Origin: Escherichia phage moha
Sequence record: MN850590.1
Strand: one strand, 5' to 3'
Length of the DNA: 64,000 bases
Shown: one piece after another, positions 1 to 64,000 of the stretch
How the letters are laid out: the number at the start of each line of letters is the position of its first letter
Position numbering within the stretch: position 1 is the stretch's first letter
Notes under the pieces: model-generated
Seen by the model: only the letters and a program-made list of their open reading frames with translations
The model's database searches: none
What the model was told of the DNA's origin: nothing
Position numbers and translations under genes: made by a program

Positions 1-41
1 GTTAGAATTAACTCTCTTATACTGAATTGAAAGGAAAAATA

Positions 42-563
42 ATGGCACACTTTAACGAATGTTCACAACTTATTTCTGGTGTTGATAAAGCAGAAGAAGC
101 TTATTTTAATGCTCTGATTCACGAAGATAAAGACCCACTGCAGGTAATGCTTGATATGCAGAAATCTTTACAGGTTCGTCTGGCAAATGACAAGCCTGAA
201 CATAACAAACATCCTGATGAATTGGTCACTGCTGGCGATGTTGTTGATTGGCTGCGTAATCAGAAAGATTATATTGATGATGAATTCCGTGAACTGCTGA
301 CTTCACTTGGTGGTATGAGCAATGGTGAAAAAGCCGCTAGCTCTGTATGGAAGCCATGGAAAGCACAACATGCTGAATATCGAAATCGTCGTATCGATGA
401 ACTGTCTCCTGAAGACCAGCTTGAAATTAAATTTGAAATGATTGATATTCTGCACTTCGTTCTGAACATGTTCCAAGGTCTGGGTCTTTCTGCTGAAGAA
501 ATCTTTAAACTGTATTATCTGAAGAATGCTGAAAACTTTGCTCGTCAAGACCGAGGTTATTAA
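42..563 (+). CDS. 56: dCTP pyrophosphatase (MazG-like dCTPase, gp56)
   Basis: MazG-like acidic helix motif KFEMIDILHFVLNMF; length and sequence closely resemble T4 gp56 from memory; start moved to ATG at 42 behind an AGGA RBS. Confidence 0.8.
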   Translation: MAHFNECSQLISGVDKAEEAYFNALIHEDKDPLQVMLDMQKSLQVRLANDKPEHNKHPDELVTAGDVVDWLRNQKDYIDDEFRELLTSLGGMSNGEKAASSVWKPWKAQHAEYRNRRIDELSPEDQLEIKFEMIDILHFVLNMFQGLGLSAEEIFKLYYLKNAENFARQDRGY

Positions 564-736
564 TGGCTCGTTTAAATAAACGTCAGCTTAAGAAAGCTCA
601 TAAGAAACGTATTGACCAACTATTTAAAAATGATAACAGTGAGCTTATTTGTAAGCTCCTGTCTAATCAGCTTCAGCATGTTAGTCAATTATCAGACCAT
701 CTACATATGGTTGATTGGGTTGCAAATGAAACTTGA
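563..736 (+). CDS. hypothetical small basic protein
   Basis: ATG overlaps gene 56 stop (TAATG); about 57 codons; below ORF-track cutoff. Confidence 0.3.
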   Translation: MARLNKRQLKKAHKKRIDQLFKNDNSELICKLLSNQLQHVSQLSDHLHMVDWVANET

Positions 737-950
737 TTTTTATGCATGGCAAAAAGCCGGGAGACCGGCTAATAAAGCATTCGGCTCTGATGGATATAAT
801 ACTAGACTCCACTGGAAATTTAATACTCCAGATGATTATTCTCCGGTAATAATTAACGGTGATGTTGTTATATTAGCTAAATTCGGATATTTTATTGTCC
901 CGAAGAAATTCATTATAAATACACCTGTAATTAAACAACAAAGGAGTTAA
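726..950 (+). CDS. hypothetical protein
   Basis: first ATG inside ORF-track 612..950, whose own start is a TTG; overlaps preceding small ORF. Confidence 0.35.
   Translation: MKLDFYAWQKAGRPANKAFGSDGYNTRLHWKFNTPDDYSPVIINGDVVILAKFGYFIVPKKFIINTPVIKQQRS
914..921 (+). promoter_or_regulatory. late promoter TATAAATA upstream of soc
   Basis: exact TATAAATA about 30 nt upstream of soc ATG. Confidence 0.55.
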
Positions 951-952
951 TT

Positions 953-1189
953 ATGGGTGGTTATGTAAACATCAAAACCTTTACGCATCCTGCTGGTGAA
1001 GGTAAAGAAGTTAAAGGTATGGAAGTTTCTGTGCCGTTTGAGATTTATTCAAACGAACATCGGATTGCAGATTCTCATTATCAGACCTTTCCTTCTGAAA
1101 AGGCGGCATATTCTACTGTAGTTTCTGATGCAGCTGACTGGAAAACTAAGAATGCTGCAATGTTTACCCCTACACCAGTAAGTGGTTAA
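953..1189 (+). CDS. soc: small outer capsid protein Soc
   Basis: 78 aa; GYVNIKTF and HYQTFPSEKAAYSTV motifs match T4 Soc as remembered. Confidence 0.8.
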   Translation: MGGYVNIKTFTHPAGEGKEVKGMEVSVPFEIYSNEHRIADSHYQTFPSEKAAYSTVVSDAADWKTKNAAMFTPTPVSG

Positions 1190-1198
1190 ATAATTTAA

Positions 1199-1224
1199 GG
1201 AATCCTTCGGGATTCCTTTTTTTT
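1199..1224 (+). terminator. intrinsic terminator (UUCG tetraloop hairpin plus T-run)
   Basis: ggaatcc-ttcg-ggattcc followed by 8 T. Confidence 0.7.
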
Positions 1225-1233
1225 GTTTCTACA

Positions 1234-1263
1234 GTTTACAACCGCTAAAAACTGTGTTAAGAT
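1234..1263 (+). promoter_or_regulatory. T4-type early promoter
   Basis: GTTTACA -35, about 18 bp spacer, TAAGAT -10. Confidence 0.5.
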
Positions 1264-1291
1264 ATTCTTACTTACTCAAGAGGAGAACAAT

Positions 1292-1519
1292 ATGTTAAAT
1301 CGTTGGATTAAACCTAATAACACATTAGGTGCTTTGATTGCTCAAGAAGTTTCGTTGAAATACGGTCTTGGATATTACGATGATGTAGTCGTACACTCAT
1401 TCATGATGGATGGCGAAGACGTCAAATTTAATGCCGAAATCCGTTGGGATGATGGTGGTGTTCGTTTTGTTCGAGGAACAATTAATGCTTACGATACTGA
1501 AGAAGTTGTTTGCTGTTAA
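1292..1519 (+). CDS. hypothetical protein
   Basis: ATG with AGGAGA RBS; ORF-track start is TTG upstream. Confidence 0.45.
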   Translation: MLNRWIKPNNTLGALIAQEVSLKYGLGYYDDVVVHSFMMDGEDVKFNAEIRWDDGGVRFVRGTINAYDTEEVVCC

Positions 1520-1532
1520 GCCAGGCGAAGGT

Positions 1533-1733
1533 ATGATGCCTATTCCTGATACACACGAAAAAAGTTGGGAATATATCGGTGACGGAATGATGGAAGAAGT
1601 TGTTCGTCCAAAAACAAAACAGGTTAATGCTTCAAGCTCTTCCGATTATAATCATTCATACGTATCGTCTTGGCCTGGTGATTCCGGGTCAAGTTATTCT
1701 GATTGTGGTTCAAGCTCAGGGAGCTGCGAATGA
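1533..1733 (+). CDS. hypothetical Ser-rich small protein
   Basis: first ATG after previous stop, GAAGG RBS. Confidence 0.4.
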   Translation: MMPIPDTHEKSWEYIGDGMMEEVVRPKTKQVNASSSSDYNHSYVSSWPGDSGSSYSDCGSSSGSCE

Positions 1734-1909
1734 ACAAGATAGTTAAATGGTTTAAAAGCTGGGACGATGGTGTCGGTCCAGAAGATTGGCTGGATGTTCT
1801 TGAAGAGAATATGGCTAAAGAATTCCAGAAACATGAAGAAAAGCTCGTCGAAGATGAAGGCGAACGTATTGTAAAACTTTATATGGGTGAACCATCGAGG
1901 AAATTATAA
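1730..1909 (+). CDS. hypothetical protein
   Basis: ATGA start-stop overlap with upstream ORF. Confidence 0.4.
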   Translation: MNKIVKWFKSWDDGVGPEDWLDVLEENMAKEFQKHEEKLVEDEGERIVKLYMGEPSRKL

Positions 1910-2373
1910 TGGATGCTATGTTATTTAAAATGTATTTGCTTGAAGCCAAGTCGTTTAAACATATACCAGTAGAAGATAAGACTCCACTAGAAATAGCTAT
2001 TCTCATTAACAAAAGTCTAAATAATCCGCAATATATCGTAGAAGAATTCTGCAAATTGCAGATTCCTAAAGGTTACAAAATTCGTGTAGAGCGAGTTGGA
2101 GCTATTACTCGTTCTAAAAATTCTCCGTTTAGTCTTGAAGAAGGCATAAAGGACTTAGGTTATGAATCTACGGAAAATGCCGTTTATGCGAATCCTGAAA
2201 AGCGTTTAGACTTGTTTGAAAAGCGAGACCACAAGTATTTTGCCAAAAAATACTTTATTACATCATTAGCAGATTTAATCCATTTGCAACGAGCTATTTG
2301 GAAATTTTTTAAGACAAAAGGTGTAGCACTAGAAACATTCTCTGAACCTGCTAGTTTTTATTTAGGTGAATAA
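1909..2373 (+). CDS. hypothetical protein (at the map position of T4 mrh)
   Basis: 154 aa; TAATG overlap; position between soc and modB-like genes. Confidence 0.5.
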   Translation: MDAMLFKMYLLEAKSFKHIPVEDKTPLEIAILINKSLNNPQYIVEEFCKLQIPKGYKIRVERVGAITRSKNSPFSLEEGIKDLGYESTENAVYANPEKRLDLFEKRDHKYFAKKYFITSLADLIHLQRAIWKFFKTKGVALETFSEPASFYLGE

Positions 2374-2374
2374 T

Positions 2375-2554
2375 ATGGACCTTATGAGTATGTTTGACGA
2401 GCCTGAAGTTGAGGCTCCTAAAGTGCATCGTAGTGAACTTGTTGATGAACTAGATAGTATTATACAGCGTCATGGATTTAGTTTACCATTAGATGTCCTG
2501 AAAGACCTCGCCTCTTATTATGATGACCCTCCACCATGGAGTCCTTGGAAATGA
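2375..2554 (+). CDS. hypothetical acidic protein
   Basis: ATG with AGGTGA RBS. Confidence 0.4.
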   Translation: MDLMSMFDEPEVEAPKVHRSELVDELDSIIQRHGFSLPLDVLKDLASYYDDPPPWSPWK

Positions 2555-2715
2555 AAGAGAAATTGAAAGAGAAATTCTTACTAGAAATCAAGGAAAAAGA
2601 CTTTGAGACATGGTATCGAATGGTGAAAGGGTTGACATTGCTTTTTAAAGCATCCTTATTCATGTTAGAACAACCTGGTCCTGATGGTCCTTTAGTAGGA
2701 AAGCTTAAAAAGTAG
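2551..2715 (+). CDS. hypothetical small protein
   Basis: ATGA overlap with preceding ORF; 54 codons; not in ORF track. Confidence 0.3.
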   Translation: MKEKLKEKFLLEIKEKDFETWYRMVKGLTLLFKASLFMLEQPGPDGPLVGKLKK

Positions 2716-2743
2716 TTTACATTCCCTCCTCTCGTGTTATGAT
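2715..2743 (+). promoter_or_regulatory. T4-type early promoter
   Basis: GTTTAC, 17 bp spacer, TATGAT. Confidence 0.55.
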
Positions 2744-2770
2744 AGGCTTATCTTTAAATGGAGGTCTATC

Positions 2771-3352
2771 ATGACATGTCAATCTGAACTTCAAGAACGT
2801 GAATACCTAACAAATCTGATTGATAGCAAATTCACCCGCCAAGAACAAAACATTCTCTGGGCTTGCACCGATTCTAAGGAAGACCCGGATTTCCACTATG
2901 AATTAGACCATCTTGTTCGTAAGCATATGACTTCTACAGTACCAGTAGAACTCTACCGTGGTGTAACTCCAGAAGAAGTAGAACGTCTTTCACTTCTTTC
3001 TGTTGGATGCCATTGGTCTCCTGGACGAGTAACATCGTTCACAACTGATTTCAGTACAGCTCGTCAATTCTCTGGGAGATGGGAATATCAGACGTACACT
3101 ATTCTTAGTCTCAGGAATGCTCCATTCATTTTTGATTACTACCAAAACATGATTAACATTGTACTCGCCGGAAAGAACCCTAAGCATGTTATGGAAGAAA
3201 AGCGTGTTGACGTCTTAGATATGATTGAATCCGAACAAGAGTACATGGTCTCAGGTATCTCTAGATTTGAGATTGTGGAAATTGAAGACTTAGAATATGA
3301 CCCTTTATCTCGATTATACAAAATCATTCATTTGAAAATGTTGAATTTTTAG
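2771..3352 (+). CDS. modB: ADP-ribosyltransferase, ModB-like
   Basis: paralog of the next ORF; YRG motif; position between soc and srd as in T4. Confidence 0.55.
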   Translation: MTCQSELQEREYLTNLIDSKFTRQEQNILWACTDSKEDPDFHYELDHLVRKHMTSTVPVELYRGVTPEEVERLSLLSVGCHWSPGRVTSFTTDFSTARQFSGRWEYQTYTILSLRNAPFIFDYYQNMINIVLAGKNPKHVMEEKRVDVLDMIESEQEYMVSGISRFEIVEIEDLEYDPLSRLYKIIHLKMLNF

Positions 3353-3382
3353 TGTACAAACTCTTCCAATGATGATACTATT
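3352..3382 (+). promoter_or_regulatory. T4-type early promoter
   Basis: GTGTACA -35 and GATACTAT -10 region. Confidence 0.5.
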
Positions 3383-3410
3383 ACCTTTATCAACCACAGG
3401 AGAAACCTAA

Positions 3411-4019
3411 ATGTTTATGCCGTATAACGAGTGTGAAATTGAAGAAATGGTTCGTCGTGCTCAAAACCCCGAATATCAAGATGTATTGCAGTACGAAATT
3501 GATAGTCAATTCAGCGACATTGAACAAAGTGTACTGTGGCAGTGTATGGAAAACAAGCCAGACTGTATTCAACAGGAGTTAAGTTCAATCGTTCGTAGAA
3601 ATTGGACGTCTTCTGTTCCTGAGACAATGTATCGTGGAATCTCTAAGAAAACTATGGCCACACTTGATGATAAAGGCATTGGTAGTATTATTAAATTTGA
3701 CAGAGTAATGAGCTTCAGCCCAGTGTTCGGTGTAGCACGTAACTTTGCTTCGTATAATTTTTACGGAACATTTAATATGTTCTGCATCAAAGATGCACCA
3801 TTTGCTTTCAACTTCCGTGAACATATGCTTAACATGATTCTGGCTGCGCCATCTTGTGAGTTCAATGGAGCTTTCCCTGAAGCGACAAGACGGTCTAATG
3901 CTAGACTTATATCCGACGAATGTGAATTTATGCTCCCTATAGGGACTACACTGCGTGTAGATTCTATTATTCAGGATGGACGTTATACAATCTGGAATCT
4001 GTCTATTGTCAGTTACTGA
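3411..4019 (+). CDS. modA: ADP-ribosyltransferase, ModA-like
   Basis: paralog of 2771..3352; YRG motif; position directly upstream of srd. Confidence 0.55.
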   Translation: MFMPYNECEIEEMVRRAQNPEYQDVLQYEIDSQFSDIEQSVLWQCMENKPDCIQQELSSIVRRNWTSSVPETMYRGISKKTMATLDDKGIGSIIKFDRVMSFSPVFGVARNFASYNFYGTFNMFCIKDAPFAFNFREHMLNMILAAPSCEFNGAFPEATRRSNARLISDECEFMLPIGTTLRVDSIIQDGRYTIWNLSIVSY

Positions 4020-4093
4020 CTGAATTGGAATAACCGAATGGAACTCAGAACCATTATAACACATAAAAAATTAAAGCATTTTACGAAAAAAGA

Positions 4094-4122
4094 GTGTACA
4101 CTACCTGAGGGCATGATATTAT
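4094..4122 (+). promoter_or_regulatory. T4-type early promoter
   Basis: GTGTAC, 17 bp spacer, TATTAT. Confidence 0.5.
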
Positions 4123-4172
4123 AAGCTTATCAGCTAAATGACCTTAACGTCCGTAAGACAGAGGAAAATATT

Positions 4173-4919
4173 ATGTTATCAAATAATAAAATTAACAAAA
4201 TCAATCGTCGTCTTGACCACACCAGAGCTTCTGCGAAGAGACGCTCTAAGGATTTTAACTTAGACTTTAATTACCTTAAAAACATTCTTGATCAAAAGGT
4301 CTGCGCTTACTCAGGTGAATCTTTTAATAACTCTGTTGAAGGTGAGAAATTATCCTTAGAACGTTTTAATAATGATATAGGCTACATTAAAGGTAATGTT
4401 ATCCCAGTTAAGAAAAAATATAACACGGCTCGTTCTGATTTAACACTAGAAGAACTTATTGAGAAACGTGACGCTGTTGCAAGACGTATTGCTAATCCTT
4501 CTGCCCGTAAAGTAGAGAAACTTAATCTCGACGAGAAGAAATGGGCCCAAATTAAAAAGGTTTACGGTACTATTTTAAAAATCCGAGCAAAACGTGAAAA
4601 TCGTGTTAAGCATATGGCGAACATGATGAAAAATCAACCTTTATCTAACGAATCTAAACTTAGAATTGTTGCTTTGAAAGCACGCATTAATGGCTCACAT
4701 CAAGCAGAAGGCCATGAACTTACTAAACTCAACGTTCTTCTTAAAGGCTCTGACTGGAAAACTAAAACTAAATTAACTGACGCTGAATCGCTTTTCGATA
4801 CATATGATAAAGTTATCCAAGGTCTGCAACGTTTTGAAAAGATTGGTTTCATTGGTAAATTAAAATTGAAACGTGGCTTACCACTTAGCGCATCATTATT
4901 CCAACTGATTAAAGGTTAA
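4173..4919 (+). CDS. srd: Srd-like protein
   Basis: 248 aa; position between modA and dda.1 as in T4. Confidence 0.5.
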   Translation: MLSNNKINKINRRLDHTRASAKRRSKDFNLDFNYLKNILDQKVCAYSGESFNNSVEGEKLSLERFNNDIGYIKGNVIPVKKKYNTARSDLTLEELIEKRDAVARRIANPSARKVEKLNLDEKKWAQIKKVYGTILKIRAKRENRVKHMANMMKNQPLSNESKLRIVALKARINGSHQAEGHELTKLNVLLKGSDWKTKTKLTDAESLFDTYDKVIQGLQRFEKIGFIGKLKLKRGLPLSASLFQLIKG

Positions 4920-4921
4920 TT

Positions 4922-5233
4922 ATGGTTTATGTATATGCAATAGTTTATCGAGATATGGAAGGATTTACTGTCCCGGTTCCACTTGATGAGCATCGTCCTG
5001 CAGTATTTTTTAGAAAGGATATTGCAGATAAAGTTTTCGATACTTTGAAAACACAGTATAAAACAGATTTAAAAATGGGAGTTCTAAGAATGGTCGAAAC
5101 TCCGCGTAAGTTCTGGTTTAATAAGCTTGAAATGAAACACGTTAAACTAGATGCGGAGACGCAAAGATTGTATCAACGAATCCTAGACACAGGCCGTATT
5201 GTTAGTATTCCAATTGCAGGGACTTTACGATGA
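4922..5233 (+). CDS. hypothetical protein (dda.1 position)
   Basis: 103 aa; ATGA overlap with dda start. Confidence 0.5.
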   Translation: MVYVYAIVYRDMEGFTVPVPLDEHRPAVFFRKDIADKVFDTLKTQYKTDLKMGVLRMVETPRKFWFNKLEMKHVKLDAETQRLYQRILDTGRIVSIPIAGTLR

Positions 5234-6543
5234 CATTTGATGATTTGACTGAAGGCCAGAAAAACGCCTTCAACGTTGTTATGGAAGCTATTAAAGAAAA
5301 GAAACATCATGTAACTATTAATGGACCGGCTGGTACAGGTAAAACAACACTTACTAGATTTATTGTTGAAGCTCTTATTTCTTCAGGAGAATCAGGTATT
5401 ATTTTAGCAGCCCCTACACATGCTGCTAAAAAGGTTCTAAGCAAACTTGCTGGTCAAGAAGCATCGACTATTCATAGCATTCTTAAAATCAACCCAACTA
5501 CATACGAAGAAAACGTATTGTTTGAACAGAAAAAGGTTCCCGACTTAGCCTTGTGTCGTGTACTGTTATTTGATGAAGCGTCAATGTGCGACCGTTCTCT
5601 GTTTAAAATAATGTTAGCTAGTATCCCTAAATGGTGTACAGTAATTGGAATCGGCGACAGATGCCAGATTCGTCCGGTAGACCCAGGCGAATCAACTGCG
5701 TATCTAAGTCCTTTCTTCACTCACAAAGACTTCGTGCAATGCAACCTTACAGAAGTTAAACGTAGCAATGCACCAATTATTGATGTTGCGACTGATATTC
5801 GTAATGGCAAATGGATTTATGATAAAGTAGTTGATGGGCACGGTGTTCATGGATATACAGACCTTAAATCGTATATGATGAACTATTTTAACGTCGTTAA
5901 AACTCCTGAAGACCTTTTCGAAAATCGAATGATGGCATTCACAAATAAGTCGGTGGATAAGTTAAATTCAATTATTCGCCGAAAACTTCTTGAAACAGAA
6001 AAACCATTTATTAAAGACGAAGTCATTGTTCTACAAGAGCCGTTTACTAAGACGTACAAGCTAGATGGTAAAAATATGACCGAAATGCTTTTCAATAACG
6101 GGCAATTCGTTCGTATTCGAGATGCTGTAGAAACGTCTACATTCGTTAAAGCACGTGGTGTTTCAGGCGAATATATGATACGATACTGGAATCTTACAGT
6201 AGAAACATATGGTGATGATGAAGAATACATCCGCGAGGATATAAAGGTTATTTCTTCTGAAGAAGAGCTTTATAAATTCAATTTGTTTTTGGCTAAGACC
6301 GCAGAAACATACAAATTCTGGAATAAAGGTGGTAAAGCCCCATGGAGCGAATTCTGGGATGCTAAACGCATGTTCACTAAGGTGAAGGCACTACCTGTAT
6401 CAACCTTCCATAAGGCCCAGGGTATATCTGTTGACACGGCCTTTGTTTATACACCGTGTATCCATTATGCCGATTCAGAATTAGCCAAACAATTACTATA
6501 TGTCGGCACTACTCGTGGTCGTTTTGACGTCCATTTTATTTGA
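5230..6543 (+). CDS. dda: Dda DNA helicase (SF1B)
   Basis: Walker A NGPAGTGKTT; 437 aa versus T4 Dda 439 aa. Confidence 0.9.
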   Translation: MTFDDLTEGQKNAFNVVMEAIKEKKHHVTINGPAGTGKTTLTRFIVEALISSGESGIILAAPTHAAKKVLSKLAGQEASTIHSILKINPTTYEENVLFEQKKVPDLALCRVLLFDEASMCDRSLFKIMLASIPKWCTVIGIGDRCQIRPVDPGESTAYLSPFFTHKDFVQCNLTEVKRSNAPIIDVATDIRNGKWIYDKVVDGHGVHGYTDLKSYMMNYFNVVKTPEDLFENRMMAFTNKSVDKLNSIIRRKLLETEKPFIKDEVIVLQEPFTKTYKLDGKNMTEMLFNNGQFVRIRDAVETSTFVKARGVSGEYMIRYWNLTVETYGDDEEYIREDIKVISSEEELYKFNLFLAKTAETYKFWNKGGKAPWSEFWDAKRMFTKVKALPVSTFHKAQGISVDTAFVYTPCIHYADSELAKQLLYVGTTRGRFDVHFI

Positions 6544-6552
6544 GAGAAAATT

Positions 6553-7230
6553 ATGAGCACTGATGTTATTATAGATTTTGAAACATTCGGCAATACATCA
6601 AAAGCGGCTGTTATTGACCTTGCGGTTATTGCATATAATTCGGACCCTGAAGTTGTTGAAACATTTGAAGAACTTGTTCAACGAGGTAAGCGAATTAAAT
6701 TTAATTTAGCTTCTCAAAAAGGGAAGCGAGTTTTCGCTAAATCAACTATGAAATGGTGGAAAGAACAATCGGCTGAAGCGCGTAAAAACTTGGCCCCGTC
6801 TGAAGACGATGTCACTACGCTTGAAGGCATTAAAATCTTTTTAGATTATTGTCGAGCTAATAAAGTTGACCAATGGAAATCACAGATGTGGTGCCGTGGT
6901 ATGAGCTTTGACTTCCCGATCTTGGTCGATTTGATTCGTGACCTCTATCGTGATGAAGGTGTTCTTGAACCAGATATTGATACTGATAAATTAGAACCTG
7001 TTAAATTCTGGGCTCAACGTGATATTCGTACGGCAATCGAAGCTTACTCGTTGACACGAGGATTAAGTATGTGTCCATTACCGATGGGTACGCTAAAAGG
7101 ATTCGTTGCTCATGATAGTATTCATGATTGTGCTAAAGATATTTTGATGTTAAAATATGCTCAGCGTTATGCGCTTGGCCTTGAAGATGTCCCTGAGAAT
7201 CCTGACCCGTTAAGTGTAAAACAGCGATAA
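6553..7230 (+). CDS. dexA: exonuclease A (DEDD/DnaQ-like 3'-5' exonuclease)
   Basis: IIDFETFG Exo I motif; 225 aa; directly downstream of dda. Confidence 0.8.
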   Translation: MSTDVIIDFETFGNTSKAAVIDLAVIAYNSDPEVVETFEELVQRGKRIKFNLASQKGKRVFAKSTMKWWKEQSAEARKNLAPSEDDVTTLEGIKIFLDYCRANKVDQWKSQMWCRGMSFDFPILVDLIRDLYRDEGVLEPDIDTDKLEPVKFWAQRDIRTAIEAYSLTRGLSMCPLPMGTLKGFVAHDSIHDCAKDILMLKYAQRYALGLEDVPENPDPLSVKQR

Positions 7231-7235
7231 AATCA

Positions 7236-7265
7236 GTTTACAACCAAGGATGGTTGGAGTATAAT
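7236..7265 (+). promoter_or_regulatory. T4-type early promoter
   Basis: GTTTAC, 18 bp spacer with palindrome ccaaggatggttgg, TATAAT. Confidence 0.6.
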
Positions 7266-7296
7266 GAATCTATCTTAACCAAACAGGAAAAACATT

Positions 7297-7791
7297 ATGA
7301 ATATCAATACTACGGCTACTTACATCCTGAAAGACGAAAAACAAATCAACTGGTACGGTGCTTCAGTGCGAGCTTATGAAAAGTTTTGTGAAATTTTAGG
7401 TGCCACTCAAGGTAATAGTTTCACTATTGTTAACTTCATCAAACAAGCTGAAGGCCCTTGGTTATTCTTAGAAATTAAAAATTCACACGGTACAATTTCT
7501 ACTACCGCCATTCCAAGCACCGACTTTGAACTGTTGATTGAAGAAGTAGAACCTGTTAAAGACATCTGTATTGATACGGATATCGCTTGTATGTACGGTA
7601 CTCTGATTAAGCCTATTGAGCCTACTGATTTGCTGTGTAAATATGTTTCAATTCGACGCCCATTCGCTGGTCCAGTAAATGGATGGGTAACTGATCAGTG
7701 GATTGAAGACGGTGTTGAACTTCTGAACGTTGTTCATGCAGGTGATTTTAGTGTAGTTCCACGTAGTGCTGTGGTTAATATTCTAAATTAA
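7297..7791 (+). CDS. hypothetical protein, tandem paralog family member 1
   Basis: C-terminal motif WVTDQWIEDGVELLNVVHAGDFSVVP shared with the next two ORFs. Confidence 0.6.
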   Translation: MNINTTATYILKDEKQINWYGASVRAYEKFCEILGATQGNSFTIVNFIKQAEGPWLFLEIKNSHGTISTTAIPSTDFELLIEEVEPVKDICIDTDIACMYGTLIKPIEPTDLLCKYVSIRRPFAGPVNGWVTDQWIEDGVELLNVVHAGDFSVVPRSAVVNILN

Positions 7792-7793
7792 TG

Positions 7794-7823
7794 TTGTACA
7801 TCCAAGGATGGATGGAGTATAGT
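7794..7823 (+). promoter_or_regulatory. T4-type early promoter
   Basis: TTGTACA, spacer palindrome ccaaggatggatgg, TATAGT. Confidence 0.55.
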
Positions 7824-7851
7824 GAATTCAATTTAAACAAAGAGAGAAATT

Positions 7852-8316
7852 ATGATTACTATTGGTGAAATTAAGCGTGTATCGACAGCGTCTCGTTCTA
7901 AAGCTGCAGGAAAGCTGGTTGAAGTAGTAGGACTTCGTACTAATGGCATGGGCCGTATTAAAGAAGTTAAAGTTCGAATCATTCCTAGTTCTGGAAAAAC
8001 TGAAACTCAGTTCGCCTATGTAAGTCCTAAATTCTTGGAAACTCGTGTAAGTGCCCACTTTGCTTCAAGCGATATCGTTGAGCCTACTACACAGTTCAAA
8101 TGGGCCTTATGTAAAGGTGTTGAATTCCAGACTGATAAAGAATTTGACTTCATCGATGAATACGGTTATCCAAGCAAAACTGATACTATGTGTGGCTTCA
8201 TTAGCGACCAATGGGTTGAAGATGGTAAAAAGCTATACAATATTGTATTCTTAGGTGACTTCCGAGTTGTTGAAGAATCTGAAATCACTCGCTATGTGTC
8301 TCCTCGTAAAGCTTAA
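7852..8316 (+). CDS. hypothetical protein, tandem paralog family member 2
   Basis: shares N-terminal ASRSKAAGKLVEV and C-terminal FISDQWVEDG motifs with member 3. Confidence 0.6.
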   Translation: MITIGEIKRVSTASRSKAAGKLVEVVGLRTNGMGRIKEVKVRIIPSSGKTETQFAYVSPKFLETRVSAHFASSDIVEPTTQFKWALCKGVEFQTDKEFDFIDEYGYPSKTDTMCGFISDQWVEDGKKLYNIVFLGDFRVVEESEITRYVSPRKA

Positions 8317-8325
8317 GGAATTATT

Positions 8326-8745
8326 ATGAATATTGTAAATCTCTCTACAGGTGATTACGTACACGTATCGGATGCTTCTCGCTCTAAAGTTGCCGGGAAG
8401 TTGGTTGAAGTTCTTTCTGTGAGTGATCCGGTTTTTGGACGTAACGAAGTTAAAGTTCGTGACGCCGATGGTAACATTGGTTACGTCTCAAGCCAGTTCA
8501 TTGAACCAGAAGAAAAAGCGTTCAAATGGAAACTGTGCAGGTCAGTTTTAGTTGTAAAAGATCATGAATTTACTATTGCTGCCGCAACTGATGGGTCTCC
8601 ATGGACAACGAATCAAGTCGCTGGTTTTATTTCAGACCAATGGGTTGAAGATGGTGTTAAGCTTTATAACATCGTTTTCGCCGGACAGTTCATGGTAGTT
8701 CCTGAATTCCAAATCAAAGGATATAGCCAAGCATCTTTTGCATAA
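8326..8745 (+). CDS. hypothetical protein, tandem paralog family member 3
   Basis: shares both motifs with member 2. Confidence 0.6.
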   Translation: MNIVNLSTGDYVHVSDASRSKVAGKLVEVLSVSDPVFGRNEVKVRDADGNIGYVSSQFIEPEEKAFKWKLCRSVLVVKDHEFTIAAATDGSPWTTNQVAGFISDQWVEDGVKLYNIVFAGQFMVVPEFQIKGYSQASFA

Positions 8746-8749
8746 AGTA

Positions 8750-8778
8750 GTTTACTTCTCCTCTGGTTTTGATATTAT
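8750..8778 (+). promoter_or_regulatory. T4-type early promoter
   Basis: GTTTAC, 17 bp spacer, TATTAT; lies inside a 13 bp inverted repeat whose distal arm contains the RBS. Confidence 0.55.
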
Positions 8779-8804
8779 AACCATATCAACCAGAGGAGAA
8801 TAAT

Positions 8805-9329
8805 ATGTTAGTTTACCGCGTAGAACGTAGTTTTTGTACTCAACGTGAATCATTACCCGGAATTGCTATCGAAGACGGTAAAGCCGTCAGAATTTGGGAA
8901 ACCTCTTGGAATAAAGAACCTCGCTCGCCGTACGGTTGGTCGGGTACCGACAACTCTGAAGAAACATGGGAGTTCCTTGATAAACACGGAATACTCTCAG
9001 GTAACTTCTACCATCACGGCGACAACTATAATGTCCCTAATCGTCCTACAGTAAATGAAGACAAACTCCTTGAACAAAATATCTTAAGATACTATAGAAT
9101 TGAGCACACATTTGAATTGAGTGAAGATTGGGCTCAAGGGTTCTATTTTGGATTTGAAAGTGTTGACGCGGTTTATACATGGTTTGATGACCAGGTGGAT
9201 GTTGAACTCTTGAAAGCTAAAGGATACTACATCGCGGTCTATGAAGCACCTGATTTCATACTCGGAAGTTGTCAATTAATGTTCAGACGTTCATTAGCAG
9301 AACAAGTTGATTTTATTTTGCTAAAATGA
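8805..9329 (+). CDS. hypothetical protein
   Basis: 174 aa; ATG with AGGAGA RBS. Confidence 0.55.
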   Translation: MLVYRVERSFCTQRESLPGIAIEDGKAVRIWETSWNKEPRSPYGWSGTDNSEETWEFLDKHGILSGNFYHHGDNYNVPNRPTVNEDKLLEQNILRYYRIEHTFELSEDWAQGFYFGFESVDAVYTWFDDQVDVELLKAKGYYIAVYEAPDFILGSCQLMFRRSLAEQVDFILLK

Positions 9330-9359
9330 TGTACAACAACTATGGTCTATGATACTATA
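9329..9359 (+). promoter_or_regulatory. T4-type early promoter
   Basis: ATGTACA -35-like, GATACTAT -10 region. Confidence 0.45.
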
Positions 9360-9386
9360 GACCTATCAAAACAAGAGGAGAATATT

Positions 9387-9614
9387 ATGAAACGTCAAAT
9401 CATTAAAAACGTAACTACTGATTCAAACATCGATGAGTTTGAAGATGTTCTGTTTAATCCTGATTTAGTTGTTGTACAGAAAAACTGGACTGAATTTTTA
9501 TGCTACACTGAAGTGGTTTACGTTTACGAAAAACTCGGCGATGAAATGCCTATCTATGGTATCTTCCGTGAAATCACTGAAAATGGTACAACTTATTGGA
9601 AGGAAACTTACTAA
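9387..9614 (+). CDS. hypothetical protein
   Basis: ATG behind AGGAGA RBS; ORF-track upstream extension covers the promoter. Confidence 0.45.
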
Positions 9615-10027
9615 TGGCTAATAAATTCCGCGTTAACTCACGGTACCAATTTAAAGATAAACGTGCCCAAGAAGAGTTTATTAAAGACCACACTGATAAT
9701 GGGATTTATGCACGACGTCTTGGCATGGAACCATTTAAAGTATTAGATGTTGACCATCTTGGTCGTCCTACTAAAATTGTGACATCTACCGGCATGGTTG
9801 GATACGCAACAGGCGGTGATATCCTTGATGAAAACTTTATCTGGCTCTCCACGAATGAAGCAGAATTCTTTGACGAAGTTGGAAATCCATATCAAGCGTC
9901 CGAAGAGCAAGATTCTGGTGAACTTGATGAATTGTCTGAATTTCCGGTGATGACGATTACTATCGAAAATAACGACCAGGCATGGTCTTTGTATCAAATG
10001 TTGAAAGCTCACTTTAAGGAACAATAA
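9614..10027 (+). CDS. hypothetical protein
   Basis: TAATG overlap; 137 aa. Confidence 0.5.
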
Positions 10028-10206
10028 TGCCGTTATACGACTATAAATGTCAATCTGAAGATTGTGGTCATGAATATGAAAAAATTAAAAGAATTTCTGA
10101 ACGAGAAAACGATGTTTGCCCTGAATGTCATCGTCTGTCTACTCGTCGGGTTTCTGCTCCTAAACATGTGAACGGTGGTTTTTACGACTTACTTAAGAAG
10201 GGTTAA
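10027..10206 (+). CDS. small zinc-ribbon protein (FmdB-like)
   Basis: 59 aa with paired CxxC (CQSEDCGH ... CPECH); TAATG overlap; below ORF-track cutoff. Confidence 0.4.
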   Translation: MPLYDYKCQSEDCGHEYEKIKRISERENDVCPECHRLSTRRVSAPKHVNGGFYDLLKKG

Positions 10207-10208
10207 TT

Positions 10209-10631
10209 ATGGCTTTTAAAGGTTTTGAAGTTGGTAAGAAATATCGTATTATTAAAGGACAGGAAGATAATTTCTTGAGAATTCTTAATACGACTGGTAA
10301 ACGTCTTAACACTACTCTGCATACAGTTTTATTATCAAGAGATTTTATTGTAGAAGAGATGATTGGTTATGGTGTTTCAATGATTGCCGCTGAAACCGAT
10401 GGACCTGGACGTACAATCATTAGTATGCAAGGTGATATTCTAATTTACGGTGCAGAATTTAAATTCTTTGAAGAAGTTCCTGAATCAGATACAGCCGTAG
10501 ATTTCAAAAAAGGCTCTATAGAATTTGTTGATGGTTCGGTGATCGTATCAGGTGATGTGGTCATTACAGTTAAAAGTGAACAAGGGCGTTTGGCTGCAAT
10601 TGATGCACTTCAGAAAATTAAATTTAAATAA
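10209..10631 (+). CDS. hypothetical protein (goF/39.x region)
   Basis: 140 aa directly upstream of gene 39. Confidence 0.5.
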   Translation: MAFKGFEVGKKYRIIKGQEDNFLRILNTTGKRLNTTLHTVLLSRDFIVEEMIGYGVSMIAAETDGPGRTIISMQGDILIYGAEFKFFEEVPESDTAVDFKKGSIEFVDGSVIVSGDVVITVKSEQGRLAAIDALQKIKFK

Positions 10632-10648
10632 GGGCTTCGGCCCTTTTT
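10632..10648 (+). terminator. intrinsic terminator hairpin (UUCG loop) with T-run
   Basis: gggc-ttcg-gccc then TTTTT. Confidence 0.6.
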
Positions 10649-10672
10649 GCTTTAGATTTCGGATGATAGAAT
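10646..10672 (+). promoter_or_regulatory. middle promoter (MotA box plus -10)
   Basis: TTTGCTTTA MotA box, 12 bp, TAGAAT; upstream of gene 39. Confidence 0.55.
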
Positions 10673-10694
10673 ACCTTCATAACGAGGAGACAAC

Positions 10695-12512
10695 ATGATT
10701 AAAAATGAAATTAAGGTATTGTCAGATGTAGAACATATTAAGAAACGTAGTGGTATGTATATTGGTTCTTCTGCTAAAGAAGCACATGAGCGTTTTTTGT
10801 TTGGTAAATATCAACAAGTTGAATATGTTCCTGGTCTGGTTAAATTAATCGATGAGATTATTGACAACTCGGTTGATGAATCTATTCGTACATCATTTAA
10901 GTTTGCAAATAAAATTGATGTGCAAATTAAAAATAATCAAGTTTCGGTGGAAGATAACGGACGTGGTATTCCTCAAGGTTTAGTTACCGACCAAACAGGT
11001 GAACAAATTCCTGGGCCTGTAGCAGCCTGGACTATTCCAAAGGCTGGTGGTAACTTTGGTGATGATTCTGAACGCAAGACTGGTGGTATGAACGGCGTCG
11101 GGAGTAGTTTAACTAATATCTTCTCTACGTTGTTTACAGGCATCACGTCAGATGGCGAAAATGAAATCACTGTTAATTGTTCAAACGGAATGGAAAACAA
11201 ATCATGGTCTTCTAAGAAATCTAAATGTAAAGGCACTAAAGTAATCTTCACTCCTGATTTCTCTTCATTTGAAGAGCATAATTTATCTCAAATTTATTTA
11301 GATATTACTTTAGACAGACTTCAAACATTGGCAGTCGTTTATCCTGATATCAAGTTCACATTTAATGGTAAAAAGGTTGATGGTAATTTTAAACGATTTG
11401 CTAAACAATTTGGTGAAGATAACATCATTCAAGAAAATGATAAAGTCTCTATAGCATTCACAACATCACCAGATGGCTTCCGTCATTTAACTTATGTGAA
11501 TAACATCCATACTAAAAATGGTGGTCATCATGTTGAATGTGTAATGGATGATATCTGCGAACATCTTTTGCCCGGTATTAAAAAGAAATATAAGGGTATT
11601 GAAGTCACTAAAGCTCGTGTTAAAGAATGTCTCACAATGTTGATGTTTATTAGAGACATGAGCAACATGCGTTTTGATTCTCAGACTAAAGAACGTTTAA
11701 CGTCAACGTATGGTGATATTCGTAATCATATCCAATTAGATGCTAAGAAAATTGCTCAGGCACTTCTTAAAAACGAAGCCTTGATTATGCCTATTGTTGA
11801 AGCAGCATTAGCTCGTAAATTGGCAGCAGAAAAGGCTGCAGAAACTAAAGCAGCTAAAAAGGCAACTAAAGCTAAGGTTCATAAGCATATTAAAGCTAAC
11901 CAATGTGGTAAAGATGCAGATACGACATTGTTTTTAACAGAAGGTGATTCGGCAATTGGTTATCTCATTGATGTTCGTGACCGTGAACTACACGGCGGAT
12001 TCCCATTACGTGGTAAGGTGATGAATAGCTGGGGTATGTCATATGCTGATATGATGAAGAACAAAGAGCTCTTTGATATCTGTGCTATCACGGGTCTTAT
12101 TCTTGGTGAAAAGGCAGAGAATACGAACTATCGTAATATTGCAATTATGACCGATGCCGATCATGACGGTCTTGGAAGTATCTATCCGGCTTTGCTTGCT
12201 TTCTTTAGTAATTGGCCTGAATTGTTTGAACAAGGACGTATTCGCTTTGTTAAAACACCTGTAATTATTGCACAAATTGGCAAAGCTCAAAAATGGTTTT
12301 ATACTGTAGCTGAGTATGAAGAAGTTAAAGATACACTGCCTAAGCATAGTATTCGATACATCAAGGGATTAGGCTCCCTTGAAAAGTCAGAATATCGTGA
12401 AATGATTCAGAACCCTGTGTACGACGTAGTTAAACTTCCTGAAAATTGGAAAGAACTCTTTGAAATGTTGATGGGTGATGATTCAGAACTTCGTAAAGAA
12501 TGGATGTCCTAA
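10695..12512 (+). CDS. 39: DNA topoisomerase II large subunit (GyrB-like ATPase plus TOPRIM), fused 39/60 form
   Basis: GHKL N-box IIDNSVDE, TOPRIM LTEGDSA, 605 aa continuous ORF. Confidence 0.92.
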   Translation: MIKNEIKVLSDVEHIKKRSGMYIGSSAKEAHERFLFGKYQQVEYVPGLVKLIDEIIDNSVDESIRTSFKFANKIDVQIKNNQVSVEDNGRGIPQGLVTDQTGEQIPGPVAAWTIPKAGGNFGDDSERKTGGMNGVGSSLTNIFSTLFTGITSDGENEITVNCSNGMENKSWSSKKSKCKGTKVIFTPDFSSFEEHNLSQIYLDITLDRLQTLAVVYPDIKFTFNGKKVDGNFKRFAKQFGEDNIIQENDKVSIAFTTSPDGFRHLTYVNNIHTKNGGHHVECVMDDICEHLLPGIKKKYKGIEVTKARVKECLTMLMFIRDMSNMRFDSQTKERLTSTYGDIRNHIQLDAKKIAQALLKNEALIMPIVEAALARKLAAEKAAETKAAKKATKAKVHKHIKANQCGKDADTTLFLTEGDSAIGYLIDVRDRELHGGFPLRGKVMNSWGMSYADMMKNKELFDICAITGLILGEKAENTNYRNIAIMTDADHDGLGSIYPALLAFFSNWPELFEQGRIRFVKTPVIIAQIGKAQKWFYTVAEYEEVKDTLPKHSIRYIKGLGSLEKSEYREMIQNPVYDVVKLPENWKELFEMLMGDDSELRKEWMS

Positions 12513-12535
12513 GCTCCTTCGGGAGCTTCATTTTA
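12512..12535 (+). terminator. intrinsic terminator hairpin (UUCG loop)
   Basis: agctcc-ttcg-ggagct then T-rich. Confidence 0.55.
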
Positions 12536-12554
12536 ATTTTAATAAGGCTTAATT

Positions 12555-13655
12555 ATGAAAGTTATGTTTATCCCATCTCGTGCAGTCCCATTTAACCCAG
12601 AACGTGTACAAGGTGGTCTTGAAGCAGTACATTTAAATGTGTTGAAATATCTTGTGTCCATCGGTGCCGATATTGATTATATTGGTTTTGATAATGACAC
12701 ATTTGGTGATTGGAAGGTTAATCATCATCCTGTTGGTCATCTGACTAAATTCAGTCTAGGTATGAGTTATACTATGGCTCGTAAGATTGTTGAACTAGCC
12801 GGCATCCATGAATACGATTTTGTTGTTACTATGGAACCGACTAAACTAACCGTTCAGGCAATTAAAGACGCAGGTCTCTCTAAAGTTCATAAGAATTTTA
12901 TGGCAACACCATTTGAACCGGTATCTCGTGGCATTGTTCAAATTTGGGACCAGACTATTCAAATTCATAAGAATGGTGGTAAGAGTTATGCTCCTACTAA
13001 AGCCTTCCGTGAATTTGAACGTAAATATTGTTATATGACTTCAGGTCTGACTGACAAAATTGATTATGATTATTGGCGAGCAAATCCTTTGTTTGAAGCC
13101 GAAGATTATCCGGTTATTTGTTTGACTGAAAAGCCAGAAGTTCTTCCGGCGACGGATCTGATTATTAGTGCACAACGTTATGACACTAAAATGCGTCGTA
13201 CTGATGTTGCTCTTGAAGCGATTAAAGCACTAGGCGAAAATGGTGCAGGATACTGTCCAAGCAAATGGGCGCCACCGGCTAAATATCCTGTTATTATTGA
13301 TGCTCCACACAGTGAAATTATGGAACGTCTTAAAACAGCTAAAGCACTTATTAATACGTGTCCTGACACAGGTACGGTAGAGAATAGTTCTATTGAAGCC
13401 ATCTCTAAAGGTGTCCCTGTAATCCAGTTAGTTTTTAAGGATTATCCTCATGCGACATTTGAATACGACCCAGATACTGTGCGTGTAGAAATTGATTCCT
13501 CTACTCCTAAGAAAGAAGTAGTTGCGCTTTACACAAAAGCTGTATTAGAATTCACTGACACATACGAAGCTCGAGTTAAACGTGCTGAAGCAGTATGGAA
13601 GAAGTATAACCGAGATGCAGTTGTTGCGATGTGGGATAAAATCTTCACAGCGTAA
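12555..13655 (+). CDS. GT-B fold glycosyltransferase (GT4-like), candidate DNA sugar-modification enzyme
   Basis: N-terminal MKVMFIP...GGLE motif and C-terminal E-x7-E-like block TGTVENSSIEAISKGVPVIQ; 366 aa. Confidence 0.7.
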   Translation: MKVMFIPSRAVPFNPERVQGGLEAVHLNVLKYLVSIGADIDYIGFDNDTFGDWKVNHHPVGHLTKFSLGMSYTMARKIVELAGIHEYDFVVTMEPTKLTVQAIKDAGLSKVHKNFMATPFEPVSRGIVQIWDQTIQIHKNGGKSYAPTKAFREFERKYCYMTSGLTDKIDYDYWRANPLFEAEDYPVICLTEKPEVLPATDLIISAQRYDTKMRRTDVALEAIKALGENGAGYCPSKWAPPAKYPVIIDAPHSEIMERLKTAKALINTCPDTGTVENSSIEAISKGVPVIQLVFKDYPHATFEYDPDTVRVEIDSSTPKKEVVALYTKAVLEFTDTYEARVKRAEAVWKKYNRDAVVAMWDKIFTA

Positions 13656-13670
13656 ATCCTGAATAGCCTG

Positions 13671-13723
13671 AGGCACTATTACACATAAGATGATAGATTA
13701 TACGGTCTTTAGTAATAGTGCCC
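13671..13723 (+). repeat. inverted repeat (11 bp arms, about 29 nt loop)
   Basis: ggcactattac ... gtaatagtgcc between GT gene and rIIA.1. Confidence 0.5.
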
Positions 13724-13747
13724 TAGGAATCTACTGAAGAGAATATT

Positions 13748-13948
13748 ATGAGAACATATAACGTGGACTTGGAACTTTTTGATAAAGCAGTGCTCCGGGA
13801 ATTCCGGCTTATCCAAAGATTTTTTGATATCGAATCAGCAGAGTCCTTTAAAGAACGCTTTAAAGAAATTCGATATAAAATACAAACCGATACAGCTACT
13901 AAAGAAGAACTTCTTGAAGTAGCAGAAATTTTTAAACGTAACTTGTGA
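13748..13948 (+). CDS. hypothetical protein (rIIA.1 position)
   Basis: 66 aa directly upstream of rIIA. Confidence 0.55.
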   Translation: MRTYNVDLELFDKAVLREFRLIQRFFDIESAESFKERFKEIRYKIQTDTATKEELLEVAEIFKRNL

Positions 13949-13960
13949 TGAGAGAAAAAT

Positions 13961-16174
13961 ATGATTATTGAAACGGCTAAAGAAACGATTATTGGTTCAG
14001 GCGGTAAGAGCACAGCATTCACTATTCAAGGCAATAGCAAAGTTTATAAGATTTTGTCTAATGACCTTTATACAAACAAAGAATTGGCTTGTGTACGTGA
14101 ATTAATCACAAACTGTATCGATGGACAAATTCTTAATGGTTGCACTGATAAGTTTATTGTTCAGGCTCCAGGTCGTTTAGACCCACGTTTTGTAGTTCGA
14201 GACTTTGGTCCTGGTATGAGTGATTTCACCATTCGAGGTAATGACGAAGAGCCAGGAATCTATAACTCATATTTTGCTTCAACTAAAACATCGAGTAACG
14301 ATTTCATTGGTGGATTCGGACTCGGCTCTAAAGCTCCATTAGCATATACCGATACGTTTAACCTTACGTCTTATCACAACGGTGAAGTTCGTGGTTACGT
14401 AATCTACCAAGATGACACTGGTCCACAGATTAAGCCAACCTTCGTAGATAAGATGGGTCCTGATGACCGGACCGGCGTTGAAGTAGTTGTACCGGTTAAC
14501 CCAGAAGATTTTGAAAAGTTCGCATCCGAAATTGCATATGTTATGCGTCCTCTAGGTGATATTGCAGAAGTTCGCGGTGTTAAAGATATCAAATACTTTC
14601 CTGAATTCGATGATGTTTATTTAGCCAAGGAAGCTCCATGGGGTGAACGTGGTAATATCATGGCTGTTTATGGTGGTATTGTATATCCAATCGGAAGTGT
14701 TATTAAAGAACAAACATGGATGATGACGCGATGCACTACAGCTTATATTAAATTCCCTATGGGTGAACTAGATGTAGCCCCGTCTCGTGAAGCATTGTCA
14801 TTTGATAAACGTACAGTAGCAAATATCCATAAACGCGTTGCAGAAATCGATGCTAAATTGTTCGCTGAAGATTCTAAGAAATGGATTGATTGTAAATACC
14901 CACGTCATGTGTTCCGTGAAATTGATTCTCTTGGCTATACCGCTCGTAAATACATGGAAAAGGCTGGGTCTAATATTGAATCACTGAAATACTCTAAAGA
15001 ACAACTAACTTATTCCGAGTTGTACAAACGTTTTAAAATGGGACCCGAATGGTGCAACCTTGGCGTTGTATATGATATCGTTTCAGACCCACGACTTCGT
15101 CGTATTCGTGAAAGCGGAAGCTCGTCTGCAACTATTTCAATTAATAGCCTGCTAGGTATTAGTCGTAAGCATATTGATATCGTTATTGACGATGTGAAAG
15201 GCCGCGTACCAATGATGCGTGCTCTGAACGATGCTTTGACTTCCACCGATGCATCAACACTCGTTGATAAGGTTCCTTCCGGATGGGGTAGTAGCGTATT
15301 ATTCATTAACCCGGAAGATGAAGTTGCAATGAAACTTCTGGAACGATTAAAGGTTATTTTCGCTGGTGATAGCCTTAAATTTTATAAGACCTCTGAAATT
15401 CTTGCATTAGTTAAACCATGGATTGAAGTTAAAGAACGTTCATCGCAGCCTCGTCCTAAATCCCCAAGTGCTCATCGGTTCTTTAAGAATGAAAACGATG
15501 TTTGGGTATCGGAAGATCTCTTTATTCCAGCGAGTGAAGCTGGTGAAATCCAAGGTTATGCTATAGTTCGTAATCGTTCTAATGCTGAATGTCTTGACGC
15601 AGATAAAGGTTGGTTGAACTATGACTCTAATTTCTTGACCCGTATTGCTGATTTGTCAGATATTAAAGAGTTCACTGTAGTCCGTCCACAGATTGCTAAG
15701 AAAGTTCGTAAACTTGGTGAAGTAGAATGCTTGTTCGAAAAATCAATTAATGACTATATTACGCTAATCGATAAAGTAGATTATGATGAGTATGTATCAC
15801 CAAGTCGTAGAGCACAGCCCTATCTAAACCATATTACTCGTAATGAAGAGCTTAACTTCCTTAGTAAGTATTTTAGCTCTAAGAACAAAGAAATCAGTAA
15901 AGATTTTGCAAAACTCTCCACAGTAAATAATCGCTGGGGATGGAATCGATTCGCAGGTGCTACTAATACAGACCTGAATAAGAAGTTAGAATTGTGTGCT
16001 AAAATTTTCGATAAGCTTAAAGATAATGCTTACGATAATGATGATAAAATGATTATTGAATTCGAAACCAATTATCATATTGTGTCAGAATACATGGGAC
16101 GACGTGGTACTCTTTCAAAAGAACAGGTCGCTCAAATCGTTAAATTCATGAAGGCCGTGGAAGCGGCCAAATAA
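13961..16174 (+). CDS. rIIA: rIIA membrane-associated protein (GHKL ATPase-like)
   Basis: N-terminal region with ELITNCIDG motif closely resembles T4 rIIA as remembered; 737 aa. Confidence 0.9.
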   Translation: MIIETAKETIIGSGGKSTAFTIQGNSKVYKILSNDLYTNKELACVRELITNCIDGQILNGCTDKFIVQAPGRLDPRFVVRDFGPGMSDFTIRGNDEEPGIYNSYFASTKTSSNDFIGGFGLGSKAPLAYTDTFNLTSYHNGEVRGYVIYQDDTGPQIKPTFVDKMGPDDRTGVEVVVPVNPEDFEKFASEIAYVMRPLGDIAEVRGVKDIKYFPEFDDVYLAKEAPWGERGNIMAVYGGIVYPIGSVIKEQTWMMTRCTTAYIKFPMGELDVAPSREALSFDKRTVANIHKRVAEIDAKLFAEDSKKWIDCKYPRHVFREIDSLGYTARKYMEKAGSNIESLKYSKEQLTYSELYKRFKMGPEWCNLGVVYDIVSDPRLRRIRESGSSSATISINSLLGISRKHIDIVIDDVKGRVPMMRALNDALTSTDASTLVDKVPSGWGSSVLFINPEDEVAMKLLERLKVIFAGDSLKFYKTSEILALVKPWIEVKERSSQPRPKSPSAHRFFKNENDVWVSEDLFIPASEAGEIQGYAIVRNRSNAECLDADKGWLNYDSNFLTRIADLSDIKEFTVVRPQIAKKVRKLGEVECLFEKSINDYITLIDKVDYDEYVSPSRRAQPYLNHITRNEELNFLSKYFSSKNKEISKDFAKLSTVNNRWGWNRFAGATNTDLNKKLELCAKIFDKLKDNAYDNDDKMIIEFETNYHIVSEYMGRRGTLSKEQVAQIVKFMKAVEAAK

Positions 16175-16183
16175 GGAAACATT

Positions 16184-17131
16184 ATGTACAATATCAAATG
16201 CTTGTCCCAAGAAGAACAGTTAGAAGCTTACGGCCTGGTTGAATCAGGCAAATGGACTCGTAAAGAAATTGCCGATTACTTCGACATTTCAACAGATACT
16301 CTTCGTAAGATTGTTAAGAATTTTAAAGCAGAAGGCGTTGTCCCTGAAGCAAACGATGCCTCTTATGTAATCGAAGAAGTTCCAGAAAATGATGAACCTA
16401 TTATCGGCGGCCATCGTCCTGAAATCGTATGGAACGCGTCATCTAAATTTATTTCAATTATTGAAGGACGCGTAGCATACAATGCGACTCCATCAAGTCA
16501 TGCAAATTTTGAAGAAATTAAAGCTAATCTGGTCGCAGGAAACCTTAGTAAAGCTGTCGAACTTATTAACATCAAGAAAGCTATTAGTAAGTTTGTTGAC
16601 GGTAATGTTGTTATTGAAGGTGGTAGTTTATTTTATCAAGGTATAGAAATTCGTTCAGGACTGGTTAATCGTATTATTGATTCCATGGAAAAAGGCGAAG
16701 ACTTTAAATTCTATCTGCCGTTCCTTGAAAACCTGTTAGAAAACCCAAGCGAAAAAGCTGTACAACGTTTATTCGACTTCTTGGTTGCAAACGATATTGA
16801 AATCACTGAAGATGGTCATTTCTATGCGTGGAAAGTAGTTCGTAAGGACTATTTAGACTGCTATAGTGGTACATTTGATAACTCCCCAGGTAAAGTTGTT
16901 TCAATGCCTCGTACTCGAGTTAACGACGATGATACTCAAACCTGTTCTCGCGGTCTCCACGTTTGTGCTAAATCTTATATTCGCCACTTTGGTTCAAGCT
17001 CAGATAAAGTTGTGAAAGTTAAAGTTCATCCACGTGATGTTGTATCCATCCCGGTTGACTATGGTGATGCTAAGATGCGTACATGTCGTTATGAAGTAAT
17101 TTCAGACGTTACTGAATTATTTGCAGAATAA
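16184..17131 (+). CDS. rIIB: rIIB protein
   Basis: 315 aa immediately downstream of rIIA; T4 rIIB is 312 aa. Confidence 0.8.
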   Translation: MYNIKCLSQEEQLEAYGLVESGKWTRKEIADYFDISTDTLRKIVKNFKAEGVVPEANDASYVIEEVPENDEPIIGGHRPEIVWNASSKFISIIEGRVAYNATPSSHANFEEIKANLVAGNLSKAVELINIKKAISKFVDGNVVIEGGSLFYQGIEIRSGLVNRIIDSMEKGEDFKFYLPFLENLLENPSEKAVQRLFDFLVANDIEITEDGHFYAWKVVRKDYLDCYSGTFDNSPGKVVSMPRTRVNDDDTQTCSRGLHVCAKSYIRHFGSSSDKVVKVKVHPRDVVSIPVDYGDAKMRTCRYEVISDVTELFAE

Positions 17132-17136
17132 TAATT

Positions 17137-17160
17137 GGGGACTTCGGTCCCCTTTTTTCT
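17137..17160 (+). terminator. intrinsic terminator
   Basis: gggga-cttcgg-tcccc then TTTTTT. Confidence 0.7.
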
Positions 17161-17172
17161 TTAGGGGTAATT

Positions 17173-17460
17173 ATGATTCATCCATTTGACGTATCAGAAT
17201 CCAAAATCGCTAATCTTCGTGGCCATCATAAATGTAAATCAGTGTATTGCGCTAAATTGGTAAAACACCCAGGTGATGCACACTATGGCTGGTTAGAATG
17301 TGACGAAGTTGTTATTGAAATCCCACCGGTAGATGCAGAATATCTTGAAGAAGGTGACCGCATTTATTTTGGCGAACTACACATTAGAGGTATCTATGGT
17401 AAAGACGAACTTGGGACTGTTGAGGCTGAAGAGTCTTCCGACATTTATCCTGTCGAATGA
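17173..17460 (+). CDS. hypothetical protein
   Basis: 95 aa ORF. Confidence 0.45.
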   Translation: MIHPFDVSESKIANLRGHHKCKSVYCAKLVKHPGDAHYGWLECDEVVIEIPPVDAEYLEEGDRIYFGELHIRGIYGKDELGTVEAEESSDIYPVE

Positions 17461-17476
17461 GTTTTTGACTAGCGAA

Positions 17477-17953
17477 ATGAAGGTTAAGATCGCTGATACT
17501 GCTCGGTACTCGTTGAAACAAGATCCAGGTCAAATAAAAGAAGACGTTGTTCGACGTTGTAAGGTTGCAGTCTTTGCAGAGTATGTAGTAGCAAATTGGC
17601 TAGACGGATATGTTAATAAAGGTAATGAAGACGTAGAAGACCCGTACACGTATGCATGGGACGTTTTAGCTCATCCTAAGTACTGTGGTCTACGCGTAGA
17701 AGTAAAGACCCATCAGATGGATTCGAAATGGATTTCGGTTACCACAGGATACGGTGGTGATTATCCGGGTGGCAACGGAATAAACATAGGGCCCTTCCTT
17801 AATCATCGAGTCGCTGACTGTATTATTATATTGAATGTCAAAGAAACCTCACCTGACGTCTTCTCTTATTCTATAAAGTTTGTGGGAGACCATGAAGACC
17901 TAAAGAAAATCGTCCGCAAGAGCAACTACAACGGGTGGTATCTTCATCTTTAA
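17477..17953 (+). CDS. putative PD-(D/E)xK-like nuclease (possible denB-region gene)
   Basis: candidate D ... EVK motif (AWDV ... RVEVKT); 159 aa; located after rIIB where T4 carries denB. Confidence 0.45.
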   Translation: MKVKIADTARYSLKQDPGQIKEDVVRRCKVAVFAEYVVANWLDGYVNKGNEDVEDPYTYAWDVLAHPKYCGLRVEVKTHQMDSKWISVTTGYGGDYPGGNGINIGPFLNHRVADCIIILNVKETSPDVFSYSIKFVGDHEDLKKIVRKSNYNGWYLHL

Positions 17954-17965
17954 TTTCATAAAAGT

Positions 17966-17995
17966 GTTTACAACTAAGTAGGACTATGATATATT
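17966..17995 (+). promoter_or_regulatory. T4-type early promoter
   Basis: GTTTACA, TATATT; palindrome taggacta/tagtccta flanks -10. Confidence 0.55.
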
Positions 17996-18021
17996 AGTCC
18001 TATCTAAAAGAGGATAACATC

Positions 18022-18285
18022 ATGAAATTTAAATTTTTCTACGCAAAACATAAAGTAACAGGCGAATTTGTTTCAATGTACAACACTGCAGATGACGAAG
18101 GGATGATTTATACCCATTTGGGTCTATCTCATTGGGACTCAGACGTGCCTTATATGTCATCTGAAGCCGAAATAACTCGTTTAGTTAACGGACATATGAA
18201 CGACCATTTTAGTGTTATTCTTTCTAAAGACCTTAAAGAGGTTATCAACAAAGGATATATGGAACTTGCGGAAGTTGAGATATGA
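18022..18285 (+). CDS. hypothetical protein
   Basis: 87 aa; GAGGA RBS. Confidence 0.45.
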   Translation: MKFKFFYAKHKVTGEFVSMYNTADDEGMIYTHLGLSHWDSDVPYMSSEAEITRLVNGHMNDHFSVILSKDLKEVINKGYMELAEVEI

Positions 18286-18474
18286 GCTCTAAAATGTGGA
18301 TCGGAATATGGTTGCTTAGTATCCCTATGATTTGTATAATATTTTCAATTGCATTGAGGTACTTATGAAAAATGCACTTATTGTATTAAGAACAATTTGT
18401 GATACGGGTTTTTACATTGCATGTTCGTTCACTGGAACATGGATGGCTTTAACATATTTTAATGTAATTTAATT

Positions 18475-18504
18475 GTTTACATCACGGTAGGATTATGGTA
18501 TAGT
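18475..18504 (+). promoter_or_regulatory. T4-type early promoter
   Basis: GTTTACA, 18 bp spacer, TATAGT. Confidence 0.55.
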
Positions 18505-18532
18505 AGTCCTACTGAAACATGAGGAACACAAA

Positions 18533-18733
18533 ATGGCTAAGCTTTTTAAAGATGTTGAAATTGGTGAAAAATTTGTTCTGAATAATGGTCAGCAGCTTAT
18601 TCGTGTAGCTTCTATCGCCGGACAAACTCATAACTGTATCGCCCCAACGTGTTGGACTCGATTCTTTATTGAAGATGACACTGAATGTTTAACTGTTGAA
18701 GAGCTTTTTGAACGTTCTGATATGACCGAATAA
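18533..18733 (+). CDS. hypothetical protein
   Basis: 66 aa; GAGGA RBS. Confidence 0.45.
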   Translation: MAKLFKDVEIGEKFVLNNGQQLIRVASIAGQTHNCIAPTCWTRFFIEDDTECLTVEELFERSDMTE

Positions 18734-18735
18734 AA

Positions 18736-18765
18736 TTGTACAAACTCTTGAGAGCAGAGTATAAT
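18736..18765 (+). promoter_or_regulatory. T4-type early promoter
   Basis: TTGTACA, TATAAT flanked by palindrome gagagca/tgctctc. Confidence 0.6.
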
Positions 18766-18809
18766 GCTCTCATGGATTACAAAAACATTAATCAATTGAG
18801 GAAATTAGC

Positions 18810-19256
18810 ATGTCCAAATATTTAACTCGTAAAGACCTTCTGGCAGTTGGCGGTGAAGTTGTTGCAGTAGTTCGTAATGGCGAATACGGTTCTGAAGTTT
18901 CTAAAGAGTTTCGTTCTCGTGAAGGTTTTTACTTCTTCGTTAAAGGTTCATCTGATTGGCGACAAGTAGCAGCACGATTCTTTGTAGGACGTCAACGTTC
19001 TAAACAAGGGTTGGATGCAATTCTTTCTCACATTCGTCAAGGCCGTTCGCAACTAGCCCGTACCATGGGCACTAACAATATTGAATATGATGTAATCTTT
19101 GTTGCAGCTAAGAACATGAAACCACTGACCACTGGTTATGGTAAAGGTCAATTGGCTCTGGCATTCACTCGCAATCATACATCAGAATATCAAACACTCA
19201 CCGAAATGAACCGTCTTCTGGCCGATAATTTCAAATTCATTCTGCAGAGTTACTAA
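18810..19256 (+). CDS. ndd: Ndd nucleoid disruption protein
   Basis: 148 aa; C-terminal [20 protein letters not shown]...[11 protein letters not shown] matches T4 Ndd as remembered. Confidence 0.85.
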
Positions 19257-19308
19257 TTTATACGGACCTATTAAGTTGGGCCTTTAATTTATTTTTGAGG
19301 TAATTAAA

Positions 19309-19455
19309 ATGGTAGCATGGATTATTGCATTGCTGTGTTGGTCGTTTTTATTCGTTAACACTTTAGTTACGGGCGAAACAACAGTATTTCAACAGGCCGT
19401 ATCACAAGGTACCTTAGCGGTCTTAGCTCTTATTAACGTGTTAAAAGGCGAGTAA
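19309..19455 (+). CDS. small hydrophobic membrane peptide (ac-like position)
   Basis: 48 codons, single predicted TM helix; below ORF-track cutoff. Confidence 0.35.
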   Translation: MVAWIIALLCWSFLFVNTLVTGETTVFQQAVSQGTLAVLALINVLKGE

Positions 19456-19595
19456 TGATTAAGAAAATCTTAGCAGGAGCCTTCGGGCTCTTGTTGTTGC
19501 TTACGGTTCTGTACTACGGTGTGATGTTTGGACTAATCCAAGTAGTGCTTTTCATTTCAGATGTTATAATGGTTATTCGTTCATTAATATGGTGA
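19455..19595 (+). CDS. small hydrophobic membrane peptide
   Basis: 46 codons; TAATG overlap; ends 4 nt before gene 52. Confidence 0.3.
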   Translation: MIKKILAGAFGLLLLLTVLYYGVMFGLIQVVLFISDVIMVIRSLIW

Positions 19596-19599
19596 AAAT

Positions 19600-20925
19600 A
19601 TGCAATTGAATTCTCGTAATCTAAAAAGTATTATTGATAACGAAGCCTTAGCATATGCGATGTACACCGTTGAAAACCGTGCAATCCCAAACATGATTGA
19701 TGGATTTAAGCCGGTTCAACGTTTTGTGGTCCATCGTGCGTTAGATTTGGCTCGTGGTAATAAAGAAAAATTTCATAAACTTGCGTCAATTGCAGGCGGT
19801 GTTGCAGATTTAGGTTATCACCATGGTGAATCTTCTGCACAAGATGCAGGTGCATTGATGGCTAACACATGGAACAACAACTATCCACTGTTAGATGGCC
19901 AAGGCAACTTTGGTTCTAGAACAGTCCAAAAAGCTGCAGCATCTCGTTATATTTTTGCTCGTGTAAGTAAAAATTTCTATAACGTATATAAAGATACTGA
20001 ATATGCTCCAGCTCATGAAGATAAAGAACACATTCCACCAAAATTTTATCTTCCTATTATTCCGACAGTTCTTTTGAATGGCGTCTCTGGTATTGCAACC
20101 GGTTACGCAACAAATATTCTGCCTCATAGTTTTAAATCAGTCAAAAAGGCTGTATTACAAGCTCTTCAAGGTAAAAATGTCACTAAGCCAAAAGTTGAAT
20201 TCCCGGAATTCCATGGCGAAGTACATGAAGTTGATGGGCGTTATGAGATTCACGGAACATATAAGTTCACATCTCGCACTCAAATGCAGATAACTGAAAT
20301 CCCATATAAATTCGACCGTGAAACGTATGTGAGTAAGGTTCTTGACCCATTAGAAGATAAAGGTCTAATCTCATGGGAAGATGATTGTGGTGAACACGGC
20401 TTTGGGTTTAAGGTGAAGTTCCGTAAAGAGTACTCGCTTCCAGATGACGAAGAGCTACGTCATGAAAAAATCATGAAAGATTTTAGTCTCATCGAACGTC
20501 GTTCACAAAACATCACAGTGATTAATGAAAAGGGTAAATTAGCGGTCTACGATAATGTAGTAGACTTAATCAAAGATTTTGTTGAAGTCCGTAAGACTTA
20601 CGTTCAGAAACGTATTGACAACAAAATCCTTGAATCTGAAAAAGCATTTAAACTGGCTTTTGCTAAGGCGCACTTCATCAAAAAAGTTATCAACGGTGAA
20701 ATTGTGATTCAGGGCAAGACTCGTAAAGCTTTGACTGAAGAGCTAGCACAAATCGAAATGTATAAAGAACATGTCGATAAACTGGTAGGTCTTAACATCT
20801 TCCATATCACTTCCGACGAAGCACGTAAACTAGCAGAAGAAGCTAAAGCTAAGAAAGAAGAAAATGAGTATTGGAAGTCTACTGATGTTGTGACAGAGTA
20901 CACTAAAGACTTGGAGGCACTTTGA
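19600..20925 (+). CDS. 52: DNA topoisomerase II medium subunit (GyrA-like)
   Basis: GyrA-like N-terminus NMIDGFKPVQRFVVHRA; 441 aa. Confidence 0.9.
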   Translation: MQLNSRNLKSIIDNEALAYAMYTVENRAIPNMIDGFKPVQRFVVHRALDLARGNKEKFHKLASIAGGVADLGYHHGESSAQDAGALMANTWNNNYPLLDGQGNFGSRTVQKAAASRYIFARVSKNFYNVYKDTEYAPAHEDKEHIPPKFYLPIIPTVLLNGVSGIATGYATNILPHSFKSVKKAVLQALQGKNVTKPKVEFPEFHGEVHEVDGRYEIHGTYKFTSRTQMQITEIPYKFDRETYVSKVLDPLEDKGLISWEDDCGEHGFGFKVKFRKEYSLPDDEELRHEKIMKDFSLIERRSQNITVINEKGKLAVYDNVVDLIKDFVEVRKTYVQKRIDNKILESEKAFKLAFAKAHFIKKVINGEIVIQGKTRKALTEELAQIEMYKEHVDKLVGLNIFHITSDEARKLAEEAKAKKEENEYWKSTDVVTEYTKDLEAL

Positions 20926-21001
20926 GTGCCCTAGCCTTAGGATTTCTCGGTGCAATAGCTGTACTAGTGATTTGGCTGTATTGGTTGGACAAACATGATT
21001 A

Positions 21002-21023
21002 GGGAGCTTCGGCTCCTTTTTTG
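21002..21023 (+). terminator. intrinsic terminator
   Basis: ggagc-ttcg-gctcc then TTTTTT. Confidence 0.7.
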
Positions 21024-21043
21024 TGCATTTTTCTCACAAAACA

Positions 21044-21072
21044 GTTTACATGTGCTTCAAACATGATATTAT
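21044..21072 (+). promoter_or_regulatory. T4-type early promoter
   Basis: GTTTACA, 17 bp spacer, TATTAT; upstream of motA. Confidence 0.6.
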
Positions 21073-21111
21073 AGACCTATCAAAACAAAACAACCAAATT
21101 GGAGAAATAAA

Positions 21112-21744
21112 ATGTCTAAAGTTACTTACATCATCAAAGCTTCTGAAAACGCTCTGAATGAAAAAACTGCTGCAATAATGGTTTATATCATTAAGAACAA
21201 CTTCACCACTGCTGCCAATGTCCGTGAAGCTCTGGAAGCGGAATACAATGCATCAGTTGTTAACTCTAACATTGGTGTATTGATTAAGAAAGGTTTAGTC
21301 GAAAAATCCGGTGATGGACTTATAGCAACAGGCGAAGCAATGGATATTATCCAAAAAGCTGCAGACCTATTTGCTCAAGAAAATGCTCCAGAACTTCTTC
21401 AGAAACGTAACACCAGAAAAGCACGTGGAGTTACTCCTGAAATGCATGAACTAGCAAACTTTGTTTTTGAAAATATTAAAGATAAAGTTGAAGTTAAAGA
21501 AATTGGTGAAAACCGTAGTAACTTAGAAGTTCGATTTGCAAAACGAGTTCTAGGTATTCGTCAGATCGAAATTCGTCGAGATGGCGCTCTTAGAATCTTT
21601 GCATACAACATGTCAGAAACTGAATCAAAACTGTTTACTTCTCTTGAAAATGATGTTAAGATTAAGATCGGTGGTAAATATACTTACATTGACTTCCCTA
21701 ATGTGTCCAAAGAAATCATTACCCTTGTAACTAACGTACTGTGA
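21112..21744 (+). CDS. motA: MotA middle-transcription activator
   Basis: 210 aa; N-terminus MSKVTYIIKAS...VNSNIGVLIKKGLVEKSGDGLI matches T4 MotA as remembered. Confidence 0.9.
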   Translation: MSKVTYIIKASENALNEKTAAIMVYIIKNNFTTAANVREALEAEYNASVVNSNIGVLIKKGLVEKSGDGLIATGEAMDIIQKAADLFAQENAPELLQKRNTRKARGVTPEMHELANFVFENIKDKVEVKEIGENRSNLEVRFAKRVLGIRQIEIRRDGALRIFAYNMSETESKLFTSLENDVKIKIGGKYTYIDFPNVSKEIITLVTNVL

Positions 21745-21754
21745 GGAATACATA

Positions 21755-22084
21755 ATGAATAAGCTGAATATTATTAACGAACTTCGTAAATGTGCAGAAC
21801 CTACTCAGGAAGGATGGGATATTTGGTACCACGGGGCTTATTTAGGGACAATTGTAAAGATTAAAGCAGGCCAATATACGGTTATTCGTGAAAATAATGA
21901 CGCGCCATTTGGCCTTCGTAAAAACTACATGGCCGCGATCAGTTCATTTGTTGATGCAGCTTATGAAATCTATAAAGAAGATTATAAAGAATATCAGCAG
22001 TCACAACCGGTTATTCGTTCAATTGGTGTTAACAAAGCTCAGCAGAAAACTTTGTGGCAACGTATTAAAGGATGGTTTAAATGA
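21755..22084 (+). CDS. hypothetical protein
   Basis: 109 aa. Confidence 0.5.
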
Positions 22085-22542
22085 AAACTTTTAAAGAACG
22101 TTTAGCTCTGTTAGATAAAGCTTTGTCGCGTGAGACTCCGGAAAGTCTGGCTGCTAAATTAGCTTCTTACGGTGGTGAATATACAGAACAAAATGTTTTA
22201 GATGAAGTTCCTGAAATCTGTTGGCAGACTCTGTATTGGGATGAAAACCAAAAGTATCAACGACGAATTGTCTGCGCAGCCAACCGTTTTAAATTAAAAG
22301 ATGGACGAACTCTTATTATTCCAGGTGCTCGTCATTATTCTAAAGATATGGCAGAAGTTTTAGATGTAGTTAAACCTCAATTAGTTACTCAACAAGTTTG
22401 TGATGATGACCAAGGGTTTATTGACCAGTATAGTAATTATTGGACACGTGAAGAAGCAATGATTATTGCAACTTACGCTGGACAAGTACGTATTGAACGT
22501 GGTGGTAATGAAAAAGAACTTTACTCTGAGGACCTTTACTAA
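22081..22542 (+). CDS. hypothetical protein
   Basis: 153 aa; ATGA overlap. Confidence 0.5.
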
Positions 22543-22823
22543 TGAATCTTAAACAACTCCAGATTGATGCTATTGAAGCCCACATTAATCATATCAAACG
22601 CCTGAATGCTATGATGGAAGAAAATTATGGTATGTATGCTAATCAGCCTGGTTGGGATGCTTTAGACCATCCTTATTTGGTTAATTTATGTAAAGGTGAT
22701 ACGTTAGCAATTATTCGTGATGGGTTAAAACCTTTCTTGCGCGACATGTATATTAAAATGAACGAAGAAATTATTAGCTCGTTTCAATATCAATTAAGGA
22801 AATTAGACGATGAGAATAATTGA
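22542..22823 (+). CDS. hypothetical protein
   Basis: 93 aa; TAATG overlap. Confidence 0.5.
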   Translation: MNLKQLQIDAIEAHINHIKRLNAMMEENYGMYANQPGWDALDHPYLVNLCKGDTLAIIRDGLKPFLRDMYIKMNEEIISSFQYQLRKLDDENN

Positions 22824-23034
22824 TTCTAAAGCAGATTATTTTAATTCTGTTAATGATAAGAATAAAGCTTTAATTCGTCACTTTATTACTGAGATGGGAT
22901 ATACTGACTCTAAAGATTTGAAAGAGCACATTATCGAATGTTCTGTGGCTAAAAAGTTTTCTTTCACAGACAAATGTTTAAATGAGGTTATAAATCATTA
23001 TGAACAATCTTGTAGCAAAACACGATTTCAATAA
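22810..23034 (+). CDS. hypothetical protein
   Basis: 74 aa. Confidence 0.4.
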   Translation: MRIIDSKADYFNSVNDKNKALIRHFITEMGYTDSKDLKEHIIECSVAKKFSFTDKCLNEVINHYEQSCSKTRFQ

Positions 23035-23108
23035 GGCTTCTGTCCATAAGGACAAAAAGAAATCAGAACTTCAATCTAAACGTAAACAAAAACATAAGGG
23101 TAAAGACT

Positions 23109-23408
23109 ATGCTTACTAAAATCAAAGAAAATCCTGCCACTGAACTTGTTATTCGATGTGAAGAACTTGCAGAGCTTTATCAGGTTAACCGAGAAGTGTG
23201 TCGTAGTGTTATCGTAGATATGGAAGATGAAGTCTGTTCTCGTATTCCTTTTAGTGTCGATTTCAATCACATGAAGCCCGGTGAAATCACTATCGTCTTT
23301 GGTTCTGACTATACTGAAGAACGGGCTCTTAACGTCCTAGAATATGAAATGTCGTTTTTCGACATACAGGACTATATTGATAGTTATAAGGAACGATATG
23401 AGTCATAA
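23109..23408 (+). CDS. hypothetical acidic protein (at the position of T4 arn)
   Basis: 99 aa, acidic; position upstream of asiA. Confidence 0.4.
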   Translation: MLTKIKENPATELVIRCEELAELYQVNREVCRSVIVDMEDEVCSRIPFSVDFNHMKPGEITIVFGSDYTEERALNVLEYEMSFFDIQDYIDSYKERYES

Positions 23409-23559
23409 TCTTCAGAACGTAGTAGAGGCCGAACGTGAGCGTGAGGCTTTAGTCTATAATGAACTATTAGTTCAATTCTTGGTCTTACACTCGTATGAAC
23501 AGGAAGACTATACCAATTACGTTAAAAGCGTAGAAAAAGCCGTTTACAATCAACACTGA
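23398..23559 (+). CDS. hypothetical protein
   Basis: first ATG in ORF-track 23344..23559. Confidence 0.35.
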   Translation: MSHNLQNVVEAEREREALVYNELLVQFLVLHSYEQEDYTNYVKSVEKAVYNQH

Positions 23560-23605
23560 TAATGGTACTATATCCATATCAACTAAGTGGAATGAATAAA
23601 ACGTT

Positions 23606-23878
23606 ATGAATAAAGATATTGAAATCGTACGTGAAATTATTACTATTGCTTCTATTTTGATTAAATTCTCTAGGGAAGATATTGTTGAAGACCGAGCAAG
23701 TTTCATCGGATTCTTGAATGAGATTGGAATTAAAAAAGATGGTCGGCAGCTAAATCAGAATTCGTTCAGAAAACTAATTACAAATTTAACTGCCGAAGAA
23801 AAGAAAACACTGATTAGTGAATTCAATGAAGGTTTTGAAAATATTTATCGTCATTTAGCGATGTATTCTAACAACTAA
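23606..23878 (+). CDS. asiA: AsiA anti-sigma-70 factor
   Basis: 90 aa; near-identical to T4 AsiA as remembered. Confidence 0.92.
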   Translation: MNKDIEIVREIITIASILIKFSREDIVEDRASFIGFLNEIGIKKDGRQLNQNSFRKLITNLTAEEKKTLISEFNEGFENIYRHLAMYSNN

Positions 23879-24538
23879 TTATTTAGCCCTTCCTAGTATT
23901 CGGACCGCTTGGTTGCATATAGCCGCTAAGCGATCTTCCTCAAGTATATTATTCCCCTTATACCAATACATCGTCACAGTTCCAGCATAGATGTTATCCA
24001 AATTAAAGTATGGACAACTATACATATAAGAAAGTTCGGCAGTCTTAGATTTTGTAGGCAAAAATGCAAATTCTGATTTAGATGAGAAATGACGGCCACT
24101 TAAATGAATTATATATTCATTGGCCGTTTTATCCACCGGGAATCCGCCAAGGGACTTTTCAGAAATTGTGCTAGGTAGTTTGCCTTCATAAGCTATAAGG
24201 TCGACAAAATAATTTAAGTTTTTAGGTCTGAAAGAATACACAGCACTAAAATCTGCACCAGATGAGATATGAACTATTTGCAGTTGTTCTAGAGCCGCAG
24301 ATTCAAAACGTAAAGCTCGTTCTTTTTGGATTATTTCAGTATAAGTATCATACTTAGCTCTTACATAATAATCCAGCAAAATACTTCCTTTGTACCATAT
24401 TAGTGCCATTAGGAACAAAAGAATAATTACCGCTACTCGGGACATTAAAACCTTTCCAGTAGCGTTATCTTTGAAAATACGATCTAGCAACCCAAATAGA
24501 ATATCACTAGGCGAAAATGACACTTTTGGTGTTGCCAT
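23879..24538 (-). CDS. t: holin T
   Basis: 219 aa; N-terminal TM region and overall sequence match T4 holin T as remembered. Confidence 0.92.
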   Translation of the reverse strand: MATPKVSFSPSDILFGLLDRIFKDNATGKVLMSRVAVIILLFLMALIWYKGSILLDYYVRAKYDTYTEIIQKERALRFESAALEQLQIVHISSGADFSAVYSFRPKNLNYFVDLIAYEGKLPSTISEKSLGGFPVDKTANEYIIHLSGRHFSSKSEFAFLPTKSKTAELSYMYSCPYFNLDNIYAGTVTMYWYKGNNILEEDRLAAICNQAVRILGRAK

Positions 24539-24547
24539 AATACCTCC

Positions 24548-25099
24548 TTACTTAAAGATATTTATAATCGCTTTGATAATAGATTTGTTTTCAAGGTCAG
24601 GGAATTTAGGGAATTCACCGCCAAGATGTTCATGTTTTTCTAAAAGGGCAAAGAATTTTTTGAGCTCTTTAAATTTTCGTTTTTCTTCTCTATTAGCAAC
24701 CTCTGCGTCAATAAGAGAACTTAAAACACTGAATAATTTATAGAGTTCATGAATTTTCTTATCACGTTGAACTACGCGTTTATATGCTTCATCTTCCTTC
24801 CACCCGTCACCGGTCCAAATGTCAAATTCACCAGGTTCTTCTGTAGTAACATTTTGAAGAGCACCTGGAGTGTCAATAACAATTTTTTGCTTATCATAAG
24901 TCCATACTGTTTTTCCACGATGGTCTTCAACATACACCCATTCTTGTTCGCGTTCATCAAATAAAACAGCATAGCCTTCTTTAGGGTCTAAAGGTTTTTT
25001 AGATGTCGAGTGAGCTGGAAGACCCATACCTTTAATCGGTTTGTAATTTTCTTCTTTGTAAAATTCTTTAGTGTCAAAATAATAATGATATATTTTCAT
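24548..25099 (-). CDS. 38: gp38 long tail fibre assembly chaperone
   Basis: 183 aa, same length as T4 gp38; immediately downstream of gene 37. Confidence 0.8.
   Translation of the reverse strand: MKIYHYYFDTKEFYKEENYKPIKGMGLPAHSTSKKPLDPKEGYAVLFDEREQEWVYVEDHRGKTVWTYDKQKIVIDTPGALQNVTTEEPGEFDIWTGDGWKEDEAYKRVVQRDKKIHELYKLFSVLSSLIDAEVANREEKRKFKELKKFFALLEKHEHLGGEFPKFPDLENKSIIKAIINIFK
24559..24566 (-). promoter_or_regulatory. late promoter TATAAATA for holin t
   Basis: minus strand reads TATAAATA inside the 3' end of gene 38, about 20 nt upstream of the t RBS. Confidence 0.5.
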
Positions 25100-25104
25100 A
25101 TTTA

Positions 25105-25120
25105 GAAGGGGCCGAAGCCC
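25105..25120 (-). other. UUCG tetraloop RNA hairpin between genes 37 and 38
   Basis: aggggc-cgaa-gcccct on plus strand; no T-run. Confidence 0.5.
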
Positions 25121-25126
25121 CTCTCC

Positions 25127-28100
25127 TTATGCTAAACGAACGATATAGTTAAAAGCAACGTTTTTAACTGTGTTTTCTGTATTTCCTGTGGCATTTACAG
25201 TTATTGTATGTCCATGGGAACCAATCGCTACCGAATGAGAGTGGGCACCAATACCTACAGTATGTGTATGGGCACCGATACCCACAGTATGAGCATGGTT
25301 ACCTGTGGTACTTGTAGTTCCTGACCAACTATGGGTGTGGGCACCATCTGAAGAAGTTTTGGCCATATTCGACGATGCAGTAGCACCGCTCACGGTTGCA
25401 GTGAATTTAGCGTTGCCGTTTGGACCCGCACTATTGTATCCATCATAGAATATGCTAGTGGGTATGCCGCCTTGTACCTGAGGACCTGAACGCGCGTGTT
25501 GGTGCGCACCAGCGGAACTAGTATTACCACTCACTGTATGGCTATGGTTGCCAGTGGTATTACTGGTCTTAGTACCATAATCAAAGCTTGAAGTCGTTTT
25601 GCTACCGTAATCAAAACTAGAAGTGGTCTTAGTACCCAAATCTGTGCTTGATGCACTTGCACTATGGCTATGTGACTTAACACCGTCTGCTTCTGTACTC
25701 AATACATCACGCCCAGATGGTTTACCCTTAATAGTTTGCCCACGCATATCAGGAATAGTACCTGTTGGATACGCTGCCGCTAGTTTAGGATATGCAGACT
25801 TATCAAAGGTTTGACCTTCCATTAAAGCGAACCCGGCTGGAACTGAATCACTTGGCCATGGAATCGGAGCACCGACTGGATAAGGTATTTGAGCATCAGA
25901 ATACATCATATACACTTGACCAACGAGATGACCAGCGGGTAATTCTGTTACTGGTGTTTGATATCCACCATTAAGTCCAATTACCGAAATATAACGGGTA
26001 TTTTCTGTGGCGTCATATTCAACTATAAGTTTGTCTGCATAAGTCCCAGCATACAGATAAACGTCATAATCATCACCGGAGGTATTAATTGTTGCTATAT
26101 TAGTAAATCCATTACCCGTGCGCCCCCATAAAGTGGCGTTAATACCTTTAGGATTGTTATTACTGGTACGAAGAACTACTTCAGTAATTGTAGCCTGTTC
26201 TGGTGAATTGGCATTATATCCATTACCACCTATAATCTTAAATTGGACGGTAGAAACTGATTGTGGCATAGTTACAGTAGCAAATTTATACCATCCTGCA
26301 GTTGAACTACCGGACCAAGTTCCGACCTTAACTCTACGTTCTAAAGTTGTGTTCAGGTTAGCAAAATTACCAGAACCACCTGTGATGTTACCATCGGTTC
26401 CAATCTGGGTTGAACCTATTCTAAGAGGTTTAGCTATATCAACCGTATCAGAGTTTAATGCAATACCATGGGAGTAGGTGTAACTATGCATACGAACGAC
26501 GTTTCCGCCATCGCCAATACCCAAATACCATTTTGTGACATCTGCTTTACGTCCTTGGATGAAGTTAGAAGACTCTTGTGTTGGAGCATTTATTCTAATA
26601 GCATCTGATGCTGTATTTATTGTTATACGCTGACCTGCTGTAGTACCGGATGCTTCTACTTTAAATCTACCGCCACCGATATCTACATCATGATCCATGG
26701 AAACTTTACCATTACTTAATGCAATATAGAACGGACGTAAATTAGAAATACCACCTGTTTCACCAGCGTTCTGCGGAGTTGGAATAATATAAAGCTTATC
26801 TTCAGAACGACGGAAAATAGCACCATATTCGGCATTCCAAATTCTTAATGCATCTGCTGTTCCACCAAATTTAGCTTGTCCGTTTACAGATAATCCATTA
26901 TTTGCAACTAAACTTGATTCACTAACAATAGAACCGGCCGATATAATACCACCACCCACACGTAAAGCGCCGGAAATTCTAAATTGGAGAGAACCGACAG
27001 TTTCAGAACCTGTTGGAGCTAAACGTTGAGAATAAAAATGATAGCCCTGGCCGTCATACAATTCAAATACGGTTTCACGATTACCGGCAGTGGAGTCGAA
27101 TGCATTACCCCAAGCTTTCATAGTTAAATAACTTTTATTTTGTCCTGCACGGGACCCGGCATTCCACTGGATAGTTCTCGAGCCATCAACTTTGCTAGGG
27201 GCGCCAAATTTAAGTCCTGCAGTATTATTAGAACTATTTAAAAATAATTCGTTGTCCAATTTAACAGGTTGGATAGAAGAAATAGTGCCATCAGCATAAA
27301 ACTGTACATTATTAGAGCCAGTTACCAATTTCAAAATACCCGGGTTAATTTCCATACCTTCCTGTGTATTAATGTTGGTTTGGCCTTTACCACGGAAATA
27401 ATGGGAAAATTTACCGCCAGAATTATATCCAATGTGGGTTTGACCATCACCTGCATTGTTTGTATCAGCCTGGGTTTGAACCGATAAAAGCGCGGCGTTG
27501 ATTCCAGGCATGGTCCAGGTTCCGCCTTGGTCTTCTGAGCGTCCAAATAACGCTTTACGAGTACTACGGAAACTGTCAGGTGTAATAGAAGCAACAGAAT
27601 TCCAATTACCTACTAAATCATAAACGCCTTGCTTAATATATTTTAAACCAGTTGCAGCATCGCCCAAAGCAATATATCTTTCTCCCATTGGAGTAGGAGA
27701 GCCGTAGTTGTTAGTATTTTCGTCAGCAGTAATTGTGCCAATAGCAAGTGAACGACGTAATACCATTGCTCCATCATTACGAAGACCCATTAATTTAGTA
27801 GTAAGTGTATTTCCGGTCCACCAAGAAATTTCATCATTCTTACCAGTTTGAGCTGAAGCGATTTCATGGTAAATGGTTCCACCTGATTTAGCTCGAACTT
27901 TACGAAGATAGTTTATACCATTTTCTTCACCTGTTCCAGGATAAACATATTGAACTAATGACTGCGAATCGTATTGTCCAAATGCTTTTGTGTCTAAAAC
28001 AATGGTTTTCGTATTAACTTGTGGAGCAGAAACTATACCATTAGCGGAGTTAATATTGCCTGACGCAGAAATATTACCTTTGCTGACAAATAAATCACCA

Positions 28101-28618
28101 GTGTCAACTTGGAAATTACCATTACGATTAAAAGTCCAATATTTCGAATCCCCAGTTTCATCAATATAATGGAACTTAAAACTGCCTTCAGCAACCAATG
28201 TACCCGCTGAAAACGTACCATCTTTATAACGTTGCTTAATGAGTGGATGATATTCTGAAATAGAAGTAGTTGAACTTAAATCTGTAAAGATAGGAGCTTT
28301 ATTTAGGTGTTGATTTGCCCACGCGCCATTACCAGCTGTTTTAGGTAAAAATTCAATATATTTTCCTGCATAAACAAACTGATTTCCATTGAGATTATAT
28401 GTGCCGTTTTGTAAATAATCACCATTTTGAGTTACATTACCGTTAATATCCCCGCCCTTAGCAAAGCCTAGGCTAATAATATTACCGAGGTCATCTTTAG
28501 TAAAAAGAGTTCGATCTTTTAAGTTTATCGCTAATTCGCCTTCGGCTAATTGTGCTGCAGTAGGATTAACTCCTGCCACTTTGCTTCTTTTAAATTGTAT
28601 CTGTTTTAATGTAGCCAT
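25127..28618 (-). CDS. 37: gp37 long tail fibre distal subunit (receptor-recognising)
   Basis: 1163 aa; C-terminal His-x-His repeats and terminal [11 protein letters not shown]. Confidence 0.92.
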
Positions 28619-28626
28619 AAGTCCTC

Positions 28627-29289
28627 TTAATAATAGCCGAAATCTTGAACAGAATCTTTAATTACAATCTGGTCGAAACGAGGAACATGATTAGCCTCAG
28701 ACGCCGGATTCTGTGAGAAAAAGTTTGGTGCTGTTAAAGTACCAGTCATGGTATCGCCTTTACGCAATACACGAGAATTTGCGTTATCCGTAACAATATT
28801 TATTCGTCCATCAACATAATCTTTTCTTGTGAGATCATTTGCTGCAACCGGAGCAGTAGCGTTAGAACGGACAGGACCAATTGCATAAAAACCGCCCTTA
28901 GTGCTGATATCACCGGTACGAGCGTTAATTACAACAGTTCGGTCTGCTGAACCTTGTGATGACTTAAAACCAATACCATTCCACGAAACGATGTCAATAT
29001 TTGCCATATCAAAAGTAGCTGCATCACCGTTACCTGGATAAACACCACACTGTTGACTACTACCTACAGTAGGAACATGTACTCCTCCATTAAATCGAAC
29101 AGTTGCAGCGTAAGTACCACCATTAGCTTTAGAAACGAAATCGTTATCAGCCGCTTGTGGTTTATTATATTCTGAATAGAGTTTAAACGTTTTATACAGG
29201 ACGTCATCACCTGCTGGCATTAAAGGGAAATTACCTTGATGCCATATGACAGCACCGCCAGTTGTACTACCAGCTTTTAAATCGGCCAT
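28627..29289 (-). CDS. 36: gp36 long tail fibre small distal subunit
   Basis: 220 aa; between 35 and 37. Confidence 0.8.
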
Positions 29290-29313
29290 AGTTGTCTCCT
29301 TATATGTATACCA

Positions 29314-29321
29314 TATTTATA
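29314..29321 (-). promoter_or_regulatory. late promoter TATAAATA for gene 36
   Basis: minus strand TATAAATA followed by AAGGAGA RBS and ATG. Confidence 0.55.
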
Positions 29322-29322
29322 C

Positions 29323-29346
29323 AAAAATGGGAGACCGAAGTCTCCC
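29323..29346 (-). terminator. hairpin (UUCG loop) after gene 35, putative terminator
   Basis: gggagac-cgaag-tctccc. Confidence 0.45.
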
Positions 29347-29351
29347 TAAAT

Positions 29352-30479
29352 TTATTCTGATGCTTCTTTAAATTCTTGTCCAAATACCTTACCAGTATCA
29401 GTTGAAGATTGAGTAGGTAGTGTCATTATGTCTGGGGCACTTAAAGATTCTGAAACATAATTTACACGAATACCATTTATACCAAACTCCGCAGGTTTTG
29501 AAACGCTTCCATTGCATGATACTTCAGTTAATATAACGTTTCTTAATCCACCTTGCCCGACTGGAGCTGTACGATAACAATAAATCGTGAACCCGTCAGC
29601 ACCAGCAGGAATTTCTATGTAGTCTTCATATATCTTCCATTCACCTGCGGCCCCATCAAAGTTTGTATCCTTAAATGAAATAGGTGAAGTAGAAGGAGAT
29701 TTAAAGAAACGAATAGAAAGTCGTGTCGTCCCTTGTGCTAACAAATCGGCATCTGCCATTAGTTGGAATTTCATATAAAGGAAATCTCCAGGCTTCAATT
29801 TATACCCAGCGAGAGGTGTAATAATGGACGGTGTAGGCATCCTTTTAATTTCATTATTAGTACCTCCAACGGCAGATAAAAATGTGTCTGACGATTCATA
29901 CGTACGACTAGGGAAGCCGGTAGCACCAATATCATCTATAGTGTCGTACACAACATCAAGTGGTGTACTATAGTCGGTTGAAGTTTTCTTATTACTATAC
30001 TTAATATGTTCTAGTGCTATAGCATTCTTACCAGAAATATAAAATGCAGAATAAGAAATGTCCACTATATTTAAAACTTGTTGAGCTAATGGAATAACAG
30101 AACTCCCAGCTTTAGTAAACCATGTGAGAACTTCTGGTGGAAAGTTTGTTTTAGAGTTAGTAACAAGAGCAAATATAAAATTTGAAGCATATGTGTCCAT
30201 GTAAGTAACAAATGCACTTGACGTGGCGTCGTTTTCAGTAGAGAAATTATATGTCTTAGATTCAACTACTGCACCCGTTGTAGGATTTATTACACGAACG
30301 TTTAATCCAACGGAAAAAACCTGGGACCCAAGTGGATTATCCTGGAACTTAATATAAGCAGGAGATGTTGATAGCGGACAAGAGCCCGCTATGCTTAATT
30401 TAAATCGTACTGAATTGCTTTCCGATAAAAATGGCGTTTGGACGTATCCTTGTCCAAACTTAGCCATAAATTTTTCCAT
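29352..30479 (-). CDS. 35: gp35 long tail fibre hinge connector
   Basis: 375 aa; between 34 and 36. Confidence 0.8.
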   Translation of the reverse strand: MEKFMAKFGQGYVQTPFLSESNSVRFKLSIAGSCPLSTSPAYIKFQDNPLGSQVFSVGLNVRVINPTTGAVVESKTYNFSTENDATSSAFVTYMDTYASNFIFALVTNSKTNFPPEVLTWFTKAGSSVIPLAQQVLNIVDISYSAFYISGKNAIALEHIKYSNKKTSTDYSTPLDVVYDTIDDIGATGFPSRTYESSDTFLSAVGGTNNEIKRMPTPSIITPLAGYKLKPGDFLYMKFQLMADADLLAQGTTRLSIRFFKSPSTSPISFKDTNFDGAAGEWKIYEDYIEIPAGADGFTIYCYRTAPVGQGGLRNVILTEVSCNGSVSKPAEFGINGIRVNYVSESLSAPDIMTLPTQSSTDTGKVFGQEFKEASE

Positions 30480-30487
30480 AATACCTC

Positions 30488-33400
30488 TTATTCAATCCAC
30501 TCGAATTTAACAGATTTATTCACAGGGTCCGGAATAATGCGGACGTTACCAATCCTTAAGAAATCCCTTATTGTCAAGTTTCCGATTGTTGCATTATCAG
30601 AAGGTAAAGCACCAATATCAGATGGCTGAGGAGGGTTACCCCCATCAAATACTTGAACAAAACTTGACCAAGAATTTTTAGTTTTCTGCCATGTACGAGT
30701 CCAACGGGTTGTACGTGCTTCTGGGGTTGTTGGATAAGTAATCCAATCTTGGTAAAGTGAATCAAGTGTGTTACCAAACTGAGTCAGTGTACCAGGAGAT
30801 TTAACTTCTTCGCCACGTTCTAAGTATGGAAGCCCAGTCACTTCATTAGTTTTTTCAACCATTTTAAAATAACCTGGGAACTGGTTATAAGTGGCTGAAT
30901 CGTTAATATCAATTGACCAGAATCCTACATTATCAGATGTTGGCGCACGGGTATATAAATCGGATGTTTTAGTACCCTGAGAACGAATTCTTGAGTTAAC
31001 AGTCAAACCGCCAGAATTTATAGTAGCACCTTTGGCAATGATTAAGCTTTCACCAATCGTAACTTGACCGGATTGATTATTAATTGATAATGGACGTAAT
31101 CCATTAAATCCACCGGTCTGATCACCAGATGCAGTAAGCATAAAATATGTGCTGCCGCCATCATTGCGAATAAAGAATCCGTAATCACCACTAATTGCTC
31201 TGAAAGCATTTGCAGACTTGCTAATGAATTCGCCATTGGCTGTAACTGAACGTCCAAATGTTGCAATGCCATTCGCATTTAACGTGCCTGAAGCGTTAAC
31301 ATTTATTGGCATCAAAGTACCATTAATGCTAAACGTTATATTCCCAGCTTTATTACGTTGAGAATAAAAGTGATTAGATGTTTCATCACCAACTTCAAAT
31401 ACAGTAGAACGTGTTGTATCTGAACCACCACCACCAAATTCATTTCCCCAAACTCTGATAGTCATCGTCTGTGCTGGGTTAGTTCCAGTTTGAGGTCCTT
31501 TCTCAAAAATCAGACGAGTTGCCGTTCCAGTATTAGAAATAGTTAATGTACTATTTGCCGAAACTGAACCACCAAACGTAGCAGTACTAGTTGATACAAG
31601 AGGGGCACTCAGATTCGTTTGTTGGGTTAAGGTTAGTGAACCATTAACCGTCTGTGCAATGTCCCTACGAATGAACTGAGATGAATCTAGGCCATCTAAT
31701 AAATTACTATCTACGGCTTTAGCTTTCAATGGCAAATAGTTAGCAAGTACACGGTTTAATTCATATGGTGATACTGCATAGCTATTTTTCTCATATGATT
31801 CTAAAGGTTGTGTTGAACCAACTGTATCATTACCAACAAATGTAATAGAACCGGATGAAGTTTTAACGAATCCACGAATCGCCGTAGTAGCAGCCCATGT
31901 TGGTTCAGACTGGACAATCCATTTTAAATTCTTAGGAGATACAGCAGTATTAGCAGAAGTTCCTGTTACAGTTTCAGCCTGAGTAGCAACCTTAATTACG
32001 CCTTCAGACGTTTCAGTGGACTTAGTCCCTAAAAGCTTTTTAGGAGTAATAAGAACATCATCTAAAGTTCCTGCATTAGATTCTGCTTGGGTCGCTACAC
32101 GAAGTGTACCACGTTGTGTTTCATTTGCTTTAGAAATATCAAGAGTATAATGGTTCCACAAGGTTCCTTCTTCAATAAGTCCGGAATCAGAATTAACACT
32201 GGTACGGTCAGAAGAATCAAAATGAGTTTTAATTTTCAGTGGAGTCGAGATACGAGTATCATCAGTTCCAGTATCAAATTCAACTTGCGTAGCAAGTTCG
32301 GCTATGCCGGATAATCCTTCCGTAGCTTTCCTATCATTTAACGTCTTAGGCGTTACTGCACGTGTATAATCAGTCCCAGCATTAGTTTCTGTTTGCGTAG
32401 CAATTTCAATTAAACCAATACGTCCATCAGTAGAAGTTTTCTTATGTAGTGTTTCAGGAGTTACTACAGCGTGAGAATAACCTGCTTGTGATTGACCGGC
32501 AATCACTTCACTATCAACAGCTAAAATTACTGCACCTTGTTGAGCATAAGTTGCTTTATATTGGTCAAGGGCTTTAGGAGAAATAGTTAAATTATTTACG
32601 GTTTTATTATAAACGTTAGTGCCTGCAGCACCACGAGTTTCAGCAGGAGTAGCAGAAGTAGTTGATACATATTTAACTATACCTGATAGTGTTTCAGAAC
32701 CCTGACGTGCCTGCAATTTCTTAGGTGTAATAATCGTTGTGTCATCAAGACCAGCATCGGTTTCAGTCTGAGTAGCAATTTCAGCAAGACCGCGGCGAGT
32801 TTCAGTTGCTGTACGCTCATTTAGTTTTTTAGGCGTAACAATAGTATCGTCCACAAATGATGCTGTGGAATTCTGGTTAACTTGTGCTGTTGTAGCAATT
32901 TTAGCGATACCACGTCGAGCTTCAGTTGCTGTACGATTTGCCAACGTTTCAGGAGTAATAGCAACTTCTTTAGCCGGAGTATTCTCTAAATCAACATTTG
33001 CTTGCGCTTGAGTAGCAAGAGCAATAACACCTAAACGAGCTCTAGTTGTATCAGTTCCAGCATCGACACGTTCTACAGTTGGGACGTTTTGTTGAACAAC
33101 CCAATAACTTGTACCAGCAACAGTGTCTTCGATATACGCTAATTCTAATACAGGAACATATGAAGTAGTGCCATTGAATTCTAGTTCAGTAACAGAGACC
33201 CATTGAGCATCAGGTGGATATTCAGAACGTTTAGGGAACTGAAGCAATGCAACAGAAGAAGCAATTGTATCACCTTCGGCAGCTTTAATTTTTACTGTTT
33301 GGCCTTTACGCATGTAGTTCATTGAAATTTTAACAGTGTCACCACTCAAAATTCCTGTAGGCAGCGTAAGATTAATAGTTCCGGCTGTAGCGTTATTTGT

Positions 33401-34366
33401 GCCAAAAATAAGAACTTCTTCATTTGGACGAATATTTGAATCCGCACGGATAATACGAAGACGCGATTTCTGGTCGCCTTCCCATATACGCCATAAACTA
33501 CTTGCAGCATCAAAAACAAAAAACGCGTCAGAGTCATTTCTGCCTTCGGCAATATGAGTCCCGACTTCACCAATAGACGTTGTATCATCAAATGTTTTAA
33601 CAATTGTATGATACAGTGGGTTTAATTTATCTAAATCAACTATGTGGATTATATCACCATTATTAGCATTACGTGGAAGTGTAATGTTGATTGGTGCTGC
33701 ACTAGTAAAACGACGAACGATAAAATCATTTGCTTGTGCTTGATATGGTGTCGCAGGTGTAACAGTGATTGATTCTTTACCATAATCGGTAATATACATC
33801 TGCCACAAACGATTACTAAACACAAACAATAGTTGTGAACGCGGACGCGTCATTAAAACTGTACGAACCTGTTCACCTCTAAAGTTTAAAATGCTCTGCA
33901 CAGACGCGTTAATCTGTACTTTAACTGTCCCGGTTCTTCCACCAATATCAGCCAAAACAACAGTATCACCATCAACCGGCGTATTTGGCAACGTGAAAAC
34001 CATATCATTGCCGGCACCAGTGTTAACCGAAATAGATTCACCTGAAGAAAGTTGATAAGTCCCAGAAGCGACAGTTATCCATTGTGCATCAGTACGAACT
34101 GCACGCCATTGTAAAAGGTTAAATGCCCCGGAAGGAGACACGATATCATTTATTGCTTGATATAAACGGTTGTCATAAAGAACAACAAATCCTTTGTTAT
34201 ATCCACGCGTAGAATCATATACTTGAACGGTGTTTTCTTGTACCAGGAAGTCAACGTTTACGCCATCAGTACCTACTGTACGGTCGGCTAATGCTACGTT
34301 AACAATCTTGTCGCCACCGGCGTCCAGACCGTCTTCGGCTCTGAACTTACGTTTGATGTCGGCCAT
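30488..34366 (-). CDS. 34: gp34 long tail fibre proximal subunit
   Basis: 1292 aa (T4 1289); repeated ATQ...TPKKL motifs. Confidence 0.9.
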   Translation of the reverse strand: MADIKRKFRAEDGLDAGGDKIVNVALADRTVGTDGVNVDFLVQENTVQVYDSTRGYNKGFVVLYDNRLYQAINDIVSPSGAFNLLQWRAVRTDAQWITVASGTYQLSSGESISVNTGAGNDMVFTLPNTPVDGDTVVLADIGGRTGTVKVQINASVQSILNFRGEQVRTVLMTRPRSQLLFVFSNRLWQMYITDYGKESITVTPATPYQAQANDFIVRRFTSAAPINITLPRNANNGDIIHIVDLDKLNPLYHTIVKTFDDTTSIGEVGTHIAEGRNDSDAFFVFDAASSLWRIWEGDQKSRLRIIRADSNIRPNEEVLIFGTNNATAGTINLTLPTGILSGDTVKISMNYMRKGQTVKIKAAEGDTIASSVALLQFPKRSEYPPDAQWVSVTELEFNGTTSYVPVLELAYIEDTVAGTSYWVVQQNVPTVERVDAGTDTTRARLGVIALATQAQANVDLENTPAKEVAITPETLANRTATEARRGIAKIATTAQVNQNSTASFVDDTIVTPKKLNERTATETRRGLAEIATQTETDAGLDDTTIITPKKLQARQGSETLSGIVKYVSTTSATPAETRGAAGTNVYNKTVNNLTISPKALDQYKATYAQQGAVILAVDSEVIAGQSQAGYSHAVVTPETLHKKTSTDGRIGLIEIATQTETNAGTDYTRAVTPKTLNDRKATEGLSGIAELATQVEFDTGTDDTRISTPLKIKTHFDSSDRTSVNSDSGLIEEGTLWNHYTLDISKANETQRGTLRVATQAESNAGTLDDVLITPKKLLGTKSTETSEGVIKVATQAETVTGTSANTAVSPKNLKWIVQSEPTWAATTAIRGFVKTSSGSITFVGNDTVGSTQPLESYEKNSYAVSPYELNRVLANYLPLKAKAVDSNLLDGLDSSQFIRRDIAQTVNGSLTLTQQTNLSAPLVSTSTATFGGSVSANSTLTISNTGTATRLIFEKGPQTGTNPAQTMTIRVWGNEFGGGGSDTTRSTVFEVGDETSNHFYSQRNKAGNITFSINGTLMPINVNASGTLNANGIATFGRSVTANGEFISKSANAFRAISGDYGFFIRNDGGSTYFMLTASGDQTGGFNGLRPLSINNQSGQVTIGESLIIAKGATINSGGLTVNSRIRSQGTKTSDLYTRAPTSDNVGFWSIDINDSATYNQFPGYFKMVEKTNEVTGLPYLERGEEVKSPGTLTQFGNTLDSLYQDWITYPTTPEARTTRWTRTWQKTKNSWSSFVQVFDGGNPPQPSDIGALPSDNATIGNLTIRDFLRIGNVRIIPDPVNKSVKFEWIE

Positions 34367-34396
34367 TCGTTTTTCCTTTATTGTTTCAATAATACT

Positions 34397-34404
34397 TATT
34401 TATA
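34397..34404 (-). promoter_or_regulatory. late promoter TATAAATA for gene 34
   Basis: minus strand TATAAATA about 30 nt upstream of gene 34 ATG. Confidence 0.55.
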
Positions 34405-34407
34405 CCA

Positions 34408-34437
34408 GTTTACGCTTTCAAATGAGTGTGTTACTAT
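34408..34437 (+). promoter_or_regulatory. T4-type early promoter for rnh
   Basis: GTTTAC, 18 bp spacer, TACTAT. Confidence 0.55.
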
Positions 34438-34469
34438 AGACAAGTTGACTAACTGAACAAGAGGTTCAT

Positions 34470-35387
34470 ATGGATTTAGAAATGATGTTGGATGAAGATT
34501 ACAAAGAAGGTATTGCACTTGCCGACTTTAGTAACATTGCACTGGCAGCCGCATTAAACAACTTTGAAGACGGCGATAAAATTACAGTTCCAATGGTTCG
34601 CCATGTAATCTTGAATTCAATTCGTAAAAACGTAGTGATGTTCCGTAAGCAAGGCTATACAAAATTTGTATTGTGTATGGATAATGCTACTTCGGGTTAT
34701 TGGCGTCGAGACTTTGCTTACTATTACAAGAAAAATCGTAAAACCGATCGTGAAGCTTCAAAGTGGGATTGGGAAGGATATTTTACTGCACTCCATCAAG
34801 TTGTTGATGAGATTAAGAAATACATGCCATACGTTGTAATGGATATTGACAAGTATGAAGCGGATGACCATATCGGTGTATTAACTAAATATTTGTCATT
34901 AGCTGGACATAAAGTATGTATTGTTGCATCAGATGGTGACTTTACACAATTACACAAATATCCTAACGTTAAACAGTGGTCGCCACCACAGAAAAAATGG
35001 GTTAAAATTAAGAATGGTTCTGCTGAAATTGATTGCATGACTAAAATTCTTAAAGGTGACCGTAAGGATGGTGTTGCATCTGTTCGAGTTCGTGGCGACT
35101 TCTGGTTTACCAGAGTTGATGGTGAACGAACTCCGAGTATGAAAACATCGATTATTGAAGCAATTGCCAATGACCGTTCTCAAGCTGAAGTATTATTAAG
35201 TGCAGAAGAATATAAACGGTATCAAGAAAATTTGGTTCTCATTGATTTTGATTATATCCCTGATAATATTGCTTCAACCATTATAGAGTATTATAACTCA
35301 TATAAACAACAACCTAAAGGCAAGATTTATTCATACTTTGTAAAATCTGGTCTTTCTAAATTAACAAGTGTAATTAATGAATTCTGA
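34470..35387 (+). CDS. rnh: RNase H (FEN-family 5'-3' exonuclease)
   Basis: 305 aa, same as T4 RNase H; divergent from gene 34. Confidence 0.85.
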   Translation: MDLEMMLDEDYKEGIALADFSNIALAAALNNFEDGDKITVPMVRHVILNSIRKNVVMFRKQGYTKFVLCMDNATSGYWRRDFAYYYKKNRKTDREASKWDWEGYFTALHQVVDEIKKYMPYVVMDIDKYEADDHIGVLTKYLSLAGHKVCIVASDGDFTQLHKYPNVKQWSPPQKKWVKIKNGSAEIDCMTKILKGDRKDGVASVRVRGDFWFTRVDGERTPSMKTSIIEAIANDRSQAEVLLSAEEYKRYQENLVLIDFDYIPDNIASTIIEYYNSYKQQPKGKIYSYFVKSGLSKLTSVINEF

Positions 35388-35394
35388 GGTAAAC

Positions 35395-35664
35395 ATGGCT
35401 AAGAAAGAAGCAGTTGAATTTAATCAAGATGTGCACGGTGAAGAACTGGCTAAACTAGTCAAGGAAGCTTCCGATAACAAACTTAAAATTTCTGGTTATA
35501 ATGAACTGATTAAAGACATTCGTACTCGTGCTAAAGAAGAGCTTGGTGTCGATGGAAAAATGTTTAATCGTTTGTTAGCTCTTTATCATAAAGACGCTCG
35601 TGACCAATTTGAAGCTGAAAACGAAGAGGTAGTCGAGCTTTATGACACAGTTTTCACTAAGTGA
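35395..35664 (+). CDS. dsbA: DsbA dsDNA-binding protein
   Basis: 89 aa from ATG at 35395; between rnh and 33. Confidence 0.6.
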   Translation: MAKKEAVEFNQDVHGEELAKLVKEASDNKLKISGYNELIKDIRTRAKEELGVDGKMFNRLLALYHKDARDQFEAENEEVVELYDTVFTK

Positions 35665-35980
35665 TATTAAACCGGTTGATGAGGCCGGTTTATCTGAACA
35701 AGAATTAGCAGTAAAACACGATAAAGATGATATCGCTAAATTGCTTGACCGACAAGAAAACGGATTCATTATCGAATCCATGGTTGAACAATTTGGTATG
35801 TCTTATTTAGAAGCAACAACTGCTTTCTTGGAAGAAAATTCTATTCCAGAAACACAATTTGCTAAATTTATTCCTACAGGAATTGTTGAAAAAATTACAA
35901 GCGAAGCAATTGACGAAAACATGCTTCGCCCATCAGTTGCTCGTGGTGAAAAAACTAATACGTTAGATTTCTTATTATGA
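35642..35980 (+). CDS. 33: gp33 late transcription co-activator
   Basis: 112 aa, same as T4 gp33; position. Confidence 0.65.
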   Translation: MTQFSLSDIKPVDEAGLSEQELAVKHDKDDIAKLLDRQENGFIIESMVEQFGMSYLEATTAFLEENSIPETQFAKFIPTGIVEKITSEAIDENMLRPSVARGEKTNTLDFLL

Positions 35981-36630
35981 TTAAAATACGCATGCCTCCT
36001 GATGGAGAACGTTATATTAACGGAAAATCGGTATACAAACTATACTTGATGTGCAAACAACATTTTAATGGTCGGTATGACGTAATCAAATATAACTGGT
36101 GCATGCGTGTTTCGGATAATGCGTATCAAAAACGCCGAGATAAATATTTCTTTGAAAAACTAGCAGAGAAATATAAATTGAAGGAACTCACCTTGATATT
36201 CATAAGCAACTTAGTTGCTAACCAAGACGCATGGATTGGTGAGATATCAGACGCTGATGCATTAGTTTTCTATAGGGAATATATTGGACGTCTCAAACAA
36301 GCTAAAGAGACGTTTGCTGAAGACGTACGTAACATCTACTATTTCAGTAAGAAAGTTGAAGTTAGTGCGCTTCAAGAGATATTTGATTATAATAACAACG
36401 TTCAGTCGAGCTACATATTCAAATTGCTACAAAGCAATATAATTTCATTTGAGACTTTCTTATTGTTGGACTCGTTTTTGAATATTATAGATAAGCACGA
36501 CGAACTCACCGATAACTTAGTCTGGCAAAATTATTCTATCAAATTAAAGGCATATCGAAAAATACTTCAAATCGATGGAAATGCTGCTAAGAAATTGTTC
36601 ATAGAAACAATCAAATCATGTAAGTATTAA
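35977..36630 (+). CDS. 59: gp59 helicase loader
   Basis: 217 aa, same as T4 gp59; directly upstream of gene 32. Confidence 0.7.
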   Translation: MIKIRMPPDGERYINGKSVYKLYLMCKQHFNGRYDVIKYNWCMRVSDNAYQKRRDKYFFEKLAEKYKLKELTLIFISNLVANQDAWIGEISDADALVFYREYIGRLKQAKETFAEDVRNIYYFSKKVEVSALQEIFDYNNNVQSSYIFKLLQSNIISFETFLLLDSFLNIIDKHDELTDNLVWQNYSIKLKAYRKILQIDGNAAKKLFIETIKSCKY

Positions 36631-36654
36631 GCTTTATTTTATCTGTGTTAGAAT
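36631..36654 (+). promoter_or_regulatory. middle promoter-like element (MotA-box-like plus -10)
   Basis: GCTTTA, 11 bp, TAGAAT. Confidence 0.4.
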
Positions 36655-36659
36655 TACCG

Positions 36660-36667
36660 TATAAATA
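36660..36667 (+). promoter_or_regulatory. late promoter TATAAATA for gene 32
   Basis: exact TATAAATA about 80 nt upstream of gene 32 ATG. Confidence 0.55.
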
Positions 36668-36671
36668 AAAC

Positions 36672-36747
36672 ATACCAGCTACGAGGTATAAGTGTCGTAG
36701 CAACCGACTGTAAAATTTAATTAATAATCTAAATAAAGGCAAATAAA
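36672..36747 (+). promoter_or_regulatory. gene 32 translational operator (pseudoknot plus AU-rich site)
   Basis: stem gctacga/tcgtagc with loop bases ggtat pairing upstream atacc; then a long A/U-rich tract up to the AUG. Confidence 0.65.
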
Positions 36748-37647
36748 ATGTTTAAACGTAAAAGTACCGCAGACCTCGCAGCTCAGATGGCTAAACTGAA
36801 TGGTAACAAAGGTTTCTCTTCAGAAGATAAAGGTGAATGGAAGCTGAAACTCGATGCATCCGGTAATGGTCAAGCGGTAATTCGTTTCCTGCCGGCAAAA
36901 ACAGATGACGCACTTCCGTTTACAATTCTTGTTAACCACGGGTTCAAGAAAAATGGCAAATGGTATATTGAAACCTGTTCATCTACACACGGCGATTATG
37001 ACTCTTGTCCTGTATGTCAGTACATTAGTAAAAATGACCTGTACAATACCAACAAAACTGAATATTCTCAACTGAAACGTAAAACTTCTTATTGGGCTAA
37101 TATTCTGGTTGTTAAAGACCCTCAAGCTCCAGATAATGAAGGTAAAGTATTCAAATATCGTTTCGGTAAAAAGATTTGGGACAAAATCAATGCAATGATT
37201 GCAGTCGATACTGAAATGGGTGAAACTCCTGTTGATGTAACTTGCCCATGGGAAGGTGCTAACTTTGTGCTGAAAGTTAAACAGGTTTCTGGTTTCAGTA
37301 ACTACGACGAATCTAAATTCCTGAATCAATCTGCGATTCCAAACATTGATGATGAATCTTTCCAGAAAGAATTGTTCGAACAAATGGTTGACCTTTCTGA
37401 AATGACTTCTAAAGATAAGTTCAAATCGTTTGAAGAATTGAATACTAAATTTAATCAAGTTCTTGGTACTGCCGCTCTTGGTGGTGCAGCAGCTGCCGCA
37501 GCTTCTGTTGCAGATAAAGTTGCTTCTGACCTTGACGATTTTGATAAAGACATGGAAGCCTTTAGTTCTGCAAAAACTGAAGATGACTTCATGAGTTCCT
37601 CGTCTTCTGACGATGGCGATCTCGATGACCTGTTAGCTGGTCTATAA
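36748..37647 (+). CDS. 32: gp32 single-stranded DNA-binding protein
   Basis: Zn-binding H/C cluster [10 protein letters not shown]; acidic C-terminus; 299 aa. Confidence 0.92.
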
Positions 37648-37653
37648 TAAATT

Positions 37654-37676
37654 GGGAGACTTCGGTCTCCCTTTTG
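37654..37676 (+). terminator. intrinsic terminator after gene 32
   Basis: gggagac-ttcg-gtctccc then TTTT. Confidence 0.75.
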
Positions 37677-37702
37677 AGTATCTGTAAATTGCCGAAAAAG
37701 TT

Positions 37703-37731
37703 GTTTACTTCTTACCTGGATGTGTTAGTAT
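37703..37731 (+). promoter_or_regulatory. T4-type early promoter
   Basis: GTTTAC, 17 bp spacer, TAGTAT. Confidence 0.55.
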
Positions 37732-37760
37732 AGACCTATCAACAACATGAGGAAATCAAA

Positions 37761-38153
37761 ATGGAAATCGGAAAATCTTATATCATTAACCCTTTGTTTA
37801 AAGACGACTTTGTTCAAGAAGCACCACACAATAACGCTAAGATGTTAAAATTGATTGAACTCCACGGGCCTAGTTTTGTTGTAAACGGAATGGAACCTGA
37901 TTATGATAGCGATACGCTAAACGTAGTAAGTGTAACTATGGAAGATGGTACTGTATGTTCTGCTGGTGGTGAAATTGAAACTTATTTTGAGATTTATCAT
38001 GATGAGTTCAAATACTTTACTGAGGTAGATTTAGTAAAGCCTCAACCTACTAACGAAGGTGTAACTTTAGGTGTAACAAAAATCCATTGTATCGTAGATG
38101 AAACTAACGTCGACGAAATCATCAAACTTTTGCAAAAAACTTTTAAAAAGTAG
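37761..38153 (+). CDS. hypothetical protein (frd.3 position)
   Basis: 130 aa. Confidence 0.5.
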   Translation: MEIGKSYIINPLFKDDFVQEAPHNNAKMLKLIELHGPSFVVNGMEPDYDSDTLNVVSVTMEDGTVCSAGGEIETYFEIYHDEFKYFTEVDLVKPQPTNEGVTLGVTKIHCIVDETNVDEIIKLLQKTFKK

Positions 38154-38181
38154 TTTATAACAAGATAGGGCTACTATAACA
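38153..38181 (+). promoter_or_regulatory. T4-type early promoter
   Basis: GTTTATA -35-like; -10 region flanked by palindrome tagggcta/tagcccta. Confidence 0.5.
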
Positions 38182-38216
38182 TAGCCCTATCAAATAAAAG
38201 TGAAGAGGAGAATAAA

Positions 38217-38465
38217 ATGAGATTGCAACGCCAGAGCATCAAAGATTCAGAAGTTAGAGGTAAATGGTACTTCAACATTGTCGGTAAAGACGCTGAACTC
38301 CTTGAACAAGCTGAAGAAGCTTTACGTGAAATGGGTTGGAACGAAGAATGTGATGGATGTCCACTCTACGAAGATGGTGAAAGTGCAGGATTCTGGATTT
38401 GCCACTCTGATGTTGAAATGTTCAAAGCCGATTGGAAAGTTGTTAAGAAAAATCTGAGGAAATAA
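38217..38465 (+). CDS. hypothetical protein (frd.2 position)
   Basis: 82 aa. Confidence 0.5.
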   Translation: MRLQRQSIKDSEVRGKWYFNIVGKDAELLEQAEEALREMGWNEECDGCPLYEDGESAGFWICHSDVEMFKADWKVVKKNLRK

Positions 38466-38467
38466 TT

Positions 38468-38716
38468 ATGAATGTTGTTGTTGAATACTCTCAAGGCGCT
38501 GATGTCGGATATGAAGTTTATACTTCAGTTAATTTAGACCATCCGGATTTAGCCGAATTCATTGGTGACGCATTTGATTTGTCTGGGCGATACACAACAA
38601 AACCCCGTGTTTGTGTTACAACATTTGACCAAACCGATGGTTTGGAAATTCAGACAGAACTAGTTTCGTCTAAATCACAAATCCAAAAAGTTATTAAAGG
38701 ACTTAAAAATGCTTAA
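38468..38716 (+). CDS. hypothetical protein (frd.1 position)
   Basis: 82 aa. Confidence 0.5.
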   Translation: MNVVVEYSQGADVGYEVYTSVNLDHPDLAEFIGDAFDLSGRYTTKPRVCVTTFDQTDGLEIQTELVSSKSQIQKVIKGLKNA

Positions 38717-39296
38717 ATTAGTATTCGCATGCGCACCATCTAAAACAGTTGATGATAAACTGGAATATGCTTTTGGATTAGGTGATGGACTTCCATGGAA
38801 GCATATCAAACAAGATATGAGTAACTTTGTTGCTCGCACTAAAAACACTGTAATGGTTATGGGTGCTAAGACTTTTGCATCATTACCTCGTCTACTCCCA
38901 GATCGTACTCATGTGGTTGTCACTGATATGGCCAGAAAACTGCCTAGGACTAAAACTGATGAACTTGCACGGTTCTATATCACCCAATCTGAATTTATTA
39001 CCTTGGTAACAGGTGGTGAAATTAACCTGTTTAGCCCTGCAACTGATGTACCGTTTAAACTTTCTACTGAACATGTTAATGTATCTGTTATCGGCGGTCC
39101 TGCTCTACTTAAACAAGCACTGCCTTATGCCGATGAAATCGTGATGACTAAAATCATTAAGAAATGTCGTGTTAATTCCGATGTTCAACTTGATAAAGAT
39201 TTCATCCAAGATATTATGCTTCAACGTTCTATGGTAGAATCTCATTACTACAGAATCGATGAACTCACCGAAATTACTGAGAGCGTTTATAAATGA
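38709..39296 (+). CDS. frd: dihydrofolate reductase
   Basis: 195 aa; directly upstream of and overlapping td. Confidence 0.75.
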   Translation: MLKLVFACAPSKTVDDKLEYAFGLGDGLPWKHIKQDMSNFVARTKNTVMVMGAKTFASLPRLLPDRTHVVVTDMARKLPRTKTDELARFYITQSEFITLVTGGEINLFSPATDVPFKLSTEHVNVSVIGGPALLKQALPYADEIVMTKIIKKCRVNSDVQLDKDFIQDIMLQRSMVESHYYRIDELTEITESVYK

Positions 39297-40153
39297 AACA
39301 ATACCAATACCTGATTAAAGATATCTTAGAAAATGGCTACGAAACAGACGACCGTACAGGTACCGGCACTATTGCCCTGTTCGGAACTAAATTACGTTGG
39401 GATCTGACTAAAGGATTCCCTGCAGTAACAACTAAGAAATTAGCATGGAAAGCTTGTATTGCCGAGTTACTGTGGTTCATGTCTGGTTCTACCAATGTTA
39501 ATGATTTGCGTATTCGTACTCATGGTAGTCTTATTCAAGGTAAAACTATTTGGGACGACAACTATGAAAATCAGGCAAAAGACCTTGGATATCATAGCGG
39601 CGAACTTGGTCCTATTTATGGTAAGCAATGGCGTGATTTTGGTGGTGTAGACCAATTGGTCAAAACTATCGACCGTATTAAAGCTCTTCCTAATGATCGT
39701 CGTCAAATAGTTTCTGCATGGAACCCTGCCGAAATTGACCAAATGGCTCTTCCTCCTTGTCATATGTTCTATCAATTTAATGTGCGTAATGGACATCTTG
39801 ATTTACAATGGTATCAACGCAGTGTAGATGTTTTCTTGGGCCTGCCGTTCAACATTGCCTCGTACGCTGCCTTGACGCATATTGTAGCGAAGATGTGTAA
39901 CCTTATCCCAGGTGATTTAGTGTTCTCAGGCGGCAACACGCATATCTACAGCAATCATGTAGAACAATGCAAAGAAGTTCTTCGTCGTGAACCTAAAGAG
40001 TTATGTTCTCTTGAAATTAATTGGCCTAGTAATTTTGAGAATTGGCCTACAAAAATCCAAATGGACTGGGTTACCGGAACGATGACACATTCTGATTTCG
40101 TTCTTAAAAATTACGAATCTCATCCAGCTATCAAAGCTAAAATGGCGGTATAA
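39293..40153 (+). CDS. td: thymidylate synthase (intron-less)
   Basis: active-site PPCHMFYQF; 286 aa continuous. Confidence 0.92.
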   Translation: MKQYQYLIKDILENGYETDDRTGTGTIALFGTKLRWDLTKGFPAVTTKKLAWKACIAELLWFMSGSTNVNDLRIRTHGSLIQGKTIWDDNYENQAKDLGYHSGELGPIYGKQWRDFGGVDQLVKTIDRIKALPNDRRQIVSAWNPAEIDQMALPPCHMFYQFNVRNGHLDLQWYQRSVDVFLGLPFNIASYAALTHIVAKMCNLIPGDLVFSGGNTHIYSNHVEQCKEVLRREPKELCSLEINWPSNFENWPTKIQMDWVTGTMTHSDFVLKNYESHPAIKAKMAV

Positions 40154-40154
40154 A

Positions 40155-40409
40155 ATGATTTTACGTTTTATTAATTCATATGGCACCACAATTTTTGAAA
40201 TGAAAAATCCAAGTGAACTGGATATCCCTTCACCAAATAGTGAAATCACAGTTAAAGGTGAACGATTCATTTGTTATTCACATGAACGAATTTATGAATA
40301 TCGTGAATTCTGTGGTGGATTCGGTATAGAAAAAGAACCGTTGGTTTATTTTAATATCACGGTCTTGACTCCTAAAGAATACGAAGAAATTATTGCAGAG
40401 GACATGTAA
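40155..40409 (+). CDS. hypothetical protein (nrdA.2 position)
   Basis: 84 aa. Confidence 0.5.
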   Translation: MILRFINSYGTTIFEMKNPSELDIPSPNSEITVKGERFICYSHERIYEYREFCGGFGIEKEPLVYFNITVLTPKEYEEIIAEDM

Positions 40410-40714
40410 TGAAAATGTGCCGCGTTGTGAATAAATATAAATCCGATTTTGATGTTAATATTCATCGTGGCACATTCTGGGGAAATTATGTAGGCAAGGA
40501 TGCCTCTTCCCGAGAAGAAGCTATTGAGCTTTTCAAAAAGGATTTTATTAAGAGAATTAAGTGTGGAGAAATCACAAAAGCTCATCTAGAACCTTTACGT
40601 GGTATGCGTCTGGGATGCACATGTAAACCAAAAGCCTGTCATGGTGATATAATAGCTCTAGTGGTTAATAAACTTTTTAAAGACGAATTTAATATAGAGG
40701 ACATATGCAAGTAA
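40409..40714 (+). CDS. hypothetical protein (nrdA.1 position)
   Basis: 101 aa; overlaps nrdA start. Confidence 0.5.
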   Translation: MKMCRVVNKYKSDFDVNIHRGTFWGNYVGKDASSREEAIELFKKDFIKRIKCGEITKAHLEPLRGMRLGCTCKPKACHGDIIALVVNKLFKDEFNIEDICK

Positions 40715-42960
40715 CTAAGAGCAGTGGTGTATCACAAAATTTTGATGCACAGAAAATTATTCAAGTCTTAACTTGGCAATGTGAAGGAACACAAATTGAC
40801 CCATATGAATTGTATGAAGAAATTAAGACCCATCTTGTCGATGGGATGAGTACCAAAGATATTCAGAAGATTTGTATTAAAGTTGCAGCTAACTCGATTT
40901 CTGTCGAAGAACCTGATTATCAGTATGTCGCCGCCAAAGGGCTAATGTTTGCACTTCGTAAAGATGTATATGGCCAGTTTGAACCTCCTGCTTTTATCGA
41001 CCATATTTCTTACTGTGTTAATGAAGGCAAATACGATCCTGAGTTGTTGTCTCAATATTCAGCAGAAGAAATCATTTATCTCGATTCACAGATTAAACAT
41101 GAACGAGACTTTGACCTGACTTATGCTGGTGCTATGCAGCTTAAAGAAAAATATCTAGTTAAAGATAAAACAACTGGGAAGATTTATGAAACTCCACAGT
41201 TTGCTATCATGGCTATTGGCATGGCCTTACATCAAGACGAAACTCATGACCGTTTGAAACATATTATTCGTTTTTATGACGCCGTTTCTACTCATCAAGT
41301 TTCATTGCCTACTCCAATTATGGCAGGTGCTCGTACTCCAACTCGCCAGTTCTCTAGTTGTGTAGTTATTGAAGCCGGTGATTCGTTAAAATCTATTAAC
41401 AAAACTTCAGCATCAATTATTGAATATATTTCTAAACGAGCTGGTATTGGTATCAACGTTGGTATGCTTCGTGCAGAAGGTTCTAAGATCGGTATGGGTG
41501 AAGTTCGACATACAGGTGTTATTCCATTCTGGAAACATTTCCAAACTGCAGTAAAATCTTGTTCTCAAGGTGGTATTCGCGGTGGTGCTGCTACAGCGTA
41601 TTATCCGATGTGGCACTTAGAAGTAGAGAACCTATTAGTTCTGAAAAATAACAAAGGCGTGGATGAAAACCGTATTCGACATATGGACTACGGAATTCAG
41701 ATTAATGACCTTATGATGGAACGCCTTGGTAAAAATGATTATATTACTTTATTTAGCCCTCACGAAATGTCAGGCGAACTATACTACTCGTTCTTTGAAG
41801 ATCAAGATAAATTCCGTGAGCTTTATGAGAAAGCTGAAAAAGACCCGACAATCAGAAAGAAAAGAATCAAAGCACTAGAACTCTTTGAATTGTTCATGAC
41901 TGAACGTTCTGGCACTGCTCGAATTTATCCACAGTTTGTTGATAACACGAATAACTACACTCCATTTATTCGTGAAAAAGCTCCAATTCGTCAGAGTAAC
42001 TTATGTTGTGAAATCGCTATTCCAACTAATGATGTGAACGGTCCTGATGCTGAAATTGGTTTATGCACATTATCTGCTTTTGTATTAGATAAATTTGATT
42101 GGCAAGACCAAGATAAAATTAATGAACTTGCTGAAGTACAAGTACGTGCACTTGATAACCTGCTAGACTATCAAGATTATCCGGTTCCGGAAGCTTTAAA
42201 AGCTAAAAAGCGTCGAAATCTTGGTGTTGGTGTTACGAACTATGCTGCATGGTTAGCTTCTAACTTTGCTTCATATGAAGACGCTAACGATTTGACTCAT
42301 GAATTGTTTGAGAGATTGCAATATGGCCTTATCAAAGCTTCAATCAAACTCGCCAAAGAAAAAGGATGTTGCGAGTATTATTCAGACACTAAATGGTCTA
42401 GAGGCGAATTACCTATTGACTGGTACAATAAAAAGATTGACCAAATCGCGGCCCCGAACTACGTATGTGATTGGGAAGAACTTCGAGCTGAACTCAAAGA
42501 ACATGGAATTCGTAACTCAACGTTGTCTGCACTCATGCCTTGTGAGTCAAGCAGTCAAGTATCAAACTCTACAAACGGGATTGAACCGCCGCGTGGTCCA
42601 GTGAGTATTAAAGAATCTAAAGAAGGCAACTTCCGTCAGGTTGTTCCTAATATCGAACATAACATGGGTCTTTACGACTACGCGTGGAAACTTGCTAAGA
42701 AAGGTAATAAACCTTATTTGACCCAAGTTGCTATCATGTTGAAATGGGTGTGCCAATCTGCTTCTGCTAATACTTACTATGACCCTGCAGTATTTGAGAA
42801 AGGTAAAGTGCCAATGTCAGTAATGCTTGACGATCTGCTTTACTTCTGGTACTTTGGCGGAAAAAACCTCTACTATCATAACACTCGTGATGGGTCTGGT
42901 ACAGACGACTATGAATTAGAAACACCTAAAGCAGAAGATTGTTCTGCTTGTAAGCTTTAA
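40705..42960 (+). CDS. nrdA: ribonucleotide reductase class Ia large subunit
   Basis: 751 aa; active-site SNLCCEIA; C-terminal Cys pair. Confidence 0.95.
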   Translation: MQVTKSSGVSQNFDAQKIIQVLTWQCEGTQIDPYELYEEIKTHLVDGMSTKDIQKICIKVAANSISVEEPDYQYVAAKGLMFALRKDVYGQFEPPAFIDHISYCVNEGKYDPELLSQYSAEEIIYLDSQIKHERDFDLTYAGAMQLKEKYLVKDKTTGKIYETPQFAIMAIGMALHQDETHDRLKHIIRFYDAVSTHQVSLPTPIMAGARTPTRQFSSCVVIEAGDSLKSINKTSASIIEYISKRAGIGINVGMLRAEGSKIGMGEVRHTGVIPFWKHFQTAVKSCSQGGIRGGAATAYYPMWHLEVENLLVLKNNKGVDENRIRHMDYGIQINDLMMERLGKNDYITLFSPHEMSGELYYSFFEDQDKFRELYEKAEKDPTIRKKRIKALELFELFMTERSGTARIYPQFVDNTNNYTPFIREKAPIRQSNLCCEIAIPTNDVNGPDAEIGLCTLSAFVLDKFDWQDQDKINELAEVQVRALDNLLDYQDYPVPEALKAKKRRNLGVGVTNYAAWLASNFASYEDANDLTHELFERLQYGLIKASIKLAKEKGCCEYYSDTKWSRGELPIDWYNKKIDQIAAPNYVCDWEELRAELKEHGIRNSTLSALMPCESSSQVSNSTNGIEPPRGPVSIKESKEGNFRQVVPNIEHNMGLYDYAWKLAKKGNKPYLTQVAIMLKWVCQSASANTYYDPAVFEKGKVPMSVMLDDLLYFWYFGGKNLYYHNTRDGSGTDDYELETPKAEDCSACKL

Positions 42961-43014
42961 GACTTTTTATTATAATTTACTCATGGATGAGTTAATAACT
43001 AAGTGAGAAATATA

Positions 43015-44193
43015 ATGAGTACAGTTTTTAACACACAACAAGTCGATGTTTTGAATGAACCGATGTTCTTTGGTTCTGGTCTTGGCCTCGCACGGTATGA
43101 TATTCAGCGTCATAAAGTTTTTGAAGAGCTTATCGAAAAGCAGCTCTCGTTCTTTTGGCGTCCCGAGGAAGTAAACTTGATGTTGGATTCGGCCCAGTTT
43201 AATAAGCTTCCACAGTTCCAACAGGACATCTTTACCAACAACCTTAAGTATCAATCATTATTAGATTCTATCCAAGGTAGAGCACCATCTGCGGTACTTA
43301 TGTCATTGCTTTCAGACCCTTCATTAGATACATGGGTTGCTACATGGACTTTCAGTGAAACTATTCACTCTCGTTCATATACTCATATTATGCGAAATCT
43401 TTATACAGATCCATCGAAGGTGTTTGATGAGATTGTATTAGATGAAGCTATTATGAAGCGTGCCGAATCTATCGGACGATATTATGATGATGTTCTGGTT
43501 AAAGCTCGTTATTGGGAAAACGCTAAAGCTGATATCGAATACCAAAAAGAAATTAATGCAGACGAAGACGTTATTGAAGATGCTATTGAGCATGAGACAT
43601 ATTGGAAGCGTGAGCTAATGAAATCTCTTTACCTCTGTTTGCACGTTATTAATGCCTTAGAAGCTATTCGTTTTTATGTATCTTTCGCATGCACCTTTAA
43701 CTTCCACAAGAATATGGAAATCATGGAAGGTAATGCCAAGATTATGAAGTTCATTGCTCGTGATGAACAGCTCCACCTCAAGGGCACTCAATATATTATT
43801 CGTGCTTTACAAGATGGCGAAGACGGTGATGAATGGGTCAAAATTGCTCAAGAGTGTGAACAAGAAGCAGTTGATATTTTCATGGAAGTTAACGCTCAAG
43901 AAAAAGAATGGGCTGAACACTTGTTTAAAGATGGTGCTCTTCCAGGTCTAAATGTTAAAATCCTAAGTGAATTTGTGGATTATCTTACCGTGTCTCGTAT
44001 GCGTAGTTGTGGTCTGCCATGTCCTCTTAAAGACGTATCAACTCGTCATCCTATTCCATGGATTCGTGAGTATTTGAACTCTGATTTGGTTCAAGCAGCC
44101 CCACAAGAAGTTGAAATTAGTTCTTATCTTGTCGCACAAATTGATAATGATGTAGACCAAAATGTAATCAATTCATACAAAAAATATTTCTAA
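43015..44193 (+). CDS. nrdB: ribonucleotide reductase class Ia small subunit (intron-less)
   Basis: diiron ligand motifs incl. ETIHSRSY; start at ATG 43015 (ORF-track start is GTG). Confidence 0.92.
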   Translation: MSTVFNTQQVDVLNEPMFFGSGLGLARYDIQRHKVFEELIEKQLSFFWRPEEVNLMLDSAQFNKLPQFQQDIFTNNLKYQSLLDSIQGRAPSAVLMSLLSDPSLDTWVATWTFSETIHSRSYTHIMRNLYTDPSKVFDEIVLDEAIMKRAESIGRYYDDVLVKARYWENAKADIEYQKEINADEDVIEDAIEHETYWKRELMKSLYLCLHVINALEAIRFYVSFACTFNFHKNMEIMEGNAKIMKFIARDEQLHLKGTQYIIRALQDGEDGDEWVKIAQECEQEAVDIFMEVNAQEKEWAEHLFKDGALPGLNVKILSEFVDYLTVSRMRSCGLPCPLKDVSTRHPIPWIREYLNSDLVQAAPQEVEISSYLVAQIDNDVDQNVINSYKKYF

Positions 44194-44197
44194 GGAC

Positions 44198-44218
44198 GGG
44201 ACTTCGGTCCCACTTTAT
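44198..44218 (+). terminator. hairpin (UUCG loop) after nrdB, weak T-run
   Basis: ggga-cttcgg-tccc. Confidence 0.45.
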
Positions 44219-44219
44219 T

Positions 44220-44630
44220 ATGAAAGATATCGCCGCCGAATATTCCTTTATTAAATATACAGAATTGGAGCTATTAGAAGATGCAACAATTAAAACAGTT
44301 GATGTCCCTAATAAGAAAAATGTCATATATGCTATTGCTATAGATGACGAACTTGTGTATATTGGTAAAACCAAGAATTTAAAGAAACGCATTAACTATT
44401 ATCGAACAGCCATAAATCGAAAAGACCAGACTTCAGATTCAAGAAAATCACTTATGATTTTGGATGCCTTAATGCAAGGCAAAAAGGTTGAATTCTGGGC
44501 CCGCCAATGTTTTGACCTTTCAGTCACCAACGAACTTGGTTCAATGACCATCGCAACAATGGACCTTGAAGAACCGCTTTTTATCAAAAAGTTCAACCCG
44601 CCTTGGAATATCCAACATAAGAAAAAGTAG
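44220..44630 (+). CDS. denA: endonuclease II (GIY-YIG)
   Basis: GIY-YIG core VIYAIAIDDELVYIGKTKNL; 136 aa. Confidence 0.85.
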   Translation: MKDIAAEYSFIKYTELELLEDATIKTVDVPNKKNVIYAIAIDDELVYIGKTKNLKKRINYYRTAINRKDQTSDSRKSLMILDALMQGKKVEFWARQCFDLSVTNELGSMTIATMDLEEPLFIKKFNPPWNIQHKKK

Positions 44631-44659
44631 TTTACATACCACAAGGATTGTGGTACAAT
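44630..44659 (+). promoter_or_regulatory. T4-type early promoter
   Basis: GTTTACA, TACAAT. Confidence 0.5.
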
Positions 44660-44678
44660 TTAAAAAAAAACTAACTGA

Positions 44679-45812
<1,134 letters not shown>

Positions 45813-45814
45813 TG

Positions 45815-45844
45815 GTTTACAAACACCAAGGATGGTGATACTAT
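45815..45844 (+). promoter_or_regulatory. T4-type early promoter
   Basis: GTTTACA, spacer palindrome caccaaggatggtg, TACTAT. Confidence 0.55.
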
Positions 45845-45873
45845 GGGTTTATCAACAACACGAGGAGAAAATT

Positions 45874-46374
45874 ATGAATATGCAATTGATTACTAACGAT
45901 ATGGTCGTAAACGCTTTTGGAGACACAACTGACGGAATCCGGGTCTTTAAGAAAGGACGTCCAGTTGGTTATCTTACTGACCTACGTGTTACACTGGCCA
46001 AAAATCTTAAAAAGAAAGTAAAACAAAAAGAGTATTCAACCCGATACGCTGAAGAGAAACGCGAAGCGATGCCAGAAGCAGTTAATGCTATGGTAGAATT
46101 TCTTCAAAACAATTTGACTAAATATGACGCTAATGTGTTCATTAATATTAGTCAACCAAACGTACATATCGCAGGTATCAAATTCTATATTATTTGCGAC
46201 CCTCTTACCGACAAATTCAACCGTCTCGGAATTTCAAGTCCATATCATACAGCAGAAGAGTTGTGTGTATTGTTTGAATCGTACAAAATCCAGTGTGATG
46301 GTTTGAAAACCGTTCTTATCAATGGATTATCCCGAGATGAAATCATTGAGATTATTAAAACATGCTTAAAGTAA
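45874..46374 (+). CDS. alc: Alc (host transcription shut-off) -like protein
   Basis: about 166 aa from ATG 45874; position between rnlA and spanins. Confidence 0.6.
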   Translation: MNMQLITNDMVVNAFGDTTDGIRVFKKGRPVGYLTDLRVTLAKNLKKKVKQKEYSTRYAEEKREAMPEAVNAMVEFLQNNLTKYDANVFINISQPNVHIAGIKFYIICDPLTDKFNRLGISSPYHTAEELCVLFESYKIQCDGLKTVLINGLSRDEIIEIIKTCLK

Positions 46375-46718
46375 ATCCTATTTACGCTATAGTAGCAGCT
46401 TTTGCTCTAGTTTCTACGGTAACAATAGTTGTCTTAAACAACAAAGTTGATTCGTTGAATACTGAATTAGCTTCTGTCAAAGAGACTGCTAAAAACAATG
46501 CTAAAGTATTAGATGACTTCAAGGTTCAATATCAGTCAATCGAAGAAATGACTTATAAGAACCGTGTTTTAGTTGACCAACTTAAGGCCGAAAATGAAAA
46601 GCTCCGTAAGGATTCGAAGAAGAAGAACGTGGTGGCAAGTAAGCCAGGATTGGTCGAAAAACAAATCAACAGGTCCTTCGATTCCTTTGCAGAAGACCTC
46701 AGGAAGCTCTCAGAATGA
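46362..46718 (+). CDS. i-spanin (inner-membrane spanin, PseT.3-like)
   Basis: N-terminal TM helix then coiled-coil periplasmic domain; 118 aa. Confidence 0.7.
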   Translation: MLKVNPIYAIVAAFALVSTVTIVVLNNKVDSLNTELASVKETAKNNAKVLDDFKVQYQSIEEMTYKNRVLVDQLKAENEKLRKDSKKKNVVASKPGLVEKQINRSFDSFAEDLRKLSE

Positions 46719-47005
46719 TTAAATTAACTGTGGCTGTATTATCTATTGGTCTCCTAGTTGGATGTACTCAGGATGTGCCAGTAAGCCCTAAAGAAACTTT
46801 ACATCCTTCATGGCCTACGCCTATTTCCGAATATAACCAGAAATGGCAAGTAAAGGTTATTGATGGTAACCCATGGGTTGGAATGCCGTTTGAAGACTCT
46901 CAAGAATTTCGTATCTGGTTAAACGACGTAAAAAGATATATACATGACCAGAAGACTATGTTATGTTATTATCGTAGTGGTTTAAAAGAGGAAAAATGCC
47001 AATGA
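46715..47005 (+). CDS. o-spanin (outer-membrane lipoprotein spanin, PseT.2-like)
   Basis: signal peptide with lipobox LLVGC; ATGA overlap with i-spanin. Confidence 0.7.
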   Translation: MIKLTVAVLSIGLLVGCTQDVPVSPKETLHPSWPTPISEYNQKWQVKVIDGNPWVGMPFEDSQEFRIWLNDVKRYIHDQKTMLCYYRSGLKEEKCQ

Positions 47006-47220
47006 CTAAAGAACAGCATGAATACATTAAAGGGCTTATCTATGAATCTGAAATGGCGGCTATGATTTATGGACGCCAGATTCAACGATTAGAATCTTTG
47101 CCTCCGACTAATGACCGCTTGTTAGTTCAGTCTCGTGCTAATCTGAAAAATGAATATCAGAATAAGTGGGCAGTAGCGACTAAAGCTCTTCATGAGTATA
47201 TTGAATCTTTAGTAAAATAG
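46996..47220 (+). CDS. hypothetical protein
   Basis: 74 aa. Confidence 0.45.
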   Translation: MPMTKEQHEYIKGLIYESEMAAMIYGRQIQRLESLPPTNDRLLVQSRANLKNEYQNKWAVATKALHEYIESLVK

Positions 47221-47249
47221 TTTACAAACTCTCGGGAGCAGAGTATAAT
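47220..47249 (+). promoter_or_regulatory. T4-type early promoter
   Basis: GTTTACA, TATAAT flanked by palindrome gggagca/tgctcc. Confidence 0.6.
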
Positions 47250-47277
47250 GCTCCTATGGATAATTGAGGAAATCTAA

Positions 47278-47576
47278 ATGAAAACATTACTAGAGAATTA
47301 CATCAAACGGTCTGATGAGTATATTGATATCTGCCGTGGAATGACACTTGTAGATTATGACAAAGATGCAGCAAAGGCACTAGATGAAGCAGGTAAAGCT
47401 CTTCGTAAAGCTGCTAAAGAAAAAGGGTTGGATTTGCAACAACTCAAAAGTCATATGATTAAATTTATTTCTTCAAACGTTAGAAGTACGTCAATTAATA
47501 AAAACGTTGCTGAAATTAATAAAGACCGGCGCGAACTCAACATTCGTATTCTTGAAGCTTTCTTAGGAATCAAATA

Positions 47577-47577
<1 letters not shown>
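47278..47577 (+). CDS. hypothetical protein
   Basis: 99 aa. Confidence 0.5.
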
Positions 47578-48664
<1,087 letters not shown>

Positions 48665-48856
48665 ATGAAACGATTATATGAAGTGATTGAGGCCATCGAA
48701 CATCATAAAGAATATTTGTTTGTAGCCTGGCCTTTAGTAAATGGACAGTTCGGTATTGATGTGCTGGACTATGAGCATGAAGAACGTTTGGACGGCGGTA
48801 TATTTGATAACGTCGACCAGGCAATTGAATGGTTAAATGAAAACTATGTACGATAA
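48665..48856 (+). CDS. hypothetical protein
   Basis: 63 aa. Confidence 0.4.
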   Translation: MKRLYEVIEAIEHHKEYLFVAWPLVNGQFGIDVLDYEHEERLDGGIFDNVDQAIEWLNENYVR

Positions 48857-49061
48857 ACATCATGAAATCGAAGATGAAGCATACAAAATGCTTCGTAAAC
48901 TAGTGGGACTTAATATGAGTCCTACATTAATCAACAAACTCGCAGGAATTCGTAATGATCTGAATACTCGTTACAAAGGTGAATATCATGTAGAGTTTGT
49001 TCCTGTAGGTGAACCAACCGAGCGATTTGTTGTTCGAGTTAAAGTAAATACTGTGCACTGA
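48837..49061 (+). CDS. hypothetical protein
   Basis: 74 aa. Confidence 0.4.
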   Translation: MKTMYDKHHEIEDEAYKMLRKLVGLNMSPTLINKLAGIRNDLNTRYKGEYHVEFVPVGEPTERFVVRVKVNTVH

Positions 49062-49068
49062 GGTAATT

Positions 49069-49344
49069 ATGTTCCCAACTTATTCTGAAATTGTAAAGGT
49101 AGTCTTCAGTCAGATTATTGCTAATAATATGTTTGAAGTGCTTGATAATGCAGCCGAACTCAGAGTTCATGCTCAAGTAACTCATGTACTTAATGCTTTG
49201 CTCCCAGACCAAGTAGATTCTATTGCTATTACTCTTCTCCCTGGATCTGCACACGTCATCGTGGTATTTGATCTTGACGGCGATTTAGTTATCCAATGTG
49301 ATATCAATTTCGGTACACAAAAAATTGAATGCAAAGCAATTTAA
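49069..49344 (+). CDS. hypothetical protein
   Basis: 91 aa. Confidence 0.45.
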   Translation: MFPTYSEIVKVVFSQIIANNMFEVLDNAAELRVHAQVTHVLNALLPDQVDSIAITLLPGSAHVIVVFDLDGDLVIQCDINFGTQKIECKAI

Positions 49345-49346
49345 TG

Positions 49347-49376
49347 GTTTACAACGCGGTGGAGTTGTGATATGAT
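49347..49376 (+). promoter_or_regulatory. T4-type early promoter
   Basis: GTTTACA, 18 bp spacer, TATGAT. Confidence 0.5.
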
Positions 49377-49405
49377 TAACTCTACCGACAAATGAGGAAA
49401 TCGAA

Positions 49406-49642
49406 ATGCTAAGTGAAAACCCAATTACAGTACACGAATTTCAGATTAAAGTAAAAGAATTTGCTCAAGCACTCATCAATAAAGTGTCTGAACGTTTCCA
49501 AGATGCAACATTACGAGTTATTCAAGAATCTCCACGTTCTTTTCTCATAATCGTTAATCCTAAAGATGGTGACCAGATTACTAGCCTTAAATTAGGCAGT
49601 GACGGTTTAGTTGAAGCAACTCGCGTATACGGAACACTATAA
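49406..49642 (+). CDS. hypothetical protein
   Basis: 78 aa. Confidence 0.45.
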   Translation: MLSENPITVHEFQIKVKEFAQALINKVSERFQDATLRVIQESPRSFLIIVNPKDGDQITSLKLGSDGLVEATRVYGTL

Positions 49643-50223
49643 TGAAAGCTAGCACATATCTTCAGATTGCTTATCTGATTTCTCAAGAATCAAAATGTTG
49701 TTCATGGAAAGTTGGTGCGGTCATCGAAAAGGATGGGCGCATTATCTCTACGGGTTATAATGGGTCTCCTTCAGGTGGTACAAACTGTTGTGACCATGCT
49801 ACCGAACAAGGTTGGTTGAAGAATAAACCAAGCCCGGTCATCGTTGCTGGGCATAAAGAAGGCACTACAGCATTTGGACGGGTGGATAATTTTGTTTTGG
49901 CTAAAGAACATCGGGCCGCTCATAGTGCATGGTCTGCTAATAACGAAATCCATGCTGAATTGAATGCAATTTTGTTTGCAGCTCGTAAAGGTAATTCTAT
50001 TGAAGGTGCTACGTTATATACGACACTTTCTCCATGTCCTGATTGCACTAAAGCTATCACACAGTCAGGCATTAAAAAGGTTGTATATGCAGAATTATAT
50101 GACCGGTCTCCTGAAAATTGGGCAGACATTCTAAAACAAGCTGGTATTGAAGTAATTCAGTACTCTCGTAATAATCTTCGTTCTCTGAATTGGGAACAAA
50201 TTCGAAACTTTTGTGGTGAATAA
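49642..50223 (+). CDS. cd: dCMP deaminase
   Basis: zinc-binding HAELNAI and PCPDC; 193 aa. Confidence 0.9.
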   Translation: MKASTYLQIAYLISQESKCCSWKVGAVIEKDGRIISTGYNGSPSGGTNCCDHATEQGWLKNKPSPVIVAGHKEGTTAFGRVDNFVLAKEHRAAHSAWSANNEIHAELNAILFAARKGNSIEGATLYTTLSPCPDCTKAITQSGIKKVVYAELYDRSPENWADILKQAGIEVIQYSRNNLRSLNWEQIRNFCGE

Positions 50224-50224
50224 T

Positions 50225-50521
50225 ATGATTTTAACTGAACAAGAGACTATGGTTCTTCGTGAACGTATTAAAACTATTCTGTCTGTAGGAGTTCATTGTG
50301 TTGTATTTGAAAAGGCTAACGGTGAGGTACGCACTATGTTTGCTTCTCGCGATGAACTTGAAGTCAAATATGAAAATAACAATCCGGCAACAGAAGTTCG
50401 TTCTGAACCTCGTGAATCAGTTCGAGCATTCGATACCAAGTTAGGTCAGTGGCGTTCTTTCCGCCTTGATAAAGTAATTTCGGTTGATGGTACTCCGGTA
50501 GAACGTTTGCTTCTTATGTAA
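50225..50521 (+). CDS. hypothetical protein
   Basis: first ATG of ORF-track 50213..50521. Confidence 0.45.
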   Translation: MILTEQETMVLRERIKTILSVGVHCVVFEKANGEVRTMFASRDELEVKYENNNPATEVRSEPRESVRAFDTKLGQWRSFRLDKVISVDGTPVERLLLM

Positions 50522-50549
50522 TATGCTTTACGAATAGTATGGTATTATT
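50522..50549 (+). promoter_or_regulatory. middle promoter-like element (MotA box)
   Basis: ATGCTTTA then about 13 bp then TATTAT; upstream of gene 31. Confidence 0.45.
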
Positions 50550-50578
50550 AATCTATCGTCAAACAACAAGGAAATAAG

Positions 50579-50911
50579 ATGTCTGAAGTACAACTCCCAA
50601 TTCGTGCTGTTGGTGAATATGTCATTCTGGTTTCTGAACCCGCTCAAGCAGGTGATGAAGAAGTTACCGAATCAGGACTTGTGATTGGTAAACGTGTTCA
50701 AGGTGAAGTTCCTGAACTATGTGTAGTTCATTCTGTAGGTCCTGATGTTCCTGAAGGTTTTGTTGAAGTCGGTGATTTGACTCCACTACCAGTTGGACAA
50801 ATTCGAAATGTTCCACATCCATTTGTGGCTTTGGGACTTAAACAACCTAAAGAAATTAAACAGAAATTCGTAACATGCCATTATAAAGCTATTCCGTGTC
50901 TTTATAAGTGA
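50579..50911 (+). CDS. 31: gp31 co-chaperonin (GroES-like)
   Basis: 110 aa; close match to T4 gp31 as remembered. Confidence 0.85.
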
Positions 50912-51035
50912 TATAAATAACTATATGAAGAGAACACTCTTCTAAGCGGTAGCCTACAACTGAGAGACTTGTCGAAAGAAGGTGAAATTCAGACGAACGT
51001 GGCTACTAAATATTATCTCGAATTGAGAATTTAAA

Positions 51036-51284
51036 ATGATTAAACAATTACAACACGCTCTTGAACTGCAACGTAACGCATGGAATAATGGTCACGAAAA
51101 CTACGGCGCGTCGATTGATGTTGAAGCCGAAGCACTGGAAATCCTGCATTATTTCAAACATCTGAACCCGGTACAGGCAGCTTTGGCCTCTGAACTGGAA
51201 GCAAAAGATGAACTGAAATATGCTAAGCCTTTGGCTTCTGCAGCTCGTAAAGCAGTACGTCATTTTGTTATTACCCTAAAGTAA
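51036..51284 (+). CDS. rIII: rIII lysis-inhibition accessory protein
   Basis: 82 aa, same as T4 rIII; position after gene 31. Confidence 0.75.
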   Translation: MIKQLQHALELQRNAWNNGHENYGASIDVEAEALEILHYFKHLNPVQAALASELEAKDELKYAKPLASAARKAVRHFVITLK

Positions 51285-51315
51285 GTTAAATCGAGGAGCC
51301 GTCGAACTGTCTGAT

Positions 51316-51335
51316 TAATGATTTGCGAATCATTA
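51316..51335 (+). other. stable hairpin (8 bp stem, 4-nt loop)
   Basis: taatgatt-tgcg-aatcatta just downstream of rIII. Confidence 0.4.
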
Positions 51336-51362
51336 TAGTTTTAAGTCCCCGGCAGTTTTACG

Positions 51363-51391
51363 GTGTACCTCTTGAATGTATTTTGTACTAT
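51363..51391 (+). promoter_or_regulatory. T4-type early promoter with long leader
   Basis: GTGTAC, 17 bp spacer, TACTAT; about 155 nt before the next ATG. Confidence 0.45.
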
Positions 51392-51547
51392 CACGCGTCA
51401 GAAAAAGGTTATCTGTCTAAGTCGTGGTTGGTATGATGACGGGTTTATGGTTATCCTGTCGTTAAATATCCAAAACCTATGTTCCCCTTGAGGGCTTGCG
51501 CAGGCAATGTCAATAAGTCCTGCATTTTCATTTAAAGAGAATTTATA

Positions 51548-51727
51548 ATGGCAAAACAAGCTAAAGCAAAGAAAGCAGTTGAAAAGAAAGTTGATGGTAC
51601 CTCTAAACGCGCTGGATACAAGCGTGGGTCGAACTCTCGTATTAATCAAACAGTTGAGAAGATCATGCGCAGAGCACGTGCAGTTCTTCGAGATGATGCT
51701 TCTCGTTTTGGAAAGGTTGTTGCATAA
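51548..51727 (+). CDS. hypothetical small basic protein (30.9 position)
   Basis: 59 codons, Lys/Arg-rich; followed by a strong terminator; below ORF-track cutoff. Confidence 0.35.
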   Translation: MAKQAKAKKAVEKKVDGTSKRAGYKRGSNSRINQTVEKIMRRARAVLRDDASRFGKVVA

Positions 51728-51732
51728 TTTTA

Positions 51733-51755
51733 GGGAGACTTCGGTCTCCCTTTTG
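51733..51755 (+). terminator. intrinsic terminator
   Basis: gggagac-ttcg-gtctccc then TTTT. Confidence 0.7.
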
Positions 51756-51787
51756 TGCGTTTAGGGCAGAAAAAGTTTAAAAAAAAT

Positions 51788-51816
51788 GTTTACTCTCCTG
51801 TAGGATGTGTTACTAT
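51788..51816 (+). promoter_or_regulatory. T4-type early promoter
   Basis: GTTTAC, 17 bp spacer, TACTAT. Confidence 0.55.
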
Positions 51817-51858
51817 AGACTTGTACCACCTAATCGATAAAACAAACCGGAGAACAAA

Positions 51859-52227
51859 ATGAAAATCAATCTGAACTCATACATCAAATGTAAAGACCAC
51901 GACGGTTATAAAGCTATCGAAATTAAAGAATTCCAGTGGATGTTATACAAAGAGCAATTTGAGTTCGTAGGTTGTATGACCCCTGAAGGTCCTTCAGATG
52001 ATTTCTCTTGGAAAATTGTGTTAGCAAACTTTTTCACAGGTGACACATATGAATTAAAAACTATTATTACCGGTAAAATTCGTTCAGAAACATATGTTGA
52101 CGAAGAAACTGGTTACTCTGAAGATGTTACATGGTATCAAAATGGACGCATTACAGCAGATAACCTGATCGAAAAAATGAAAGCCAAAGGTGTTTTAAAT
52201 TTAGACAATTGGATTAAAGTTGCATAA
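51859..52227 (+). CDS. hypothetical protein
   Basis: 122 aa. Confidence 0.5.
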   Translation: MKINLNSYIKCKDHDGYKAIEIKEFQWMLYKEQFEFVGCMTPEGPSDDFSWKIVLANFFTGDTYELKTIITGKIRSETYVDEETGYSEDVTWYQNGRITADNLIEKMKAKGVLNLDNWIKVA

Positions 52228-52231
52228 AACA

Positions 52232-52260
52232 GTTTACTTTGGTACAGGTTATGTTATTAT
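52232..52260 (+). promoter_or_regulatory. T4-type early promoter
   Basis: GTTTAC, 17 bp spacer, TATTAT; palindrome ggtacagg/cctgtacc spans the -10. Confidence 0.55.
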
Positions 52261-52301
52261 AGACCTGTACCAACAAACAACTTAAACATCTGGAGAATAA
52301 A

Positions 52302-52667
52302 ATGAACTACACCAACTTCGAACGTAAATATGTTTCTAACGGTATTGCTGGTTCTTCTGAAGTTATTTGCTTATGGAAACACGAAAACGGTACAGTTTGT
52401 GAAATCGAACAGTGCATGACTCCTAATTACGTTTATATGCGATTTGAAAATGGTATCACGGTTTCAATCACGATGGAAGGTTCAAATTTTAAAATTGCAT
52501 TAGATGATGATTTCCGTCAGCGTGATTTAGGTACTCATCCTTGCTGGAATGGTGTTAATCGTAAACTTCTGGTTAAAACTTGGATTCGTCATATCCTGAG
52601 CAACCGAGCTAAACCTGAACATCTCGAAGCAATCTTTGATGTAGTTCTTAACGAATTTGATATCTAA
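52302..52667 (+). CDS. hypothetical protein
   Basis: 121 aa. Confidence 0.5.
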   Translation: MNYTNFERKYVSNGIAGSSEVICLWKHENGTVCEIEQCMTPNYVYMRFENGITVSITMEGSNFKIALDDDFRQRDLGTHPCWNGVNRKLLVKTWIRHILSNRAKPEHLEAIFDVVLNEFDI

Positions 52668-52674
52668 ATTAATT

Positions 52675-52690
52675 GGGAGCTTCGGCTCCC
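52675..52690 (+). other. UUCG tetraloop RNA hairpin (no T-run)
   Basis: gggagc-ttcg-gctccc immediately before the RBS of the next gene. Confidence 0.5.
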
Positions 52691-52702
52691 ATTGAGGAAA
52701 TT

Positions 52703-53317
52703 ATGTTTAAAGTTAATACTTTTTATAAAATGAATTTTAAAAATGGGGATATTACTCCACGCCTTAAAAACATGTTCTCATATGACCTTATCGAGCCTTT
52801 TGAAGTTTTAGAAGTTACTGATGCCGGCTCGGTTTGTGAAATTAGAACTTCTGAAGGTAAAATTTATCAGGCCGGTGTTGGTAAATTCAGTAATTGTTTT
52901 ACTTTAATATTCTCGACCGATTTAGATGAGCATTTTATTGAATGTCCTAACCCTAAGGTCTATGAAGTTCCACATCAAGAAACTAAGAAAAATGGACCGC
53001 ACGAATATACGAAGGTTGAAACTCCTCACGGCGTGATGTGGCGACATAACTCTCCTTTTGGAAGTAAAGGAACATTTGCTCAACTGGCTAAGCCCTACGA
53101 CGATGAAAAATATGTAGTAGTCCTTTTATCTGAACAGGGTACTCAAGACCGTGGATGCCAGCGTTCCGGTTTATTGAGTGAACTCGAAGCTCATAACCTA
53201 GCACGTGAATTCGTTGAGAAAAATCCTGGTTCTGAAGCTCTAGTCATGAAAGCAATTACTCAATATATCACTGCTCAACCTGTTGTTCATCCGGTAGAAA
53301 TTAATTTCATTAAGTAG
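52703..53317 (+). CDS. hypothetical protein
   Basis: 204 aa from ATG behind GAGGA RBS. Confidence 0.5.
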   Translation: MFKVNTFYKMNFKNGDITPRLKNMFSYDLIEPFEVLEVTDAGSVCEIRTSEGKIYQAGVGKFSNCFTLIFSTDLDEHFIECPNPKVYEVPHQETKKNGPHEYTKVETPHGVMWRHNSPFGSKGTFAQLAKPYDDEKYVVVLLSEQGTQDRGCQRSGLLSELEAHNLAREFVEKNPGSEALVMKAITQYITAQPVVHPVEINFIK

Positions 53318-53347
53318 TGTACATCCAAGGACGGATTAGAGTATAAT
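53317..53347 (+). promoter_or_regulatory. T4-type early promoter
   Basis: GTGTACA, TATAAT. Confidence 0.55.
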
Positions 53348-53371
53348 GATTTCTTTAGTAAGTGGAAAAAT

Positions 53372-53569
53372 ATGAAATTTTTAATAGCACAAACAGTCCA
53401 ATTAAAAGGTGTTGGAATCCCTGGGATGATTTTTAAAGTTCTCAACGAATTTAAAACTGCCGCTGGAATTATCAATGAAGCGTATGCTGTTCAATGGGTT
53501 GATGGGACTTCTGACATACGTATGGGTAAAGAGTTATCTCCTATTAAAGGGTTGAAACATGTTGAATAA
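53372..53569 (+). CDS. hypothetical protein
   Basis: 65 aa. Confidence 0.4.
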   Translation: MKFLIAQTVQLKGVGIPGMIFKVLNEFKTAAGIINEAYAVQWVDGTSDIRMGKELSPIKGLKHVE

Positions 53570-53777
53570 ATTAATCCAGAAATTGTTTGGTACGGAAATG
53601 ATTGAAGTTACTTATCGTGTAACCGACGTTTTTCCATATTACGCGGAAAACCGTTTAGAACCATACGTTACGTCAATTAAAATGCCTAAAAATGACAGAA
53701 ATTTATCTATCGAAGACCGTATACCTGGATACGGACATTGGGCTGATGTTGAAATTATAAGTGTTAAAGATGTCTGA
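53559..53777 (+). CDS. hypothetical protein
   Basis: 72 aa. Confidence 0.4.
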   Translation: MLNKLIQKLFGTEMIEVTYRVTDVFPYYAENRLEPYVTSIKMPKNDRNLSIEDRIPGYGHWADVEIISVKDV

Positions 53778-54228
53778 ATTAGAAATAAGAAGTAATTTCA
53801 AATGGCCGTCATGTGCATTAAGTAACTTTGCTCAATGGCCTTTTGTTATGGATGGTATTCAATTCGGAGGTCTTGAAGGATTTCTCCAAGGATGTAAGGT
53901 GAAAAATGTTGAACAACAAAGACGTATATTTGGGCTGTCAGGACTGGCCGCACAGCAAGCTGGAAGGTCTTATGCAAGAGCTCAGGACCGTGGGACTCTC
54001 TTCTGGTTAGGAGTTCCATTTTCAAGATACTCTGAAGCGTGGAAAGAATTATACACAAATGCATATTTTGAAGCCGCGATCCAAAACAAGGGGTTTCGTG
54101 ATGCCTTACAAGCCTCTAAAGGAAAAATTTTGAAGCACAGCATGGCCAGCCACCTAACAAAAGATGATACAATATTAACCGAAGCCGAATTTATTGATGT
54201 GTTAAACCTATTAAGAGACTCTTTATGA
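53770..54228 (+). CDS. NADAR/YbiA-like domain protein
   Basis: LSNFAQWPFVMDGIQFGGLEGFLQGCK resembles the YbiA/NADAR core FSNF..WP..DG...E.FQ..K; about 152 aa from ATG 53770. Confidence 0.65.
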   Translation: MSELEIRSNFKWPSCALSNFAQWPFVMDGIQFGGLEGFLQGCKVKNVEQQRRIFGLSGLAAQQAGRSYARAQDRGTLFWLGVPFSRYSEAWKELYTNAYFEAAIQNKGFRDALQASKGKILKHSMASHLTKDDTILTEAEFIDVLNLLRDSL

Positions 54229-55049
54229 AGCCTACTATTTTGACTGATATTGATGGTGTATGTTTAAGCTGGCAATCTGGACTTCCTTATTTTGCCCAAA
54301 AATATAACCTTCCATTAGAACATATTTTAAAAATGATTCAGGACGAAAAATTTATTTCTCCTGGTAAACTGTTCAATACCGACGATAACCTTGGTAAACA
54401 ATTAATAGAAAAATATAATAGCTCTGATTTTATTCGTTACTTAGCGCCTTATTCTGATGCTCTTCGAGTTATCAATAAACTAAAAGAAGACTATAATTTT
54501 GTAGCCGTGACGGCGCTAGGTGATTCAATTGATGCTCGATTGAATAGACAATTTAATTTGAATGCTTTGTTCCCAGGCGCTTTCTCTGAAGTAATGATGT
54601 GTGGTCATGATTCTTCAAAGGAACAATTATTCGAACTAGCTAAAACAAAATATAACGTGATTTGTTACGTTGACGATTTAGCTCATCATTGTGACCATGC
54701 AGCAGAAATTCTTAATGTACCGATTTATTGGTTGGCTCGTGGTGAACGTGATGCCATTCCTCGTACTGCACAACGTGTACACACGTGGGATGATATTGAA
54801 TCTCGTTTGGTTCTGCCTAAGAATAATTCAGATTCAGATCGTGAAGACCTTTTAAAACGATTGGCGGATTTGCTTAAAGAATCTGGTGCAACAAGCCCAG
54901 GTGCATGGCCTAATCAAATTGGTGGCCCCTCGACAACACGTACTCCATATACCTGGCGAACCCCAGGACCAACTGATATGCAGCCGTGGTGGACGATTCA
55001 AAACTTTCCTTTAGATTCGTCTAAATGGACTTGGTCTATAAATTGTTAA
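54225..55049 (+). CDS. HAD-superfamily phosphatase-like protein with Pro/Trp-rich C-terminal tail
   Basis: HAD motif I ILTDIDGV and later VDDL aspartates; ATGA overlap with NADAR gene. Confidence 0.6.
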   Translation: MKPTILTDIDGVCLSWQSGLPYFAQKYNLPLEHILKMIQDEKFISPGKLFNTDDNLGKQLIEKYNSSDFIRYLAPYSDALRVINKLKEDYNFVAVTALGDSIDARLNRQFNLNALFPGAFSEVMMCGHDSSKEQLFELAKTKYNVICYVDDLAHHCDHAAEILNVPIYWLARGERDAIPRTAQRVHTWDDIESRLVLPKNNSDSDREDLLKRLADLLKESGATSPGAWPNQIGGPSTTRTPYTWRTPGPTDMQPWWTIQNFPLDSSKWTWSINC

Positions 55050-55058
55050 GGGTTAATT

Positions 55059-55328
55059 ATGTTTGTAGTTCATGATATTACAGATGGCAAAAATACCACA
55101 CGTGACTACGGTCACGTTAACATGTTCTTTCGAGACTGGCCATTGTTTCGTTCAGTAAAAGACGCAGAAATATTTAAAGAGTGTGTTGAACAAGGGTTCA
55201 TCTACATTTCAGAATACTATGTTGAAGGACTCGGTAAATGGATTACAACTTATCAGAAAACGCTGAAATCGCTTCTAGATGAAGTGGCTTATAATAGAAC
55301 CGTAACCAAAATCGAGGACATCAAATGA
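55059..55328 (+). CDS. hypothetical protein
   Basis: 89 aa; overlaps ligase start. Confidence 0.45.
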   Translation: MFVVHDITDGKNTTRDYGHVNMFFRDWPLFRSVKDAEIFKECVEQGFIYISEYYVEGLGKWITTYQKTLKSLLDEVAYNRTVTKIEDIK

Positions 55329-56818
55329 TTTTAGATATTTTAAACCAAATAGCTGCGATCGGTTCTACTAAAACAAAACAAGAAATCCTTAAGAAAAATA
55401 AGGACAACAAATTACTTGAACGTGTGTATCGTTTAACATATGCACGTGGTATCCAGTATTATATTAAGAAATGGCCAGGACCAGGTGAAAGGTCTCAAGC
55501 GTATGGTCTTCTTGAATTAGATGACATGTTGGATTTTATTGAGTTCACATTAGCCACTCGTAAACTCACTGGTAATGCTGCAATTAAAGAGCTCATGGGT
55601 TATATCGCTGATGGTAAACCTGATGATGTAGAAGTCCTTCGTCGTGTAATGATGCGCGACCTTGAAGTAGGTGCTTCAGTGTCTATCGCGAATAAGGTGT
55701 GGCCTGGACTTATTCAATTGCAACCACAGATGTTAGCATCTGCATATGACGAGAAATTGATTACTAAAAATATTAAATGGCCCGCATTTGCCCAATTAAA
55801 AGCAGACGGTGCTCGTTGTTTCGCTGAAGTTCGCGATGATGGTGTTCAATTCTTTTCTCGTGCCGGCAACGAATATCATGGTCTTACTCTATTAGCGGAT
55901 GAACTAATGGAAATGACTAAAGAAGCTCGTGAAAGACACCCTAATGGGGTTTTAATCGACGGTGAATTAGTTTACCATTCATTTGATATTAAAAAGGCTG
56001 TGAGCTCAGGAAATGACCTGTCGTTCTTATTTGGTGATAATGAAGAATCCGAAGAAGTACAAGTTGCGGACCGTAGCACTTCAAACGGTTTAGCAAATAA
56101 ATCTCTTCAAGGGACTATTTCTCCTAAAGAAGCTGAAGGTATGGTTCTTCAAGCCTGGGACTATGTTCCTTTAGATGAAGTCTATTCTGATGGCAAAATT
56201 AAAGGTCAGAAATACGATGTTCGTTTTGCTGCTCTTGAAAATATGGCTGAAGGCTTTAAACGAATTGAGCCAATTGAAAATCAGTTAGTTCGTAATCTTG
56301 ACGAAGCTAAAGTGGTTTATAAAAAATATGTTGACCAAGGTCTTGAAGGTATTATCCTTAAAAACCGTGATTCATATTGGGAAAACAAACGTTCTAAGAA
56401 CCTAATTAAATTTAAAGAAGTTATTGATATCGCTTTAGAAGTTGTAGGATACTATGAACACTCTAAAGACCCTAACAAATTAGGTGGTGTCGAACTCGTA
56501 TCACGTTGTCGTCGTATTACAACCGATTGTGGTTCAGGGTTTAAAGATACAACTCATAAAACAGTTGATGGTGTAAAGGTTCTTATTCCTTTAGATGAGC
56601 GACATGATTTGGACCGTGAACGATTAATGACCGAAGCTCGTGAAGGTAAATTGATTGGACGTATTGCTGATTGTGAATGCAATGGTTGGGTTCATTCTAA
56701 AGGACGTGAAGGCACTGTAGGTATTTTCCTCCCAATTATTAAAGGGTTCCGTTTTGATAAAACAGAAGCGGATTCGTTTGAAGACGTATTTGGACCGTGG
56801 TCCCAGACAGGTTTATAA
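55325..56818 (+). CDS. 30: ATP-dependent DNA ligase
   Basis: adenylation motif I KADGARC; 497 aa (T4 gp30 487). Confidence 0.92.
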   Translation: MILDILNQIAAIGSTKTKQEILKKNKDNKLLERVYRLTYARGIQYYIKKWPGPGERSQAYGLLELDDMLDFIEFTLATRKLTGNAAIKELMGYIADGKPDDVEVLRRVMMRDLEVGASVSIANKVWPGLIQLQPQMLASAYDEKLITKNIKWPAFAQLKADGARCFAEVRDDGVQFFSRAGNEYHGLTLLADELMEMTKEARERHPNGVLIDGELVYHSFDIKKAVSSGNDLSFLFGDNEESEEVQVADRSTSNGLANKSLQGTISPKEAEGMVLQAWDYVPLDEVYSDGKIKGQKYDVRFAALENMAEGFKRIEPIENQLVRNLDEAKVVYKKYVDQGLEGIILKNRDSYWENKRSKNLIKFKEVIDIALEVVGYYEHSKDPNKLGGVELVSRCRRITTDCGSGFKDTTHKTVDGVKVLIPLDERHDLDRERLMTEAREGKLIGRIADCECNGWVHSKGREGTVGIFLPIIKGFRFDKTEADSFEDVFGPWSQTGL

Positions 56819-57006
56819 TGAAAGCTTATTTAGAAACAGTTATTGTAGCTAAGAAGGATGGTGGAGATGTTTCCACCTCTTGCTCTCAGATTATATTAGA
56901 TTTTCCTAATGAAAATTCGTATCGGGTTTTCGTAGATAACGTTAATGGGTACGAAAAAGGCCCTAATTTTGAAGTTTATCGTACTTTGCTCCCGATTGTG
57001 GATTAA
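56818..57006 (+). CDS. hypothetical protein
   Basis: 62 aa; TAATG overlap with ligase stop. Confidence 0.4.
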   Translation: MKAYLETVIVAKKDGGDVSTSCSQIILDFPNENSYRVFVDNVNGYEKGPNFEVYRTLLPIVD

Positions 57007-57026
57007 GAGCCTTCGGGCTCTTTTTG
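57006..57026 (+). terminator. intrinsic terminator
   Basis: gagcc-ttcg-ggctc then TTTTT. Confidence 0.7.
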
Positions 57027-57061
57027 GCATAAATATAAATTATTACTAAAAGGAAAACACT

Positions 57062-59149
57062 ATGTCTGAACAAATAAACGAAGTGTTTGAATCTGAAGGC
57101 AGTCTTCCTGTCGTCAATTTGAACCCTAAAGCTAAAGTTCCACAAGTCTGGAAAATTGGTGATATCGATACAAATATTGTAGTTCGTTTATTCTCTTACC
57201 TTTCCGAAGGCGACGCTGTAAAACAAGTTAAACTTGGCGACAAATACGCTCATGTTGTTATTATGAGTCTGTCTGAAAAGGGTAATCTCGCTGAATTGAA
57301 AAATGGCCTTGGTCCTGCTCCTATTGATGCAATCAACACCATTTTCAATACAGTATATGAACAAGTTAAAGCTCTTCGTATGGATGCAGTTCTGTTCCGA
57401 TTCCCTACCAAGAAATTGAAAGGACGTGGACAACAGCTTCAAACTCTTCTTGCTCGTTTAGTTTCTACTAAAACCGGTGGTCGTTTTAAAGTATTGTCGG
57501 CAATGTATCAATTCACAGGTAAACACACCTATGTGATGATGGTTCGTAAAAATGCCAACATTGAAGATATTAAAGGCATCCCTAACATTAACACAGAGTT
57601 GTACACGAAAGTAGATTCTGATGTTGGCGAAGTTTATGTGAGTAAAAAGACTGGCGAAACGGTTACCAAAGAAACTGCTATCGCTGGTTCTATTGCCGCG
57701 GTAGAAGAAAAACGTAAAGATAAGCCTGTTATTGCTCGCACCAAAATTTCTCGTCGTGCTATTGCAGCAAGTCAATCTTTAGAAGCTGACCGACAAGAAG
57801 GTGAGTTATTCCAGAAATACGAAAATTCTGCTAAAGAAGTTAGTGGCCCAGCTACAGCCGAATTACTTCCTGAAGCATATGAAATCGTACTAGCCCAAGC
57901 ATCGTCCACAGCAAAAGGCACTTTAGTTGCTGATATCGAAAATAAGATTTATAATCGTATTGATGAATCCTTTAAATTTGCTGATGAAGTTTCTTATGGT
58001 AGTGTTATTAAGCCGACTTTAGAAAAGTTTGCTAAGAAAATTAAAACCGAAAAAACAACATCTGTTAAAGCATTAGCTGCTTTTGTTGAAGCTGCAAATG
58101 AAATTGCAGACTCTATTAAAGACGAATGGTTTGAAGATTTTAGACGTGATAATTTCCAATTGCCTGACGACGTTTTAGCTGAAGTATCTGAAAGAACTTG
58201 GAAACAACGTAAATCAGCGTTCTTGTCTAATGTGATGTATACTTATGCACGAGAATCGGCTAGAGGCACCTTTAATATAACAATGAATCGGGACCCTAAA
58301 CAATACTCTGTTGCTGAAAAACGAGCTATTCGCGAATATGCCTCTTCTGCGTATACCGATATCAATAATATGTTGTTAGGCCGGTATAAACCGGATTTTT
58401 ATGATGTTGCAGATGAAGATGAAGTTAAACGCGCTATTGATGGTCTTGATTCGGCGTTTTTAAATGGAGACCGTTTACCTGAAGGACTAACGTTGTATAG
58501 AGCCCAGTCTATCAGAATGCCTATTTACGAAGCAATGGTTAAAAATAAGGTATTCTACTTCAGAAACTATGTTTCTACTTCATTAGCTCCTATTATTTTT
58601 GGTGGGTTTAAAGAGAACGTTGCCCTTGGACTTGCTCCTGAAGAAGTTCGCAAAGAGCTTAACATTGACAATAATGACGAAGGTGTTACTATTTCTCCTA
58701 GTCAAGTAAGAACAGCTATGCATGCACCAGAACAAATCCGTGTTAACGTTGGATGGGCTATCGATGGCGCCCATAAAGTTAACGTGATTTACCCGGGTCA
58801 GTTGAGTAATCACCCTAATGAGCAAGAAATTATTTTGCCTAGAGGCATTCTCTTGCAGATAAATAAAATTACAGATGCGTCATCTGACACTGGTGCAGGT
58901 TTAGAATCCAACCTTAAATTTATTCAAGCTGAAGTCATGTCCTCGGACCAGTTGGACGAAGCTGTCATTTACGATGGTGATGTTCTCATGGAAACAGGCG
59001 AGGTAGTTGCTATGACGGGTGAAATCGAATCAGATGAGCCGGTATCTTTTGCCTCATTTGTAGAAAAAACTAGTGCACCTAAAGGTTTGAAATTGTTAGC
59101 ATCTTTAATGGATTTAGAATCAGTTCCGTTTAAATTTATCCAAGGATAG
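57062..59149 (+). CDS. alt: Alt-like ADP-ribosyltransferase (virion-packaged)
   Basis: 695 aa (T4 Alt 682); position between ligase 30 and baseplate gene 54. Confidence 0.7.
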   Translation: MSEQINEVFESEGSLPVVNLNPKAKVPQVWKIGDIDTNIVVRLFSYLSEGDAVKQVKLGDKYAHVVIMSLSEKGNLAELKNGLGPAPIDAINTIFNTVYEQVKALRMDAVLFRFPTKKLKGRGQQLQTLLARLVSTKTGGRFKVLSAMYQFTGKHTYVMMVRKNANIEDIKGIPNINTELYTKVDSDVGEVYVSKKTGETVTKETAIAGSIAAVEEKRKDKPVIARTKISRRAIAASQSLEADRQEGELFQKYENSAKEVSGPATAELLPEAYEIVLAQASSTAKGTLVADIENKIYNRIDESFKFADEVSYGSVIKPTLEKFAKKIKTEKTTSVKALAAFVEAANEIADSIKDEWFEDFRRDNFQLPDDVLAEVSERTWKQRKSAFLSNVMYTYARESARGTFNITMNRDPKQYSVAEKRAIREYASSAYTDINNMLLGRYKPDFYDVADEDEVKRAIDGLDSAFLNGDRLPEGLTLYRAQSIRMPIYEAMVKNKVFYFRNYVSTSLAPIIFGGFKENVALGLAPEEVRKELNIDNNDEGVTISPSQVRTAMHAPEQIRVNVGWAIDGAHKVNVIYPGQLSNHPNEQEIILPRGILLQINKITDASSDTGAGLESNLKFIQAEVMSSDQLDEAVIYDGDVLMETGEVVAMTGEIESDEPVSFASFVEKTSAPKGLKLLASLMDLESVPFKFIQG

Positions 59150-59179
59150 TTTACAAACACATGGATGTGTGATACTATC
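59149..59179 (+). promoter_or_regulatory. T4-type early promoter
   Basis: GTTTACA, spacer palindrome cacatggatgtg, TACTAT. Confidence 0.5.
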
Positions 59180-59207
59180 ATCCAATCAACAACATGAGGA
59201 AAACGTT

Positions 59208-59501
59208 ATGAAATCTATGCTTCGCTTTAATGGTCAAGAACTAGTAGTTGAAGATGTTATCCCGGCAGATGATGTTTTTAACGAAGCTGTGATTGACGAA
59301 TTGAATCGAGTATTCCCAGGTGCATTCCATATTGCTATGGAACCTCTTAAAAACTTTCGTGACCCTGAGCACACTGATCAAATTTTTGTCGGTGTAGTGA
59401 CAGGTCATTTAGAAACAGAGGTACCAATGGTCGTATTAGTTAAATACTCTAAAGATGATACTCCATTCCGAGCACCAGCATTCCTTTCATTCCGTAAATA
59501 A
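59208..59501 (+). CDS. hypothetical protein
   Basis: 97 aa from ATG 59208. Confidence 0.45.
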   Translation: MKSMLRFNGQELVVEDVIPADDVFNEAVIDELNRVFPGAFHIAMEPLKNFRDPEHTDQIFVGVVTGHLETEVPMVVLVKYSKDDTPFRAPAFLSFRK

Positions 59502-59507
59502 ACCCCT

Positions 59508-59530
59508 AAAGGGAGACAACGTCTCCCTTT
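59508..59530. terminator. hairpin between convergent genes, putative bidirectional terminator
   Basis: gggagac-aacg-tctccc then TTTTT on plus strand. Confidence 0.55.
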
Positions 59531-59533
59531 TTC

Positions 59534-60496
59534 TTATAGTCCTAAAACTCTTGACGCTGAATTCACCACACCTGTCAATGTGTTTATATTAGACACGCCA
59601 CCAGCAGTCCCACCTAATCTAGAAAGTCTTGATACTGCACTTCCTAGCCCAGAATCATTCTGATTATTTCCAAACATTCCTGAAACACTACTAATAAGTC
59701 CTGATTCCAGCCATTCTAAAGCAGCCTGTCTATTTACAGCACCTGATTGCATAACGCGATAAGCAAATGTTACGTCAAAAACTGTTATCTGATTATCACC
59801 ATCATACGTTAACTCAGGAGAAGAGACACTAACAGGAATACATCCAGTGAACATGACAGCGGTATGTGGTAAACCATTTCGTGCATGTAAATTAACCTGA
59901 ATATCTGCTTCGACGTCTTGTGGTAAAGCACGAAGACCTGTTACAGGGTCTTGGACCGAGTTTACCCAGTCTTGCATTGCTCTAAAGTTAGATGCTTCAG
60001 AATCCATTCTAAAGCTTATTACTAACGGGTCCATTTCACGGCCGGTAATTCGGATGTTCGGTGAGTTATAGTTGAAATCCGTTTCATAAGATAATCGGTT
60101 CTCAGGCATTTTTACAGAATAAATCATTAAACCTGTATTATTATATGCCATATTGAAGAAGTCTATCAGATAAGCTCCTACTGTGAACTCACCTAACAAG
60201 CTTTGTACCGTACGTTGACTCATTGCTCCAATCAGATATTTACTTATACCTGATTTTCGAATTAATTTCTGTGTTCCTGCTGTAATCAGGGTTGTTACGC
60301 CCTGATTGATATCACCTTGAGACAATCCTAGCCAATCTGAATCCAACCCTAAGTTATTATAAGCAAAACTACCAATTGACGAAATTAGTGAAGACGATTT
60401 GGTTGATGGTGTAGTAGCAAATACACAACTAAACATATTGTTTCGTTGGAAATCTGCATTTATAGCTTGGTTATTAAATTCTTCTAAAGAGTACAT
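59534..60496 (-). CDS. 54: gp54 baseplate tail-tube initiator
   Basis: 320 aa, same as T4 gp54; order 54-48-29-28. Confidence 0.8.
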   Translation of the reverse strand: MYSLEEFNNQAINADFQRNNMFSCVFATTPSTKSSSLISSIGSFAYNNLGLDSDWLGLSQGDINQGVTTLITAGTQKLIRKSGISKYLIGAMSQRTVQSLLGEFTVGAYLIDFFNMAYNNTGLMIYSVKMPENRLSYETDFNYNSPNIRITGREMDPLVISFRMDSEASNFRAMQDWVNSVQDPVTGLRALPQDVEADIQVNLHARNGLPHTAVMFTGCIPVSVSSPELTYDGDNQITVFDVTFAYRVMQSGAVNRQAALEWLESGLISSVSGMFGNNQNDSGLGSAVSRLSRLGGTAGGVSNINTLTGVVNSASRVLGL

Positions 60497-61605
60497 TAGA
60501 AAGTCCCCGCATAAAGTGAAGAACGGTTTAATGTAATAATTTCTCGCATTGTTATCTCTAACGTAAATGTTGATGGTAAGTTAGGAGCAACAGCAAGACC
60601 ATTAAATTGTCCATTTGGAGTTTTATCAAAACGTACGCTTTGAATTTGGCATGGACCAAATACGTCAGTTAATCCATCAAATTTAGACGTATAACCAAAG
60701 TTTTTAACCATCCAAATTGTAGGGTTGCTTACAACTAATACATTTGTTAATGACGCAGTAATCTTTTCAAACAATGTCTTATTTTTTACTGCATCATCCG
60801 GCGTCATAGGCTCAATAAACGTTGAACGGTACCATTCGTCTAAATAACTTTTAATCTCTTGGGCGTACTGTGATTTACCGGTCTCACCATATGAGAAATA
60901 GTTAAAATACTGGTAAATGTTTATAATAGCCATAAGGTCTTCAGTTGAACGTGGAGTTAAATCCCATGTAAAGACTTTAGTACGGTTCTCAGCACCACCA
61001 TACATACTACGAGAAGTCGTATAAATCTGTTCGTTATTATCAGCCATAAGCCCTTGAGTAATAGAATCTAATGCACCAAAAACTGCAGTAGAAGCAATGT
61101 TACTTAAAACACCCGTAGCAGTACCTCCACCTTTAGTAATAAGGCTATCACCGATATCATTAAAACGATGTGAAGTTGTATCAACATCAGATTTGGAACG
61201 TGGCAAAAGTATATTAGCAACAGGAGTTTTGTTTATAGTAGACTTATTAGCTCCGGCAGGAAGCAAGCCATTTGAGAATTTAGTCACTGCATCTTTCACG
61301 TTATCAGTTAAATCTGATATGATACCATTAGATGAAGTCCCGGCATACGCCGGACGTAAATTCCTGAGGGATCCTGAATCGCGTGCAGACATATTGTACG
61401 CGGTAAATAATAATCCATTCTTATAAAGGTCTGTTACCTGGAAGTCTCCTGTGGAGTCATTTCCGGCTGCTCTTCCTGTAGGAAATTGAGCAACATAAGT
61501 TTTAGTAGTTGTTTCGGTTTTAGTGCTTTGCCCAGCACTTTCTGAGACTGGGATTGCTTTATTTAAATCCTTTGCATCTACTACTATTTCTTTTACACTA
61601 ATCAT
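60496..61605 (-). CDS. 48: gp48 baseplate tail-tube cap
   Basis: 369 aa (T4 364); position. Confidence 0.8.
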   Translation of the reverse strand: MISVKEIVVDAKDLNKAIPVSESAGQSTKTETTTKTYVAQFPTGRAAGNDSTGDFQVTDLYKNGLLFTAYNMSARDSGSLRNLRPAYAGTSSNGIISDLTDNVKDAVTKFSNGLLPAGANKSTINKTPVANILLPRSKSDVDTTSHRFNDIGDSLITKGGGTATGVLSNIASTAVFGALDSITQGLMADNNEQIYTTSRSMYGGAENRTKVFTWDLTPRSTEDLMAIINIYQYFNYFSYGETGKSQYAQEIKSYLDEWYRSTFIEPMTPDDAVKNKTLFEKITASLTNVLVVSNPTIWMVKNFGYTSKFDGLTDVFGPCQIQSVRFDKTPNGQFNGLAVAPNLPSTFTLEITMREIITLNRSSLYAGTF

Positions 61606-61613
61606 AATAATCC

Positions 61614-63386
61614 TTAATTAACACCGGTGGCATGGAAAATTCCAGGAGCCGTTGTACTTGTTACAGGGGTCATATTCTGGACTACGGTATTCTTTTTGAC
61701 GACATTATTTGTGTTACTAATCGCCGTTACCGGTTGTTGTTGTTTAGACTCAGAAGCACGTCCTTTCTCTATTGACTGAACTTGTTTTGCTTCCGGAGAT
61801 TTAGACGAAGATTCAGGCTTAACTGTTGTCTGAGCTTTTTTGGCTTCAGCCATTTTATTATTTAGCTTTTCAAATCTAGCATCTAATTCCTTTTTAATAA
61901 CAGGAGTTTTATTAAGTTCAGGGTCTTTAATAAGTTTACTTAAATCAGCATAAGACTTCTCGACGTTTTTAGCATTTTCCGGATTAGTCATATCGATTTT
62001 ATCGATATAATCCTCAAATCTAACTAGTGCCGCACGAGTTTCATTAGCTTTTATATACGCCTCTTTACGCTCCTCTTCAGGTAACTCTTTTAATTTTGCT
62101 GATTCCGCAGCACGCTCATCGCTTGTACTAAACTCTTCTTTATTGTCATTACCACGAACCCAGTTAGTAACGAATGTTTTGCCGCGTTGTAACATATCAA
62201 GACCTTTAGAAACGGTTCCTAATTCCCCATCGTCACGTTTCATTTGATATTTAGCGACTTTCTCTTGGTCTTCTTTCTTTAATTTGTTCCCAGTAGTTTC
62301 TTGGAATCCTTCTAAAGCACGTCCTTCTATTTCGTCCGCGGTATCGCCAAAACCTATAGCACGCAATATAGACGCAGAGAGTTTAGCCATTCCTAATTGA
62401 ATTAGTTCACCTAAGTTCATTAATGCTGTTCCTACACCTTTGACAATAGCAACGGTTAAACCACCCCAGTCTCCAGCTTCCCACAATTGTTTTATCGAGT
62501 CAATAGAAGTGAATATATCACTTAAGAATTTGCCCCACTCTTTAGCTTCATCGGAGAATTTAGTAAAGTTTTCATCAAATAAATCCCAGGCAGAAGTGAA
62601 CTTGTCTGTCCAATATTTGAAATGGACTATCAATAAATCAATACCGATAACAATACCAAGAATAAGTGCGGCCATTTTTGCTGCTTCAATAGCAGCCGTT
62701 ATAGTGTATTTGAAAAGCATTCCAGCAATTCTGTCTGAAATTGATATTGATTTATTAAACCCGGTTTGAACTGTTTTGGTGAGCATTGCAATTTTATCGC
62801 TCAATTTAAAGCTAATTCCGCCTTTAGAATCGGAAGTAGAATTAGCACTTTCTTGAACCGGTGCTGGGAAGAAATCTTCGTCTGGTTTATTATCAATCTT
62901 TTCAGGTGTAGGGAATGCTTTAAACAACTCATCAGAAGTTTCATTCTCAACCACTTTAACAGGTATTGCGTTCTCAATTACTTCAAGAGAGGTGCCTCCT
63001 GTATTTTGAATAGCGGTAGATGTTTGTAATTTTTGCTCTAATAATGTAGCTAATCGGTCTAACTTAGAGCTTATTGCACTAGAAACTTCGTTTATACTTT
63101 TAGTGACTTCAGTTTGTTTTTCAATAACTTCTGCGATAAGCTCTGTGCCTTCAGCAGTATTATCTGACGAATTCTTTAAGTCTCCAATTGATTCAATAAT
63201 TCCATTGCCTTTATCTTCTACACTTTGTGATGTGAGTTCAGACGCGGCTTGGACATCGTCTAGTTTTGATGAAATGTCATTCAATGCTTCTAATGAATCG
63301 GTAGCTGCTGTTGCAGCTACTTTTTGTGGTTTATTATCGGCAATGACCTTATTTCTACGCATGGATTTCATTTCTTCAGGTTTCAT
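61614..63386 (-). CDS. 29: gp29 baseplate hub / tail length tape-measure
   Basis: 590 aa, same as T4 gp29; coiled-coil rich. Confidence 0.8.
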   Translation of the reverse strand: MKPEEMKSMRRNKVIADNKPQKVAATAATDSLEALNDISSKLDDVQAASELTSQSVEDKGNGIIESIGDLKNSSDNTAEGTELIAEVIEKQTEVTKSINEVSSAISSKLDRLATLLEQKLQTSTAIQNTGGTSLEVIENAIPVKVVENETSDELFKAFPTPEKIDNKPDEDFFPAPVQESANSTSDSKGGISFKLSDKIAMLTKTVQTGFNKSISISDRIAGMLFKYTITAAIEAAKMAALILGIVIGIDLLIVHFKYWTDKFTSAWDLFDENFTKFSDEAKEWGKFLSDIFTSIDSIKQLWEAGDWGGLTVAIVKGVGTALMNLGELIQLGMAKLSASILRAIGFGDTADEIEGRALEGFQETTGNKLKKEDQEKVAKYQMKRDDGELGTVSKGLDMLQRGKTFVTNWVRGNDNKEEFSTSDERAAESAKLKELPEEERKEAYIKANETRAALVRFEDYIDKIDMTNPENAKNVEKSYADLSKLIKDPELNKTPVIKKELDARFEKLNNKMAEAKKAQTTVKPESSSKSPEAKQVQSIEKGRASESKQQQPVTAISNTNNVVKKNTVVQNMTPVTSTTAPGIFHATGVN

Positions 63387-63916
63387 TCAAGCAATCCAAT
63401 AATTTCTGCTATACCCTTAATAGGACCATTAGGGCCTGGAATAGCAATAGTTGTCGAAAGGTCTTCTGCCCATTTGATTACAAAAGCAGGCATCTCAAGG
63501 AAAGAAATTTCTTTCTCTTCGTCATTAACTTTTATTAAGCAATTTGATAGCATTTCACTGATTGTAGCGAATTGTTCAAATTTGCCTGGGGGTCTAAAAT
63601 AAAAAGTATTACCTTGAAATTGGAATTCTGTTCGTTGGCATACATAGACGTCATCTAGTTTATAAGTGAATCCATCTTTTTCAACTTCAGACTTAAGTTT
63701 GTTATTAAATTCCAATATGTGTAGACATGCAAAATCAAAATCTGCGGGACTCATATTTTTACAAATAGAATCAGCTAAGATTTTCATGTTTTCATCAGGG
63801 CCTTTAACGTCCTTTAAAAGATTATAATGTTTGAGCCCTAATTTGGGAATCATTACCTTTTTATTAGACTGTGGTAGAATTATTTTCTTTAGAGGTAGAA
63901 TCAGATTTAAGTTCAT
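63383..63916 (-). CDS. 28: gp28 baseplate hub distal subunit
   Basis: 177 aa, same as T4 gp28; ATGA overlap with gene 29. Confidence 0.75.
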
Positions 63917-64000
63917 TTTTAACCTTAACTGGGTTAACAGGTTCTAACACCATTGAGTTGGTAAACATGTACAGATGAGTTTGTGAGTTGTTATTTGATA

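Follow-up and report, generated by a model that had tools for sequence, protein, structure and literature searches.

A Mosigvirus denB (endonuclease IV) orthologue with a probable upstream start and a probable PD-(D/E)xK-type active site

The rIIB-ndd interval and its denB gene

The window analysed here is the whole 64,000-nucleotide stretch of DNA from Escherichia phage moha (record MN850590.1). An intact plus-strand ORF of 158 amino acids, running from an ATG at 17477 to a TAA at 17953, lies in this window between rIIB and ndd (Table 1). The gene order, rIIA-rIIB-small ORF-denB-ndd.x-ndd-ac-52.1-52, with two ndd.x-type small ORFs between denB and ndd, is that of T4, as judged by comparison with T4T and a Mosigvirus record. 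A sequence-only reading of the window had placed the ORF at the position of T4 denB, and the flanking genes bear this out.

Table 1. Coordinates of the genes and sequence elements discussed in the text (residue numbers refer to the 185-aa protein)
Feature	Coordinates	Strand	Remarks
gp56 dCTPase-like ORF	27-563	+	Matches NTP pyrophosphohydrolase/dUTPase families
Topoisomerase II large subunit gp39, fused with gp60 part	10695-12512	+	Single 605-aa ORF
366-aa ORF, function not assigned	12555-13655	+	phrog_8302, E=3e-222
rIIA	13961-16174		Precedes rIIB in the T4-type gene order
rIIB, left synteny anchor	16184-17131	+	Annotated rIIB in collinear Mosigvirus and T4 records
Small ORF, 95 aa	17173-17460	+	Pfam DUF7418, E=6e-37; PHROG 2237, E=4e-35
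Shine-Dalgarno-like AGAGG	17386-17390	+	5 nt before ATG 17396; read from sequence
denB CDS, likeliest full-length form	17396-17953	+	558 nt, 185 aa plus stop; same length as T4 denB
Short denB form, 158 aa	17477-17953	+	ORF of the sequence-only reading; start annotated in Mosigvirus records
Glu62 codon	17579-17581	+	Helix 48-68; candidate metal ligand of first core helix; corresponds to Hjc E12
Trp88-Asp89 codons	17657-17662	+	Asp89, candidate 'PD' aspartate; aligned to Hjc D42
Glu102-Val103-Lys104 codons	17699-17707	+	Candidate (D/E)xK; strand 100-106; correspond to Hjc E55 and K57
Asp141 codon	17816-17818	+	Start of strand 142-152; invariant
Ser176-Trp181 codons (SNYNGW)	17921-17938	+	C-terminal segment, candidate substrate positioning
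ndd, right synteny anchor	18810-19256	+	Pfam Phage_T4_Ndd, E=4e-89; PHROG 1102
gp52	19600-20925		After ac and 52.1

The ORF matches PHROG 1360, 'DenB-like DNA endonuclease IV', with E=4e-81. A tblastn search of 50,697 phage records returned 1089 matching records, headed by Mosigvirus vB_Eco_mar005P1 at 99.4% identity; the denB genes of T4T, T2 and RB3 were matched at 74% identity and 100% query coverage. When the frame is read from an upstream ATG, as discussed below, the resulting 185-aa window protein aligns with T4 DenB without gaps over 185 aa at 72.6% identity, and the roughly 27% of residues that differ represent ordinary divergence between Mosigvirus and Tequatrovirus. With a 1-kb nucleotide query, 154 records were found at an identity of at least 90%, all of which are Mosigvirus T-even phages of Escherichia/Shigella, and the ORF is 94-99% identical to its copies in more than 150 Mosigvirus genomes. 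All homologues in a collection of 5.8 billion proteins carry PF26887 (Phage_T4_End_IV). Scans of the window protein against our local Pfam-A and NCBIfam copies gave zero matches because PF26887, which is absent from both, is newer than the local copy.

The match to the DenB family, taken together with the T4 gene order, argues that the gene is denB itself and not an analogue occupying the place of denB. The ORF is thus the plain denB orthologue (endonuclease IV) in a Mosigvirus (RB69-like T-even) phage, and the earlier suggestion of a denB analogue or a different nuclease does not hold for a protein that shares 73-74% identity with T4 DenB from end to end. The gene is already known and already well studied: denB has been characterized genetically and biochemically since the 1960s-70s.

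The surroundings differ from those in T4 in several details. The number of ndd.x genes downstream of denB is not the same. The C-terminal ~150 aa of the topoisomerase large-subunit ORF match the gp60-type family phrog_7229, and thus genes 39 and 60, split in T4, are fused in the window. The 366-aa ORF lies between this fused gene and rIIA, a position taken in T4 by gene 60 and rIIA.1. The gp56-type ORF at the left end has a listed TTG start close to the edge of the window, and its true start may differ.

Directly after rIIB, and 20 nt before the DUF7418 ORF, is a strong GC hairpin (17137-17152) that has TTCG as its loop together with a T-run (GGGGACTTCGGTCCCC TTTTTTCTTT); in one related record it is marked as a terminator. 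A search for a MotA box or a sigma70 promoter immediately 5' of denB gave neither, and no promoter-like site was found between the hairpin and denB. The gene therefore seems to need read-through and is presumably transcribed in this way from upstream. Just 3' of denB, at 17967-18002, is a good sigma70-like promoter, TTTACA-17-TATATT with TG; an 8-bp inverted repeat (TAGGACTA...TAGTCCTA) overlaps it and covers its -10 region. Similar promoter-like sites at 18476-18504 and 18737-18765 lie ahead of the next small ORFs.

The start codon of denB

The open denB frame extends upstream of ATG 17477 to further ATG codons at 17396 and 17333. The 158-aa form is the one annotated in the GenBank/RefSeq Mosigvirus records LR027383, NC_041863 and MK373784. 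However, the sequence contains no Shine-Dalgarno motif before ATG 17477, whereas AGAGG precedes ATG 17396, which sits 81 nt further upstream; three other Mosigvirus genomes share this arrangement, with the motif the same or nearly the same.

The 27 residues that distinguish the long form from the short one read MVKTNLGLLRLKSLPTFILSNEFLTSE in the window protein and MQKTNPGLQRLFQIPTFTLSNSDLTCE in T4 DenB, with 17 of the 27 identical at a nucleotide identity of 58%. The codon differences over this segment comprise 9 synonymous and 10 non-synonymous changes. This degree of protein identity at such nucleotide identity, together with the codon pattern, therefore indicates selection on the long frame. 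Over its first 65 nt (17396-17460) the long frame overlaps the 3' end of the DUF7418 ORF in a different reading frame; T4 instead has an 83-nt spacer between denB.1 and denB. The overlap does not account for the conserved N-terminus, because the corresponding part of T4 denB overlaps no other gene. Within the DenB family, Met28 is not conserved, distant relatives without it keep the N-terminal segment, and the family profile covers the 27 residues in nearly all distant relatives, its match beginning at positions 1-4 in most representatives. The AlphaFold model described below gives residues 1-30 pLDDT values of 92-98 and folds them into a helix (6-12) and a strand (17-20).

We consider it unlikely that the product is instead the 158-aa protein made from ATG 17477, or that both forms are made. 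This alternative has in its favour that the short start is the annotated one in the closest records, that the long start needs a 65-nt gene overlap (which the Mosigvirus GenBank/RefSeq records sidestep by using the internal ATG), and that the stop of the upstream ORF (17458-17460) lies 17 nt before ATG 17477, so that the short form could come from re-initiation. Nevertheless, it leaves the short start without a ribosome-binding motif, and the extension that it discards is conserved both in T4 and in relatives lacking Met28, lies within the family profile and is modelled with confidence. In addition, the T4 biochemistry was all done on the 185-aa protein. A minor short isoform arising by re-initiation is conceivable, and production of both isoforms, tuning the toxicity of the enzyme, is a secondary possibility. 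Thus, denB probably begins at ATG 17396 and yields 185 aa as in T4, and the annotated 158-aa Mosigvirus DenB is probably a truncation missing 27 conserved, structured residues. The ORF singled out by the sequence-only reading is accordingly present in the window but probably has the wrong 5' boundary.

Candidate active site and predicted fold

The ORF contains A87-W88-D89-V90 and R100-V-E102-V-K104-T (185-aa numbering), in which a D...ExK arrangement typical of PD-(D/E)xK nucleases had been noticed. By itself this pattern is at chance level: of 2000 shuffles of the window protein, 79% contain D-x(8-30)-[DE]-x-K, as do 44 of 68 window ORFs of at least 100 aa. Family-wide conservation alone gives it meaning.

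Conservation was assessed in an alignment of 20 sequences, and then in one of 39 sequences (23-95% identity to the query) after representatives from an exhaustive HMM search had been added. The residues invariant in the 20 sequences include E62, G71, D82, P83, D89, R100, E102, K104, H106, Q107, D141, S176 and G180, with W181 nearly so. Conservation of at least 90% in the 39 sequences is found for E62, G71, D82-P83, D89, R100, E102, K104, S176 and Y182, and D141 alone is invariant throughout the 39. In principle D82, and not D89, might be the true 'PD' aspartate.

The residues defined by mutants in T4 and T2, namely G71, W88, S176, G180 and W181, are all kept in the window protein and are invariant or nearly so in the DenB family. 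In T4, W88R reduces activity to less than 0.4% of wild type and S176N abolishes polarized cleavage of dC tracts (PMC2175332). In T2, mutants at G71, G180 and W181 escape retron Eco2; G71R, described as lying near the active site, is inactive, and G180E and W181* are described as lying at the DNA-binding interface (PMC12916289). No mutants of D89, E102 or K104 were found in the DenB literature examined.

To our knowledge no DenB structure has been solved. AlphaFold (AF2) modelling with the 39-sequence alignment gave a mean pLDDT of 94.8 and a pTM of 0.90, with all five models above 92, and superseded an earlier model from 20 close sequences that had a pLDDT of 77.8 and weak Foldseek matches. 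The model consists of helix 48-68 (carrying E62), strands 72-73, 90-91 (with D89 at its start) and 100-106 (carrying E102 and K104), strand 113-116, helix 132-137 and strand 142-152 (with D141 at its start). Apart from an insertion, these elements succeed one another as in the restriction-endonuclease-like core (alpha-beta-beta-beta-alpha-beta).

Comparison of the model with 350,542 PDB chains using Foldseek gave nothing at E <= 0.001, the best match having E=0.054, with TM scores of at most 0.31 and probabilities of at most 0.23. Among the 50 best matches, none of them significant, 18 are PD-(D/E)xK enzymes: HincII (13 times), EcoRV, MutH, MGME1, RecU and Hjc. The best of these, HincII and EcoRV from the EcoRV-like branch of type II enzymes (TM 0.2-0.3, E >= 0.05, non-significant), are like DenB Mg2+-dependent phosphodiesterases, but they are dimeric, sequence-specific and act on dsDNA, whereas DenB is specific for ssDNA and for a base. 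Among predicted viral structures the model matched DenB orthologues as well as a group of uncharacterised phage proteins, of which one is named 'Restriction endonuclease' (E=1.4e-4).

Sequence comparisons point in the same direction at similarly low scores. In a loose-threshold Pfam scan of the 39 family members, in which all matches to the PD-(D/E)xK clan were below gathering thresholds, NOV_C/DUF3883 (PF13020) was matched by 15 members (best E=0.0066), PDDEXK_5 by one, and the Hjc model by one distant relative (E=0.0016) over the stretch from the helix to ExK. The NOV_C/DUF3883 matches, which are under the 22.1-bit gathering threshold, cover the D89...ExK region of these family members; the window protein itself matches nothing. 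DUF3883 is counted as a PD-(D/E)XK family (PMC3424549). In PDB sequences, phmmer and hmmsearch picked up nothing beyond noise (DHFR, PIL1, an odorant-binding protein; E >= 0.07). GIY-YIG, HNH and PBECR1-type RNase folds were rejected, there being no matches to them except one to PBECR1 (E=0.036) in one distant member.

The protein was also compared with Hjc (PF01870), the Holliday junction resolvase of archaea and a minimal PD-(D/E)xK nuclease. Alignment to the Hjc family profile with hhalign puts E62, D89, E102 and K104 on Hjc E12, D42, E55 and K57, which are invariant in the Hjc family alignment, although with P=0.031 and a probability of 1.6%. The single Sso Hjc sequence (PDB 1HH1) gave the right register at a probability of 0.3%, which the family profile raised to 1.6%. 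The spacing from Asp to Glu is the same 13 residues in both proteins (E-27-D-13-ExK in DenB, E-30-D-13-ExK in Hjc), and the DenB model has the helix-strand-strand-strand order of Hjc, but neither the sequence score nor the fold score is significant. Relative to Hjc, DenB carries additional elements: two helices and a strand at the N-terminus, an insertion that separates the third core strand from the second helix, and a beta-hairpin/SNYNGW segment at the C-terminus. The substrates also differ, being ssDNA at dC for DenB and four-way junctions for Hjc.

Because the conserved residues, the order of elements, the Hjc register, the sub-threshold Pfam matches and the enrichment of PD-(D/E)xK enzymes among the Foldseek matches agree, a PD-(D/E)xK-type active site at D89 and E102-x-K104 is the best-supported reading, and one that we regard as highly probable on the strength of modelling and alignment. 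The support is cumulative, and no single computational test here is significant. The same conclusion was reached in 2025, when a conserved 'PD_D/ExK' motif was assigned to DenB from AlphaFold2 models and alignments (PMC12405507). Thus, the PD-(D/E)xK idea of the sequence-only reading is probably right, although the motif on which it relied is uninformative alone. With respect to structure, the restriction-endonuclease-like element order is present and the residues align with those of Hjc, but the best Foldseek match reaches only E=0.054. With respect to sequence families, the similarity to T4 DenB is significant along the whole protein, but the Pfam matches to PD-(D/E)xK families are all sub-threshold.

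Two alternatives to a conventional PD-(D/E)xK enzyme were considered. It is improbable, in our estimate, that DenB represents a structurally distinct nuclease class, either a highly derived PD-(D/E)xK offshoot or a convergent fold. What speaks for it is that so confident a model has no significant counterpart among the PDB chains and that the family is tiny and restricted to T4-like phages. In its derived-offshoot version, which is conceivable, the enzyme would be an ssDNA- and cytosine-reading nuclease whose N-terminal helices and C-terminal SNYNGW form a new recognition module. Slightly less probable still is that this DenB orthologue has a nuclease fold of its own, outside PD-(D/E)xK, and that the D...ExK motif is coincidental or convergent. 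A model with a pLDDT of 94.8 that resembles no PDB structure at E <= 0.001 would be expected on this account, as would the empty profile searches of PDB sequences, the low hhalign probability and the frequency of the bare motif in shuffled sequences; moreover, a 2012 census of PD-(D/E)XK enzymes (PMC3424549) does not include DenB in its main text. However, four independent weak signals converge on the same superfamily and on the same four residues, with spacing and element order like those of Hjc. The W88R substitution, which kills the T4 enzyme, adjoins D89, and two structure-prediction studies put the active site there (PMC12916289, PMC12405507). We therefore retain the PD-(D/E)xK reading.

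Predicted activity and family distribution

What is known of DenB activity comes from T4 and T2, and its dC specificity, TCA preference, Mg2+ dependence, toxicity and cleavage of msDNA are extended to the window protein by analogy. T4 endonuclease IV requires divalent cations, cleaves ssDNA 5' of dC in a Mg2+-dependent manner and spares DNA containing hmC or glucosyl-hmC (PMC1635256). The T4 and T2 enzymes prefer TCA, are lethal on expression in E. coli and restrict dC-substituted phage DNA. They also nick retron-Eco2 msDNA, which unleashes the Eco2 defence, so that DenB is the phage trigger of this system.

By analogy with these enzymes, the gene product would be a small, most likely 185-aa, divalent-metal-dependent endonuclease that cuts ssDNA 5' of unmodified deoxycytidine. 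In the mechanism that we propose, Glu62 of the core helix, Asp89 of the second core strand and Glu102 of the third core strand would bind Mg2+, and Lys104 would hold the attacking water in place, as in Hjc and enzymes of the EcoRV type. The C-terminal Ser176-Trp181 segment may position the dC-containing strand, with which the T105-H106-Q107 stretch after ExK probably also makes contact. The phage, which belongs to Mosigvirus (Tevenvirinae), is expected to keep dC out of its own DNA, and the gp56-type ORF at the left end of the window is consistent with this. If so, DenB would attack host DNA, or any dC-containing DNA, and not the phage genome. Taken together, it is very likely that the gene is the Mosigvirus denB and that it encodes an endonuclease IV cutting ssDNA 5' of dC with a PD-(D/E)xK-type centre.

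It is very improbable that this DenB is degenerate and inactive or has been repurposed, for example as a dedicated anti-defence nuclease. In favour of this reading, it has been reported that retron Eco2 is not triggered by some phages carrying denB (PMC12916289). In the window, however, the ORF is intact and every invariant and experimentally critical residue is kept, and the 94-99% identity to copies in more than 150 Mosigvirus genomes indicates purifying selection on the canonical protein.

The findings matter little as a discovery, since denB already has a Pfam family, a PHROG and a published PD-(D/E)xK motif. They do have two practical consequences: the start of denB merits correction before anyone expresses the protein, and E62, D89, E102 and K104 are concrete targets for mutation of catalytic residues.

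The DenB family is small and confined to T4-like phages. Among 1.84 billion representatives, an exhaustive HMM search found just 27 clusters at 50% identity. A profile search for relatives with other Pfam domains, covering 5.8 billion proteins, returned PF26887 proteins only. Two members that are among the most distant come from T4-like contigs of marine or environmental origin (L005, 6160-7668; L006, 6445-8524). On both contigs the DenB-family gene adjoins a Thymidylat_synt-family gene and has a dCMP deaminase gene nearby, and on L006 it comes after a staphylococcal-nuclease-like (SNase) gene. These neighbourhoods suggest that DenB-type nucleases and pyrimidine-modification modules are linked, and are consistent with a functional connection between them.

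What the first reader, a model, noticed from the sequence alone, without database searches (positions are those of the whole stretch)
25127..25900. Extended gp37 tail fibre tip with His-x-His boxes and a short tandem repeat
gp37 is 1163 aa, about 137 aa longer than T4 gp37. The C-terminal region has many G-x-H-x-H boxes (GNHSHT, GAHQHA, GAHTHS, GNHAHT, GAHTHT, GAHSHS, GSHGHT), of the kind that coordinate metal ions in the T4 fibre needle, and a direct repeat [20 protein letters not shown]. This is the receptor-binding end, so receptor specificity probably differs from T4. gp38 is the 183 aa chaperone type.
Basis: partly seen in the sequence, partly recalled or inferred. Interest (0 to 1): 0.4.

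Follow-up and report, generated by a model that had tools for sequence, protein, structure and literature searches.

The report
Ordinary mosaic T4-type tail fibre tip
This is the receptor-binding end of the long tail fibre of a T4-like coliphage (Escherichia phage moha): a new shuffle of modules already known from other phages, and it most likely binds the porin OmpC, as its relatives do.

Summary
gp37 (25127-28618, minus strand) is 1163 aa, with eight H-x-H motifs (seven are G-x-H-x-H) in the last 185 aa, a [20 protein letters not shown] tandem repeat, and a 183-aa T4-type gp38 chaperone downstream.

- **Length.** Only 37 of the 137 extra residues over T4 lie in the tip: a 10-aa repeat, one extra 9-aa H-x-H unit and 18 aa in the tip loop. 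Another 143 come from a beta-sandwich "knob" cassette (aa 760-906) inserted before the collar. This is offset by a shaft module 48 aa shorter than T4's.
- **Not unusual.** The eight-site stem with the repeat is present in all nine Mosigvirus T4-type gp37 examined and in lambda Stf. In 29 sequences the repeat and the extra H-x-H unit always occur together, so I infer a needle one metal layer longer.
- **Tip allele.** The tip loop is identical to phage vB_EQ1 and 50/51 to p000v. It is 40/51 to JK36 and 39/51 to TP3, whose primary receptor is experimentally OmpC, as for every assayed T4-type tip.
- **Identity.** The protein is exactly QHR68339.1 of Escherichia phage moha.

Verdict: a mosaic of known modules, of low interest.

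The parts
25127..28618 (-). gene 37, distal long tail fibre subunit, 1163 aa; exact match to QHR68339.1 of Escherichia phage moha
26339..26602 (-). shaft module resembling the T7 gp17 pyramid domain (about aa 673-760), ending in the [14 protein letters not shown] motif; T4 and JS09 carry a different, longer module here
   Evidence: Pfam PF20744 E 1e-11; PDB 4A0T E 2.6e-6; T4 and JS09 gp37 do not match PF20744
25901..26341 (-). knob cassette, aa 760-906: an all-beta domain inserted where p000v, JK42, JS09 and T4 have a 16-residue linker between the motif and the collar; main source of the extra length
   Evidence: indel boundaries; 99-100% DNA identity to AV117, absent from p000v, JS09 and AV118; 159 cluster representatives; AlphaFold2 pLDDT 82.9, pTM 0.81; fold matches
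25676..25882 (-). collar domain (T4 domain D10), N-terminal part, aa 913-981
   Evidence: Pfam PF07484 Collar E 5.8e-12 at aa 916-963; aligned to 2XGF
25496..25675 (-). descending strand of the needle stem, aa 982-1041, with three H-x-H (His983, His1025, His1039)
25574..25633 (-). 10-aa tandem repeat [10 protein letters not shown] / [10 protein letters not shown] (aa 996-1015), 23/30 nt identical
   Evidence: two copies in 9 of 9 Mosigvirus alleles and in lambda orf-314
25343..25495 (-). tip loop, the presumed receptor-contacting subdomain: 51 aa between the 3rd and 4th H-x-H (aa 1042-1092), against 33 aa in T4
   Evidence: 51/51 identical to vB_EQ1, 50/51 p000v, 48/51 JS09, 40/51 JK36, 39/51 TP3, 9/51 T4
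25181..25342 (-). ascending strand of the needle stem, aa 1093-1146, with five H-x-H (His1094, 1108, 1117, 1126, 1135)
25205..25303 (-). array of four H-x-H units spaced 9 aa apart ([33 protein letters not shown]); T4 has three
   Evidence: Tandem Repeats Finder period 27 at 25214-25298
25130..25180 (-). C-terminal strand returning to the collar ([17 protein letters not shown]), aa 1147-1163
25100..25126 (-). gene 37-38 spacer: GGAG, then a GGGGC-UUCG-GCCCC hairpin, then the AUG of gene 38; same as T4 apart from one extra C
24548..25099 (-). gene 38, T4-type tail fibre assembly chaperone, 183 aa; sequence identical to JK36 gp38
   Evidence: Pfam Caudo_TAP; 68% identical to T4 gp38

Best explanation
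This is the C-terminal receptor-binding module of a T4-type distal long tail fibre (gp37) of a Mosigvirus, Escherichia phage moha.

How it most likely works: three chains, folded with help from the gp38 chaperone encoded just downstream, form a collar. From the collar a six-stranded needle projects. Each chain runs down to the tip and back up. Each H-x-H triplet from the three chains forms one octahedral metal (iron) site on the needle axis.

This allele has eight such sites, one more than T4. A 10-aa duplication in the His-free part of the descending strand is matched by one extra 9-aa H-x-H unit in the ascending strand, so the stem is one layer longer (about 10 residues, roughly 3 nm). The 51-aa loop at the distal pole is the variable receptor-contacting part and most likely docks on the OmpC trimer, with the LPS inner core (Kdo) serving the short fibres.

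The gene is a recombinational mosaic. The N-terminal third is common to Mosigvirus. Successive shaft segments are closest to vB_EQ1, then JS09, then vB_EQ1 again. The knob cassette is closest to AV117. The tip is the p000v / vB_EQ1 / JS09 allele.

Shown here: the homology, motif counts, mosaic structure and covariation. Inferred: metal binding, the needle geometry and the receptor.
For: Family: 2XGF (T4 gp37 tip) matches aa 907-1163 at E 2.6e-80. The Collar domain, a Caudo_TAP gp38, the holin t and gp36 lie in T4 gene order. gp38 is 68% identical to T4 gp38.

Metal sites: eight H-x-H against a chance expectation of 0.6-1.3, with 0 of 20,000 shuffles reaching eight. T4 has seven irons at its seven H-x-H, with the stem at residues 882-931 and 960-1009 and the tip at 932-959 (Islam 2019).

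Register: counting residues from the tip, T4 sites fall at 0, 7, 14, 21, 30, 39, 46 and the window's at 0, 7, 14, 21, 30, 39, 48, 56. The new site fills the space opened by the duplication.

Covariation: in 28 tips the distance between the first and second H-x-H is 32 with three 9-spaced units (15 sequences) or 41-42 with four (13 sequences), with no mixed state. Lambda orf-314 also has the long form.

Mosaic: sliding DNA identity.

Receptor: JK36, TP3, JK42 and JK45 (Mosigvirus) give ompC and ompR as top hits in genome-wide screens and are assigned OmpC plus Kdo. AV117 and AV118 are OmpC-dependent. All 17 T4-type tips assayed are OmpC-specific. Lambda Stf also binds OmpC. moha was isolated on K-12 MG1655.
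Against: No experiment on moha itself was found. The closest tip loops (vB_EQ1, p000v, JS09) have no published porin assignment that I could find. For JS09 only LPS was shown to block infection, and that study did not say which fibre binds it. JK36 and TP3 differ at 11-12 of the 51 tip-loop residues, enough in principle to change OmpC-variant or LPS dependence. The one-layer-longer geometry rests on sequence register and covariation. The 28-29 sequences are phylogenetically related and no trimer structure was computed.
Confidence: 0.8

Rival explanations
1. One reading: the longer, unrelated tip loop gives a primary receptor different from T4's, for example another porin or LPS alone.
For: The tip loop is 51 aa against 33 in T4 and only 9/51 identical. 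JS09, with 48/51 identity in the loop, is blocked by purified LPS. T4 itself can use E. coli B LPS when OmpC is absent.
Against: Very different tip loops (T4, AV117, AV118, JK42, JK36, TP3) all map to OmpC. The screen of 73 Straboviridae found OmpC for all 17 T4-type tips; the other porins were assigned to phages with gp38 adhesins, which this phage lacks. JK36 and TP3 carry the same allele family (40/51 and 39/51).
Confidence: 0.15
2. The knob cassette (aa 760-906) is a second, lateral binding site, for example for a surface glycan. The fibre would then have two specificities and the extra length would be functional for host range.
For: The cassette is a discrete present-or-absent unit among otherwise near-identical fibres. 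Its predicted beta-sandwich resembles domains placed N-terminal to the catalytic domain in tailspikes and EPS depolymerases: WceF 6TGF at E 2.9e-6 and the AM24 and Fri1 tailspikes, plus many tail fibre proteins in BFVD. The module just upstream of it aligns to the T7 gp17 pyramid domain, which in T7 precedes the receptor-binding tip domain.
Against: No binding site or ligand-binding family was detected, and no Pfam family covers the domain. The same domain sits mid-shaft in T2-type gp37 (ime09 aa 651-894 of 1282) and occurs twice in one protein, which fits a structural bead. AV117, which carries a 99-100% identical knob, needs OmpC, as does JK42, which lacks the knob.
Confidence: 0.1
3. The tandem repeat and the extra H-x-H unit are recent slippage events or assembly artefacts with no structural meaning.
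For: Short tandem repeats in repetitive tail fibre genes are prone to slippage and misassembly.
Against: The decapeptide copies differ at 7 of 30 nt, almost all synonymous. Both features are present in nine independently sequenced Mosigvirus genomes, lambda orf-314 and diverged prophage fibres. The protein is identical to the GenBank entry.
Confidence: 0.01

Closest known systems
T4 gp37 C-terminal receptor-binding domain (PDB 2XGF; collar D10 plus needle D11)
   Same: Collar, needle with axial H-x-H metal motifs, C-terminal NYIVRLA strand, downstream 183-aa gp38 chaperone, same gene order.
   Different: Eight H-x-H instead of seven, two copies of the [10 protein letters not shown] decapeptide instead of one, a tip loop of 51 aa against 33 with 9/51 identity, and a 143-aa knob cassette in front of the collar.
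gp37 of Mosigvirus phages p000v, vB_EQ1, JS09, JK36 and O157 typing phage 3
   Same: Identical stem architecture (eight H-x-H, two repeat copies) and the same tip-loop allele family: 51/51, 50/51, 48/51, 40/51 and 39/51 identical. JK36 and TP3 are experimentally OmpC plus Kdo.
   Different: Only vB_EQ1 also carries the knob. No record in the phage collection exceeds 92% DNA identity over the whole gene, and the protein is alone in its 90% cluster.
Phage lambda side tail fibre Stf (orf-401/orf-314) with Tfa, and prophage Stf-like fibres
   Same: Homologous collar and needle. Lambda orf-314 has the same two-copy decapeptide repeat and eight H-x-H, and Stf binds OmpC. Many prophage fibres place the same knob domain directly before the collar.
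   Different: Different N-terminal attachment and shaft. Lambda orf-314 lacks the knob motif, and its tip loop is only 12 identical residues over a 60-column alignment.
T7 gp17 C-terminal domain (PDB 4A0T) / Pfam PF20744 gp37_trimer
   Same: aa 681-782 align to the gp17 pyramid domain and the first strands after it (E 2.6e-6; PF20744 E 1e-11).
   Different: In T7 this region ends the fibre and carries the receptor-binding tip. Here it is internal and is followed by the knob, collar and needle.
T2/T6-type distal fibre (gp37 with C-terminal Peptidase_S74 chaperone plus a gp38 adhesin of about 260 aa)
   Same: Shares the pyramid-plus-knob shaft module at 60-68% identity.
   Different: This phage has no S74 domain and no gp38 adhesin; its gp38 is the 183-aa chaperone.

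Membership tests
T4-type gp37 receptor-binding tip (2XGF-like collar plus needle) | Sequence homology across the whole collar-needle module | tested here: met
   phmmer against PDB: 2XGF E 2.6e-80, aa 907-1163 aligned to chain residues 23-242
T4-type gp37 receptor-binding tip (2XGF-like collar plus needle) | Phage tail collar domain at the base of the needle | tested here: met
   Pfam PF07484 E 5.8e-12, aa 916-963
T4-type gp37 receptor-binding tip (2XGF-like collar plus needle) | Series of H-x-H motifs on both stem strands at regular spacing | tested here: met
   Eight motifs, three descending and five ascending, at register 0, 7, 14, 21, 30, 39, 48, 56 against T4's 0, 7, 14, 21, 30, 39, 46
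T4-type gp37 receptor-binding tip (2XGF-like collar plus needle) | Iron (or other metal) bound octahedrally by six His at each site in a trimer | not testable with these tools
   Needs a trimer structure or metal analysis; inferred from T4
T4-type gp37 receptor-binding tip (2XGF-like collar plus needle) | Dedicated gp38-type chaperone (about 183 aa) encoded immediately downstream, not an adhesin | tested here: met
   183 aa, Caudo_TAP, 68% identical to T4 gp38
T4-type gp37 receptor-binding tip (2XGF-like collar plus needle) | Primary receptor OmpC (and/or LPS) bound by the tip loop | not testable with these tools
   Inferred from JK36, TP3, JK42, AV117 and AV118 data
T2/T6-type fibre tip (gp38 adhesin) | gp38 of about 260 aa with glycine-rich motifs and hypervariable segments; gp37 ending in a Peptidase_S74 chaperone | tested here: not met
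   gp38 is 183 aa and Caudo_TAP; gp37 has no S74 hit. Compare ime09, with gp38 of 264 aa and gp37 of 1282 aa, and S74 in T2-type representatives
Pfam PF20744 gp37_trimer / T7 gp17 pyramid domain | Profile match above the curated cut-off | tested here: met
   45.1 bits against a cut-off of 21.7, aa 673-747; 4A0T E 2.6e-6
Tail fibre knob domain (no Pfam family; shared with T2-type gp37 and prophage Stf-like fibres) | Sequence homology over about 145 aa and a confident all-beta fold | tested here: met
   159 cluster representatives at E<=1e-3; AlphaFold2 pLDDT 82.9, ten strands; BFVD match to JK38 gp37 at TM-score 0.88

The most novel reading that the evidence does not exclude
Needle length in the gp37/Stf family may be set in whole metal-site layers. 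A decapeptide repeat on the descending strand and a 9-aa H-x-H unit on the ascending strand must be gained or lost together; I saw no mixed state in 29 sequences. I did not find this rule stated in the papers I read. Separately, the present-or-absent knob cassette in front of the collar could be an auxiliary glycan-binding site that changes host range without touching the tip.
Probability: 0.15. Interest if true: 0.4.

Novelty: new member of a known kind. Interest (0 to 1): 0.15.

Why it matters
It matters little beyond annotation. It predicts OmpC plus inner-core LPS as the receptors of phage moha. It also shows that gene length is a poor guide to tip novelty in T-even fibres, because most of the excess here is a shaft cassette. 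Two points could help people who engineer T4, lambda or Mosigvirus fibre chimeras. First, the two stem strands change length together. Second, the knob is a clean cassette bounded by the conserved [14 protein letters not shown] motif on one side and the conserved collar on the other.

Tried and rejected
- **Word-indexed protein search on the knob** returned one partial hit and was useless. The exhaustive representative search was needed.
- **Trimer or monomer model of the needle:** not run. The structure tool predicts single chains and returns no coordinates, so it could not test the register model.
- **Receptor data for the closest tip alleles** (p000v, phiEC1, vB_EQ1, mogra, JS09): I found only the JS09 LPS-blocking study.
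- **Search for an identical tip in the phage collection:** the best listed DNA match to 25127-25900 is 93.7-93.8%. One record at >=99% is counted but never listed; I take it to be the source genome.
- **Rejected readings:** a T2-type adhesin system, recent slippage or an assembly artefact for the repeat, and the knob as a remnant terminal receptor domain (it is mid-shaft in T2-type fibres).

Full report
**1. What is at the coordinates**

The minus strand between 23.9 and 29.3 kb carries, in T4 order:
- gp36 (28627-29289)
- a 1163-aa ORF (25127-28618)
- a 183-aa ORF (24548-25099)
- the holin t (23879-24538)

Their Pfam matches are Phage_T4_gp36, Collar plus gp37_trimer, Caudo_TAP and Phage_holin_T.

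The long ORF is gp37. An exact-sequence look-up shows it is QHR68339.1, 'putative long tail fiber protein' of Escherichia phage moha, and the only member of its 90% identity cluster. moha (MN850590) is a Mosigvirus isolated on E. coli K-12 MG1655 from Danish wastewater; the paper describing it does not discuss its fibre. The rest of the window is 98.5% identical to the Mosigvirus JK42.

**2.

- **Length.** T4 gp37 is 1026 aa, so the excess is 137 aa.
- **Boxes.** The seven G-x-H-x-H boxes are all present, and an eighth H-x-H (KSHSHS) lies next to the collar.
- **Significance.** Eight H-x-H compares with 0.6 expected for the whole protein and 1.3 when only the His-rich last 185 aa are shuffled. 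None of 20,000 shuffles reached eight.
- **Repeat.** The decapeptide repeat is at aa 996-1015 (window 25574-25633). The copies share 9/10 residues but only 23/30 nucleotides, with five synonymous and one non-synonymous codon difference. It is therefore old and under purifying selection.
- **H-x-H units.** Tandem Repeats Finder detects the 27-nt periodicity of the H-x-H units at 25214-25298.
- **gp38.** It is 68% identical to T4 gp38 and the same length.

**3. Where the 137 extra residues are**

I counted between landmarks shared by all alleles: AIFRRSE, the [14 protein letters not shown] motif and GAPIPWP.

| Segment | Window (aa) | T4 (aa) | Difference |
|---|---|---|---|
| N-terminus to AIFRRSE | 599 | 594 | +5 |
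| AIFRRSE to end of GNITGG motif | 157 | 205 | -48 |
| Motif end to collar | 159 | 16 | +143 |
| Collar to C-terminus | 248 | 211 | +37 |

Only 37 residues lie inside the finding's coordinates. They are the 10-aa duplication, one extra 9-aa H-x-H unit and 18 residues in the tip loop.

The 143 residues are a discrete cassette (aa 760-906). p000v and JK42 have just a short linker at that point (...[26 protein letters not shown]).

**4. The shaft module and the knob**

aa 673-760 match Pfam PF20744 and the pyramid domain of T7 gp17 (PDB 4A0T, E 2.6e-6). T4 and JS09 gp37 do not match PF20744.

What the searches showed about the knob:
- It has 159 cluster representatives in an exhaustive HMMER search.
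- It lies mid-shaft in T2-type gp37, for example ime09 aa 651-894 of 1282.
- It also occurs in prophage side-fibre proteins carrying phage_tail_N, Phage_fiber_2 and Collar domains, often directly before a [10 protein letters not shown] collar and needle. One protein has it twice.
- No Pfam family covers it.
- An AlphaFold2 model from a 19-sequence alignment is confident (pLDDT 82.9, pTM 0.81) and all-beta with ten strands.
- Foldseek finds the N-terminal domains of WceF (6TGF, E 2.9e-6) and of the Acinetobacter phage tailspikes AM24 and Fri1. In BFVD it finds many tail fibre and EPS-depolymerase proteins.

I read the knob as a structural bead of the shaft. A binding role is not excluded, but nothing supports it.

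**5. The gene is a mosaic**

Sliding DNA identity gives these best matches:

| gp37 residues | Closest relative (DNA identity) | Notes |
|---|---|---|
| 1-350 | all Mosigvirus compared (about 90-100% over most of it) | dips to 63-87% around aa 100-200 |
| 350-450 | vB_EQ1 (95-99%) | |
| 450-590 | JS09 (93-97%) | vB_EQ1 only 59-69% here |
| 600-750 | vB_EQ1 (97-100%) | |
| 750-925 | AV117 (99-100%) | absent from p000v, JS09, AV118 and T4 |
| 975-1100 | vB_EQ1, p000v, JS09 (95-99%) | AV117 only 40-59% |
| about 1100-1150 (H-x-H array) | none better than 83-91% | |
| gp38 | 86-100% to the Mosigvirus relatives | |

Several junctions fall in conserved stretches: the GNITGG motif, the collar and the His boxes.

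**6. The stem with eight sites is the common form**

All nine Mosigvirus T4-type gp37 that I extracted have eight H-x-H and two decapeptide copies. These are the window, vB_EQ1, p000v, JS09, JK36, JK42, TP3, AV117 and AV118. T4 has seven and one. Lambda orf-314 (Stf) also has two copies and eight H-x-H.

In T4 the stem is residues 882-931 and 960-1009, the tip is 932-959, and seven irons lie on the axis (Islam 2019). Counted in residues from the tip, the sites fall as follows:
- T4: 0, 7, 14, 21, 30, 39, 46
- Window: 0, 7, 14, 21, 30, 39, 48, 56

The extra ascending unit sits exactly in the gap opened by the descending duplication.

Across 28 tips, the distance between the first two H-x-H is 32 with three 9-spaced units (15 sequences) or 41-42 with four (13 sequences), and never mixed. 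The long-form group includes diverged sequences whose repeat reads differently. Lambda makes a 29th sequence, also of the long form.

I infer a stem one metal layer longer. This rests on register and covariation, not on a structure, and the sequences are not phylogenetically independent.

**7. Receptor**

The tip loop between the 3rd and 4th H-x-H is 51 aa. Its identity to other alleles:

| Phage | Identity to the window's tip loop |
|---|---|
| vB_EQ1 | 51/51 |
| p000v | 50/51 |
| JS09 | 48/51 |
| JK36 | 40/51 |
| TP3 | 39/51 |
| JK42, AV117, AV118, T4 | only 9-16 identical residues |

A prophage Stf-like representative, P0020, is 23/51 identical.

Experimental evidence on relatives:
- Genome-wide fitness screens give ompC and ompR as top hits for JK36, and ompC, envZ and ompR for JK42. 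They assign OmpC (primary) and Kdo (secondary) to JK36, JK42, JK45 and TP3 (preprint supplement).
- AV117 and AV118 are OmpC-dependent.
- All 17 Straboviridae with T4-type tips in that screen are OmpC-specific despite 'extensive allelic variation' in the tip.
- Maffei 2021 makes the same generalisation.
- Lambda Stf binds OmpC.
- For JS09, only blocking by purified LPS is reported.

OmpC is therefore the best prediction. Differences in which OmpC variants are recognised, or in LPS dependence, are possible.

**8. Verdict**

The features are real but ordinary. This is a T4-type fibre tip of a common Mosigvirus allele, in a gene that is a new combination of known modules and already deposited. 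The title 'extended tip' is misleading, because three quarters of the net excess is a shaft cassette. The suggestion of a receptor different from T4's is not supported.

Noticed in passing
window 25100-25126 (-): The gene 37-38 spacer reads GGAG-A-GGGGCUUCGGCCCC-UUCUAAAU-AUG. A stable UUCG-loop hairpin sits between the Shine-Dalgarno sequence and the start codon of gene 38. T4 has the same spacer with one C fewer. From memory, this is the split ribosome-binding site known for T4 gene 38.
   Followed up: partly
window 25901-26341 (-): The 147-aa knob domain has no Pfam family, although it has 159 cluster representatives in tail fibres of T-even phages and lambdoid prophages. One protein (P0004) carries it twice.
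   Followed up: yes
window 25170-25320 (-), gp37 aa about 1100-1150: DNA identity to every relative drops to 83-91% in the H-x-H repeat array, while the flanks are 97-100% identical to vB_EQ1. This could reflect conversion or recombination among the 27-nt units.
   Followed up: no
window 24548-25099 (-): gp38 is identical in sequence to JK36 gp38, although the two gp37 differ: JK36 has no knob and is 40/51 identical in the tip loop. The chaperone appears to tolerate different tip alleles.
   Followed up: partly
L011 (lambda) 2030-2974: Lambda orf-314 carries the same two-copy decapeptide repeat ([20 protein letters not shown]) and eight H-x-H. T4 and most of the prophage Stf-like representatives sampled have the shorter seven-site, one-copy form.
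   Followed up: yes
Each search of the phage collection counts one record at >=99% identity that never appears in the ranked list. I take it to be the source genome (moha, MN850590).
   Followed up: partly
window 19600-23878 (+): Upstream on the other strand there are ORFs of 441 aa (19600-20925), 210 aa (21112-21744) and 90 aa (23606-23878), with several small ORFs between them. By sequence they look like a topoisomerase subunit, MotA and AsiA. In the syntenic relatives the matching positions are annotated as DNA topoisomerase, MotA, a set of small anti-restriction (arn-type) or hypothetical genes that varies between phages, and the anti-sigma factor.
   Followed up: no

Follow-up and report, generated by a model that had tools for sequence, protein, structure and literature searches.

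The 103-bp spacer at positions 34367-34469 lies between two divergent genes, gene 34 on the minus strand and rnh on the plus strand, within a 64,000-nucleotide stretch of phage DNA, referred to here as the window. Gene 34 (30488..34366) encodes the long tail fibre proximal subunit of 1292 aa (phrog_972, E=0), and its ATG at 34366 reads as CAT at 34364-34366 on the plus strand. On the other side, rnh (34470..35387) encodes T4 RNase H, a 5'-3' exonuclease of 305 aa (PF09293, PF02739, phrog_107), with the T4 RNase H C-terminal domain PF09293 matched at 7.5e-60. Gene 34 is the first member of the minus-strand late block 34-35-36-37-38-t, and rnh opens the plus-strand unit rnh-dsbA-33-59-32, in which dsbA (phrog_639) and gene 33 (35642..35980, phrog_254) were identified downstream of rnh. 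The gene names in the original prediction, 34 and rnh, agree with phrog_972, PF09293 and the annotation of the close relative p000y.

The stretch belongs to a Tequatrovirus closely related to Escherichia phage p000y. Positions 33900-35000 share 99.9% DNA identity with p000y and at least 95% with about 110 other records, and p000y and these similar records carry the annotations 'ribonuclease H' and 'long-tail fiber proximal subunit' in the homologous region. The window is not T4 itself, because its RNase H protein is only 76.7% identical to that of T4.

The spacer is richer in A+T than the window as a whole (70% vs 62%). On the plus strand it reads, from the CAT of gene 34 to the ATG of rnh, TCGTTTTTCCTTTATTGTTTCAATAATACT, TATTTATA, CCA, GTTTAC, GCTTTCAAATGAGTGTGT, TACTAT and AGACAAGTTGACTAACTGAACAAGAGGTTCAT. 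The gene 34 late leader, TATAAATAAGTATTATTGAAACAATAAAGGAAAAACGAATG on the minus strand, contains the Shine-Dalgarno sequence AAGGAA (34373..34378, minus strand), with 7 nt from GGA to the ATG, and the Shine-Dalgarno sequence GAGG of rnh lies at 34461-34464 on the plus strand, ahead of the rnh ATG at 34470. A generic scan for E. coli promoters and terminators reported no terminator within the spacer, Rfam gave no match between 33500 and 38500 at E <= 1, and a repeat search of 34300-34520 returned no inverted repeat and a single trivial 9-nt direct repeat.

Fold prediction placed a small hairpin in the rnh leader at 34454..34468 of the plus strand (TGAAC, loop AAGAG, GTTCA), which holds the Shine-Dalgarno GAGG. 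It is the minimum-energy fold in four lineages, T4, R3_1 and CGG4-1 included, and R3_1 and CGG4-1 carry a compensatory C:G to T:A change in it. As a strong structure the hairpin was rejected, its energy being -4.9 kcal/mol with z = -0.5.

Facing gene 34, an exact match to the late promoter octamer TATAAATA, which is TATTTATA on the plus strand, lies at 34404..34397 of the minus strand, 31 nt from the gene 34 ATG. T4-type late promoters consist of an 8-bp box at -13 to -6 with A/T-rich DNA up to the start and no -35 element (PMC2988020, Nolan 2006). The five bases after the box in the spacer are AGTAT, four of five being A/T; the site at 34404..34397 combines the exact box and this A/T-rich continuation with a co-oriented late gene and conservation. 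By the position conventions of Nolan 2006, which put TATAAATA at -13..-6 and GTTTAC at -36..-31, the late transcript is predicted to start near 34391, 25 nt before the gene 34 ATG, and the same conventions give the predicted start of 34444 for the opposing promoter.

By count alone the octamer is not enriched, with six copies in the window against 6.9 expected. Their placement is not random, however: every copy points the same way as the gene that follows it, and in four cases an ATG (of t, 36, 34 and a small ORF) comes 21-32 nt downstream, the chance for a random site to fall 10-70 nt upstream of a co-oriented start being 4.4% each. The minus strand holds no second match at one mismatch or fewer in the approximately 900 nt upstream of the late box; the nearest is TATGAATA at 35328.

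The other five exact boxes lie at 24559-24566 (minus), 29314-29321 (minus), 36660-36667 (plus), 914-921 (plus) and 50912-50919 (plus). The genes behind them are t, 36, 32 (with the box 81 nt upstream) and two small plus-strand ORFs.

Comparison with about 25 phages, a sample from the roughly 1,600 Straboviridae records with an rnh homologue, showed that the exact late box is kept in at least ten lineages, at 28-45 nt from the gene 34 ATG. It is conserved in T4, sb4, fPS-65, RB69/PhAPEC2/Shf125875, CHI14/Vettismorki and AnYang, and also in CGG4-1, COW86c, GF, R3_1, Phi1 and L009, and Kanagawavirus CIP9 carries the common A(-13) variant. The usual distance to the ATG, the conservation across genera and the predictions published for RB69 and fPS-65 all bear out the claim that gene 34 has a minus-strand promoter of the late class. 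Not all of the 50 listed T4 late sites are proven active (Geiduschek review, PMC2988020), and literature searches turned up neither an accessible paper with a mapped 5' end for the gene 34 late transcript, T4 included, nor a usable global T4 start-site map. From the sequence and its conservation we infer that the late box is used in this phage.

Three bases to the right of the late box begins a plus-strand promoter of the T4-type early pattern, GTTTAC-N18-TACTAT with TGn, spanning 34408-34437. The -35 element GTTTAC (-36 to -31) lies at 34408..34413, and the extended -10 element, TGt plus TACTAT (-15 to -7), lies at 34429..34437, with TG at 34429-34430 and TACTAT at 34432-34437. Both elements give the same start, so that early transcription is predicted to begin at G34444, 26 nt before the rnh ATG. 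The late box at 34397-34404 and the early promoter at 34408-34437 are therefore found, to the base and on the strands named, where the original prediction had put them.

The pattern GTTTAC-N17-18-TAnnnT occurs 20 times in the window vs 2.17 expected, and none of 100 shuffled sequences reached 20. All 20 sites are on the plus strand, a bias that fits the rule that T4 early and middle transcripts are all of one polarity (PMC2988020). Eighteen of the 20 are intergenic, and most lie 27-43 nt before a plus-strand ATG with TG at -15/-14; the rnh site is itself intergenic, 33 nt from the rnh ATG, and has TG at -15/-14. We also scored the site with a weight matrix built from the other early-type sites (leave-one-out) and restricted to positions outside the search pattern. 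This gave +8.3 bits for the rnh site, compared with -30.6 (sd 10.4) for the background; the two sites that probably arose by chance, 34256 and 59960, scored -31 and -47 bits. A chance origin of the late or the early motif was ruled out by strand bias, placement and conservation.

Window-wide, the T4-type early promoters number about 18, none of them on the minus strand. Besides the rnh promoter, they include the sites at 1234, 2715, 7236, 8750, 17966, 18475, 21044 and 23542, and further ones at 37703, 44630, 45815, 47220, 49347, 51788, 52232 and 59149, all on the plus strand. These promoters have in common an A-tract before GTTTAC, GGAT in the spacer, TGn, and cCTATC after the -10 element.

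The two halves of the rnh promoter scored differently. Its downstream block reached +14.4 bits, and the TACTAT hexamer is reused at four other early-type sites in the window; its upstream block scored -6.1 bits, the lowest among 18 sites. The A-tract is absent upstream of the rnh -35 element, where the window consensus AaAAAAta is replaced by TATTTATACCA, and the late box occupies the place where other early promoters have the A-tract. In addition, TACTAT matches TATAAT at only four of six positions (T-12, A-11 and T-7 being kept), so the rnh early promoter may be weaker than typical early promoters. The generic E. coli consensus scan, against which the promoter has 8 of 12 matches to TTGACA/TATAAT, did not list it; a T4-specific pattern was needed to find it.

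The position of the octamer at -47..-40, that of a proximal UP element, together with its lack of enrichment by count, would also suit a reading in which TATTTATA is merely A/T-rich, UP-like DNA of the rnh promoter and gene 34 starts elsewhere. However, other early promoters have an A-tract at this position and the rnh site has the worst upstream-block score, and the exact octamer is kept at a constant distance from the gene 34 ATG even where the layout of the rnh promoter differs. Gene 34 also heads its strand block, and there is no other late box within about 900 nt upstream. We consider the UP-like reading highly improbable.

Taken together, the spacer very probably contains two promoters that stand back to back and work independently, an arrangement shared with the equivalent T4 spacer. 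In the proposed sequence of events, host sigma-70 polymerase would bind GTTTAC, TGn and TACTAT (-12..-7) soon after infection and would transcribe rightward from about 34444 through rnh, dsbA, 33, 59 and 32. At late times, a polymerase equipped with gp55 and gp33 and assisted by the gp45 sliding clamp would read TATAAATA on the other strand and transcribe leftward from about 34391 into the tail-fibre gene 34. gp33 is encoded in the window, and genes 55 and 45 presumably lie outside the 64-kb window, by T4 gene order. The genome-wide programme that leads from early to late transcription involves ADP-ribosylation, AsiA/MotA and gp55/gp33/gp45. Timing at the spacer would be set by this phage-wide programme and would require no device in the spacer itself.

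The two promoters are nevertheless packed closely enough to ask whether the packing is regulatory, with early or middle occupancy blocking the late box and vice versa, in a local toggle from rnh to gene 34. Only about 53 bp separate the predicted starts; in early-promoter coordinates the late box occupies -47..-40, and in late-promoter coordinates the early -35 element falls at about -17..-22. The footprint of a sigma-70 open complex runs from roughly -55 to +20. The clamp-activated late complex extends to about -39 (PMC2988020), a reach that takes in the early -35 element. Given these two footprints, early and late polymerase complexes should not fit together on the spacer, as far as geometry can tell. 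The late box and a sigma-70 -10 element even share 4 bp in Jiaodavirus, Marfavirus, Gelderlandvirus and Erwinia phages (TATTTATAAT). Relatives do not keep a constant gap between the promoters, however. This phage and T4 have 3 bp, AnYang has 7 bp and RB69-type phages have 19 bp, with overlap elsewhere. Moreover, early promoters are shut off genome-wide without late neighbours (PMC2988021). We therefore regard a local toggle as unlikely.

This variability of the gap among relatives argues for independent modules and not for a fixed switch, and the RB69 promoters, which lie 16 bp further apart, indicate that tight abutment is not required. A 'switch' with obligatory spacing was accordingly judged unlikely, the gap ranging from overlap to 19 bp among relatives. 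The term 'switch region' used in the original prediction goes too far: the back-to-back, opposed layout stands, but nothing shows a local switching device, and the gap in RB69 is 16 bp wider.

The rnh promoter contains a further element. The sequence TTACGCTTTC at 34410..34419 of the plus strand overlaps the early -35 element and resembles a MotA box, matching wwwTGCTTyA at 8 of 10 positions with the GCTT core intact and lying 12 nt from the -10 element; its mismatches are C for the first T and C for the last A of TGCTTtA. The MotA box is (a/t)(a/t)(a/t)TGCTT(t/c)A, located 12 +/- 1 bp from the -10 element, and MotA tolerates deviations from the consensus (PMC2988021). At the other 19 early-type sites the match to the MotA box is at most 7/10, none with GCTT. 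Both middle-mode regulators are encoded in the window, motA at 21112..21744 (PF09114 and PF09158, Pfam MotA_activ and MotCF) and asiA at 23606..23878 (PF09010, AsiA), and the canonical middle-promoter pattern occurs 11 times vs 1.7 expected.

These observations raise the possibility that the rnh promoter is composite, with one -10 element served through GTTTAC at early times and then, at middle times, by AsiA/MotA-modified polymerase through TTACGCTTTC. Such a composite promoter would extend the two-promoter explanation and would not replace it. Beyond the match, spacing and uniqueness of the element within the set of 20 early-type sites, RB69-type and Winklervirus phages retain both TACGCTTTC and its distance of 12 nt from the -10 hexamer, whereas the 9 bases separating the box from the extended -10 element differ. 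The RB69 homologue was scored both as an early (Pe 18.9) and as a middle promoter (Pm 16.8) (Nolan 2006), and canonical MotA boxes (10/10) precede the rnh -10 element in Jiaodavirus GF and Marfavirus R3_1. In T4, the RNA from the promoter Pe148.6 unexpectedly falls in motA-am infection (Hinton laboratory, PMC6024815).

On the other side, two consensus positions of TTACGCTTTC are wrong and the TACTAT -10 element is only fair; middle promoters usually need a very good -10 element, and about half have TGn (PMC2988021). The T4 middle-promoter table lists none before rnh, and the authors of the motA-am result found 'no recognizable Pm sequence' there. The conservation could also reflect constraints on the -35 element and spacer, or recent exchange, which is possible because rnh is 94% identical to that of RB69. 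A dual early/middle rnh promoter is plausible for this lineage, but we rate it as less likely than not. The early class claimed for the promoter stands on its homology to Pe148.6 and its early signature; if the promoter also works as a MotA-dependent middle promoter, as it looks, 'early' may not be its sole class.

A broader proposal joins two of these ideas, namely that T-even rnh promoters are generally dual early/middle, and that the late gene 34 complex and the rnh complexes are mutually exclusive on the same stretch of about 55 bp. We offer it tentatively, as rather doubtful. The T4 counterpart of the MotA-like box is TACTTTA, 14 nt from the -10 element, and under the dual early/middle proposal it might, with a similarly low likelihood, be a decayed MotA box. 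If true, dual use would explain the published and unexplained MotA dependence of T4 Pe148.6, and the MotA-box-like element offers a testable explanation for that odd result.

Other middle-type sequences were seen at and around these genes. The early promoter of motA, at 21044, has TGCTTCA within its own spacer. Antisense inside gene 34, about 2.2 kb in, a canonical middle promoter TGCTTTA-N13-TATAAT lies at 32126-32151 on the plus strand, and its position matches T4 P34i, which primes the replication origin oriG. Inside rnh, a middle promoter TGCTTCA-N12-TATTAT lies at 35270-35294 on the plus strand; transcription from it is predicted to begin about 831 nt into rnh, which corresponds in position to T4 PdsbA (start 149,873). 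The sites at 32126-32151 and 35270-35294 are both among the hits of the enriched canonical middle pattern.

Among the relatives, the divergent 34/rnh arrangement is kept in Tequatrovirus, Mosigvirus, Dhakavirus, Gelderlandvirus, Winklervirus, Kanagawavirus and Jiaodavirus, and also in Marfavirus, Bragavirus, Krischvirus, Tulanevirus, Aeh1, and Acinetobacter and Vibrio phages. In Slopekvirus BL02 (L036, 633-1465), the divergent neighbour of rnh is the late sigma gene 55 instead of gene 34, so the 34/rnh junction is not universal in the family. Most Enterobacteria-infecting lineages retain the exact TATTTATA, and the rnh side is plastic. T4-type phages have GTTTAC-N18-TATAAT on the rnh side, Dhakavirus has GTTTAC-N17-TATAAT at 7 bp from the late box, and RB69-type phages have ATTTAC-N18-TACTAT at 19 bp from the late box with an A-tract between. 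The late box thus appears as the stable element of the spacer, with the architecture of the rnh promoter changing between genera.

A further layout on the rnh side is TATTTATAAT, found in Jiaodavirus, Marfavirus, Gelderlandvirus and Erwinia phage COW86c, in which the TATAAT -10 element shares its 4 bp with the opposite-strand late box (GF, L027 1335-1497; R3_1, L028 1413-1503; CGG4-1, L025 1387-1461; COW86c, L026 1423-1482). These phages carry, 12-13 nt upstream and inside the gene 34 late leader, a MotA box that is canonical or nearly so, and that of R3_1, ATATGCTTCA, matches at 10/10. On this sequence, the rnh promoter of GF, R3_1, CGG4-1 and COW86c has the look of a middle rather than an early promoter.

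The two flanks of the spacer differ in their relatives. The rnh DNA is 94% identical to RB69 and 70-77% identical to T4, the 5' end of gene 34 is 71-74% identical to both, and the stretch TTTCAATAATA..TATTTATAC around the late box is T4-like. On these identities, the 34/rnh spacer is a mosaic joint.

For annotation, the analysis provides likely starts for gene 34 and for rnh-dsbA-33-59-32 in a T4 relative that has no promoter annotation, and it shows that the promoter rules of T4 also apply to this phage. These findings leave the present picture of T4 transcription as it was.

The closest characterized counterpart is T4 itself, in which genes 34 and rnh-dsbA-33-59-32 have the same order and orientations and the spacer (T4 approximately 150,705-150,808) is 104 bp long vs 103 bp here. 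T4 also shares TATTTATA, the 3 nt, GTTTAC, N18 and the -10 element, a similar leader, and the TGAAC..GTTCA hairpin before the ATG. However, the two spacers are only about 64% identical; T4 has TATAAT as its -10 element, whereas TACTAT with TGn is found here, and TTTAAG follows GTTTAC in T4 in place of the MotA-box-like GCTTTC. Primer extension has mapped the T4 promoter Pe148.6, which is already active at 1 min of infection and gives a unit start at 150,727 (PMC6024815); T4 base 150,727 lies exactly 7 nt after TATAAT. The plus-strand rnh element is the positional homologue of T4 Pe148.6. The T4 GenBank records AF158101 and NC_000866 carry no promoter features in the 34/rnh region.

In RB69, the homologous 120-bp spacer has predicted promoters Pl:149286, Pe:149309 and Pm:149298 (Nolan et al. 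2006, Virol J 3:30). Between TTTAC and the ATG, its rnh side is about 90% identical to that of this phage, with TTTACGCTTTC, TGTTACTAT and the leader in common, and the exact TATAAATA likewise faces gene 34. RB69 differs in that 16 additional bases, with an A-tract (AATGAGTAAAAGACTA), separate its late box from the -35 element, ATTTAC replaces GTTTAC and the gene 34 leader is unrelated; its promoters are predicted, not mapped. In Yersinia phage fPS-65 (NC_055724), an 8-bp 'predicted late promoter' is annotated on the gene 34 strand and a 31-bp 'predicted early promoter' on the rnh strand, 3 bp from the late one. Unlike the present spacer, that of fPS-65 is of T4-type sequence, with a TATAAT -10 element and no GCTTTC element, and its features are predicted. 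Given the mapping of T4 Pe148.6, the annotation of fPS-65 and the predictions for RB69, the arrangement has already been described for this phage family, and the divergent late/early layout of the window is an ordinary instance of it.

Follow-up and report, generated by a model that had tools for sequence, protein, structure and literature searches.

The gene 59-32 spacer of an RB69-type phage as the probable site of gene 32 transcription starts and autogenous translational control

In the window (the whole stretch of DNA analysed, 64,000 nucleotides), a spacer of 117 nt lies at 36631-36747 and corresponds exactly, in both coordinates, to the gap between the open reading frames of genes 59 and 32. 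Gene 59 occupies 35977-36630 on the plus strand, with its stop codon at 36628-36630, and its product is identified, by matches to both Pfam domains, as a counterpart of gp59, the helicase loader of T4. Gene 32 follows on the same strand at 36748-37647, and its product is assigned to Pfam PF08804 (E 6.6e-64). The gp32 translation opens with MFKRKST, the N-terminal basic FKRKST motif being present, and contains the His/Cys3 zinc site (H64, C77, C87, C90). In T4 gp32, the FKRKST motif is responsible for cooperative binding, and the zinc-containing core binds single-stranded DNA. An intrinsic terminator-like hairpin (GGGAGAC-UUCG-GUCUCCC, then a run of U) is found 3' of gene 32 on the plus strand at 37654-37675. 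Gp33 is encoded at 35642-35980 and a MotA ortholog at 21112-21744 (MotA_activ, E 1.1e-39; MotCF, E 2.2e-8). A 43-aa open reading frame antisense to the spacer (36611-36742) was set aside as a mechanical ORF.

A 501-nt query spanning the spacer matched 153 phage records with up to 99.6% identity, nearly all of them from Escherichia and Shigella phages; Mosigvirus phages match the window at up to this identity. The gp32 of the window is identical to that of RB69 at 298 of 299 residues, only one residue being different, and shares 90% identity with T4 gp32 over residues 1-268. The RB69 record (NC_004928) lists the genus Mosigvirus, and its gene order is equal to that of the window. Judged by its sequence, the phage is therefore a T4-like Mosigvirus of the RB69 type.

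The upstream part of the spacer carries two promoter-like arrangements. Middle promoters of T4 consist of a MotA box and, 12 +/- 1 bp further, the -12 TAtaaT -7 element, deviations in the box being tolerated (PMC2988021). The first-pass annotation had noted a MotA-box-like element and an exact late promoter box a short way upstream, and both are present on the plus strand. The former, TTAAGCTTTA at 36627-36636, overlaps the gene 59 stop codon and agrees with the consensus (a/t)(a/t)(a/t)TGCTTtA in all but one of its 10 positions, A replacing the first T. It has a -10 element, TAGAAT, at the proper spacing, 12 bp 3' of the box (36649-36654), and this predicted middle promoter would start transcription near 36661. 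The window has 21 occurrences of the combination GCTTYA-N11-13-TANNNT where 5.3 +/- 2.2 would be expected, a fourfold enrichment, and 16 of the 21 are on the plus strand. The TAnnnT form of the -10 element is retained in RB69 and in another leader, L002, although the spacer differs.

The late box, TATAAATA, of exact T4 type, is located at 36660-36667. In late promoters this box spans -13 to -6 (PMC1524935), hence the late start would fall at about 36673, on one of the first two nucleotides of the pseudoknot described below. A start at 36673 itself would cost the structure its first stem 1 pair and leave a T4-like stem of 4 bp. The box taken by itself is not enriched in the 64-kb window (6 found, 6.9 expected), and the prediction of a late promoter therefore rests on its conserved position and on a published prediction. 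As to position, TATAAATA is found 3-5 nt 5' of the pseudoknot in RB69, in L002 and in leaders of the Serratia CHI14 and Erwinia Cronus types, in which the pseudoknot sequences differ. As to the published prediction, Nolan et al. 2006 listed for RB69 a middle promoter, Pm:147081 (score 18.1), and a late promoter, Pl:147067, with the low score of 7.5. These map to 36622-36662 and 36636-36678 of the window and enclose the MotA-box/-10 and TATAAATA sites, respectively. Stacked middle and late promoters are thus plausible as predictions and agree with those published for RB69.

Downstream of the late box, the transcript can fold into an H-type pseudoknot (36672-36701, plus strand). Its 5' arm of stem 1, AUACC (36672-36676), is followed by a loop 1 of one A (36677), the 5' arm of stem 2, GCUACGA (36678-36684), the 3' arm of stem 1, GGUAU (36685-36689), loop 2, AAGUG (36690-36694), and the 3' arm of stem 2, UCGUAGC (36695-36701). 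Stem 1 comprises 5 Watson-Crick pairs (36672-36676 with 36685-36689) and stem 2 comprises 7 (36678-36684 with 36695-36701). The 3' arm of stem 1 begins directly after the 5' arm of stem 2, so that the junction is 0 nt and a coaxial junction is possible. The stem of gctacga with tcgtagc and the loop pairing of ggtat with atacc had been proposed from the letters of the sequence, and every coordinate of that proposal was right, as was its H-type arrangement.

Folding was evaluated by an exhaustive H-type search written by the authors. It combines Turner stacking from a hard-coded table with penalties of 9 kcal/mol for initiation and 0.3 kcal/mol for each nucleotide in a loop, and adds a coaxial term where the junction has no nucleotide; its energy model is crude. 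On 36660-36725 the optimum was the proposed fold at -12.0 kcal/mol, and the best nested fold had -10.7 kcal/mol. None of 500 dinucleotide shuffles reached the energy of the proposed fold (best shuffle -8.5; z = -10.4), so the pseudoknot-aware folding suggested at the outset upheld it. A similar energy estimate gave -12.5 for the pseudoknot of the window, -12.6 for the T2-type pseudoknot, whose structure has been solved by NMR, and -10.0 for that of T4. Nested folding of 36668-36750 gave z = -1.18, a value that is uninformative because nested folding excludes pseudoknots and the A/U tail dilutes the signal. Rfam 15, searched at a permissive threshold over 36000-38000, returned no family for the element and only snoRNA-like chance matches with E > 1; the absence carries no weight since the gene 32 pseudoknot has no Rfam family.

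Searched for on both strands of the 64 kb, the strict Watson-Crick form of this architecture has a single occurrence, the one in the gene 32 leader. One such pseudoknot anywhere in the window is unremarkable, because dinucleotide shuffles give 0.45 per window, and this figure, together with the lack of enrichment of TATAAATA, could be taken to mean that the complementarity and the promoter-like motifs arose by chance in an A/T-rich spacer. Scaled to a 117-nt leader read on one strand, the same shuffles predict only about 4e-4 pseudoknots, which speaks against a coincidence at gene 32. The shuffled energies given above and the strong covariation described below speak against it as well, and the core is identical to that of the experimentally characterised RB69 operator. 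A chance origin has a negligible probability and is effectively refuted by the covariation and the pseudoknot-aware search.

The distribution of the structure was assessed on 41 distinct T-even-type leaders, taken from the gp32 loci of viral contigs with T4 and RB69 added. A blind H-type search found a homologous pseudoknot in 17 of the 41, its 3' end being located 30-49 nt upstream of the AUG, and found none in about 20. The carriers include T4, a T2-like phage, RB69-type phages, Klebsiella phage Marfa and a large group of Klebsiella phages, as well as Serratia CHI14, Erwinia Cronus and E. coli VR5; Yersinia fHe-Yen9-01/phiR1-RT have a larger variant. Leaders of the Enterobacter (Karamvirus-like) and Edwardsiella PEi20 types are among those without the pseudoknot.

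For the covariation analysis, 11 distinct pseudoknots from T-even-like phages of Escherichia, Klebsiella, Serratia and Erwinia were aligned in structural blocks with N-padded loops. Standard pairs filled 95.5% of the cells, and in stem 2 all cells (100%) paired. Changes on both sides of a pair, i.e., compensatory ones, were found in 8 of the 12 pairs (4 of 5 in stem 1 and 4 of 7 in stem 2), the inner two C-G pairs of stem 1 being nearly invariant. A one-nucleotide loop 1, always A, and a zero-nucleotide junction are common to all 11 leaders. The last flank base of L018 is incorrect in this alignment, but its column is unpaired and the pair counts are unaffected. The covariation score was 0.688 against 0.218 +/- 0.038 after shuffling, and 0 of 500 shuffles scored as high; since the aligned sequences are related, this control does not amount to a probability. 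When the 3' partners were slid by 1-3 columns as a control, pairing fell to 25-47%. The block layout favours stem 1. An unguided MAFFT alignment placed stem 2 in the same way, but in several sequences the 3' arm of stem 1 came out of register owing to the differing loop lengths. G-U pairs occur in the leaders of T4 and of the Marfa and CHI14 types. On the other strand they would become C-A mismatches, and the folded molecule is therefore the sense RNA. The comparison of relatives proposed as a check of the structure thus supports both stems. This support now extends to the T-even-like phages of Klebsiella, Serratia and Erwinia, and lineages devoid of the pseudoknot have been identified.

The same data bear on a simpler structure, in which only stem 2 forms, as a hairpin that stabilises the 5' end or serves as a processing signal, and the complementarity of stem 1 is incidental. 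The minimum-free-energy structure in nested folding is indeed this hairpin alone, at -10.7 kcal/mol, and the advantage of the pseudoknot over it is just 1.3 kcal/mol in the crude energy model. The gene 32 mRNA of T4 is, moreover, unusually stable and is processed just 5' of the structure (PMC3014915). Yet an incidental stem 1 is hard to reconcile with compensatory double changes in four of its five pairs, with its nearly invariant inner C-G pairs or with the constancy of the one-nucleotide loop 1 and the zero-nucleotide junction. The T2 homolog is a pseudoknot with coaxially stacked stems in the NMR structure 2TPK (Holland et al. 1999, as cited in PMC3014915), and the corresponding putative pseudoknot segment of RB69 is sensitive to RNase V1 (PMC535899). 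The hairpin on its own is therefore given a very low probability, and the complete H-type pseudoknot is preferred.

From the 3' end of the pseudoknot to the AUG extends an A/U-rich tract (36702-36747, plus strand), the predicted unstructured part of the operator. It has 46 nt, 80% A+T, four UAAA and two UUAA. No pairing is predicted within it, and it spans the Shine-Dalgarno element AAGG (36736-36739, plus strand) up to the AUG. The long A/U-rich stretch described upstream of the start codon in the first-pass annotation thus agrees with both the composition and the folding of the RNA. Counted from the AUG, -47 is the last nucleotide of the pseudoknot and -46 the first of the tract, a boundary that fits the RB69 map, given that the tract is 1 nt longer in the window.

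The tract also contains an ACUGU box (36707-36711, plus strand). Between -70 and -1, ACUGU was found in 38 of the 41 T-even-type leaders, with 63 copies against a background of 0.066 per leader. Leaders with a pseudoknot have one non-coding ACUGU, usually 4-5 nt and at most 14 nt (L016, L018, L030) 3' of the structure. Pseudoknot-less phages have 2-4 copies, which form part of the final codons of gene 59 only if this coding sequence comes within about 35 nt of the gene 32 AUG. In leaders with gene 59 ending 35 nt or less from the AUG, its last 48 nt have a mean of 2.4 copies, spread over three reading frames, compared with 0.2 where it ends farther away (Mann-Whitney p = 9e-7, phylogeny not being corrected for). 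The C-terminal peptide of gene 59 is nearly unchanged in spite of these differences (for example, LFIETIKSCKF versus LFIETVKNCKF). This variation in copy number with the distance of gene 59, under a nearly constant peptide, indicates selection at the nucleotide level. A role of the box as a late promoter (TGTAAATA) or as an extended -10 element was rejected on inspection, since T4 and other phages read TGTTAATT at this place.

Environmental gp32 loci of about 40% identity, from more distant T4-like phages, had no ACUGU and showed at the corresponding place a repeated AAUACA, with 43 copies in 21 leaders where about 2 were expected. A search of the literature, the searchable part of which is limited, found neither motif described for gene 32. 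It is conceivable, and is put forward here tentatively, that the ACUGU(U/A)AA box is an undescribed conserved component of the gene 32 operator, and that the pseudoknot is either not its sole specific element or not ancestral. If the repeats were lineage-specific sites of gp32 recognition or nucleation, they would account for how a phage lacking the pseudoknot might autoregulate gene 32. Both motifs bear on the question raised in a 2010 review, whether and how gp32 regulates its own synthesis in phages lacking this structure.

Taken as a whole, the spacer between genes 59 and 32 is very probably the transcription start region of gene 32 and its autogenous translational operator. The element would be present on transcripts of three kinds: MotA-dependent middle transcripts starting near 36661, gp55-dependent late transcripts starting near 36673, and read-through transcripts from upstream. 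Both 5' ends are positions deduced from the promoter elements. Each transcript would bear the pseudoknot (36672-36701) at or near its 5' end. Gp32 in excess of the available single-stranded DNA would bind its own mRNA at the pseudoknot and from there spread cooperatively in the 3' direction over the A/U-rich tract, so that the ribosome-binding site would be covered and initiation blocked. When single-stranded DNA appears, gp32 would be titrated off the mRNA and translation would be resumed. Binding, repression and nucleation by gp32 are attributed to this leader by analogy, being carried over from the literature on RB69 and T4.

The location of the late box allows for another reading, according to which the pseudoknot mainly guards the mRNA against 5'-end-dependent decay, repression being exerted through the A/U-rich tract alone. 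The position of TATAAATA in the four diverged leader types named above would make late transcripts begin at the structure. In T4, the RNase E cut at -71 produces a 5' end 4 nt ahead of the pseudoknot (-67 to -40), and many T4-like phages without a pseudoknot retain an A/U-rich leader. Against a purely protective function, repression in T4 is reported to require both the pseudoknot and the UUAAA/UAAA elements, according to references given in PMC535899, and gp32 footprints take in the 3' half of the pseudoknot. The guarding and gp32-nucleating roles are, besides, compatible with each other. As a replacement for nucleation, 5'-end protection is considered improbable. As an addition to the nucleating operator, it is possible: late transcripts would begin at the pseudoknot much as the RNase E-processed T4 mRNA does, so the 5'-terminal pseudoknot may have a second role in the stability of this unusually stable mRNA.

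The identification of the region as a T4-type autoregulatory leader of gene 32 is supported by the Pfam match of gp32, the RB69-identical core, the covariation and the fold. A reader working from the sequence alone thus located the gene 32 operator correctly. The element itself is already known, and the result is correct but ordinary: it is textbook autogenous control by a viral single-stranded-DNA-binding protein.

The closest of the known systems is the gene 32 operator of RB69. By probing with chemicals and RNases, footprinting with gp32 and assays of repression, Borjac-Natour, Petrov and Karam 2004 (PMC535899) showed that a T4-like pseudoknot with an unstructured tract behind it acts there as the autogenous translational operator. 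In that leader, A(-1) to A(-45) were single-stranded by DMS, DEPC and RNase V1, and gp32 protected U(-14) to G(-61) (PMC535899). RB69 gp32 acts as a repressor of its own synthesis in vivo and, in purified form, inhibits the translation of its mRNA in vitro, deletions of pseudoknot elements having been used as a test of repression (PMC535899). The RB69 leader shares with the window the identical pseudoknot core CAUACCAGCUACGAGGUAUAAGUGUCGUAGCAACC, the location between genes 59 and 32 with no segG, and the common layout of MotA box, -10 element and TATAAATA. The two differ in the A/U-rich tract, to which the window adds 1 nt and several substitutions (CCGACUGUAAAAUUUAAUUAAUAAUC where RB69 has CCAACUGUAAAUAAAUUAAAUAAUC, for example). 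The Shine-Dalgarno element is AAGGC in the window and AAGGU in RB69, and the -10 element is TAGAAT in the window and TAAAAT in RB69. With an identical core and a gp32 one residue apart, the operator of the window is a near-copy of a characterised one.

The T4 operator, as described in PMC535899 and PMC3014915, which cite McPheeters, Stormo and Gold 1988 and Shamoo et al. 1993, has a pseudoknot and, 3' of it, more than 40 nt of sequence with UUAAA/UAAA repeats. In the proposed model, gp32 starts at the pseudoknot and spreads cooperatively across the ribosome-binding site (PMC535899, PMC3014915). The pseudoknots of T4 and the window have in common the H-type fold, the single A of loop 1, the 7-bp stem 2, the AAGUG of loop 2 and the 0-nt junction. 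The flank ACCAACUGU, the UUAAA/UAAA repeats, the Shine-Dalgarno element and the AUG follow in the same order. Stem 1 of T4 has four pairs including one G-U (UGCC/GGUA), whereas that of the window has five Watson-Crick pairs, the G-U being replaced by A-U and one A-U being added. One U-A pair of stem 2 in T4 is C-G in the window, a compensatory change. In T4, the 5' half of the pseudoknot overlaps the segG reading frame. The TATAAATA of T4 is located about 150 nt upstream of the AUG, within segG, and its mapped P32 middle start lies at 148057, which is 204 nt upstream of the AUG.

The T2 gene 32 pseudoknot of the NMR structure mentioned above resembles that of the window in its stacked stems, single-A loop 1 and 7-bp stem 2, and a T2-like leader (L005) aligns with the window. 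It differs in stem 1 (UGACC/GGUCA), in a loop 2 of 7 nt (UACAUCG) compared with 5 nt in the window, and in the gap between TATAAATA and the pseudoknot, which is 17 nt in T2 and 4 nt in the window. A more distant parallel is the E. coli rpsO (S15) mRNA, an autogenous translational operator with a pseudoknot near the ribosome-binding site (PMC3014915). In sequence and mechanism, it is unrelated to the gene 32 operator, and the likeness is one of analogy only. The initiation region is part of the rpsO pseudoknot, on which S15 traps the ribosome, and there is no cooperative coating of an unstructured tract.

The gene 32 leaders of T-even-type phages carry a short conserved box, ACUGU(U/A)AA, which is present in 38 of the 41 distinct leaders with an expectation of 0.066 copies per leader. 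The survey covered positions -70 to -1 from the gene 32 AUG in numbered gp32 loci from viral contigs (L007-L015, L021, L113-L117 and other gp32 loci). In the phage moha leader, the box lies at 36707-36711. The leaders with a pseudoknot contain a single non-coding copy, typically located 4-5 nt 3' of the structure and up to 14 nt away in three of them. In the pseudoknot-less leaders, 2-4 copies are placed inside the final codons of gene 59, where they are read in three different frames. Such embedded copies occur only where the end of gene 59 is no more than about 35 nt from the gene 32 AUG. No description of the box was found in the literature that could be searched.

The box is absent from the leaders of the Yersinia phages fHe-Yen9-01 and phiR1-RT (L028 and L029). 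These leaders possess a larger pseudoknot variant at approximately -108 to -43 relative to the AUG of gene 32. Its stem 1 consists of 8 bp (ACAAUGAA/UUCAUUGU) and is followed by a 5-nt loop 1, while stem 2 is formed by GGUGUAG and CUACAUC with a 4-nt junction and a 9-nt loop 2. The more distant T4-like gp32 genes of environmental origin, with about 40% identity, were considered over the 70 nt upstream of gp32 (L032-L081, e.g., L061, L054, L060, L069 and L080). No ACUGU box is present in these leaders, and inspection by eye together with motif counting revealed no pseudoknot of the T-even type. They contain AAUACA / CGCAAUAC in 2-5 repeated copies; ATACA was counted 43 times in 21 distant leaders versus about 2 expected.

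The gp32 protein encoded in the window differs from that of RB69 by one residue, with Thr59 (codon 36922-36924) in the place of Ala59. Seven nucleotides past its stop codon, gene 32 is followed by a strong hairpin with the sequence GGGAGAC-UUCG-GUCUCCC and then by a U run (37654-37675). The minus strand yielded a call for this hairpin as well, but the T run behind it there is weak (AATTTATTAT).

The middle-promoter pattern was seen 21 times in the whole window against 5.3 expected, and 16 of the 21 matches are on the plus strand. A second MotA-box/-10 match near gene 32 (GCTTCA, 13 nt, TATAAT; 36369-36393, plus strand) is found inside gene 59, some 355 nt ahead of the gene 32 start codon. This site may serve gene 32 as a further middle promoter. 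The window encodes a MotA ortholog (21112-21744, plus strand), in which the match to the activation domain is strong (E 1e-39) and that to the DNA-binding domain is weak (E 2e-8). Escherichia phage VR5 (L112) has a clear MotA box, AAATGCTTAA, followed after 12 nt by TATAAT, between its homing endonuclease gene and the pseudoknot. A homing endonuclease gene separates genes 59 and 32 in both VR5 and T4 (L001) and ends near the pseudoknot; in T4 its reading frame overlaps the structure.

In four leader types with differing pseudoknot sequences, the late promoter box TATAAATA lies 3-5 nt upstream of the base at which pseudoknot pairing begins. The box and the 5' edge of the structure occupy 36660-36676 in the window and the equivalent place in L017, L018, L024, L002 and RB69. 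At this spacing, late transcripts would begin at the pseudoknot itself. In the T2-like and Marfa-like leaders, TATAAATA is 17-22 nt from the pseudoknot, and in T4 it is located inside segG, about 80 nt upstream. The hexamer GAAUUA (36651-36656), 16 nt upstream of the pseudoknot, shares bases with the -10 element of the predicted middle promoter. Given the site preference of RNase E, it may be a candidate site for this enzyme. In T4, the identical hexamer spans the -71 RNase E processing position just upstream of the pseudoknot (cgGAAUUAugcc).
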